Positions 1-64,000 of a DNA stretch of 64,000 bases are shown here, piece by piece. Made by a program: the position numbers and the translations under genes. The stretch's first letter is position 1. Each line of letters begins with the position of its first letter. Where the stretch lies: the NCBI GenBank assembly GCA_951406725.2, contig OX597825.1, positions 47,306,001 through 47,370,000 on the forward strand. The letters run 5' to 3'. The notes under the pieces are model-generated. The model was not told the DNA's origin. It saw nothing but the letters and a program-made list of their open reading frames with translations, and made no database searches. The DNA is from Octopus vulgaris. Lineage: Eukaryota.

Positions 1-2059
1 ACAAAGTGAGATAGAGGTTGTGAGTGTAACCCTCTATGGGATAACATATATCCAATATACTGCCAGTAAAGTTAATACATAAATACTAAGAATTGCAATG
101 CAATTAATTCATTTATTGTATTATATGGGCGAAGGTAAAATGTTTTACCTAAAATTCATAAAACAAAATAGAAAATGGAGGAATAGACTTTAATCAATCA
201 TCAACTACCAGATAATAGCCATTCACCATCAATATTAAACACAATAATACAGAACAAAACAGTACACGTCAATGAGTAATATGATACCATAAGTACAATA
301 CTTATAAATAAATATAAATAAATATAAATAAAAATATAAACTAGATCTTACAGTTGTTTCAGCCATGTAGATAGGAGTATCTCATTATGCTCATATTAGC
401 CTGGTGTGTTAAGGTAATATGTGATTATAAATGAGATACTTACATATATATCCCAAGGCCTCTTCAGAGATTATAAAGTACAATTCAAATATGAATATAA
501 GAGAAGGTACACATATACAAGAATAAGTACATATACATAATATACACATACACATAAGTGTATATACACATGCACCTACATATATATAAGTATATACATA
601 ATAATATACATACATATAAGGTTACAGTTAGTCAGATCAATATATTATAATATACACACATACACATGAAAATGTACATATACAAAGTCCAGGGTTCATT
701 GTATTAAGTTACAAAAGGCTATTAATATTATTATTATTATCATTAATAATAATACCAGTAAAAGAATATGTGCATTCCGCCATTCACAGTACATATTAGA
801 TGGAAAATATCACATAGAATACAGCAACAGCATAATATAATAATATAATAACATATTAATATAATACAATACAATACATTATAGCTCAACAAACACATAT
901 ATAATGAAAAACTATTCTTTTACATCATAGAAAAAACCAAAAGTGTGCATGCGTATACATACATACAAATCAGAGTTTGGACGGTGATTGATATTTATTA
1001 GCAGGTTTGCAAAAAATTTAAGCCTTAAAGCTCAATACGATTGGCAGGCACATTTGAATTTCAATAGTCTTATTTACACTTACATACATACACATGTATA
1101 TGCGCGCATACACATTCACACATAGATAAACCTAAGCGCAGGAAATATAAGTTTACATACACAGAGACATGCGTACATACATAACTGCATGCGTATATAT
1201 CCATATATACATATATATAAACAAATACATATGCCCAAAAGCAACCACGCACACATATATGTATATATATACATACACATACGTACTGTTAACTAAAATA
1301 ATATTAAGAATCATTAAAGTTAAGATAATACTAATTGTTAATACATCGAAAAAGGTTGTAATGTACAAAAAGAGGGGCCTAAAAGGGTAGAAAACGCAAG
1401 GATTAATATTAGGCAAAGGTTGGAAAATATTCAGATATAGTTTACAAGAGGGATATAAACTCAACATACACATTTGCAATGACTAGGGTAAAGAAAAAGT
1501 ACGTTATTTGCGAAAGATACATAATTAAAATTTACACCGATTATACCATAAAAAACCAAAACACTAAGCATGATAGATATGGATTACGTAATTTTTGATG
1601 GGCTGTGTATCGTGATTGGGTATACATGGTTGTGGTGGTAAATAGCTCCGGTTTTTTATTTGGTAGCTTTATTTGTTTTGTATATGGATGTGTGGTTTGC
1701 TAGGATAGGGTTTATACAGAATTGTAGTTGGAGCAAGCTCATACTTATAAGTGTTGATATCTGGACGGTTTCGTATTGTTTTGGTTTTTTATGGTATAAT
1801 CGGTGTAAATTTTAATTATGTATCTACATGGCTGAAACAGCTGTAAGATCTAGTTTATATTTTTATTTATATTTATTTATATTTATTTATAAGTATTGTA
1901 CTTATGGTATCATATTACTCATTGATGTGTACTGTTTTGTTCTGTATTATTGTGTTTAATCTTGATGTTCCTATGTAGATGGTTAATAAATTATGTGAAT
2001 GGGTATTATCTGGTAGTTGATGATTGATTAAAGTGTATTCCTCCATTTTCTTATTTTGT
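1..2059 (-). mobile_element. PLE terminus with inverted partial pseudo-LTR copy
   Basis: 163-373 is the reverse complement of 1821-2059, and 1515-1563 of 1777-1825. HHR on - strand. Abuts (TA)n. Confidence 0.7.
345..471 (-). ncRNA. Type I hammerhead ribozyme with ~100-nt helix II
   Basis: Minus strand: ATCT-CTGAAGA-[GGCC...AGTATCTCATT/AATGAGATACT...GGCT]-GAAA-CAACTG-TA-AGAT. The inverted copy near 1830 has the palindromic helix III GAAACAGCTGTA. Confidence 0.7.
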
Positions 2060-2080
2060 ATATATATATATATGTATATA

Positions 2081-2162
<82 letters not shown>

Positions 2163-2177
2163 CATATATACATATAT

Positions 2178-2335
2178 ACGACGGACTTCTTTCAGTTTCC
2201 GTTTACCAAATCCACTCACAAGGCTTTGGTCGGCCTGAGGCTATAGTAGAAGACACTTGCCCAAGGTGTCACGCACTAGGACTGAACCCGAACCATGTGG
2301 TTTGTTAGCAAGCTACTTACCACACAGCCACTCTT
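2178..2335 (-). mobile_element. tRNA-derived CORE-type SINE (octopus OR2-like)
   Basis: Box A/B-like head and CORE-like 'accttgggcaagtgtcttct'. Homologous copies at 8697, 13673, 13783 and 26503. Confidence 0.75.
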
Positions 2336-2451
2336 ACTCCTATATACTTTATGCACAAACATTTTATATTAAAAAAATATTACTTTTCACTATGCACTCA
2401 CCATCACCGCCGCTTCACCACCACCACCACCCCGAACTCCATAATTGACCA

Positions 2452-2523
2452 CGGGCATATGGCGTAGTGGTTAAGAGCGCGGGCTACTAACCCCAAGATT
2501 CCGAGTTCGATTCGAGGCAGTGA

Positions 2524-2530
<7 letters not shown>
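2452..2530 (+). mobile_element. Short tRNA-derived SINE or tRNA pseudogene with (AAT)n tail
   Basis: TGGCGTAGTGG (box A) and GAGTTCGATTC (box B). Poor acceptor stem; runs directly into (AAT)n. Confidence 0.65.
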
Positions 2531-2604
<74 letters not shown>

Positions 2605-2612
2605 CAATGATA

Positions 2613-2665
<53 letters not shown>

Positions 2666-2747
2666 ACCAAGAACAACAACAACAACGACGACAACGACGA
2701 CGACAACAACGACGACGACAACGACAACAACAACAACAACAACAACA
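2528..2747. repeat. Compound trinucleotide microsatellite (AAT)n(GAT)n(CAA/CGA)n
   Basis: Seen directly. Confidence 0.95.
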
Positions 2748-3275
2748 GTACCAGACAGTGGCTCTCATGGCTTCTGATCTTAACTGATTGGAAGTGTTAT
2801 CTTGTACATTGTTTGTCTTGGTATAAAAGATGGGCTACAGCAAATATTGTGCTCAATACCACAGATTTGCTTGTCAGTTGCTTGACTTTAACCAGTTGAG
2901 CATGTCCCTTAGTGGCTGACGATATGTGCTTCTCTGACCACGAGCAGAAGTAGTGGGGGAGCATCATAGCCGTGTGTTGAAAGCAATTCTTAGAGGTTTG
3001 AAATATTCACCTTTGGAAACGTGGGTATTTCGTTCAATATCCTTAAACAATCCTTATTCAGGTACCTTTTGAGCAGGCTGGGTTACTCGACCAGATGAAA
3101 ATTCTAACTGGACCCCACCTGCAAGGCCATGCGCTGTTTTATCTTGATATGAGATCACATGGTTGCGTGCATGTGCGTGGTGTACCCTTATCAGACAGGT
3201 AGTCATGATGGGTATACTGAGCTTCGTATATTTTACCCCAGTGTCACTTTGATGGCATTCACTGCTCTCTCACTC

Positions 3276-3277
<2 letters not shown>
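2748..3277 (+). mobile_element. Non-coding retroposon or LINE 3' UTR ending in (AAT)n
   Basis: Its 3' part matches 40122-40345 (reverse complement). Both end 'gctctctcactc' followed by (AAT)n. Confidence 0.65.
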
Positions 3278-3348
<71 letters not shown>

Positions 3349-3427
3349 GGAAGAAGAAGAAGAAGAAGAAGAAGAAGAAGAAGAAGAAGAAGAAGAAGAA
3401 GAAGAGAAGAAGAAGAAGAAGAAGAAT

Positions 3428-5111
3428 CTCTAATATCTACGACTACTGCATGAATACTTATCCTTTCCTCTCTCCCTGAGTATTCGAAAACGCACCGGTC
3501 ATCTCTAGGGGAGCAAGAAGGGAATACACTAAACAGGCTTAGAAAATATCTAATCAGCACGCTTGCCTTCATGGTATTGAAAATCATCATAGAGACCAAC
3601 CTCACAATCCTTGACTTAGACGTCACGCTCGAGTTCGGCTCCGGTACATATAGCCCCACCCCCGCAAACCAAACAAGAGGCTAACATACATAAACACAGC
3701 CTCCTAACACCTATCCACATCTCCTACACGCCAGAACCCCCAAACTGCAAATGGAAGCGCCGCAGAAATGCCATGTGGTTTGCTTCCCTTTCCCTCTTAA
3801 CACACAAACGCCTGTAGGTAGAATATTTCTTAAATTTATAGATAAGTATTTCACTAGCTCCCATAGGTACGGGCCCATTTTCAACAGGCACAACCTTAGA
3901 GCTTCGTTTAGCTGTGCCCCCAATATTAAGAGCATCATAGTTAGGACCCCTAAGCCACAGGAAGAGACGGGATGTTCATGCAGGGACTGCAACAGATGCC
4001 CGGTAGGAGGCCACTGCAAAACTAAAAGGGTCGTCTTTGAAGCTGAAGTACTAGCAAACCCTAGTAATACCACCGGTAGAAGCCATAGCAGCCGTATGAA
4101 AAGAACCAGCAACACTTCCACCGTCGTCACAGTTGACAACATTAGCAATAATAGCAATAACAGCACCAACAACAACATTAGCTGTTCTCTCGATGGCAAC
4201 ATCACCACCAACAACAACAGCATCCCCATCAATACCAGCATTACCAACAGCTTCTTTAGAGTCTACAGTAGCAAACCTGACAACCCCTATAGCAGCAGCA
4301 ACACGCCCACTGCCACCACCAGCTATTACAGCAGTGACAGTGGCCCTAACAAAATCGCCAGCGGAACCTCAGCAAATGACACCTCTAGCGGCAATAGCAG
4401 CTCTCCCAACAATGAAGAGGATCACAAAAACAGCAACTGTGCCTCCACCATGACCGGCAGTGGCGATACCATTACCAACGCCACCACCACCACCTCCAGG
4501 AACAGCACCAGCAGTCGCAGCTCCAACAATATCAATGTCGGCGGCAGCAGCAACAATAACACCAGCGGGTACAGCGCCTACTGCGCCCGCCTACGGAGAT
4601 ACATTGGATGTTCTGGGGACTCTTTCAAGTAACCACAGGTCTCACCAACCACATGTCCTTCTTCAGAGTTCTGGATAGAAGGTACGTAACATCACTGGCC
4701 ATCACGACTCGCAACCAAGAGGCGATGAGATTCCATACTCGATCTCATGGAAAATCCTCGAGAACCCAGGCCTCAACATCAACGAGATGAAACGTTGCAA
4801 GTTATGCACAGCTGAACGCCCGAGTATCCTAAAAGACTCACTCGAACCAGGGAATATCCTTAATTTCAGAACGGAGATTTTCGGGTTATGTTTACACTTC
4901 AGGAGGTTCCTGCTAGCCTTCTGGAGCCCGCAAGATGACAGCACAGCCAGAAGTCGATAGCCATTAGCAAAAGGAAATAATTATCAATTGCTACCTTTTA
5001 TATTTTTAAGAGGTCATGAGCCAACCAGTTCTTGGGATCTGACGATACGCCATAAAGCTAAACGCTTTATGGACGGGAAGCCTAAGGTAATCCCATAAAC
5101 CGGCCTTCCAC
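3428..5111 (+). mobile_element. 5'-truncated PLE (Nematis/Neptune-type): RT thumb, Cys linker, GIY-YIG endonuclease, HHR
   Basis: IETNLTILD..DVTL thumb; CSCRDCNRCPVGGHC linker; VVFEAEV...RYIGCSGDSFK; downstream NHMSFFR and CKLC motifs with frameshifts; 3' HHR. Confidence 0.85.
5033..5095 (+). ncRNA. Type I hammerhead ribozyme (PLE 3' end; GAAA mutated to GAAG)
   Basis: TGGGAT-CTGACGA-[CCATAAAGC taaac GCTTTATGG]-GAAG-CCT a AGG-TA-ATCCCA. Confidence 0.75.
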
Positions 5112-5114
5112 ATG

Positions 5115-5304
<190 letters not shown>

Positions 5305-5409
5305 TAGGTATCAGTTAGAGGGGTTTAATAGTCACCCCGCTCGCTCTAATTAGCCAACAAAACTAACCGGTCTATCACAATAAAACTTCTACCCAGCGAA
5401 ATTACCAGC

Positions 5410-6712
5410 GTTGGAGGAAGGGTCCGGTGAAAATGCTAGGGGTTTGGTTCGGTTCAGACCTTCAGATAGAGGAGAATTAGATCGAGGTAACAAACAGGTG
5501 ACCTTCCTAACTCAGACCTGGTCCGAGCGGTGGTTATCTCTGAAAGGGAGGACGGAGGTGGAAAATGTGTTTATCGCATTTGTGATCACCTACCGCCTAA
5601 CCGTCGTACCTTGCCCAGATTCGTGGCTGATCAAGTTGGAACGACTGCTCTTCCACATTTTGGGTGTGTGTGTGGGGTGGGGGGTGCAGAGAATCTCATG
5701 TAAAGCGCTCTATCTGCCAACACCCGCTAAAAGGTGGGAAAAGGATGCCCTTGCTATTGATGCGCAGGTATGCGCTGAGGCTGAGGCATCTTTGGCTTTA
5801 CCTGGATAGTAAACGTGTGTGGTCTTCGTTCGTCAAATCGATACGCGGGGGTTCCACGTCGTCATTCTATAGAGGATTGGACGAGGATACGTACGATGAC
5901 GACTTGGAGGAAAACTTTAGGCTTCGACGATAGTTAACTTGCCGGCCTGTTCCAAAGACATTCGGGCCGATGCCTTTGGATAATTTCCTAGTTTCTGGCT
6001 TGGCAATGTTACCGAGGAGTCTTACTACTTCGTGATAAACTCACAAGGCATGATCATTCTTGCACGCCCACTTGTCCAGAATGCGAGCAGGACAGTGGAA
6101 CTGTTCGGCACGTGATTGTGCAATGTCCGAAAATTTCGGAAATGTGGGTTTACGTTGAACAGCAGCTGTCACACATCTAGTAAGAGTTCAACTGCCTTCC
6201 GAGTCAATTATAAAGATTGTTCGACCTTCCTCCTTGAATAAAGAAGGTTTGTTTCCTCGTTGTGGTCGCTATAGCGAAAAAGGCAGTGTGAAAGACTCGA
6301 ATGAAAGGAGTGGCGACTGGCAGCTTCATCTCCAGCCCTGGATTGCTGAAATTCTTTGTTTTCCATCTTAGAAGGAAAAAAGGAAAATAAGGCTGGAGAG
6401 GAGATGTCTGTTGCCCGATATATATGGCAAAAGATGGAAGTTTGTAGCGCGCATGTTGAGAATGAGTGAGCCTGCATGTATGTATATCATAAAGGTAACT
6501 AAATGTTTCAGTAGAATGGGGCTTGTGGGGTCGAAGTCGAACCCGTCCCTCACTTCATTTTGTCGTTTTTTGTATTGTGCAGTCATTCGAGCATATTCCC
6601 ATAGATTTTTTATGTAACTGTCATCTTTTGTGTTGTATCCTCCATCGTCCTCACCACTCCAATAATTTGTGTTGTCCCTTCTATGTTGGCCCCTTTTAGG
6701 CAATAAAGAATT
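5410..6712 (+). mobile_element. Decayed Tx1-clade LINE 3' part
   Basis: WSERWLSLKGRTEV..YRLTVVPCPD and RSICQHPLKGG..LMRRYALRLRHL are homologous to 49525-50709. Frameshifted. Confidence 0.85.
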
Positions 6713-7459
6713 CGATTGACAACTAGAAATTCTGGGCGTTTTGTCATTTCTGACAGTGCTGGACCGCTGAACTGTAAGTTGTATTTGTTATTGTTGAAAC
6801 ATTGTTGGAGAAACTTTGTTGTTGCCGCTTGATACAGTTTTTGTAATTGATTCCCCTTTGCTTGAAGGGGGAATTATTAATATTTTTGTGTGGCGTTTTT
6901 TCCCACCTTTTGTGTAAATGGAGCCATGATTTTGGAAATGCTACCAGTACAACAAACGAAGTCTTACCAGATATGCAAACAGAGGACACTTTTCTAGACA
7001 AACCGGATGTAAATTAAAAAAAAACACCAACTTTGCTGCGGCCGCTGGTGAGGCCAGGAAAATATCAAATGTGAGCAAGAACAACTACAAAAGTGCAAAG
7101 CAATGCTACAAATGGAGGGGCAGAAAATAAAAGTTACCCCACCCAGTGAATCAGTCACAGCACGTTGCATAACACTGTAATCCAAAAGAGTGCACATTGC
7201 ATCAAAAGAAGCAGTAGGGAAACATTTAAGTCCCGTTTGGCCTACATGGTGTATAAGACTCATGTTACAAGTATAGGCAAAAAAGAAAAAAAAGAACCCA
7301 CCACATTAGATCCGACTTCTAGACCCCCTCCCACGTAGAAAGAATCAATGTCCCCACCTCCCGAGAGAACACCAGCTTCGCCAGAGCCAACAGAAGCCTT
7401 CCTGGAAGTGGAAGCAGCAGAGGAGGAGGAGACGATATATACATACATACATACATACA

Positions 7460-7549
<90 letters not shown>

Positions 7550-7552
<3 letters not shown>

Positions 7553-7842
7553 AGGCAGTGGTTAGGGCAGCGGACTCACGGTCGCAGGATCGCGGTTTCG
7601 ATTCCCAGACCAGGCGTTGTGAGTATTTATTGAGCGAAAACACATAAAGCTCCACGGGTCTCCGGCAGAGGGTGGTCGCGATCCCTGCTGTACTCTTTCG
7701 CCACAACTTTCTCTCTTTCTTCTGTTGGCCTCCTCGCTTAGCCAGCAGGATAGCGTCATTTGAAGGCTAAAACAATGCAAAGCGCATTGTGACCAGTGAT
7801 GTGTAGCAATATCTGATAGCCTGGTCGGTCACGGTGATCACG

Positions 7843-7848
<6 letters not shown>
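7550..7848 (+). mobile_element. tRNA-derived SINE (second family)
   Basis: tRNA-like head 'cagtggttagggcagcggactc...ggtttcgattccc'. Homologous to 51568-51865 (-). Confidence 0.8.
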
Positions 7849-7879
<31 letters not shown>

Positions 7880-7892
7880 GTGTGGGTGGGGT

Positions 7893-8070
7893 ATAGGGAG
7901 AATTCACAAAATAACCCAAAAGACAAAGACAGGTGTTGTAGAAAAACAAACAGATGTATAAGTATAACGCTAGGGAATTGAAAAAGTCTTTAACGTTTCG
8001 AGCCTATGCTCTTCCACAGAAAGGAACACCGATAGAAAGAAGGAGGGAAAAAAATGTGTGTTGTGGCTAG
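7893..8070 (-). mobile_element. PLE pseudo-LTR fragment with variant HHR (7988-8023)
   Basis: Reverse-complement homolog of 10213-10400, 10645-10795 and 56718-56892. Confidence 0.75.
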
Positions 8071-8251
8071 CGATCTATCTATATTACTATATTACACCAC
8101 GCATCCATTTCCAAGTCAGTTTATCCTTATTTTTTTTATGCGTTAAAACTCTATACTGTTTTCTCTCTCATTCTCTCCCATCCTTTCTCTAATTCACTTT
8201 TTTCCTCACCTTTTCTATCTGACTTTCTTTCTCTCTGTCCCTCTTTCTGTT

Positions 8252-8303
<52 letters not shown>

Positions 8304-8546
8304 TGCTCACTTCGCTTTTTTACCCAGGTTCTGGTCTAACGACCCTCCATGTTTGTTTTCGTTCAGTTTCCTTGTGTGTCTACACTGTTCACAACTTTGA
8401 CTCTCCATATGTCGAAGACTCATATTGTTGTTCAATGCTCGAAATGATGAGTAGATAGACAGCCGATAACTGACGAAGGATCGTTCTTTATGTTACTTAT
8501 CCTCATTTCCATTTGTTTCTCTCGTTCTCTGCGTATTGAACTCATT

Positions 8547-8609
<63 letters not shown>

Positions 8610-8613
8610 GCAT

Positions 8614-8648
<35 letters not shown>

Positions 8649-8696
8649 TACACACATATATATATGCATATATATATCGTCTGTAGTTTCTCAGTT

Positions 8697-8835
8697 ACGA
8701 CGGACTTCTTTCAGTTTCTCTATACCAAATCCACTCACAAAGCTTTGGTCGCCTCGAGGCTATAGTAGAAGACAGTTGCTGAAGGTGCCACGCAGTGGGA
8801 CTGAAGCCTACACCATTTGGTTGGGAAAAAGCTTC
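8697..8835 (-). mobile_element. CORE-type SINE
   Basis: Homologous to 2178-2335. Confidence 0.7.
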
Positions 8836-10271
8836 TTTATTTCATTTAATTTGCCACAAGGGCAGTACATAGAGAGAAGCTTGTGGGCTGGACATGGACA
8901 AGATGAGATGGAATGAAACAAAATGATACGGATGAAAGGGATGTCGGCGCCCACCGACCGACAAACCCTCGAATACAAAGTTTCTTACAACAATACAAGG
9001 TTTTTTACAAAAATTATTTTTGTTAGGTCCCTCAAGCAATGTGACTTGCCGCCTGCAGACAACTCTGCATCGACAAGCCGGGGCCTGCAAAGAGGAAAGC
9101 AAATTCGCTGTGACCTTTGACAAAATTCTTTCAGTTACTACCTCCGTAGCCACCTGCGGAGGCCATATCGGACTACTTGGGCAGACCGAGTACACACATT
9201 CTCGGTCACCCAAGCCCTCCAAAAATTTACTCACCGTCCCTCCCTAGCGGTAAAGGAGGAGAAACACCTCCTCTTCACAAGAAGGGACCTCACACTGTTC
9301 CGTCAGGGGCACACGTCCCACTGACGGAGCCCTATCCGCAGGTGGCACACATCCCACCTGCGGCTCCGTCGGCGGCCCAGGAACATCCGCCGACCGTCCT
9401 TTGCTTTTCGTTTTCCTCTTTCTTTTTGAGGCTGCGGGAGCAGGGGGCTGCGTGGACAGACGCGGAGGGTCACAACCTTCCTCCGCCGCCTGAACATTCT
9501 TTGGTGAGCAACCATTATTGCTCACCTCTCTTTTTCTTTTCGTGGAGGCACTTGCCCTTACCTCTCCAACACCACCCTCCTCACTGGCACCCATCATCGA
9601 CCCTATCTTACTCTCTTTCTCTCTTTCTCTCCCCTCCTTCCCTCTTCCCTCTTACTCTCTTCCTCTCTTCTCTCTTTCTCCCTTCTCTCTTCTCTCTTAC
9701 TCTCTTTCTCTCTCCTCTCTTATTCTCTTTCTCTCTTCTCTCCTACTCTTTCCCCACTCTCTCTCTTTCTCTCTTCCTCTCTTCTCTCTTCTCTCTTACT
9801 CTCTTTCTCTCTTCTCTCCTCCTCTCTCTCCTCACATACCCACCTTCCCCTCCCCCAGGAACCCACCCACCCCTACACATCCCTACTCCACCTTTCCTAT
9901 CCTTCCCATCCCCTATCCTATATCCCACCTCCCACACATACCCCACCTCTATCCCAACCCTCTGCCTACCCACAAACCCCAACAACATCACACCACACCA
10001 CACTACATCATACAACATTACACATCACATCACAACACACCACCACACACCCATCCCCACATCTTCACACACATACACACACACGGCCCTCTTTCACACG
10101 TACATACATACTCTCTTATACAAACACGCACCTTTGTGTTGGGGGTCATCTTTACCTTGTTATCTCCCCTACTTTCCTTCCTGTATTTGACTCTTCTGTC
10201 CGGCACTAGTCGCCATGATAGATCGTTAGCCACTACACACATTTTTTTCTCTCCTTGTTTTTTCTGTGCCC

Positions 10272-10307
10272 CTTTCAGTAGAGGAGCGTAGGCCCGAAAC
10301 GTAAAAG
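10272..10307 (+). ncRNA. Minimal variant hammerhead motif
   Basis: CTTT-CAGTAGAG-GAGC gtag GCCC-GAAAC-GTA-AAAG (degenerate copy). Confidence 0.5.
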
Positions 10308-10708
10308 ACTTTTTCTATTCCTGAGCGTTATACTAATACATCTGTTTGTTTTGTACACCACCTGTCTTCGTCTTTTGTTTTTTTCGTAAACTCTCCCTAT
10401 ATATATATATCACACCACACGCCACCATACCACACCACACCACATCACACCACCCCGCGCACACTAGCACTGACCACTTCCCACACCTACATATGTACAT
10501 ACGCACACGTCAATGTCACCAGCCCCTTCCACACGCATGCACACGCACATACATGCTCTCACATACACACACACGCGCACCTTCGTTTTGGGATCACCAC
10601 TACTTTATTATTTCCCACCTGAGTGACTCCTCTGTCCGGCATTCGCCATGATAGATTCTTAGCCACTATGCCTTTTTCTATTTTCCTTCCCTGTTTATTT
10701 CTGTGTTC

Positions 10709-10744
10709 CTTTCTGTCGAAGAGCGTAAGCTCAAAACGTAAAAG
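10709..10744 (+). ncRNA. Minimal variant hammerhead motif
   Basis: CTTT-CTGTCGAA-GAGC gtaa GCTC-AAAAC-GTA-AAAG. Confidence 0.5.
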
Positions 10745-13672
10745 ACTTTCTCACTTCCCGATCTTGGTATTTTTTCTTTTGTAAATTCTCGCTATATATT
10801 ACACGCTCACGTGTTCACACTGGTTTTATCCTGTTTCTACCTCCACTTCGAACTTTGAACTATTGTACCTGGATTCTCTACCTGGACTTTCTTCTCCTCT
10901 TCTACACCTGGACTCCTACACTTCGGCTGCACCTCTCCTACCCATGGATTATGCTGGACTCTTCTTTGATGAGAAATCGCTCCAATACACCAAGGCATTT
11001 GAACCTTTTGGATTTTTCTAAACTTTTTTGTACTTTCTGCTTTTTCCTATTGTCGTTTCTCTCAATCCGCACTTGTTACATTTCTCCTCTTTCCCTCCCT
11101 TTCTTTTCCTCTTTTGCCTACTCTTCTCCCTTTCTTTCTCTTTCTCTTTGTTTCTTCCGTCTTCCTCCTTTCTCTCCTTGTTTTTATTTTTCTTCTTCTC
11201 CCACCTCTTGTATTTTTTCTCTTCACGCCATTTGCATTTTTTCTCCTCACGCCTTTTGCATTTTCTCCCCACTCGTTTTGAATTTTTTCTCCTCACATCT
11301 TTATTACCTTTCTCTCTCTTTTCTTCTCGTCTTTCAATGATGCCCGATTACAAACCTTTCCTCCTCCACTTTCACCACCGCCTAAAAAACACCTTTCCAC
11401 ACTTCCTTTCCGCTGATTTCAACCTATTAACCTTTCCTTACTAATTTTCATAAAACCACGCCTCTGCAGTCACCCCACTCTCCACTATGCTTCAGCAATC
11501 CAACCCATACTCCGTACTACATCCTACCGTCTTATGCGCGCCACCATTCGTTCTAATCTCTCCAAAATACACAACAGCGACCGCCTTCCGATGGTAATAC
11601 TACTTTACGTTACATAATTCATTTAAATAATCTCTTTCGTCAATTTCTCACTCACACCAAACAACGTATACTCCAATCTCTCCTCCATTCCATCACACCC
11701 GATGTCACTACCCCAACTCCTCCCCTACGCCTCTCTCACTAATACGCTCCCCCACCCTTACCAAACCCCGTCCCTCCAAATACCCCACCTACATACCCTC
11801 CCACCAACCACAACCCACCACCCCTCCTACTTCTGTCCCATCCACCCCTTCTCCATTTCAGTCTGTTGTTGCCATTCCTCCAGATCTTCCCTTCTCTGAG
11901 GCGGAACGCTCCCTCATCAGTAGGGGTCTGCGCTTCATCCCCCTCACTCTATCCAGCAACGAATTTCAGACTCGTTCCGATATCCACAGCTTTGTGCGTG
12001 CTTTTCCGCGGCACTCCACCTGCATCTAATGAGGAGGACTGCTTCACCGACTTGGGCCGCCGACCATCCAAGTGGACGCCAGTTCCAAGTAGTCGATCTT
12101 TTTGCGGGCGCCTGCCAGCGTGTTGTGGACCGGTTTTTCAAGCGTCCCCGACATCAGAACATCTCCCCAGCCAAACTTTCAGCCCTTCGATGTCTCCGAT
12201 GTCGCACGGATATCGTCATAAAACCGGCCGATAAGGGTGGTGCCGTGGCGGTGTTGCGCGCGGACCTCTACAAGGCGGAAGCTCTCCGCCAACTTCAAGA
12301 CACCTCCTTCTACTGCCTACTGCCCTCCAACACCACGCCCAGCTACCAACAGATTGTGTCCTCCACTCTCCATGACCTCATATCCTCTTCCCAACTCCTC
12401 CACCTCCGCTAACCACATTGTCCGCACCCCTCACACTTCCACAATTTACTTCTTCCCCAAAATCCACAAACCTAACAACCCTGGCCTCCCCATTGTCTCC
12501 GACGGCAACTGCCCCACCGAACAATTCTCCAGATATCTTGACCGTGTCCTTGCTCCCCTAGTGGCCACCCTCCCCTCTGACAACCATGACGCCAACCATG
12601 CTCTTCGTTTGTTCAACCCTATATCCTTCCATCCTGGCCCCTCTAAACTTCTCTTCACTTTTGACATCAAGAGTCTATACACGGCGATCCATCACCATGA
12701 GGGGCTGCGTGCACTCCAACATTTACTTGATCTTCGACCCAACCCCCAACCTTACACATCCACACTCCTACGTCTGGCCGAACTTGTCCTCTCACGCAGT
12801 TGTTTTCGTCCCATTTCTTCTGTTTATAATCTCCTCAGTTTTAAAGAAAATATGTTCATCCATTATTTTTCTCTTTATCTGCAACATATGTTGCTCCTAC
12901 CATACTTTGTTTACCTTCTTATCATCTATTCGTGCGTGTGCATAATATTTTAAATGTAATTAAGCTTGAATCAAATTAGCAACAGCATTAAGTAGAATTA
13001 AAGTAAAACTTACAACTTTGTAGCTTTCCATTAAATATGAAAAAACGTTATTTTTTGATGCAGGTATTTTAATTAAAGCTATCAAGATTTAATTTTATAA
13101 AAATAGACAAAGAGAAAATTTAGGAATCTCGGAAGGTGAAACATAGTTACAAACCGGGAAGAGAATGCAAATTCATACTGATTCTAACACACTGTTGTCA
13201 GTAGCAATAGGCTACAAAACGGCGCGCATTCTGATTATTACCTGTTTAAGACATCTAAGTTACCAATTCTTAAGGGCACTCAAATACGTAGGCGAATTGA
13301 TAGTTTTTAAGTCAAATTCTATTTATCTACTTTTGAAAATTCTCGCGAACTGCTCAGTGGTAGTTGTTTAACGTTAGACTAGTCCTGATCAACAAAATCA
13401 GTAATTATGTAATTGAGCCATCGGCATCATAACTTTTTTTTTTTATATATTTCAGCGACAACAGACTGACAATTAACTACACGGACGTGCCCTAGTAAGA
13501 AAGTAGCTAAGTACAGTGATGATGGACAAGTTTGTTCAGCAATTCGGTAATGAATATTTCTATAGAAATTAATGGTGCATCTAAGTAATCTCCAAAGATG
13601 TAGCATTTAACAAATTAATATATCTAACACACGCACACGTGCGCACGATATATATATGAATATATTATATAT

Positions 13673-14340
13673 TCTACTATAGCCTAGGGCTTGCCAAAGC
13701 CATGTGAGTGGATTTGGTTGACGGGAACTGAAAGAAGCCCGTCGTATCTCTCTCCCTCTGTACACACACACACACACATAAGCGCAGGCATGGCTGTGTG
13801 GTAAGAAGCTTGCTTACCAACCACATGGTTCCGGGTTCAGTCCCACTGCGTGAGACCTTGGGCAAGTGTCTTCTACAATAGTCTCGGGCCGACCATAGGC
13901 TTGTGAGCGGATTTGGTAGATGGAAACTGAAAGAAGTTCGTCGTATATCTACGTATATTTATGTGTGTTTGTCTCTGATCCTGTGTTTGTCTTGACAAAC
14001 GATGTCGGGTTATTTACTTCCTCGTAAAGTGACCGACAGAAGAAGTACTAGGCTTACGAAAAATAAGTCTTAGGGTTGATTTTTCGACAAAAGCCCGTTA
14101 AGGCTTGGTTTCAAGTAAAAGAATCAATGAATGTGTGTGTGGGGGGAGTCCCTCGCTCTCTGCTTGTCCCTCACCACTGCTTGCCAACTGACATTGATGT
14201 GTTTACGCCCTCGTAACATTAGCTGTTGGGCAAACGAAACCAATAGAATAAGAACCATGCTTTTAAAAAGAAGTACTGGGGTCGACTAATTCGACTAAAA
14301 CTTCTTCAAGGTGGTGTCCTAGCTTGGCCGCAGTCTAATA
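13673..14340 (+). mobile_element. Cluster of CORE-type SINE copies and fragments
   Basis: Partial copy 13673-13747, near-full copy 13783-14125 and a 3' fragment 14150-14340. Confidence 0.75.
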
Positions 14341-14400
14341 CATACATACATACATACATACATACATACATACATACATACATACATGTATGTATGTATG

Positions 14401-14431
<31 letters not shown>

Positions 14432-15149
14432 TAAAAGAATGAAATGCAGAGTTATTTTATTCAATATTTTTCCATTATTTTAAACATTCATCATTGAGAA
14501 AAATAGAGATAAGAGCGCTTGAAAAATAAATGATCTATCTTACGAGTGACCCTTTAAACAAACGATATATTAAAGAATATTAAGTGCAATATGATAATAT
14601 TCTGTGTGCGAGTATTCATTGCATAGATTTGAGAAAAAATGTGAACCCATTATAAAATTATATTACTGTTTATAATCTGCCAATCAAAATATACTTCGAT
14701 TTGTTTACTAAACGTCTACTACTGTTTTGATCCTGTTTCTTTGGGACTTTTCTCCCTCTCTCTCCCCTATCTATCTATCTCTCTCTCTATCTACCTATCT
14801 CTACCTCTCTTCCCCTCAGACATACATACGGACACATACGCACGCACGCACACACACATAAATATATATGTAGATACGACAGTAACACATGGCTCTAAAT
14901 TATTGTACATAAGTCTTATATTAAATTATTACTATATCATATATTATTAAATAAATTATTAATGTAAACCTAGAATACATCCCCAACATGTTTATATATA
15001 TATTATAACATGGAAAGAATACACACACACACACATATAGTGTGAAAAAGAGAGTAAAAGAGAAAGAGGGAGAGAGAGAGAGAGACAGAAAGAGATTATT
15101 CGGGGTGGGGTAGTGACATAAGATATGTAACAAAGACAATGTGATTTGA

Positions 15150-15425
15150 ATCTTTTATCTTTTACTTGTTTCAGTCATTAGACTGTGGCCATGCTGGAGT
15201 ACTACCTTGAATTTTAGTTGAATCAATCGACCCCAGTACTTTTTTGTAAGACTGATACTTATTCTATCGATCTCTTTTGCCGAACCGCTACAATACATTG
15301 ACGCTACACACCAACACCGGTTTTAAAGCGGTTGTGGAGGGTCAAACACACACACATGAATATATATATCTATATATATATGACAGGCTTCTATCAGTTT
15401 CCATTTACCAAATTCACTCACAAGC
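15150..15425 (-). mobile_element. SINE 3' fragment
   Basis: Reverse-complement homolog of 14150-14340 and of the SINE body 'aaactgatagaagcctgtc'. Confidence 0.65.
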
Positions 15426-15440
15426 CTGCATATACATACA

Positions 15441-15574
<134 letters not shown>

Positions 15575-15661
15575 TAATCCAAACGGGAAAACAGAAAAAA
15601 CAACAACACGTGGAACAATTACAGTATTATTATTATTAGGTGCTCAGGAAAATGGAAGGAG

Positions 15662-15697
<36 letters not shown>

Positions 15698-16329
15698 GTA
15701 TATGAAAGAATGGAGTTGAACTACTAGTTAACAAATATCCTTTATTCTCGACATATGTTTCGAAGGCTGCATATTCCTAATTCCGAAGGAATAAGGAGTA
15801 CATTATGCAGGTTTCTAAATTATGCAGGTTTCTAAATTACCACATTAATGCCATTACACTCGACTGAAACGCCGAAACGCTAACAGCACGAGAACGGTGA
15901 AGAAGTTTCAATAAATTAGTAATGCAATACTAAATTATTGCTTTCCAGTAAAGAATAGCCCGTGAGGGAACATCTGAAATGTTGTCGTGGTATATGTTTG
16001 GCTGATGAAGATAGATCAAGTTTATGGGTGCAGACATATCTTGAAAAATCTGAAACCTGCGCAGGTCCCACATTATCCTTTTCCAGGTATTTCATCTTTC
16101 AGATGTTCTCCCTGGAGGTAAGACAATTTTTTCTAGTTTGTTGCACACACGCATTTTTGCTAGTACATACGCGGTGAAGCTATACATTAGCGTCGTATTA
16201 TTATGTTCCCTATTTCCAGTAAATATCGGTACTACGTTGTGCCATATATTTACTTCTTTGTTGTGCCATATATTTTTCCCTCACGGGCTATTCTTTGCTG
16301 GAAAGCAATACTCTAGTATTGCATTACTA

Positions 16330-16379
<50 letters not shown>

Positions 16380-16559
16380 TATATAATTAGGGTTCAGCAA
16401 CGATTAGCTTCACCACACACCTAAGTTTTAGAAATAGCAGTCAAAATCCTAGCTATTCTTTCTACTTTTAAAGGGAGTTCCCAGAAAAACCAAAGCACTT
16501 GAAGACAAACCACGTAGGCAAAAGGGGAAAAATGACGAAAATCATTCTATAATAGGTTA

Positions 16560-16652
16560 CCTACGGGAGCACGTTTCGGAATTAAGCCAGTATAAAACAT
16601 AAATAATAAATAATCATACCTTACCCGACTATTTTCGACTCTTCAGCGTAGG
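16560..16652 (-). ncRNA. Hammerhead motif with long helix II region at a PLE terminus
   Basis: Minus strand: CCTACG-CTGAAGA-(~60 nt)-GAAAC GTGCTCC-CGTAGG. Helix III is degenerate. Confidence 0.55.
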
Positions 16653-16936
16653 ATTCCACAATCATAAATAATTGTATCTCAATTATTAATAATTGTATCT
16701 TAAATTTGAGGGCACTGGAAAACATCACTTAACCTAACGGTATCAGAGAGATCGTATTCCGTGTTAGTGCCGCCAAATTCAAAAAATGAATGAGAGTAAG
16801 TCATCCTCCCTCACCATCCAGCGTGTTGCTAAAGTAAGATGCTACAGTTTTTTTCTGGGAGAAAAATACCATTATCAGTAAATACCATTATCAAAAATAC
16901 CATTATCGGATTGAAAAAATACCATTTTATGGTAAG

Positions 16937-16991
<55 letters not shown>

Positions 16992-16995
<4 letters not shown>

Positions 16996-17499
16996 TAAAA
17001 CTATGTTGTGCGTATGGTGGGACTGGGAAGGGATTATCCATTACGAATTGCTTCAACGGAATCAAACAGTCAACGCGGAAATCTATGTTCAACAGATGGA
17101 ACAACTCAAAACGGCTAGTCAAGAGAAAAGACCTAATCGGCAGCATGGAGTTCTTCTGCTGCACGACAACGCTCCTCCCTCACATCGCTAATATCAAATG
17201 CATGGCTGGGAAGAGTTACCACACCCGCCGTACTCTCCTGGTTTGGCATCAACGGATTTCCACCTCTTTCGATCTCTTTCAAATGCTATTCGTTCAATGC
17301 TGATGCAGAATTTAGAGCTTGGCATGATCAATTTTTCGAGTCGAAATTGGGGGATTTCTACCAACGAGGTATTGAAAATCTTGTTGAATGTTGGGAAGAA
17401 GTTGTAAGCAACATTATTGATTAATTAGTTGTTATTTTTTATTAAACCTTTTAAAAAATATAAATTTTAAAAATGGCGAGAACTTAGTTGCCAACCCAA
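16992..17499 (+). mobile_element. Mariner transposon, 3' half, decayed
   Basis: KTMLCVWWDWEGIIHYELL, LLHDNAP and HPPYSPGLASTDFHLFRSL motifs. Right TIR ...ttagttgccaacccaa followed by TA. Confidence 0.9.
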
Positions 17500-18662
17500 T
17501 ATTATGTTGAATAATCAATCACGTTAAGTCGGCGATCATGTTTTGTCATACTTAAAGATAAATACACTAATGTTGCAACATAGATAGAAAACGATGTTAT
17601 AACAATTGTCTATAACAATTGGAAACTCATATATCTTGATTCACACACGCACACACACACGCACACACACACACACACATACACACACATACACACACAG
17701 AAACAGACACACACACACAAACACACACACATATATATATAAATGAAAAATATTCTGGACTAATAGGTATATGTCGATTAGTGTGTTCAAGTGTTGAATA
17801 GAGAACTGGCACGGTTTGGGCTACCTGCTGTCATCCGTAGTTGGGGTATATTTCTGTTGGATCTACTTCAGGAATTCCGCAGTTGAGGTAATAGTAATTG
17901 AGTAAGTGACCAGAAGATGGATTTGGTATTAATCCTTGATTTGTATGGCGATCGTTGCTAATCATCTTGCTACTGTTCCTTATGGGTGGGACTCCGTGCA
18001 ACATGTTCTGTTGCATCCATTTTGCAGTCTGGGTCACTTCAGGTACATCCATGCATAAAGTCGTGTCTCGCTAAAGATCTTGAGTCTGGGCAGTCATGTT
18101 GTTTGCCCCAATTCGAAGGGCAAACAATATGACTGCCCAAAACGATTCATTAACAAGCAGTTTAACCATTGAGCCACAAAAAATAACACCGACATTGTCA
18201 TTAAACACGTTGTTAACATAACTTTAACATACAGTGTACTATGTTCACTTTTACTAATTTAAAATCACAATATATGCATCTTGATAAAAAGACAGAACAC
18301 ATGAGAGCAGTAAGGCATGTTTTGTAATTTTATAATAAAAAATATTGTTTTAAGATGAAGCTAGAAATACATTCCCATGTAAACTTACAATTAAAACTAT
18401 AACGTAAACACTTTCTTATTTTGTCTATCATCGAGACTTGACATAATATAAATGAGAGTTTTGCTAAACTGAGTGGAAAATTAGTGAATATATTATATGA
18501 TATAAATATATTCATAAGTATGTAGTAAAAGTTGAGATGTGGTACTTTTGATGTTTCTCTGGATTGCAGAAGAGTGATTGTTCAATTTGGGCGATCATTT
18601 GTATCCTGGCACAATATATCACTTTTTGACGGATGGCTTTATGAAACGGAAGGCTGTTAAAC

Positions 18663-21587
18663 CATTGCTTTTCAACCTTTTTTCTGGAGCAGAACCCCAA
18701 GGAAACATTCCACTGGCTCGAGGAACCCCTGTGCAATAATTTAATTGTCTTATGCAAAAAAAAACAGCATTTAATTACTGAAATGAAAATACTCATGTTC
18801 AGATTTACTTACAATAAAATCTCAAACTGTAAAAAAATTGTCACGTACATATGCAATTTTAGTCTTGCATCTACAGTTATTATTAAAACATGTATCAAAA
18901 AAACTTTAGTTTGAATAGATTACATTTATTCTCATCACAAACTCAATGAGAAACTTGAGCCTGGTGTTTCTTACACAACTCTTTAAGACTGGGTCGTGTT
19001 TTTGATAGAAACACATGAAGTTCATCTTCCAGAGACAGCAATTGTGCTCGCTTCTTGTGCTTGATGGTTGCCAGGGCTGAAAATCCAAATTCACAGAAGT
19101 AGTAGGTTGAAACATGTACAACAAGTCGCAGCGCTTTCTGGGCGATTGCAGGATATTCCTTTTCAACCAGCAACCAAAATGCATTCAGATGAAGCTCAGA
19201 ATGCTTCAACTCTAATGTTCTGCCATTTAAAACACTGGCAAGTTCTTCTTCTTCTGTTAATGTGAGCTGTTCTTCAAATGTCTCAAATTCCACTAATGGG
19301 TTTCTAATCCAGTCATACTGGTCAACAGATATCGATGGAAAATATTTGTCAAGATTTGTTAACAAAGTGTGCAAATGGTTCAAAATCAGTAGCGCAGTTT
19401 CTTGACAATTCCTTTTAAAAACACTTGGAAACATTTCCAAATTTCCTCCAGCTATGCGTTTCTTCCATATTGTCAATTTCTTCTGAAAATCATTTATTTT
19501 GTCAGTAGAAGACAAGATATTTTCGTTCCTGCCCTGCATACCATTGTTCAAGAGGTTTAGCTCATGAAATATATCGGCAAAATATGCTACCTTGGAACAC
19601 CAATGGTCATCACTTAAACATTCTACAAAGTCTTTCAGGTTTTCTTGCAAATAAAAGGTCAATAACTCTTCTTTTAATTTGTAAACACGAGACAAATCAT
19701 CGTATTTCTGTGTGCTGGATTAAAATGGAATGGTCTGCTTCTATACCCACACAAAGTTTCGCAAACTGTCGACATTTAAGTGGCCTCATTTTGAAGTAAT
19801 TATCTATTTTCACTACCATATCCAATGCAGATTTTAGTTCAGGTCCAAGATTTTTAGCAACTAGTGTTTCTCTATGAATGAAACAATGAGTATGGATAAT
19901 ATTTGGATTTTTTTTGTGCGATTGGGACAAAGCCTTTAAGACATCATGTCATTGTAGGGGCATCATCTGTACTAATACCAACACATTTTTTCCAGTTCAA
20001 TCCACAATACTCTAAATATGAATTTAAAACATCAAATACATCTTGTCCTTTTCTTGTTTCTGGCAACTCCTTGCAACGCAGGACGTCTTCTACAATAGCT
20101 TCATCATTAATAAAACAAACAAATACAAGGAGCTGTGATTTACCACTGATGTCTGTACTCTCATCAACTTGAAGTGCAAACAGCCTATGTTTCAGTATTT
20201 TTGACTTAAGTCAAAAATATTGCACTCAATGTCTCCTGTCATGTCTTGAATGCGCCTACTTATTATGTTGTCAGAAAGTGGAAATTTATTCAGCTCTGAT
20301 ACAGCATCCTCTCCAAACATTATCCTCACTATTTACTGGCATGTAGGTAAAATTACAGTTTCAGAGATGGTATGAGAGTTCATTTTTCTTGCAACTATCT
20401 CCGCCACAGCATAACTTGCTTCTTGTCCTTTGTCACTCAACTTGAACTTTTTGGCAAACATAGAAACTTCCCTTTTATTAAACGCCAATTCTCTTTTAAA
20501 ATATTGTTCTTTTTTGCCTGACAACTCTGGATGTTTAGTCGCTAAGTGTCGTTTCAGTTTGGCTGGTGCCATAGCACTATTAGCCAGCTTCTTCCCAGAA
20601 ATAGTACACAAAGGTGAAGAGCAGCCTTGGTTTCCAGTCCAAGTAAATCCCAGAGCTATGTAGTTTTCACAATATTGACGAACTTTTAATTGCAGGTTAA
20701 TTCCATCATTTCTTGGTAATTTCGACCTGGCAGCATCACTGGCAGTGGCTGCAGCTTCAACAGACTGCCTCAGACCCAGCGTCTCTTCAGCTGTGTCTAA
20801 CTTACGTTTTTTTTTCAGAAATATATCCATACATGTAAGGCTGTAAGCAGAATTGTATATAAAACCTAATAGTGGCAGGACAAAATGATCTTTAAAGTGT
20901 AGCGAGTTTAATGATGTAAAATTTAGCTTTTTTATTAATGTTTTTCAGTAACAGGTATTTGATTATATTTAAACAATATGCATATAATAATAAAATAGAT
21001 TTTCGGATTTGAATTTAAAATGTCCTTTATTTGTTCATTGTTCTAATTCAGAAATTTGTAAGGAATTAATATTTATGCATATTTAAATATCTTATAATTT
21101 AGTATCAGTTTCGCCTATTTCTTTTCTTTTTCTACATATGTAATTCAACTCTCTTTCGAATTTTTAAATCTTAACATTTGACCAAATATTAATAGACGTC
21201 ATACAAGAAAAAGATTTTACAAAAACGCCTTCCAAAAAGCTAAAGATCTTTTAAAAGGCGGATTAACAACAACACCTAAATGGCTTATGCAGTTAAAATG
21301 TTTGTTCTAAATATAGTCACTCGTATTTTACAAAAGAAAACTAAACCATCATCTAAGCTGACATGCAACTCGTAGATGTGCACGTACATGTACACACCAA
21401 GGATCAGGGTCATCTACGCTGGCGTGCAACTCGTAGATGTACACGTAGGCCTAACATGTACATAGATATTTGCACAGGAGAATTTAAAATTACTATCGAG
21501 TTTAGCATTTATGTAACTTCTTGTGGAACCCCTGGACTGTACTGGCGGAACCCTAAGGTTCCGCGGAACCCTGGTTGAAAACTACTG
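18663..21587 (-). mobile_element. Full-length decayed hAT transposon (Buster/Charlie, ZBED8/SCAND3-like transposase)
   Basis: TIRs cattgcttttcaacc and ggttgaaaactactg. 8-bp TSD TGTTAAAC at 18655-18662 and 21588-21595. Transposase 20830 to 18943 has a BED finger (KLKRHLATKH), THCFIHRE and CEFGFSAL, broken by stops and frameshifts. Confidence 0.95.
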
Positions 21588-22303
21588 TGTTAAACTATAG
21601 AAATATTTCAGCTACTTACTAATGTCATGGCGATTTCTCTTCAACACTTTTTCATGATTGTTCTGTTTTGTTTTTTTTTGTTTTTTATCCCGAAAATAAT
21701 TTACGACACCGGAAAACTTGATTGAAAAGAGTTAACTTTCATTAAAAGCTGATGAACTAACGAGTGAATCTCTGCTCGATAGATCTATCAGCTAGGAACA
21801 GCAACCAATGCTCTCTAGTAAAAGCCTTCAATCTTAATAAGGAAGGACACGTTAGCCAATTATTTACGAAAAGACGGTGTTGTCAAGATTGGAACATCTT
21901 TTGTTGTATAACTGCTTGATTAGATCTGACTTGAGTTTAAGTAACAACACAATAGCGACAACAAAAATAGCTAATGAGACACCAGAGATAAGAACACTTC
22001 TGTCACAGAGTATTGATCTTCAAATGAAATTATTTCGTATACAAGTAGCAATGTTATAATACTACTGAATTTTCTAGATGTATAGAATTTCATAGATTAA
22101 TTCCATTTGAAAGTAGTAATTATTTTACGTCATTTTATTTATGACGCCTTACCATTTCAACTAAAATGTCGTCTCTATGTTCAAAACGAACATTTTCGGG
22201 GTTACTTAAATCGTAGCCGTGAAGACAATGCAGTGAAAGTAGGAATAATTTTAGAAAAAAATATACATTGTAAGAAATTGTATTTTTTTTTCACGAATTC
22301 ACG

Positions 22304-23282
22304 ATGGAATATTCCCAGGAAGAAGATCTAGCGGATTTGGGAGGGGAACTATTCATCAAAGAGGTGCCTAAGGAAACGTCAAATAGCTTAGTGGTTTTAA
22401 GAAAGGCTGGTGAATTATGTGATGCTGTGATCCAAGTAGGTGATGAAAAAATACCTGTTCACCGTGTTATATTAGCTGCTGCCTGTCCCTATTTTCGAGC
22501 TTTGTTTACAAACAGTAAGTTTGAATCTGACCGTCATACGGTCAATATTACTGATATATCGGCTCCGATTATGAGCAAAATTATCGATTACATGTATACA
22601 AATGCTTGTAATATCAATGATGAAAATGTAAGTGATATTTTGATTGCTTCAGATTATTTGAACATGACTCATCTACAAGACCTTTGCTGCGATTATTTAT
22701 CATCGAAAATTTCTATTTTTACCTGCATCAATATAGAAAACTTTGCAAAAAAATTTTTCTGTGAGAAGCTCCGACAGAACGCGCATAAATTTATATTGCA
22801 TAACTTTACTAAAGTTTACACTGGCTGTGATGACTTTCAACTACTAGATGACACTTCACTTCATGAAATATTAGGCTCGGAAGAACTGAATATCAAATCG
22901 GAAGAGATTGCTTTTGAAGCTATCATAAAATGGATTGATTATGATCCACCGAATCGAAAATGTCATATTGCTAAACTGTTACGAAATGTACGTCTGGCAC
23001 TTTTGACGACCAATTATTTTGTGGAAAAAGTTAAAGTACATCCATATGTTCACGAGAACAAAGACTGCAAATCTCTTGTTATCGAAGCGCTGAAGATTCT
23101 ATACGATTTAGACATCAATGAAAATAATTTAGTAGCTGACAACATTAGTATTGCACGACCAAGGCTGCCGTATGAAATCATCTTCGTTTTTGGTGGCTGG
23201 AGCGGTAGATATGCAACGAATCTGATGGAAACATATGATTCTAGAGCAAATCGCTGGATGAAATGTAAAGGAGTAAAATCTG
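22304..23282 (+). CDS. KLHL10: Kelch-like protein 10-like, exon 1 (BTB/POZ, BACK, first kelch repeat)
   Basis: ORF 22304.. has BTB (LCDAVIQVGDEKIPVHRVILAAACPYFRALFT), BACK (EELNIKSEEIAFEAIIKWIDYD) and the KLHL10-type 'RPRLPYEIIFVFGGWSG...METYDSRANRW'. Donor TCTG|GTATGC at 23283, phase 1. Confidence 0.9.
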
Positions 23283-23467
23283 GTATGCAATAAGATTATA
23301 TAATATTTTTAATTCATGGCAAAAATAGTTTTAATTTTATAGGCTGATATATTGTCCTTCAGTTAGGGTTGGCTAAGTATCTCTTTAAGTCGCATACATG
23401 TATAACACGTTTGTGTAGGCAATTATATGAAAGAATTCTCAATATTTTTCAGTATAGTGTAACTCAT

Positions 23468-24057
23468 TTTCTTCAAGTACCACTTGAAAAGGAAAGAGAG
23501 AGTAGAGAGGCAAGTTTTGTCTAGCGAATGTTTAAAAAAAAAAGATGGGTAAATGTAGCAAGGTTGGCACGTATGAATGACGAAGCCACCTTGAGCATAA
23601 TCCTATGAACCCAGAAATTGAAAACAGAGGGTTACCCACTTGCAAACAAATGTGGTAACATATAACAATATTGACCAAGGTTACCGTGGTCTTTTTCGTA
23701 GGCTTTTCTTCCCACGGATAAACCTTACTTGCTTTCCCCTTTACACCATACATCATAACACTGTGATACACGATCTCTATTGATCGTTTTTTCCCTCTTC
23801 CCCTTTTTCCCGCCTTTTTTCTTCTTTTTTTTTCATTTCTCTTTTCTTTTGTTCCTTTTCCTTTTTTTAATTTTTAATTTTTTATTTTTTGTTCTTTTTT
23901 CCTTTTTACGATCCCTTTTGATCGAAAACCTACGCCACCCTTTTTTTGTTCCTTTTGTTTTTTGTCTTTTTGTTTTTTTTTCATCCCCCAAAAGAAAAGC
24001 TCTACCTTGTAACTTGTCCCATCTATGTGCAGCCCTGTGTGGCCAATTAGGAAACTT
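23468..24057 (+). mobile_element. Tx1-clade LINE 3' end
   Basis: Homologous to 50570-51008 (ttcaagtaccacttgaaaagga ... gccctgtgtggc). Ends in (TATC)n. Confidence 0.85.
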
Positions 24058-24699
24058 ATCTATCTATCTATCAGTCTGTATGTCTGTCTGTCTGCCTGCC
24101 TGTCTGTTTGTCTTTCAGCTTGTCAGCTTGCCAGCTTGCCTGCCTGCCTGCCTGTCAGTATTTTTGGTATAGAGTGATATATTTAGATTGCATTTAACGA
24201 ATATAACTTTTAGATTCTGCTATTAAAATGGTATAGACATGTTCTACCTTGTGTTTTTATTCAGCCCACAACTGAATTGCCAATCAGTACTCTTATTATG
24301 CCAACTTTAAATACCTCAAGTCTTACTATCGATGAAATCTTTAGAATAAAATCTCGAAATATGCAATATATTTTCAGTTACCACTTAATCTTAACAAGCA
24401 TTAAACAATTTAATATTCATATTGTCCATAAAGACGCTTCTATCGTAGAATGCGATATGTGTATGGTAGAAAGAAATTACTTTTCATTACTTTTCATGTG
24501 ATAAGTTATTCGAATACATTAGATATCGCGTCATATACAATATGCAATGAATTACATATGTGATGTCAACTAAATTACTTATTAATTAGGATGTTTTTCG
24601 TTACAAATCGAGGGAAGTTTTAACAAATGTTAACATATTGGGTCCACGACTTTCTTCAAAACAGGATTTGAATTTAATGAAATCATAACTTTCCCTACG

Positions 24700-25760
24700 T
24701 ACCTTCCACAATATGCACTTCATATACTATATCCTTACGCGAGAGTATCTTTTAATCGTTCGAGGATTTATTAAGAGAAAATCTCTATTAATACAAACAT
24801 AACTAGGACTGACTTTTTAGACATTTTCATAGACCTCAGAACTAATTCCTATAAGCACTTCCTTAAGCCTAACGAGAAACTTAAATATATTTATAAGCAT
24901 TTCTATAATCCGCTGATTAAAAACTTAATTTCAAACATTAGCTGTAGGATCACATGCCTTTCTTTTTCTAAAGAAATATTCGATAAGGCTGCCCCATATT
25001 ATAAAAAAGGTTCTACAGGATAGCGGATTAACTAATAAAATCTTTTACAACTCCCTATCTCCTCTTTCATCTAGTCGTAAGACTAGGCCTCGGAAAGTTT
25101 TATGACTCCCTTCCCTGTTTCTCCCTTAATGTTAGGACAAACGTGGGTAGAAGATACCCGCACTTAGTAGATATTCACTTTTCAAGAACCCATAGATAAA
25201 ATAAGATCTATGAAACACGTTAAAAATTGCTTTTCCTTGTCCTCCCAACTTCCTCCTAATATAATGACCTGTATTAATAAACAACCGACGACTCAAACCT
25301 GCCCTTGATGCACATGTAGAGACAACTCTTAATGTCCTCTACGGCAGAAAGGTGATATATATTCCATTGTTTATGACGCACAGGTATCAACGAATTATGA
25401 CAACGGTCGAACAGGAACCAAGCGTTATATCAGATCAGTAGGTTTTATATCCAGATATAACAATCATCTTTCGATTTTAATACACCGTGAGAAGGGATAT
25501 TCAGCAACCCACCAGCCTTTAACCTGGAAGCTTAAAGTTGAAAGGATGAACTACGTCATAAAATGGAAATTCTTTTCCGAAACCAGGCCCTATATTAACA
25601 AGTCAAAAAGAGGTTCAACATGATCCCTTGAAAAACTATATCTCTTAAGGAACTTAAGAACTTCGAACGACTCTGCAAATCCCAAGAATGAAATTTTAAG
25701 TAATACATCTTTGCGGAATTTAGAAATAAGCCACCAGACACATCGTGAACAATTTATATC
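24700..25760 (+). mobile_element. Decayed Nematis/Neptune-type PLE (RT thumb and GIY-YIG)
   Basis: ISINTNITRTDFLDI; CTCRDNS*CPL...SIVYDAQV...KRYI; YNNHLSI. Many stops. Confidence 0.7.
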
Positions 25761-26146
25761 ATCTTCATGTTCTTTTCACGTTGGTATAAAGTTGGTTATC
25801 TCCCCTGTATTTTTATTTCTATTTCTTTCTGTCTTCTTCCTTATAAGCGTTCTCTTTTCAAACGTCATCTGCTTTGAATGCAATTGAAAAACAGTCTTGT
25901 TCTCAACTTGAAAATGGCAATATTACGTCATTGTTTATGTTTCGATGGACCTACATAACATTTGAAAATATTAATTTGTGACACTGGAACACTGTGTCAT
26001 ACAGCAGCACTTTTTAGCAGCTTCACATGGCCTACATGAAACGGCATGACACCTCCCTTGCTAAAGACACACAAAAGAAAGTGACAGTTTAGAGTATGTA
26101 TGTATGTATGTATGTATGTATGTATGTATGTATGTATGTATGTATG

Positions 26147-26177
<31 letters not shown>

Positions 26178-26227
26178 CTGTCTATCCATCCATCCACCCA
26201 TCCATCCATCCATCCATCCATCCATCC

Positions 26228-26288
<61 letters not shown>

Positions 26289-26502
26289 GTTGTACCAGTA
26301 CAACTAACCAGAGCAACACGCCAAGGAGATCTTAGTATAGTTAGTGGTATGTCCTTTTCTACACCAGGCACCTGAAGTGACACAACCTGCTCTGTTTGAT
26401 GCAACACAACTAGAGGCACGGTATCCTGCCCCTGTGGGACACATACAGGATGGCTTGGAACGATCGTCATGCTGAATAAAGATTCGTACTAAATCCATCT
26501 GC

Positions 26503-26790
26503 AGTAAGAAGCTTGCTTCCCAACCACGTGGTTCTCGATCCAGTCCCACTGCGTGAGACCTTGAGCATGTGTCTTCCACTATACGGAATATTTATACTTG
26601 ATACCTTAAGTAAGAAATTCCCGTCAACACGTTTTGGCCTTTATAGGGATGGCGTTTTTGCAATCTCTAGAAGGCACACCCTGGACAGCCTTAAGAGAGG
26701 CCTGATTCACACGTTCAGGTCACTGTTGCGACAGTAACCATAGTAAATTTCTTAGCTATAATGCTCGATTTGGATACTGATTAATCTGGG
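26503..26790 (+). mobile_element. SINE head followed by a PLE RT fragment
   Basis: CORE-SINE head 26503-26585, then GIFILDTLSKKFP..FGLYRDG, resembling the PLE RT motif GLYRDDG. Confidence 0.6.
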
Positions 26791-28255
26791 AGCCCACTTG
26801 AAATCAAAAAGGAAAAATTTTAGTAGTTGCCCTCATGATAGAAAATTAATTTTCGAAGCGTGGTCTTCTCCGTTTGAAAACAGCAAAGTTTTTCGGTTGT
26901 TTTTTTTACCCCAATCAAGTCAAGGCAGTATATGCGACTATGTGCTTCCGGTCAGTAAGTCAGATAAGCTGTGTGTATTGCCAAGTGCAATAGTAGACAC
27001 AAAACCAGTGATAACATTTTGGTCGGCTATATACCATAACCAGGAATACACTTCTCGATAATATGGAAGAATAACCACTCAAATTCTCTCTTGGTGTGTG
27101 TTCTTTTTTTACTCATGGACAATTGGCCGATACGCACGGAGAGACAGATAGAGAGACAGACAGATACACACACATTAGTTATCTGTGTTAAGACATGTGT
27201 AATTACAATTCTTGTGAATCCCTTTTACATCAACAGAATAACTATCCGTTCTACGAAAATAATACTGTTAAATGTTAAAGCAAATATATACTTCAATATA
27301 ATTAACATTATGAAAAAAAACAATCTTCAATCAAGATATTTTCTAGCGGGGAAAGGATTTTATAATGTGATACGACAGCTTATAATTGTGCTCTTTCAAG
27401 TAAATGCAACGAAATTACTTCAGACAAAGAGAATTTGACGTAAATATTAACTTCTAACACCTACTTACCCGATTTTTTAGTTCCACTAGTTTTCTGAAAG
27501 TAATATTATTATAAGTCTTTTCTAATTAAATAAAGTAGTTAACCGTAAGAGTTTCTCACCTAGTAAGTTTATATTTAGAAACAACAGCTGCACACCTTCG
27601 AAATTCAGATCAAAAGATAACTTACTGAAGTATTACTGAACTGTTAGTAATAAGTTTATTGCATGACATATGCATTTTAACTGGACACTCTAAAATTGTC
27701 ATTATAAGAATTCTAACAATAACTGACAATTAAACGATTAGATTTAGTCAGTTGTGACGATTGGCACCTCCCACATGCTGCATGTTCATCATTCCAGGTG
27801 TATGTTATACCAATGAAGTTAAAGGAAAGCTTGAAAAGCAATGAATAGGCGTTATTTTCAGGTTTCACAAGCAACTCTGAAGAGCCAGTTTTTGCTGATT
27901 GTGCATCAGTACTAATAATATACAAAAGCATGTTGTATTCCGGCTTGAAATTGACATCAATATGTCACAAATTTATAAAAGAAACTTTGCAATTTAAAAA
28001 TTAATTTGGAATTAATCAAAAACTTCTATATATGATGTTGTTTTGAACATGGAAATAAAAAAAAATTTGGAAATTATCTCATCGTTAATAATCATCTTGA
28101 CGTATTTAAGTAGCATGCCATGAATTGGGAATTAGTGCCAAACGGAGACAAAAGTAAGAGAATTTACCTCTTGTTTTACAGCGTTCGGCAGAGTATATAG
28201 TCACGTAGGGTTTTTTTATAAGCTTAGATGAATTGATAGTTTAGTGGGGAGAATA

Positions 28256-28480
28256 GAGCTGGCAGAAACGTTAGCAGGTCGGGCCAAATGCCTAGTGGTA
28301 TTTCATCTGCCGCTACGTTCTGAGTTCAAATTCCGCCGAGGTCGACTTTGCCTTTCATCCTTTCGGGGTCGATAAATTAATTACCAGTTGCGTACTGGGG
28401 TGAATGTAATCGACTTAATCCCTTTGTCTGTTCTTGTTTGTCCCCTCTGTGTTTAGCCCCTTGTGGGTAGTAAAGAAATA
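28256..28480 (+). mobile_element. Meta-domain tRNA-derived SINE
   Basis: Box B 'gagttcaaattcc' and Meta-like core 'gcctttcatcctttcggggtcgataaa'. Confidence 0.8.
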
Positions 28481-28582
28481 AGAAGTACTATCAGTATCAT
28501 CTTCCTGAAAAGTAATATGCGCGAAAAATCTGAATTGGTTCTCCAACTCGGTATTTGGGAATCTCCCCCTCTTCTGTATAGC

Positions 28583-28798
28583 TATTTCTTTACTACCCAC
28601 AAGGGGCTAAACACAGAGAGGACAAACAAGGACAGACAAACGGATTAAGTCGATCATATCAACCCCAGTGCGTAACTGGTACTTATTTACTCGACCCCGA
28701 AAGGATGAAAGGCAAAGTCGACCTCGGCGGAATTTGAACTCAGAACGTAACGGCAGACAAAATACGCCCGGCGTGCTAACGTTTCTGCCAGTTCGCCT
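28583..28798 (-). mobile_element. Meta-domain SINE, inverted partner of 28256-28480
   Basis: Reverse-complement homolog. Confidence 0.8.
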
Positions 28799-29141
28799 AT
28801 TCTGTATAGCGTACACCAGATTTTCTGACTAATTTCAACAATATAATAATTTCTGTAAATATAGTTTACAGGGTATTTAGTGCTGATAAACAATGCCAAC
28901 GTAAAAGTGAATAAAATGTGAATGCCAAGTGGAAGTGAACTCATATCTTCTTTGTTGACATCTCGGTGTAATTAAACAATTTTCAATCGCTTCTGCATTG
29001 GCTTTGTATATATAAACAGAAACAGTCAAATCTAAACATATCGGTCAATCCTAGTCTAATAAACCCTAGAACGGAAATACAGATCAATGATACTGTAATA
29101 GTTGGTACATTTTGGACTATTGAATTACCGGGCTAATATTG

Positions 29142-29330
29142 GTTTCAAATTTTGGCACAAGGTCAGTAATTTCGGGGGAGTGGGTAAATCGATTTCATTG
29201 ACCCCAGTGCTCAAGTGGTACTTATTTTATCGAAACCCAAAGGATGAAAGACAAAGTCAACCTCGATGGTATTTGAACTCAGAACGTAAAGACGGGCGCT
29301 AAGTAACGATTCTTCTAGCTCGCCGCCTTA
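29142..29330 (-). mobile_element. Meta-domain SINE with 16-bp TSD
   Basis: Flanked by taccgggctaatattg (29126-29141) and tactgggctaatattg (29331-29346). Confidence 0.8.
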
Positions 29331-29346
29331 TACTGGGCTAATATTG

Positions 29347-29640
29347 ATCTACAGTAACACTAGGCTAATCCGATGTAACAGTAACACTATGATAATATTG
29401 AGCCGTCGAAATATTGTGCTCATTTGCGATCCCCTGTAATACTGGACCTATCCTGGACTACAGTAACACTGAGGAAATATCGACTCACAGTAACACTAAC
29501 ATAAGGCTGACTACCTATAATAATAATGAGCGACTAATGAAAGGGTATTATTACACAAATGTAATACTGTCTTAAAATTAGAGCACACTGACACTGCACC
29601 ATAGTAATACTGAGATGATGTGTTCCAGAGTAACCCTGGG
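29347..29640. repeat. Degenerate ~28-bp minisatellite (core acagtaacact)
   Basis: Core recurs near 29350, 29378, 29460 and 29487, with decayed versions near 29560, 29601 and 29627. Confidence 0.55.
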
Positions 29641-29972
29641 GAAATAATGAAGTCGACATAGAGTCGACATAGACCTGGACATTCGGCTGAACAAGTGGTG
29701 TTGCTACTCTCCAACACCACTTTACAACGCCCATGAATATAACATTCACTTTAGTTATAAGTATCGCGAATTTAGTGCAGAATAAAACCGTAAACAGTGG
29801 AAACAGTGTGTCATTAGCTTATAACTAAGTTTAAATTTTCTACTTGAGTCGCTTGGAAAAGTAGATTGGCTTTCTCTTGATAGATACTCTTCCCTGGTGC
29901 ACCAATGAGTCAGGGTATTTACAAATATAGACACAAAAATGATATGAAATGTATTATACTTGTATCTTACAG

Positions 29973-30120
29973 ACTTCCGAGCCTATCATGGATCGTGTGT
30001 TCTAGACAGATATGTTTATATAATTGGTGGCTTTGATGGCATGGAGTACTTCAATAGTGTACGCTGCCTGGACACAACATCGCAAGAGTGGAAAGAAGTA
30101 GGACCAATGCACAACAGAAG
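29973..30120 (+). CDS. KLHL10: KLHL10-like exon 2 (kelch repeat)
   Basis: Acceptor ttacAG. Reads (D)FRAYHGSCVLDRYVYIIGGFDGMEYFNSVRCLD...MHNR(R). Donor AG|GT; phase 1 to 2 fits both neighbours. Confidence 0.88.
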
Positions 30121-30184
30121 GTTCCATTTTTCTAATATAAATTCATGTGTGTGTGTGTGGGGGGGGTGTATGTCTAGTTTTTCT

Positions 30185-30990
30185 CCGAATTTCACCTCGG
30201 AGATTTATGAGTGTTACATTCACGATTGTATCAATGCTCCCTCCTCCTCGTCCAACTCAGGATCTTCGCCTTTGCTGTCAACTCGTTTTACACTCCTTCT
30301 TACAAGTTATGTCCATTCTGAACTTCACTGCTACCATCAGTTACCTCTCCTCACTATCACTCGTTTTCGCTTAGACTCTACCGACTCCTACTCCTAACTC
30401 GACCTTACCTCACTCACTTCTACATTCTCATAACATGCCTTCTTCACCCTTTTCCTCTCGCTTATCACTTGTCCATTCTGTCCCTTCAATCCTCCAAACA
30501 AAACTACCAACATCCCACGGCCAACTATCTCCTTTAAACGTGCCTCCCTCACTACTCTTCTTACCAGATCCAATTACCATTATCAATTACAGCTTCAAAT
30601 GTTGGATAAACTGGACAAGGCTAGACTAACCACTTACCGAACATTGGCAAGACATCAATTCTACAATGATTGCTGTTGCACGTCAATTTTTGTTCTGCAG
30701 ATCACTCCACCTGTGTTAAATGCAGCCCTGTACAAAGGTCCACACTCTATGCCGACGTGAACAGATAATCATTTTAACTCTTCAAGCTTTCAAGCATAGA
30801 CACAGCAGTTACACCCTTTTATCAAATACGTATATCATCACCACCCACTTACTTGTGCATAACGCACACACACGCATACTTCCAAATACACACACACGCA
30901 CCCAAGAACTCATACCACCAAACACACACTCCCACAAAACCACTACCCTTTCTGCCTACATACCAACCCACGGCAAAATCTTACACTCTG
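30185..30990 (+). mobile_element. Highly decayed PLE RT/EN fragment
   Basis: CYIHDCI (like RYIDDC), STDSYS and TEHWQDI remnants. Composition resembles 11400-12800. Confidence 0.5.
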
Positions 30991-31389
30991 GGAAACTATC
31001 TGTAGGTAGGGAGAGAGAGAGTGTGCGTGAGAGAAAGAGAGAGAGAGGGGGAGAGAGTAGGAGAGGAAATAATTGGAAAATAAGAAAGGGGTGGAATGGG
31101 AAGAAAAGATACGAAATGGTTGACTGTATATATGGGTAATGAGATTGTGGATGGATGGATAGTTGGATGAGTGGATATAGATAAATGGATAGATATGGGT
31201 GGATAGGAATATTTAATTAGCTTCTTGTAGATAATGCCCGTTTCTTTGTCGTTAATCTCCACATGAATTGGTTTGTAGATATAATCTATTGTTGATAGAA
31301 TTAACAAGTGTTTATAATATTAATGCACCTGGTGCTTGAATGATATCTCTCTCTCCCTCTATCTATCTATCTGTCTATCTATCTATCTG

Positions 31390-31480
<91 letters not shown>

Positions 31481-32299
31481 CTCTCTCTCTCTTTCGCTCT
31501 GTATCTCTCTCTACCTCTCTTTTTGTCTACGTTTTTATACATATATGTGTAAATACATGTGTATGAATGTGTGTATGAGTGTGTGTGTGTTGTGCATATG
31601 CGTGTGTGTATACATTATAATGCAATGTATGAATATATTTATATTTAATGATATCCTGGACTGCAATTTTTGTTGAGTCGCCTTCATCTTTCATTTCTAT
31701 TTTTCCTCTATTATTTTCCACTTTTCTTTATTTCTAATCTCATACATCTCTCTTCATCTCTCTGTCTCTCTCCCCTCCTGCTCTCTCTCCCTCCCCCTCC
31801 CTCCTGCTCTCTCTGGCTCCACCTCGCTCTTTCAAACTCTGAAAGGGAAATTTATGACTGAAATGATATTGTCACAAAGATACGTCTTTTAATGATGAAA
31901 AGTTGTTTGTTCCAGTTGTTAGTCTCATACAATAGATGAAGCAGTTATTCTTTATTTTCTCTCCTGTTGACAGTGTGAGTAATGGCCGATGTTGATTTGT
32001 TTTGACTCAGAGATAGGTGGGTCTGATTACATGAAGTTGGTTTAATGACCTGTTTCAATGAAACTGATTAAATATTTAAAGAGAAGTCTGATATATATAC
32101 ATCAGAGCACCCCTGAACGCTACTGGTAACATGTAACCCAGTAGAACCTGTTGGACACATCTTCGGGACGAAAAATAAAACCTGTCAAAAGGGCGAAGGA
32201 GCTCATGAGTAGTCAACAGCCATCCAACAATATGTATATGTATATACAGTTTTATCTTATTCATATTTTAAATTTGATGTACTTAATTTCATATATTAG

Positions 32300-34140
32300 T
32301 GGGCAGATGGGGCTCCTAAATCGTGGTGAACGCATCCCCTCTAGGAGATGGAAACTCTGATATAAAACCAGGTCTTTGATTGCTGAAGATCTCATTAACA
32401 GGGCTGTAATATCAGCAAAGTCATAGAGTAGACGAGGCTCTCCAATTGTTTATAGTGGCTTGTCCAGGAGATGGAAACCTCTGAAGAAAAAGCCTGAGGT
32501 GTGTTCTTCTTGGTACTCTGGTACATATGTACACCATATTCTTGCTATCATCACTTCCAAAAAGTGTGGCTAGTTCTACAGAAGCCTTCATAACTTAAAT
32601 CAAATCATATATGTGGGTTTTATGACAACTTACATTTATTCATTCAATACTTCACAGCTCCAGCTTGCAAAAGTAAAAAGTCCTCTGGCGAGAGAGTGGA
32701 GGGGGCACGGACAGGTAAAAGATATCACTAAAAGTTTCTTGCTGGATCTCTACACAGTCGGTGACCACTGGTTGATGGGTGTTCAAGCACAGAACTTGTG
32801 AGTAACTGTGCTGTCCGTGTCTTCCAGTGGTGACAAAGCAGGTCTATTTAGACACAGCACTGCTTTCCCTTACAGGGAGAGGGGCAAAAAAAGAGCCCTA
32901 AACATTGCTTACTTACCATAAACTTGGCAGCCCGCCGCAGCTGTCTGATTATTCAGTAACACAGCTGAAACATGAAGAAATCTAAGAATACTAACCTTGG
33001 TTCTTGGAATGTGCGCACTCTCCAAGAGAATCACTCAGTACCGGAACGAAAAATTGCACTGGTTACACTTGAACGAAAGAAATACATCGACATAGCTGCA
33101 CTCAGTGTAACTCGTCTTGCAGTCTCATAACAGTTAGAAGAAAGTAAAGGTGAATACATATTTTTTTACTGTGGAAGAAATGAGGACGAGCCACGCTACT
33201 TTGGTATTGGTTTTGCCTGGACAACCTGGATGTGTCCTAAGGATTGGCATCTCATATACTATGTTGTCACTAAGTAGCGAGATATTGGGGACTTTAACAT
33301 TACATGTAAGAGATGATCCAGAAAAGTGAATGCTTGTAAGAAATGCAGAGGCCGGGTCCAACGTTCTCTGAGACAGATGAAGGAGGCTTGGTGGTCTTTC
33401 AAAGCAACTGAACTCTAAAACGATGCAGACAAAAAGATTCTAAAACCTTTTATTATAGCTTCAAGAGCATGGTGTTACTCCTATTTTCCTATCCAACAGA
33501 GAGACACTGTTAACTGACAAATCTGACATCCTGAAAGAATGAAAAGATCACTTCGAAGCCGTGTTGAATTCCACCTCAGTCACTAATGATGATGCCATAA
33601 TGTCTATTCCGCAGCTCGCTGAAATAACGGAATTGCCTCTGGAGCCAACCTTCCTGGAAATGGTAAACTGTTAAACAGATCTCTTCTGGTAAGGCCCCTG
33701 GCAGGGATGCTGTCCCTCCTGAAATCTATAAGCATGGTGGACAGAAGCTTTTTAAGACATTGCATAACCTCATCATAAATATTTGGATGGTAGGAAGTGT
33801 ACCACAGGGCTTCAAGTATGCCTCTATTCAACACCTTTATAAGAACAAAGGAAACAGAAGAGGTTGTGTATATTACTTGTGTATATTGCTGGTAAAATCC
33901 ATGCTCGAATCATTCTTGACAGGATCGTCAAACACATTGTAAATGGGATCGTCAAACACGTTGTGATTCTATCCAAAATCACAGTGCGGATTTCGCTTTG
34001 CTCGTGGCACTATCGAACATGATCTTTTCCCTCCGACAGGTCATGGAGAAGGTACGTAAAAAAATCAAGAGTTGTTCATGGGATTCGTCGACTTTCCTAA
34101 GGCCTTCGATGCTGTTAACCTGCAAGTTCTATACAAATTC
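32300..34140 (+). mobile_element. Decayed RTE-clade LINE (5' UTR, APE and RT fragments)
   Basis: GSWNVRTL..IDIAALSVTRLA (APE); GKAPGRDAVPPEIYKHGG, SQCGFR and MIFSLRQVMEK (RT). Confidence 0.8.
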
Positions 34141-34390
34141 TGAACATAAAGTGGCAGTCTTGCGTAGGACCATGTTACCATCTTTTAACCCCATACATGC
34201 ATGCATGCATACATACATACATATATGTGTGTGGGTATGTATGTATATATGTATGTATGTATGTATGCATGTATGTGTGTGTGTGTGTGTGTATGTATAT
34301 ATGTATAAATGCATGTATAATGTACAAGAGCGGGAACGTATGAACGTGTTTATAACGATATAAATGTTACTTTAATACTCTTTATAACAG

Positions 34391-34560
34391 ATGTTATGTC
34401 AGTGCAGCTGTGTTGAACAATGAAATCTATGCTATTGGAGGTTATAACGGAGTGGTAAGGCAGAAAACAGCCGAACGTTATAACAAGGAAAATAATCAGT
34501 GGTCTTATATAACTTCAATGAATAGCGCCCGGAGTGATGCTGCCGCGACAGTACTTCGGG
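34391..34560 (+). CDS. KLHL10: KLHL10-like exon 3 (kelch repeat)
   Basis: Acceptor ataacAG. Reads CYVSAAVLNNEIYAIGGYNGVVRQKTAERY...SARSDAAATVLR. Donor G|GTAAGT; phase 2 to 1. Confidence 0.92.
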
Positions 34561-34837
34561 GTAAGTATACAAAGTTAATTTTACACTTTATCCTGATACA
34601 CATTGTAGAAATAGTAACAGAAAATAATGTGTAGGGGACAGGTGACCAATATTTCGTCCGGTGATAGGAACTTTAATGATGTTAAAGTAAATATAGTTTA
34701 TTTTGATTCCAGAATCTACATATTTCAACAAAGACTTTTACTCAACAAATTGATATATCATAAAATGACCTAACAATTATCTTGAAGCCATTTCTGTGTA
34801 CCCTGGAAATATATATTTATTCCTTCGGTTTTTGCAG

Positions 34838-35109
34838 CGAGAATATACATCTGTGGAGGTTTTGATGGAATTGAAATCTTCAGCTCAGCTGAATATTACT
34901 GTCCAATTACTGACCAATGGACCATGATAACACCAATGAGAAACTTAAGGAGTGGTGTCAGTGTTGTAGCCCATCAGGATTTTGTGTACGCACTTGGTGG
35001 CTTTAACGGAGTGACCCGCATCAATAGTGTCGAGAGATATAGTCCTACCAGCAATTCGTGGCAAACCATACAAGAAATGGATACTCCTAGAAGTAACTTT
35101 GCAGCTGTG
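34838..35109 (+). CDS. KLHL10: KLHL10-like exon 4 (kelch repeats)
   Basis: Acceptor ttttgcAG. Reads RIYICGGFDGIEIFSSAEYY...RSGVSVVAHQDFVYALGGFNG...PRSNFAAV. Donor GTAAGA; phase 1 to 0. Confidence 0.92.
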
Positions 35110-35649
35110 GTAAGAAATTTATATTAATTTTACTGAAGATATTTATGTAATTTACCATCAAGATTTTTATCTTATTTCCTTGTCAAATTATCCAGTGAAA
35201 TATTTTTAAAAATCGAATTGACATAAGACGATCGCTTTACAACGATATGGTTTCGATCGGACCTCATTGAGCAGTACTTTGGGTAGGTGGTTTCTTCCAT
35301 TGTCTCAATCAAGTAAAACATTACGAATGAAATATAGTTGACAGAAAATTAGTGGAAGTCTGTCGGAAAGGACGTCCCTATCCATGGGTGATAAATCCAT
35401 AGCCCGGATTGAGACTAGCGCTTGATTTTTGAGTGCCTTTAGATGTCATTATCAGAGGTCATTTTATTACAACGATTCAGACTCCGGTCTGAGGGCACCT
35501 TCCCTTCCTTGACTAGTACCTTAGTCCCTGAAAAAGGTCAGAGCGTTATCCTTCGATCTTTGTCGAAATTATTACTCCCTGCCACTCAAGTTCTATTATC
35601 ATATATTGTCACGATACAAATTGAACTGCGGGTTTTCATGCCTTTCAGT

Positions 35650-35704
<55 letters not shown>

Positions 35705-35879
35705 CTTATAAATAAGGGCAAACGAAAAAAAATTCTAATGCCAAATATGCCGAAAATTGGACATATTGTCCATTACCATATAATTTTTCACAAAACGCAC
35801 GCTACTCGAAAAAAAGCCGACAAATTTCTAAAAAATTCCATTATTACCATATAAAGCCCCAAATAAAACCAATTTTTGC

Positions 35880-38416
35880 AATACTCCACGGTTGTAAGGT
35901 ATTTCTAACCTTTCCAGATGTTTCTTCAGGTTGGGTGGTATTGAAACCAATGCTCCGATGACAACAGAGACAACCTTTATGTTTAAGTCTCGCAGCTGCT
36001 ACATCTTGCTGACCTTAATTCTCAGGTCTCCATATTTATCAACATTTTCTCTTTCATTTATGATAATAGGTTGATCTCCTGGCATTGTCATGTCGATTAT
36101 TAGGCACTCTTGTTTGTCCCTCTTAAAGGTTACTATATCCTGCCTTCGGTACTCTAACACCTTGTCTGACTGGAAGTCAAACACCAAAAGATATTTGCCT
36201 TCTCGTTTTCGTCCATTATCTTTACTGTGTATGTTGGTGCAAAACACCTGTTACCTCGTATCCATACTTCCGGTATAGTAGTCAGTGAAGGTTTTAGACT
36301 ATTTTGTCGTGTTTGCATTTATACTCTTTCTGTGCAAGACTTTCACAAGTACTTGCAATGTAGGTCATGCTTTCGACCTTCTTCCCACACATTCTTCAGA
36401 GGTTCGCTGTTCTTATGTAGTCTATATCCCTTTTCACTGAGCTGCTATTCAATGCCTGATCCTGAGCAGCAATGATTAGATCTTCAGTCTTCTTTTTAAG
36501 GTCACACTTGATGCTTTCTGGTCTTTTAAGTTCACGGTGGAATTGAGCACGTAATTCCATGCGGAGTAGAGTTCCTTCTCTCTCGTTGGCTATTAGTGAT
36601 CGGGATTCATAGCATTTTTTAGTCCGTTTTGGTTAAATCCTTTTGTTCTAGCAGCATACTGTAGCAGGTCTAGTTCGTTGATTACCAAATACTCTGCCAT
36701 GTTTTTTCTTTCAGTATTGATGCACTCTCGTGCGATAATCAGGCCACGTCCACCGTTGACCTATTCATGTAGAACCCATGTACTTTCGCCTTAGGGTAGA
36801 GGGCACCATGCATTGTTATCGTCTTTGGAGTAGTGTGATCGGGTTGGTCAATCTCATCTCGTGTCCATTTTAAAATGGGTGCACTGTAGTGGACTACAGT
36901 AACAGCCCATATATTGATGGCAGTCACAAGGTTCCTTGAGTTGAGTTTTGACTTCAAGAGTAATCTGAGGCGCTCCAAAAATATGCAGTGGTGACCTTGT
37001 CTTTCATTTCTCTGTGTAAGATATTCTCCACCTTCAAGATCTCAAGCTATTTGTACCCATCGTCACCTGAGTCTCCTATTCGTTCTCCGTTCGGAAGTTC
37101 TAGGCCCCTACAATCTGCTCTTTTCCTCCGTTTCAAAGTGAGCACCGTACACTTCTAGATACCGAATTCTATCCTTATATTATTGCTGTATATCTGTACA
37201 GTCTCAGCCAGCCTCTCCATTTCAGGTTTTGCTTTTGCGAACAGTTTTAAATCCTCCGTGAAGAGAAGATAGTTGAGACGAGACACATTCTTTCTCAACT
37301 CATAGTGCGCGTTAACTTTGCGTAGAACTACAGAAAGTGAGATCAAGGCTATAACAAATGAGAAAGGTGAATAACAATCTCCCTGGAAGATACATCTTTT
37401 GATTGTTACCTCAGATAGGTGCTGGAGGCATGCTGTTCTTAATCAGTGCACACACATTCTCAATTATTCCGCACATGTCGAATGTTTCCAGAGTTCATGA
37501 ATGTGGCAAGATCTTGTAAGCATTTTTAAAGAATATCCAGGCCATGCACAAGTTTTTTGGTACCGTTTGCAGTTCTTCATTACGACCTTGTCTATCACAA
37601 GGTGGTCCTTGGCGCTCTGGATTCTTTTCTGCATCCCCCTTTGTTCTACTGGGAGTAGATTGTTTTCCGCAAGGAACGTATATATTTTCCCTACGTGGAT
37701 GCTTGTTAACACTTTCCGTAAGAGTTTAAGACAAACTTTGGGTTGGTAATTGCTAACCTCATTGTCCTCAACAATGTTGTCTTTCCCTCTACAATCCATT
37801 ATGGAACTGCACCACTCTGTAGGCAATTGTCTAATTGAAACACAATTCGTTTGTGTGTTGACCTAAGTCACTTGAGCGGTAGCCTTGGATTCTGTCTGGT
37901 CCTGTCGCTTTCCAGTTTGGCAGTTTTGATACAAGTGTAATTACATCTTCTGTTGTTATGCATACGTGGTCCTGTCGTGGAGCCACAGGGTGATGGGGTT
38001 AGGATCTCCCTGAATAAATCCACTCAGCACCGTGGTTGTGGGAAATCTCCTGCCCCCATATGTTATCCCGAAATTGACTGGTCCAAAAGGACAATGGAAA
38101 GAAATTGTGAGGGCATATCTTGAAACAAAATACCAAACAGGAAAGAAAAGTTTCAAAACTGTTACTGAAACCCTAAAACAACGTGTTGGAGCAAAATCAT
38201 TGACAGTACAAGGCTACACTGATTGTATATCGCAGTTCCAGCAAAACAGATTATTTACAAATAGTCAATGGCAGGATTTTAAGAGATTAAGTGGAGATAC
38301 AAAAGATAATACATCTAAAGCAGAGGAAACCTGCCAGTTTTGAAATAACATCTGGAACCAAGAGGTTTCCCACAACTACGGTGCTGAGTGGGTTCATTCA
38401 GTGAGATCCGAACTCT
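35880..38416 (-). mobile_element. R4/Dong-clade RLE LINE, decayed, with inverted 5' segment (38050-38416 on +)
   Basis: NWKATGPD, QGD..SP, LLFTEDLKLF, LKSKLNSRNLVTAIN and RLE RQDIV..CLIIDMTMPGD..KYGDL. Confidence 0.85.
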
Positions 38417-38441
38417 ATTATTGTCATTATTATTATTATTA

Positions 38442-38822
38442 AGGTAGTAAGCTGGAAGAATCGTTAGCACGCCGGGCGAAACGCTTAATGGTATTTCGTC
38501 TGCCGCTACGCTCTGAGTTCACATTCCGCCGAGGTCGACTTTGCCTTTCATCCTTTCGGGGTCGATTAAATAAGTACCAGTTAGGCACTGGGGTCGATAT
38601 AATCGACTTAATCCGTTTGTCTGTCCTTGTTTGCCCCTTGTGGGTAGTAAAGAAATAGGTATTTCGTCTGTCGTTACGTTCTGAGTTCAAATTCTGCCGA
38701 GGTCGACTTTGCCTTTCATCCTTTCAGGGTCGATAAAATTAGTATCAGTTATGTGCTGGGGTCAATGTAATCGACTTAATCCCTTCCCCCAAATTTGAGA
38801 CCTTGTGCTTCCAGTAGAAAGG
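38442..38822 (+). mobile_element. Meta-domain SINE dimer
   Basis: Two tandem units carrying the Meta-like core, between (TTA)n tracts. Confidence 0.8.
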
Positions 38823-38866
<44 letters not shown>

Positions 38867-38986
38867 CATTATTATTATAATTCTTCTTCTTCTTCTTCTT
38901 CTTCTTCTTCTTCTTCTTCTTCTTCTTCTTCTTCTTCTTCTTCTTCTTCTTCTTCTTCTTCTTCTTCTTCTTCTTCTTCTTCTTCT

Positions 38987-40020
38987 TTAATGTCTATGCA
39001 CAACTTCTAACGCTGGAGATGTACTACGGTACCAGCTGTTCACTACCTGTGAACTAAGGTAACACCTCTTATTTTTCGAGCACCTTCCGGAGTAGTCGAG
39101 CAGTTCCAAGCAGTGCTGTTTTCTGCAAGTGTTCCACCCTTATTGCAAGCCTTATTTGTTCCATGTACTTCTCAAGATTTTTACTCACTGTTCCCAGGGC
39201 TCCGACAATTATTGGTACTACTACTATCTTTTTCAGCAACCACAACTGCTTAACCTCCTAAGCTAACCTATCAAACCTATCGACTTTTTTTACTTCCTTA
39301 TCGCATAACTTGTTGTCAGCTGGACTTGCTATATCTATAATCCAGCATAATTTGCTTTCTTTCTCAATTAAGACTATGTCTGGTTTCTTATTCTCTATCT
39401 CATGGTCGCACTAAATCATAAAATTCCATCGGATCTTTGGATTATCATTTTCGATTATGCCTTCGGGTCTATGTTCGTACCATTTTTTTTTTGCTTTGTC
39501 AATTCCATACTTGTTGCAATGTGTCCAATAAACAATCCTTGCTATATTGTCATGACGTCTCATATATTCTTTCTAGACTAGTAGCGTACATTGACTGGTA
39601 ACATGCCATACGATTTCACCATTTTGTCCAGAAACTCTGCACTTTCTGATGTATTGTCTATTCTGTATTTGATGTAATTTGTACCTCGTACTTGCTCTTG
39701 GGAAGCACAGATTAGAGCCTCTGTTTCTGGTTTTAAATTACTTTTAGTCATCCATAGCCATCTTTTTCTGTCTGTCTTATCTCTAGCATCACTATGAAAT
39801 TGTCCATGCATTATTTTCTTTATCCGCCTATTTTCAGTTTCCTTAATTCTCAAGTCCCTGTACAATGCATTATCTTTGCAATCTTCCATCCTACATAGAC
39901 CTGACCTTCTTATTCCCAATAATAGCGGTTCTGTAGCATTTTTTTTTTTACATACTATGCTATGTTGTTTTCATCTGCTCAAATGCTGCGTCTGCATCCA
40001 ATCAGTCTTCTTCCCTCTCT
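38987..40020 (-). mobile_element. R4/Dong LINE 3' fragment
   Basis: MHGQF..LKPETEALICASQEQ; KPDIVLI; LQKTALLGTARLLRKVL*. Confidence 0.85.
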
Positions 40021-40039
40021 TTTATTATCATTATTATTA

Positions 40040-40121
<82 letters not shown>

Positions 40122-40122
<1 letters not shown>

Positions 40123-40345
40123 GAGTGAGAGAGCAGTTCATGCCATCAAAGTGACACTGGGGTAAAATATACGAAGCCCAATATACCCATCATGACTACC
40201 CGTCTGATAAGGGCACACCAGGCACATGCATCACAACCATATGTGCGCGACATGGTGATCTCATATCAAGATAAACAGCACATGACCTTGCAGGTGGGGC
40301 CCAGTTAGAATTTTCTTCAGGTTGAGTAGCCCATCCCGCTCAAGC
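40122..40345 (-). mobile_element. Retroposon 3' end, same family as 2748-3277
   Basis: Reverse-complement homology; (TAA)n tail. Confidence 0.7.
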
Positions 40346-40386
40346 GTATTATTATTATTATTATTATCATTATTATTATTATTATT

Positions 40387-41256
40387 CAGTGTTTTTTTTT
40401 ATATTGTGCTTTCACTTCACTACCGAGCGCAGCTCTGTGTGCCTTGGATATGTGTTGTGTTTTGTTGTGATGCTCTGATGGTTACTTAGGACGTGGGCAG
40501 TGCCCAGTAGTGCGATTTTCTGTATGTTATATGTGTTTTTAAATCCTGGTGTTTTATTATGTATTTGTCTGAATATTTTTTTATCATGCCTAATGTACCT
40601 ACTATGATAGGAATTGTTTCTGTTTTTAGATTCCACATTCGAGTTACCTCTATTTCCAGGTCTGTGTATTTTGAAAGTTTCTCCATTTCTTTTAGAGACA
40701 CGTTGTCATCTGCTGGTATTGATATATCAATTAGAAAGCATTTTTTTCTTCATGATCTCTGACAATTATATCTGGTCTGTTGGCCTTAATTTCTCTATCT
40801 GTGTGTATTGGCATATCCCAGAGTGTGGTTGCTTTCTCGTTTTCTGTGACCTTTTCTGGGATGTGCCTATACCATCTTGTTTCTGTTGTTATTCCATAAT
40901 GTTGGTATAGCTTCCAGTGTATGTAGGTCCCAATTCTGTCGTGTCTGTGAATATATTCCTTCTTAGCCAGGACTGGGCAGCCAGAGATAATATGATTTAT
41001 TGTTTCTTGTCCATCTCCACATATTCTGCAGTTACTTGTTATATTTCTTTTCATTATATGTTTTTGGTAATTCCTGGTGGGGAGGCTTTGGTCTTGTGCT
41101 GCAATTAAAAATCCCTCTGTCTCTGCTTTAAGTCCTGAGCGTCTCAACCACTGCTGGGATTTTTCTTTGTCTATTTCTTTTGCATTTAGTTTAGTCCAGT
41201 ATTTGCCATGAAGGGACTTTTCTTGCCATCATTTTATCATGGTCCGTTGCTGTTCT
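40387..41256 (-). mobile_element. R4/Dong LINE 3' fragment (younger)
   Basis: LKAETEGFLIAAQDQ, CRICG..ETINHIISGC zinc knuckle, ANRPDII and IQKIALLGTAHVL. Confidence 0.9.
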
Positions 41257-41321
41257 GTTATTATTATTATTATTATTATAATAATTATTATTATTACTAT
41301 TATTATTATTATTATTATTAA

Positions 41322-42990
<1,669 letters not shown>

Positions 42991-43025
42991 AGATTCTCCA
43001 AGGAATATCTCATCATCATCATTAA

Positions 43026-43230
43026 GGTGGTGAGCTAGCAGAATCGTTCCGGACAAAATGCTTAGGGGTGTTTCGCCCGTCGCTACGTTCTAAGTTCAAA
43101 TTCCACCGAGGCCGTCATAGCCTTTCATCTTTTAGGGATCGATGATATAAATACCAGTTGAACACTGGAGTCGATGTAATCAACTAATCCCTCCCCCAAA
43201 ACGTGCTGCTTTTATGGTAAAATTTGAAGA
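43026..43230 (+). mobile_element. Meta-domain SINE (diverged)
   Basis: Homologous to 38442-38660. Confidence 0.7.
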
Positions 43231-43241
43231 TATTATTACGA

Positions 43242-43285
<44 letters not shown>

Positions 43286-44773
43286 CTTTGATAAAAGTTA
43301 CTCCTTAGATAACCACTTCCTCGACTCACAAAGCCGAAAAAGTGACGTTAAAGAGAATTTCACAGACTTGTGTATTTCTTATATGCCTCACGCACCTTCA
43401 AAACATGTCACTTGCTAGACAAGTAAAACTCTGAATGTTGCACCTGAAATACGCTGAAAATCCACTTCCTCCTAGCATGGAAATAATACTTCCCAGCTTT
43501 TCTTAGGTTTAACTATTTTGGTATGATTGCTTTTACGTAAAAATACAGTGAAAATTTCCTGCCAAATTTTATATTTCAAGGGAAATAACTCATTATCTTT
43601 TCAAAAGAATATATCCCCTTGGAGTTGCAATTGGCAAGCAAAAAGTTTCAGCGTCATTAAATGCTTTCGGACAGAATGCTTTTGGATCTGTATTTCGGAT
43701 TTTTAACATTCTCAGTTCAAATCCCTACGAAGTCCATTTTGCCTTCCATTGTTTCATTTAGTCATTAAACTAAAATATTCCCAACTACTATCATCTGCAA
43801 ATTTGTGATTTATTGAACTATTTGGAATATATAATTGATATTTTGTAACTACACAAGCGGCGTTTTAAGTGAAAATATATAAAAACGAAACTGAAATCAT
43901 TAACGTCTTTAATCCGGAATTCTAACGGCTCTGACTAGCATATGTTCTAGATGAAGCGATAAGTAGATAGTCGAAACTGCGATGCTAATTCAATCCTTGA
44001 TTTAAGCTTTCACTTTCGCCACAACTCTCTTGGGAAAGACATGAACCGCAAAATATCTTATCTCTCCTCTGAATGCTTTTTCTCGTCCAAAATAAGTATA
44101 TAATATTTAATAAGTACCAGAGAACAAGATGTAATTTTTTTGCCACAGTTTCTTCTAATCAAGAGCTTTTGACTTCACATTCGATGCTACTTGATTGTGG
44201 AAGCACTTAATAGTGAAATTAAAAGATGATTACATATAGAGATATATTCAGGTTACATAAAATAATTACTAATAAAATACAGCTAGAGAAATAGGGAAAG
44301 AAGACCGAAAAGAATGACCAAGTAATCAAACGGCTATGCTATTGAAGTTGATATTAGTTTTGGAATTGAACTCAACGAAATATATCTTCACCATTTATCT
44401 ACTTAATTGTTTAAGAAAAAAATCAATGACTAGGTTAATGAACGGATATACCAGTAATATAACATGGGCCTGACAAATATATCTAACCTTTCTTTTAATA
44501 ATGAGTTGCAGTGTTCAATAAATATTCATTGCTCTACATTTAATGAATAATAAATATTAATAAAACCAGATCCACCCCCATGCACAAATCAAAGTCCTTT
44601 CTTCTGGGAATCAAATAATTTTTACTTTTAATCTAAGGCAAATAATCTTACAGAATGTCACGAGCAATTTAAATAATCTAACTATTTGTGTAATGTTTTT
44701 ATGTTATTTTGTTTTCATTAATCCTTTTTCTAATTAACTTTTATTTCCCTCGTGAATGTGAAAATCATATTAG

Positions 44774-44865
44774 CTGTTGGAAGACACAATATTTGTGATT
44801 GGAGGATTCGATGATCTAACGACGATAGCTTGTGTGGAACGTTATGATGACACCGTTGATCAGTG
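44774..44865 (+). CDS. KLHL10: KLHL10-like exon 5 (kelch repeat, not in the ORF track); gene continues beyond this exon
   Basis: Acceptor tattAG. Reads LLEDTIFVIGGFDDLTTIACVERYDDTVDQ(W). Donor TG|GTGAGT; phase 0 to 2. Cumulative CDS is 1661 nt with no stop. Confidence 0.88.
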
Positions 44866-45310
44866 GTGAGTTTTGTTTTAAATTATTTTAGAAAGTGATT
44901 AACTTCTGCCAGTGAGGTTAGTTAAAGAGGAATGGTGGAGATTATAGGAATAAGGAGGAGAAGTTAATGAGTTTTAATTATTGAAGTTTAGTGACATGGA
45001 AAAGGAGTTTCTTGCACGAAATAGTTCTTCAGAAGAGGGATCTCGGTGTTTCTAAATCACGAAGCAGGTAGGGAGGGGTATGGACAAAGACATGGTTAAT
45101 ATCAACTCTCATAATTTTTACATTCAGGAAGCTTTCAAATATACAAATGAATTTTTCCTATTGTTATATAAAATTGACAGTATGCGCGCCTAATAATCAG
45201 CTAATTGCTAAGGTTTTCAGATAAAAATTTCAATTACTTATATTGTAATTGATAGAACAAAATAAACGGCACGGAATTCGCAGCTTTCTACGTAAATTCC
45301 AGAAAATGCC

Positions 45311-45370
<60 letters not shown>

Positions 45371-45524
45371 GTGAGTATGTGTGTGCGTGAGAGGGAGAGA
45401 GAGAGAGAGAGAGAGTGTGAGCGTGAGTGTGTATGTGTATATATATATACAAACATATATGTATATATATACATATATATATATATGTATGCATATATAT
45501 ACACATTGACATATATATATATTT

Positions 45525-45720
45525 ATATATATAATCCGTTCTGTCTGTCTGTGTGTGTGTCTTCAAGGATCTCGGGCATCCTCCATCCGATTGCGCTCAA
45601 ATTTGATATGTAGGTACCGACGATATCAGGGCGTGTAGAGATTCTGAAAAAATTACAAAAATCTATTCCAGGTGAGAATGTGATCGATAAAGCCGTGGGA
45701 ACATGCATTTGTAAAATCGT
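45525..45720 (+). mobile_element. Non-autonomous Helitron/HINE-like 5' fragment
   Basis: TATATAAT..(CTGT)n..atctc..ccgatt..aaatttg pattern. Confidence 0.45.
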
Positions 45721-45893
45721 TTATCTTGGAATAGAAAAAAGTCTATCTTTATTTCTTCTTTTGCTGGTGTTTCAAATTTAGGTTAAATCAGTATTTATCA
45801 AATATGGGACGGTCGGACAAGTTTTGTGAAAATTTGGTTTAAATATTTGACTACTCAGCACCGTCCATTGAACAGGGGGCAGACGTTTTGCTC

Positions 45894-45955
<62 letters not shown>

Positions 45956-46140
45956 ATACATGGGTAGAGGACCTCACCAAAGGCGCAAACAACATGAAAT
46001 ACGTAAACAAACCCGTAAATACATAAGTAACGACAAAAAAAGGAGAACGGGACAAGTAAACACAGAGAAAGGACCCTTCATTAGTTGTCGACTGTCTATT
46101 TACTACTCATTCCGCGCATTCAAGAACAGGCAGATAGAGA

Positions 46141-51110
<4,970 letters not shown>

Positions 51111-51464
51111 GTTAGCTAGCTAGCTAGCTATCCTGTCCTCATCCTTTATTATTTTCTGCTCTTTCTTGAATGTCCTGAAACATCTCTCACTCTCTCTCAC
51201 TCTCTCTGCCTACATACCACTCCTTTTCCTTTTCTTTCTTTCTCTCCCCACCTCTCCCCAAAACAAAAACAATATTGTCTGCATCTAGATAAACAAAAAA
51301 GCATCCGATTCGTATAAATGAACAATGAAACGTTCTGTTTTTACCATTTTGGTTTTGATTTAGGCTTGACGAGTTTGAGGTAGTAAAGAATTATCCAAAA
51401 TCCTGACTGCCTCCTTTTTCATAATATACATCGGTACAACATTTTAAACTCTCTCTCTCTTTCT

Positions 51465-51520
<56 letters not shown>

Positions 51521-51530
51521 TTACACACAT

Positions 51531-51567
<37 letters not shown>

Positions 51568-51572
<5 letters not shown>

Positions 51573-51863
51573 ATCACGTGACCGACCAGACCATCAGATG
51601 TTTTACACATCGCTGGTCACAATGCGTTCGCATTGTTTTAGCCTTCGAATGACGCCACCCCGCTGGCTAAGCAAGCAGGCCAACAGTAGAGTGAGAGAAA
51701 GAGTGGTGAAAGAGTACAGCAGGGATCACAACCCCCTGCCGGAGCATCGTGGAGCTTTTAGGTGTTTTCGCTCCATAAACACTCACAACGCCCGGTCTGG
51801 AAATCGAAACCGCGATCCTATGACCGCGAGTCCGCTGCCCTAACCACTAGGCTATTGCGCCTC

Positions 51864-51865
<2 letters not shown>
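51568..51865 (-). mobile_element. tRNA-derived SINE
   Basis: Homologous to 7550-7848. Confidence 0.8.
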
Positions 51866-51901
<36 letters not shown>

Positions 51902-51956
51902 CTTACTCAGGAATGTTTGCTTCGCGTTCAATTAAATAATAGTAATAATAATAAAT

Positions 51957-52014
<58 letters not shown>

Positions 52015-52016
<2 letters not shown>

Positions 52017-53035
52017 TACAAGACTTCACCAGCTGTGCAAACAACATGAAATACGTAAACAAACGAGTTAAATACGCAAACAACGAGAGAAAAAATGTAA
52101 AACAGGACAAGCACACACAGAGAAAGAACTCTTCAGCAGTTAGCGGCTGTCTATCTACTCCTCATTTCGAGCATACAACGACAACATGTTCCCATGAATT
52201 CGAAAATAAAATTTAGGATTGATGGAGGGTCAAATTTGGAAACAAAATCAGGACAGTGGAGACACACAAGGAAATTGAACGAAAACAAACATAGAGAATA
52301 GTTAGGCCAGAACGAGAGGAAAATAGTGAACGCTGGGAGAAATGTTTTCTTTGAAAAGAGAAAAGATAGAAGAGAAAGAAATAAAACGTCCATTCTTTTG
52401 AACGTCCATGCAGGAAAAGAACAATGATCACGTATAGAAAAGAAAGATGGACGATGATCACATGTGAGCAACGATAGAAAGACAGATAGAAAACGGTGAA
52501 AGAGGGAGGGGAGAAAATGGAATAAGAGAAGGATGAAATTAACAGTATAGAGTAGATTCGCATCAAACAGATGAAGATAAACGTACTTGGGAATGGATGC
52601 GTCGCGTTTAAATAGATAATAATAATTATAATAAATAATATATATATGTATGCATATATGGCCTCAGGACATCACCAACTGTACAAACTACATGAAGTGC
52701 GTAAACAAACGAATTAAATACGTAAATAATGAGAGAAAACATGGAAAACAGAACAAGTAAACACAGAGAACGGACCCTTTATCAGTTGTCGGCTGTCAAT
52801 CTACTCCTCATTTCGAGCATTCAATGGCAATATGAATCTTCAAAGCCAGTTGATCCCATAAATTCTAAAATAAAATTTAGGATGTATGGAGAGTCAAAGT
52901 TGGGAACAAAACAGGAGAGTGGAGACATACAAGGAAACCGGACGAAAACCAACATCGAGGGTCTTTAGTCCAGAACGAGAGGAAAGTAGTGAACGCTAGG
53001 AGAAATATTTTCTTTGAAAAGAGAAAAGATAGAAC
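52015..53035 (-). mobile_element. Two tandem diverged PLE-type termini (52015-52370 and 52665-53035)
   Basis: Shared blocks 'ctactcctcatttcgagcat' and 'ccagaacgagagga..tttgaaaagagaaaagataga'. Homologs at 8330-8545 (+) and 45960-46130 (-). Confidence 0.65.
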
Positions 53036-53697
53036 GACACTCCATGCTTGTTTTCGAGATTGTCTTAGTCCGTTTGCGTTCGGACGGTTGATTTCTGTAG
53101 TACTATCAATGTATTTTGGCGATTTAAATACGAGTTTTGACTGTTATTTCCAGCATGTAGACATACTTATATATGTCTTTTCGAAGGTAAGGACAAGACG
53201 CGGCTTCGTTGAAACATTCCTTCTCGCAAAGCAAAGTAAATAAAATTTGGGATTTTTTGCGGAGGGTAAAAGTGGTAACAAGAACAGGACAGTAAGAACA
53301 AAACAGTAAGAACAATAAACAAGTAAAAAACGGTAAAAGACAGAACAATGAGAACAAAACAGTAAAAACAAACGATGAGGGCGGTTAAGTCAAGACGATG
53401 GAAAAATTATTCTGAACACTTAAGGAGACAGCATATGAAAGAGACAGGTTAAGCTGGTCTGGTCTTGGTGAAGATAGCAGTCGGAAAGATGGCTTCCCTC
53501 TCATCACGTGTCAGTGACGAGAGAGTCGATGAGGAGGAGGAGGAGGAGGAGGAGTAAGAGAGAGGGAACGGTGAAAGGGAGAGGAGAAGAATAGGGAAGG
53601 GTGGGAGAGAAAATCAGAAAGGATGAAGAACAAGAGAGGGAGAGAGATAGACAGAGAAGAAATAGTAAAGGAGAAGAGCGCGCATCATAATTATTAA

Positions 53698-54242
53698 GAT
53701 AAAATTTATTTCGAAAAGGATGCGTGGCGTTCGATCATATAATAATATAAATAATATATAAATATATGCATATATACATACATATATGTACATACCTGCA
53801 TATATATGTATATATACATACATATATGGGTACAGGACATCAAAGAAACGTTGAACACAATGAGTAACGAAAACATAAAAAAAAATTCCCTTTTTAAAAC
53901 AACGAAAAATACAGTTGTCCCTATTTTATCTACTCCACGTTTTGTTCTTAACTTCGCAGCGCGGAGTAGATGAAACAGGGACAACTGAAGAAGGGGCATA
54001 TTCCTTGTATTGCATGTCTTGTATTCTATTTTTTTCCTTGTTTGAAAAAAGTTCGTTTCTATGTTTTTGTTTTTGTTTTCGTTTCCCATTGTGTTCAACG
54101 ATTTTTTTATGTTCTGTACCCATATATGCATGTATATATACATATATATGTAGGTATGTACATATATGTATATATGCATATATTTATATATTATTTATAT
54201 TATTATATGATCGATCGCCACGCATCCTTTTCCAAGTAAGTT

Positions 54243-54248
<6 letters not shown>
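53698..54248. repeat. ~550-bp foldback (arms 53698-53938 and 53962-54248)
   Basis: gaaaaggatgcgtggcg / cgccacgcatccttttc and cagttgtccct..tctactcc / ggagtaga..agggacaactg. Confidence 0.9.
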
Positions 54249-54290
<42 letters not shown>

Positions 54291-54322
54291 ATATATATAT
54301 ATATATCTACCTACCTACCTAC

Positions 54323-54353
<31 letters not shown>

Positions 54354-54354
54354 C

Positions 54355-54392
<38 letters not shown>

Positions 54393-54518
54393 ATCTATAT
54401 GTATGTATATATAGATATATACACATTTATATATACACATATACACATATATATATATATGTATTTATATATACATTTATATATTCATATACGTATATGC
54501 ATATATATATATTTTTTC

Positions 54519-54559
<41 letters not shown>

Positions 54560-54650
54560 TGTATGTATATATGTACATATATATATATTATATATATATA
54601 TATATAATATATATATATATATAATGTATATATATATATATATATATATA

Positions 54651-56216
54651 CTTTATTTTAAGCAGCAGAAAATTCAACAAAATCTGTTACTCTGAGTTTC
54701 TCGTTGCCGTTCATCAGACAGTTTTTGCTAGAATGGAACATATATATTAATTCAATCTATACTCTTACAAACGCTACACCTTTAAAAAAAAATGGACTTG
54801 TTTGATTGGCCCTTTAGAAAAAACGGTCAATCTTCGAGCGATAAACAAAAAGGTCAAAAATATATGTATATATATATAAAAAACTTATAAAATTATAAAA
54901 TCCGAGGAAAAAACCGAGGAAAAAACCGAGGAAAAAACCTATTGCCGTTAATGAAGACAGTACAAATTAATGCATAGAAATTAAACCTGTTATAAATACT
55001 GCAATACATATTTATATTAAAATCCACATATATATATCAACATACACAAAAGGATAGAGTATATATTTTGTATTTTGATTTTTTGATTTTGATTTTGACT
55101 CTTGAGCGCTACGACGGACCTATAGCAAAGTCTTATTGTTTCTACATATATATTAGGAAAAACCTACAAACTTTGTTTTCATGTTATTGTATTGCATAAG
55201 ATTACCTTGATTATTTATATTACCTTGATTATTTATAAATGACCCAAAATAGGATGTTATATTTTATTTTATATGTCTTTCGTATATATTTTTATTAATG
55301 CACCCATTTTTTAAAAGCAATGTTTTTTTTAAAAAAAGCAATGTTGTCAAATTTAGAATGTTTATATAAGTTTGTATATAGCAAAGCATATATATTTGTA
55401 AGCATGCGTATCTGTGTATGTGTAAGTGAAAGTATGCTTGTGCTTAAGCACGCATACACACGACGGTATGTATATGTATCAATTCAAACTTGTGTATGTA
55501 TACTGGCCTCTATAGATGTCAATAATATTGCTACAAGTTTTCCCCACCCCTCCTTCGTTTCTTTTTTCTCTCTTTCCCTTTCTTTCGTTCCCCCTCCTTG
55601 CTCAGTATATGAGAATTGCTACATAGATGAATTTTAGCTTGCGTGCGAGACGGTTTGCGTGAATATATGTACACATGCTTTTATGTGTATAATTTAGATT
55701 CATATTCATACGTCTGTATATGTATGTATGGCGTTTACGCGCATCCTTTTGTGTATGTTGATATATATATGTGGATTTTAATATAAATATGTATTGCAGT
55801 ATTTATAACAGGTTTAATTTCTATGCATTAATTTGTACTGTCTTCATTAACGGCAATAGGTTTTTTCCTCGGTTTTTTCCTCGGTTTTTTCCTCGGATTT
55901 TATAATTTTATAAGTTTTTTATATATATATACATATATTTTTGACCTTTTTGTTTATCGCTCGAAGATTGACCGTTTTTTCTAAAGGGCCAATCAAACAA
56001 GTCCATTTCTTTTTAAAGGTGTAGCGTTTGTAAGAGTATAGATTGAATTAATATATATGTTCCATTCTAGCAAAAACTGTCTGATGAACGGCAACGAGAA
56101 ACTCAGAGTAACAGATTTTGTTGAATTTTCTGCTGCTTAAAATAAAGCATATTACTCTACCACTGGTATTTGAGTACTCTTTTTTCCACCTTGTTTCACA
56201 TTTATGTGTTTACTCC

Positions 56217-56219
<3 letters not shown>
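54651..56219 (+). mobile_element. Non-coding PLE-derived foldback: 405-bp inverted arms, HHRs, unique 3' tail
   Basis: 54651-55055 is the near-identical reverse complement of 55743-56147. Tail 56148-56219. (TA)n on both flanks. Confidence 0.9.
56071..56120 (+). ncRNA. Minimal type I hammerhead ribozyme (mirror copy 54678-54727 on -)
   Basis: CTGT-CTGATGA-ACG gcaa CGA-GAAA-CTC a GAG-TA-ACAG. Predicted cleavage after 56110. Confidence 0.8.
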
Positions 56220-56262
<43 letters not shown>

Positions 56263-56672
56263 GATAGAGAGAGAGAGGGGGAGGGAGAGAGAGAAAGAGA
56301 AATGATGAAAAAACACAGAAGATTGGTTTTACAGGATTAAGAATATATTAGAGCCATGATAATAAAGATATACAATTTTGTACAAAATTAGGTTTTGTTC
56401 TTTCAAAATAATTGAAGTAAGGATCGATTTCGCATTGCTCATCAGACTAAGAGTAGAAAGAGATAAATTTCCATGGAAGATAATTGTCCATGCATTAATT
56501 TTGAAGTAAAGGGGACGTAAATGTGTTATTTATTTTTTTGTTTTTTTTTGTGTGTTTTGTTCTGCTTAATTCTGGATTACATCTTCCATTAGATGGGGTA
56601 CATCCTTTATTTTTAATATGGTTTCATATATAATTCTTGTTTGTATTTTTTCTATCTATCTATCTATCTATC

Positions 56673-56717
<45 letters not shown>

Positions 56718-56718
<1 letters not shown>

Positions 56719-56892
56719 CGCCATGATAGATCGGTAGCCACTACACGCATTTTTTTCTCTCCTTGTTCTTTTCTGTGTCCCTTTCTGTAGAAGAGCGTAG
56801 GCTAGAAACGTAAAATACTTTTTCAATTCCTGAGCGTTATACTAATACATCTGTTTGCTTTCTACACCACCTCTCTTCGTGAACTCTCCCTA
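56718..56892 (+). mobile_element. PLE pseudo-LTR fragment with variant HHR (56781-56816)
   Basis: Homologous to 10213-10400. Confidence 0.75.
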
Positions 56893-56905
56893 TATATATA
56901 TATTT

Positions 56906-56960
<55 letters not shown>

Positions 56961-56967
<7 letters not shown>

Positions 56968-57617
56968 GAAGGAGCTTCTACAGGACTAGAACTGTTTCAT
57001 TCAAGAGAAATCTTCAGGAAGCTAGTTAACAAGAATTGTATTGGCATTTATACATTTAGGCAGGTTTAAAGGGGTGTTGGTGGGGGACTTTTTGGGGGTA
57101 GGCATAGCGCAAAATATCATACTTGGGGGAGTGGTCAAGGAGTCAGTGTTAAATTAGATAGAAGAATAAATAAAAAATAAAAAAAATAAAAATATATATA
57201 TATATAAAAAAAGGGGGAATAGAGTTTTAGGTAAATAAGGAGATTCTCACTTATACCTATGCACATATGTATACATATATACACACGCATACAAACATAT
57301 ATACATATACATACACACATACATACACACACATATATATATACATATATATACACTTACACATACATATACATATCTACACATACACATATATGTATAC
57401 ATACACACACTCACATGCATACACGTATACACACATGTATATATACACACACACGACCACACATACATATACACACAGAAAAATATATATACACATACAC
57501 ACACATACTCACATACACGCATACACACACAAATCCACACACACACATGCACACACAGCACACTAGTCCCTATATACACATATATACACATACACACATA
57601 TATACACACACATACAT

Positions 57618-57663
<46 letters not shown>

Positions 57664-58090
57664 GTGTACCTATGCATACCTACACATACACACACATATA
57701 TATATACACACACATATATATACACATACAAATACAGACCCATTCCCTAATTTTAATTTTATTATCTTCGTTTATTACTTTTGTTATCTTTGGCCGCTTG
57801 GTCACAAACATCTTGGCTATGACAGCCAGTCCATTTATCTGTCTACTGGAAAACAAGCACTCATTCACTCACGCACACTCTTTAGCACGTACACTCACTC
57901 ATTCGTACACTCATACACATACACGCACGCACGCGTTATATTCATACATACATACATCTACATACATTCACGTATATACACATACGTACGCGTACCTACA
58001 GATTCATGTCTACACTCTTAGAAGGCTAGTCTATACATATACACCAATAAATATAAATACACACACATACACGTACACCTACATACAAAT

Positions 58091-58154
<64 letters not shown>

Positions 58155-58375
58155 TCACATATATATACACATATATACATACACATACATACATACACAT
58201 ATATACACATATACACACATATACACATATATACACACATACACATACATACATATACACACATACACATACATACGTATACATACATACATACATCCAT
58301 ACATCCATACATACATACATTTATACACATACACACACCCACATACATACATATATATACGCGCATATATATATC

Positions 58376-58407
<32 letters not shown>

Positions 58408-59270
58408 CATATATACATATATATTCATACACACACATACATATACATACATACATATACAAATATACGCACACACATACATACATACTCATATACTCAT
58501 ACACGCACATACACATGTACATGCGTACCCATACACACACACACACACGCGCGCGTCCATATATACACATAAGTACACCCATGCGTAAAAGTATACATAT
58601 ATCTATGCTTACACATACACACACACACACGCGCCTCCTTATATTCATACTTACATGCATACTCAAAAAATAAGTAAATAGTAAAATATATATACGCGAG
58701 TATGCATGTATGAATAACTGCGCGTATATATATTTTACTATTTACTTATTTTTTGAGTATGCATGTAAGTATGAATATAAGGAGGCGCGTGTGTGTGTGT
58801 GTATGTGTAAGCATAGATATATGTATACTTTTACGCATGGGTGTACTTATGTGTATATATGGACGCGCGCGCGTGTGTGTGTGTGTATGGGTACGCATGT
58901 ACATGTGTATGTGCGTGTATGAGTATATGAGTATGTATGTATGTGTGTGCGTATATTTGTATATGTATGTATGTATATGTATGTGTGTGTATGAATATAT
59001 ATGTATATATGTATATATGTATATGTATATATATATATATAGATATATATATGCGCGTATATATATGTATGTATGTGGGTGTGTGTATGTGTATAAATGT
59101 ATGTATGTATGGATGTATGGATGTATGTATGTATGTATGTATACGTATGTATGTGTATGTGTGTATATGTATGTATGTGTATGTGTGTATATATGTGTAT
59201 ATGTGTGTATATGTGTATATATGTGTATGTATGTATGTATGTGTATGTATATATGTGTATATATATGTGA

Positions 59271-59326
<56 letters not shown>

Positions 59327-59754
59327 ATTTGTATGGAGGTGTACGTGTATGTGTGTGTATTTATATTTATTGGTGTATATGTATAGACTAGCCTTCTAAG
59401 AGTGTAGACATGAATCTGTAGGTACGCGTACGTATGTGTATATACGTGAATGTATGTAGATGTATGTATGTATGAATATAACGCGTGCGTGCGTGTATGT
59501 GTATGAGTGTGCGAATGAGTGAGTGTACGTGCTAAAGAGTGTGCGTGAGTGAATGAGTGCTTGTTTTCCAGTAGACAGATAAATGGACTGGCTGTCATAG
59601 CCAAGATGTTTGTGACCAAGCGGCCAAAGATAACAAAAGTAATAAACGAAGATAATAAAATTAAAATTAGGGAATGGGTCTGTATTTGTATGTGTATATA
59701 TATGTGTGTGTATATATATGTGTGTATGTGTAGGTATGCATAGGTACACATATG

Positions 59755-59792
<38 letters not shown>

Positions 59793-60436
59793 TATATGTA
59801 TGAGTATGTATGTGTGTGTATATATGTGTGTATGTGTATATATGTGTATATAGGGACTAGTGTGCTGTGTGTGCATGTGTGTGTGTGGATTTGTGTGTGT
59901 ATGCGTGTATGTGAGTATGTGTGTGTATGTGTATATATATTTTTCTGTGTGTATATGTATGTGTAAGTGTATATATATGTATATATATATGTGTGTGTAT
60001 GTATGTGTGTATGTATATGTATATATGTTTGTATGCGTGTGTATATATGTATACATATGTGCATAGGTATAAGTGAGAATCTCCTTATTTACCTAAAACT
60101 CTATTCCCCCTTTTTTTATATATATATATATTTTTATTTTTTTAATTTTTTATTTATTCTTCTATCTAATTTAACACTGACTCCTTGACCACTCCCCCAA
60201 GTATGATATTTTGCGCTATGCCTACCCCCAAAAAGTCCCCCACCAACACCCCTTTAAACCTGCCTAAATGTATAAATGCCAATACAATTCTTGTTAACTA
60301 GCTTCCTGAAGATTTCTCTTGAATGAAACAGTTCTAGTCCTGTAGAAGCTCCTTCTATATAATAAATTAATTTTACTCTGCTATGTATTGAGTACCTTAT
60401 TTACTGTGGTTAACCCCGAATCAACCCGGGACCTAC
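56961..60436 (+). mobile_element. Non-coding PLE-derived 3.4-kb palindrome with terminal HHRs and 3' tail
   Basis: 56961-58698 is the reverse complement of 58721-60362, with a 22-nt loop. Tail 60363-60436. (TA)n flanks. Confidence 0.9.
60300..60350 (+). ncRNA. Type I hammerhead ribozyme (mirror copy 56973-57023 on -)
   Basis: AGCTTC-CTGAAGA-tTTC tctt GAAt-GAAA-CAG ttctagtc CTG-TA-GAAGCT. Predicted cleavage after 60344. Confidence 0.8.
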
Positions 60437-60504
60437 ATATATATATATATATATATATGTATATATCAATAATAATAATAATATGACAGAGGTATTAATA
60501 ATAA

Positions 60505-61907
<1,403 letters not shown>

Positions 61908-62670
61908 CTAGCAGAATTGCCCGGCGTTGCTCGGGGCTGAATTACTTGAAAGTACTGTTAATGATTGCACTGAATGATGATGATTATTCAGGCAAATATT
62001 GATATAAGTTTACGCTGGGAGATAAGGACTTAACGATCAAACGTGTGCCATTGCATTGTTTTGGGGGAACCAAATTTCTGATGAGCATTATAGGGGCACC
62101 AACTTTAAGTTTGAGAATGTGTGGTGGTAGTCCGGGGGGCTCAAAGGAATTGAGTACCTCTATTGGATAGTTGATGACGTCCTCTGGGTCAGGAGTTGTA
62201 TCGATAGACTGATATACATAGACTTCCCCAGGAATGAGATTTAGCATTTCATCATTAATATGGTGAACAGTTTTATTCCTCGGGGCCAGTATAGCCTTTT
62301 TGCCAATCCAATCCATATTCTGATAATTAGCTTGTAGATCTTGGAACACTGCATCAGAAGGCGTCTTAACAATGGTACAAATGGAATCGATGGCAATATT
62401 ACCATTTTCATCCCCTGGTATTTTGCCTTCGCCAAGTGCAATGAGGGTGTGAGGAAATGCTGCTGATGTGATATTACGTCGCATATGAGCACGCATATTG
62501 GTGTGAAGTTTGAGAGTTACTTCCCTTAATTTTAAAAAATGCATTAAAATGGGAAAAAATGATGGTAAATTATTTGTAAAATCGGTTTTGGTTAAACTGC
62601 ATCGCAAAATGTGGGAGTAGTTAGGAATCTAAATCGGAGTAGACAGACACACAACCTTTCTTTTATATAT
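61908..62670 (-). mobile_element. Internally deleted Helitron with PIF1 helicase fragment
   Basis: AILAPRN and GLPPHILKLKVGAPIMLIRNL..CNGTRL. Minus-strand 3' end is the hairpin CCCGagcaacgcCGGG followed by CTAG|T. Confidence 0.9.
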
Positions 62671-62689
62671 ATATGCCATATATATATAT

Positions 62690-64000
62690 GGCAGGGACTG
62701 TCTAACACAGCTCTTACACCACATTGAAGATGTACTCAAAGCCTTGGGAACAGGTTCGAACTCTGATGTCATATATCTTGACTTCAGTAAAGCGTTCGAC
62801 AGGGTAGACCATAATATCCTACTCTCAAAATTGGCAAATGTTGGAATCCGTGGAAAAGTTCTACACTGGATCAAGTATTTCCTGGCGAATAGAACACAAC
62901 ATGTTGTAGTTGATGGAGTCCACTCAAGCCCAGCCAAAGTCACCAGCGGTGTCCCCAGGGGACTGTCTTGGGTCCGCTACTCTTCATAATCTACATAAAC
63001 GACCTTTCCAGTGTCGTACATTACTGCAAAGTGAAAATATTTGCTGATGACACTAAGCTCCAGCAAATCGTCAATGAAGAAGCAGACCGAACTCAACTCC
63101 AGTCTGATCTATATGCTGTGAGTCAATGGGCAGACAGAAACAAAATGCAACTGAACGAGGGAAAATTTGAGCTGATGCATTTTGGAAGAAACTCCTCACT
63201 AAAACAGCCATACTCTCTTCCTTCAGGGGAACCGCTCACAGCCTCTAACAATATCAGAGACCTGGGTGTAATTGTTGATGACGATCTCAGTTGGAGTGCA
63301 CACATCAACAAGAAGGTCGATATAGCTCGTAGGATGAGTTCTTGGATCTTAAGAACTTTCCGGTCCAGAGAACAAGGTGTCATCATACCACTTTTTTCCT
63401 CCTTTGTACGGCCACACCTTGAATACTGCTGCTCACTGTGGTCTCCTCACACAAGACAAAACATCTCCAGAATTGAGTCACCCCAGAGGGCACTCACTAA
63501 ACGCATTGAAGGCATGGCTGCTCTCGATTATTGGGATCGCCTTAAAGCCTTGAAACTTTACTCCCTCCAGCGTCGCCGTGAGCGGTACATCATTTGTACG
63601 ATGTGGAAAATATACCGCCAACTTTGCCCAAACGACCTAAACATTAGCTTCAAGGTTCATCCAAGACTTGGACCACGGGCTATACGTCCCCTGCCCAATT
63701 CAAGATCACAACATACATGTACACTGCAACATAATTTCTTTTCCTCAACAGGCCCTGCCCTATTTAACATTGTCCCGAGAGAGATCAAAGAGGAAAAGGA
63801 TCCCATCAACTTTAAACAGAGTCTGGATAGATTCCTTCAAAGAATACCAGATAAGCCACCCATAATTGGATACAACTCACCCAACAAGAACTCACTACTT
63901 GAACAAAACTGGATACAACTCACCCAACAAGAACTCACTACTTGAACAAAACTAGACTTAAACAAAACTTGACTTAAACAGGATTCGAATAATCCTATCA
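62690..64000 (+). mobile_element. 5'-truncated CR1-group LINE RT with one frameshift
   Basis: DVIYLDFSKAFDRVDH, SGVP/GPLLFIIYINDL, FADDTK and VRPHLEYC. Short tandem duplications at the 3' end. Confidence 0.9.

Follow-up and report, generated by a model that had tools for sequence, protein, structure and literature searches.

A 3.4-kb palindrome with hammerhead motifs in the Octopus vulgaris genome, probably a single insertion of a Penelope-like element 3' end

A 3.4-kb palindrome, E1, in Octopus vulgaris contig OX597825.1 is best explained, with a probability of about 75%, as a single insertion of the noncoding 3' end of a Penelope-like element (PLE) into (TA)n, with the mirror arm made during the insertion; the insertion is presumably young, and PLE enzymes are its presumed agent. 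E1 fits insertion by an endonuclease-bearing PLE in having an inverted, 5'-truncated copy (the sense copy being 22 nt longer), a tail at one end only, a hammerhead motif, and a microsatellite target. An inverted 5'-truncated copy adjoining the 5' end, a one-sided tail of 30 to 40 bp, and microsatellite targeting have been described in PLEs (Craig et al. 2021, PMC8557442), and the same PLE insertion structure is known from Adineta (Arkhipova et al. 2013, PMC3846280). No open reading frame (ORF) was found for the E1 family, so anatomy and neighboring elements are what tie it to PLE enzymes. A previous, sequence-only reading had proposed a PLE-mobilized noncoding foldback that might form a family of its own. 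Its PLE link was retained, given the published anatomy and two neighbors in the window that share parts of it, and the proposed family moving as a palindrome was not supported by comparison with contigs from public sequencing runs. Positions refer to the window, the whole 64,000-nucleotide stretch that was analyzed.

Architecture of the palindrome and of a second palindrome nearby

In a global alignment, the arms of E1 at 56961 to 58698 (1,738 nt) and 58721 to 60362 (1,642 nt) are reverse complements, with 1,619 matches, 5 substitutions, and 7 indels (99.7% identity over aligned bases). The largest indel is a 100-nt segment of the left arm (57359 to 57458) that is flanked by 15-nt direct repeats and absent from the right arm; the six others are 2 to 10 nt in length, lie within microsatellites, and occur in both directions. 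The inverted arms, the 22-nt loop, the microsatellite slippage, and the one deletion of ~100 bp between direct repeats described previously were all borne out by this alignment. The left arm (56961 to 58698, minus strand) is a tail-less, inverted, 5'-truncated copy of the element 3' end, and its outer end lies ~18 nt beyond the hammerhead cut site. The 5'-truncated sense copy (58698 to 60436, plus strand) consists of a T-rich, microsatellite-laden noncoding region, followed by the hammerhead and a 74-nt tail (60363 to 60436, plus strand) found at the right end only. E1 is bordered by a (TA)n-rich left flank (56891 to 56960), the likely insertion target, and a (TA)n right flank (60437 to 60466), within which a target-site duplication is unreadable. 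The extra tail on the right arm alone and the (TA)n on both sides agree with the earlier description, as does the lack of coding sequence: the arms contained no credible ORF, and open frames of at least 90 amino acids were mostly microsatellite translations. The noncoding stretch upstream of the hammerhead is at least 1.6 kb in length, and the parent of E1 may be nonautonomous. As the parent, an autonomous PLE whose 3' region is very long nevertheless has slightly better odds than a nonautonomous passenger.

A second palindrome, E2 (54646 to 56218, plus strand), lies ~0.8 kb from E1 and represents a different family with the same anatomy, including (TA)n flanks. Its 410-nt arms share 408 matches (99.5% alike) and enclose a 687-nt spacer, its hammerhead (56081 to 56110, plus strand, and 54717 to 54688, minus strand) is not of the E1 family, and its tail of ~70 nt is present at the right end only. 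A 5-bp hairpin (TACTC...GAGTA) in the E1 tail (60374 to 60394, plus strand) is common to the E2 tail (56153 to 56176) and, within the window, occurs in these two tails only. Both hairpins end 42 nt before (TA)n and begin 1 to 11 nt past the tail-less end. In a post hoc comparison (n = 2), local alignment of the tails gave a score of 37, and 8 of 5,000 dinucleotide shuffles and 1 of 12,720 further segments of the window scored at least as high; the regions upstream of the tails gave a gapped alignment score of 35. The hairpin stems are identical in E1 and E2 and thus offer no covariation. The shared hairpin is a candidate enzyme-binding element.

Foldback elements carry long inverted repeats rich in simple repeats, and E1 resembles them in this respect. 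An origin at the DNA level, either through fold-back duplication of a preexisting copy in later DNA repair or as a Foldback/MITE-type DNA transposon, is nevertheless very unlikely, since neither flank occurs in duplicate, E1 and E2 both have their left end at the tail boundary, and the ends are asymmetric and hammerhead bearing.

Six more inverted repeats, 78 to 98% alike, were found in the window (163 to 373/1821 to 2059, with 1515 to 1566/1774 to 1825 nested within; 15911 to 15970/16276 to 16335; 53697 to 53885/54064 to 54248; 46132 to 46938/47923 to 48770; 28250 to 28803; and 37998 to 38413), and in four of them the right arm leads directly into a microsatellite. They are possibly older PLE-type inverted insertions; a search of them for a canonical hammerhead was negative. 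A short repeat between E1 and E2 (56715 to 56903) ends in (TA)n and has relatives near 7846 to 8079, 10211 to 10410, and 10640 to 10761 (77 to 85%).

Loop and fold-back junction in public sequencing runs

The 22-nt loop (58699 to 58720, plus strand) comprises the first bases of the sense copy, with a 1-nt microhomology (G58698) at the junction. A probe spanning 58685 to 58870, which contains 14 nt of the left arm, the loop, and the start of the right arm, was compared with contigs of four public runs (X1, X2, X3, and X6) from three studies and under three organism labels. The four runs gave 46, 675, 15, and 55 matching pieces; 32 of the 791 pieces and 23 of the 26 loose-end rows were listed, about 80% of run X1 and 76% of run X2 was covered, and the probe part from 58780 to 58870 received no cover, having been skipped as a repeat. 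Among the pieces listed, loop-matching contigs in all four runs (at least 2 in X1, 12 in X2, 2 in X3, and 1 in X6) continue 5' of 58698-58699 into T-rich, noninverted sequence, which resembles a subunit of ~58 nt just downstream and is unlike the inverted arm. Among the rows listed, further loose ends at 58700 are likewise unlike the arm. Two listed X3 pieces starting at 58698 had word depths of 3,235 and 1,677, and another had a depth of ~10; because word depth is no copy number, these values are taken only to mean "repeated." Since the loop contigs run on into noninverted sequence, the loop belongs natively to a repeated element, and the family extends further 5'.

The fold-back junction had a depth of 0 at 58685 to 58691 in all four runs, with no contig over the probe start and no joint listed; this negative result comes from contigs, which drop rare variants, and an insertion of young age may exist in a single animal only. 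The usual form of the E1 family is thus not the fold-back. Given that the loop is ordinary internal element sequence and that other copies do not fold back, E1 is most likely one truncated PLE copy. The earlier proposal of a nonautonomous "ribozyme foldback" family, moving as a whole palindrome, would agree with the absence of a credible ORF, the 99.7% similarity of the arms, and the hammerheads at both outer ends. It failed the loop test over the four runs compared and is highly improbable, since a junction common to many loci should leave a deep contig and 0 of 4 runs contained one, while the loop ran into noninverted element sequence in all of them. The one-sided tail and the single sense hammerhead per transcript, predicted to be locked in duplex, also speak against such a family.

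The palindrome is present in the assembled sequence, and its confirmation comes from the assembly only. As the fold-back junction is absent from the contigs of all four runs, a fold-back sequencing chimera or a misassembly of two copies of a high-copy repeat retains a low probability, and the (TA)n flanks are weak anchors. The differences between the arms (the 100-nt deletion between direct repeats, the five substitutions, and the two-way indels) argue against such an artifact, as do the left arm, which ends at the tail boundary without mirroring the right flank, the same one-sided tail in E2, and a junction overlap of only 1 nt.

In a run search with 60150 to 60960, part of this segment was present in 20 of the 24 runs listed and half or more of it in 4; no RNA run containing it was listed. 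The four runs compared above come from these 24, one of which may be the source of the window; runs with only small shares of the segment did not enter the comparison. Exact scans with a 31-mer of the hammerhead matched 0 loci in the metagenome, viral, and prokaryote collections, and a 27-mer of the loop matched 0 loci in the metagenome collection. A loose end of 255 nt behind 58733 was also observed, of which the 30 letters listed are identical in all four runs (three organism labels). In it, a portion of the loop region runs into a different sequence, perhaps at a shared old locus or in a related family.

Hammerhead motifs

Our own descriptor scan placed type I hammerhead cores of E1 at 60306 to 60344 on the plus strand and at 57017 to 56979 on the minus strand. 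The right motif (60300 to 60350, plus strand) has a complete core, a palindromic CUAG in loop 3, and a predicted cut after 60344; the left motif (56973 to 57023, minus strand), which belongs to the inverted copy, is identical to it. Elements C3-A9, G12-A14, A15.1-U16.1, the NUH triplet (GUA), and stems I to III are all present, with 6 bp in stem I, 3 bp above a U·U in stem II, and 4 bp with an 8-nt loop in stem III. The G10.1-C11.1 pair, which is highly conserved in hammerheads (PMC4209133), is missing and replaced by the U·U at the base of stem II. A strict descriptor, fixed only after the motif had been seen, gave two matches in the 64-kb window and none in each of 100 block shuffles. A complete type I hammerhead at each outer end, as previously reported, was confirmed by descriptor, with the U·U in stem II. 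The Rfam check proposed at the same time gave no hammerhead: there were 0 matches at the gathering score in the whole window, and none of 14 matches at E ≤ 10 over 56900 to 57150 was a hammerhead.

The computed active fold of 60300 to 60350 has an energy of -7.3 kcal/mol, compared with a minimum free energy (MFE) of -8.5 kcal/mol (gap, 1.2), and with flanking sequence an alternative fold is better than the predicted active one. None of five folds was clearly better than shuffles (z, -0.62 to -1.29). A dimer through loop 3 is favored in silico (-27.0 versus 2 x -8.5 kcal/mol). Each strand of E1 carries one sense hammerhead only, at the 3' end of the rod, and by computation the sense motif gains far more from pairing with the antisense motif (-92.7 kcal/mol) than from folding on itself (-7.3 kcal/mol). 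The ribozyme of an E1 transcript is therefore predicted to be trapped in duplex, and the palindrome would silence it rather than be trimmed at both ends; the description of E1 as "capped by ribozymes" was overstated. Since either strand has a single sense motif, the idea that one transcript could be cut at both ends was discarded. In vitro, hammerhead cleavage is dispensable for a PLE protein (PMC11167929).

Five hammerhead matches were found by descriptor in the window, two in E1, two in E2, and one in E3, a decayed element immediately downstream of E1. The base of stem II is mismatched in all three families, as U·U (60313-60324), A·A (56088-56097), and C·U (61648-61671), and the triplet is GUA in all. 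In a relaxed scan of the surroundings of nine further inverted-repeat regions, three loose matches appeared, none judged to be a hammerhead. A second relaxed scan returned the E3 motif alone and missed two known motifs, and so it is not a sensitive test.

Mode of insertion and relation to Penelope-like elements

If E1 is a PLE insertion, a PLE endonuclease/reverse transcriptase would have cut both target strands, and each target end would have primed one cDNA on element RNA, one at the tail end and the other ~74 nt upstream. Both cDNAs would have stopped ~1.7 kb in, 22 nt apart, and been joined through the 1-nt microhomology (the shared G), in which case the loop would be the mere difference between two stopping points. 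Two such priming events are somewhat favored as the origin of the arms. A PLE protein is reported to cut and extend both target strands, starting at two RNA sites that bracket the tail (Frangieh et al., PMC11167929); in the parts of that study considered here, inverted repeats are not explained by two priming events. Given a PLE insertion, the mirror arm might instead have arisen by snap-back self-priming of a single cDNA, with the endonuclease resolving the product at the tail boundary, a possible but less likely route. Self-priming has been proposed, and was favored for PLE inverted junctions (PMC3846280), and E1 has a very short loop with a weak quasi-palindromic character. A hairpin designed for the junction is unstable, however (+3.1 kcal/mol; MFE, -0.5), and the spacer of E2 is 687 nt.

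Coding remnants of a PLE-like element were found in E3 (60483 to 61711, plus strand), which starts directly behind the right flank of E1 and comprises a decayed GIY-YIG-like endonuclease remnant, a microsatellite-rich 3' region of ~685 nt, and a hammerhead, with (TA)n after it. The remnant at 60483 is part of E3, not of E1, and is decayed by stops and frameshifts, with the last stop near 60955; the hammerhead (61641 to 61684) follows it by ~685 nt and precedes (TA)n by 27 nt. Three E3 pieces align in order to protein P0002, with E values of 1.6e-08 library-wide and 2e-08 and 2e-09 pairwise. P0002 matches Pfam GIY-YIG weakly (E, 0.035), and a longer cluster mate has a GIY-YIG-like domain at its C terminus. 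None of the three pieces had a Pfam match, and none had a match in two word-index searches or in Atlas; an exhaustive search with one E3 piece gave eight unnamed homologues, P0002 among them. Its motifs, and no database label, suggest a Neptune-type remnant. The layout of E3 indicates that, in this genome, a PLE-like ORF can precede a hammerhead and, ahead of it, a long 3' region rich in microsatellites. E1, E2, and E3 all have T-rich sense strands (42 to 43% T). Reverse transcriptase fragments (RVT_1 and zf-RVT) and a Pif1 2B-domain fragment also lie at 48713 to 50709, 62914 to 63945, and 61984 to 62628; the former are presumably LINE-like and the latter presumably of Helitron origin.

E1 resembles endonuclease-bearing PLEs (Penelope/Poseidon, Neptune, and Naiad; PMC8557442 and PMC3846280) in that its inverted copy is arranged head to head, its tail is confined to one end, its target is a microsatellite, and its hammerhead lies near the 3' end. 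It differs in lacking coding sequence, in its arms of 1.6 to 1.7 kb (versus ~200 bp for the pLTRs of Adineta), and in its 74-nt tail, about twice the published 30 to 40 bp. With PLE type I hammerheads (PMC4209133), the motif shares the type I core and a palindromic loop 3 that permits dimers; opposite-strand pairs also occur in Schistosoma, 100 to 700 bp apart (Cervera and de la Pena 2014, PMC4209133). In E1, the motifs are ~3.3 kb apart, G10.1-C11.1 is absent, and stem III, at 4 bp with an 8-nt loop, is longer. The U·U at the base of stem II is shared with axolotl HHR_Amex2 (Cervera and de la Pena 2020, PMC7229834), which has weak activity: the monomer reaches 22% cleavage in 1 h, and the dimer does better. 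Animal non-LTR retrozymes (PMC7229834; bioRxiv 10.64898/2026.07.22.740005) are likewise noncoding, with a type I hammerhead and a proposed dependence on PLEs. They are defined as tandem units (10.64898/2026.07.22.740005), repeated head to tail (330 and 350 bp in axolotl), whereas the pair in E1 is inverted, exceeds 1.6 kb, and contains no hammerhead unit in tandem. Assignment of E1 to the retrozymes was rejected: one sense and one antisense motif of its family occur in the window, not in tandem. No hammerhead-capped foldback family and no match to the E1 family were found in the literature covered, which was largely open access and was judged mostly from titles and the beginnings of abstracts. 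The architecture of E1 has already been published, and its family appears to be undescribed.

In a more specific and rather speculative scenario, the parent of E1 would belong to a protein-free, microsatellite-laden retroposon family of more than 1.7 kb that depends on Neptune-type PLE enzymes. The hairpin common to the two tails, which are otherwise dissimilar, would be the reverse transcriptase landing site, with one start just upstream of the hairpin and the other 42 nt downstream, and the palindromes would record two-strand priming in vivo.

Read in this way, E1 is a known PLE insertion product in an unusually long and clean form and not a new system. How PLE tandem and inverted structures form has been named as an open question (PMC8557442); a genome-wide count of microhomology, spacer length, and tail boundaries in young palindromes such as E1 and E2 could distinguish snap-back from two-strand priming. 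For the in vitro assay of PMC11167929, the hairpin common to both tails offers a candidate cis-element. Were transcription to run through the E1 locus, it would yield a 1.6-kb duplex, a possible source of small RNAs.
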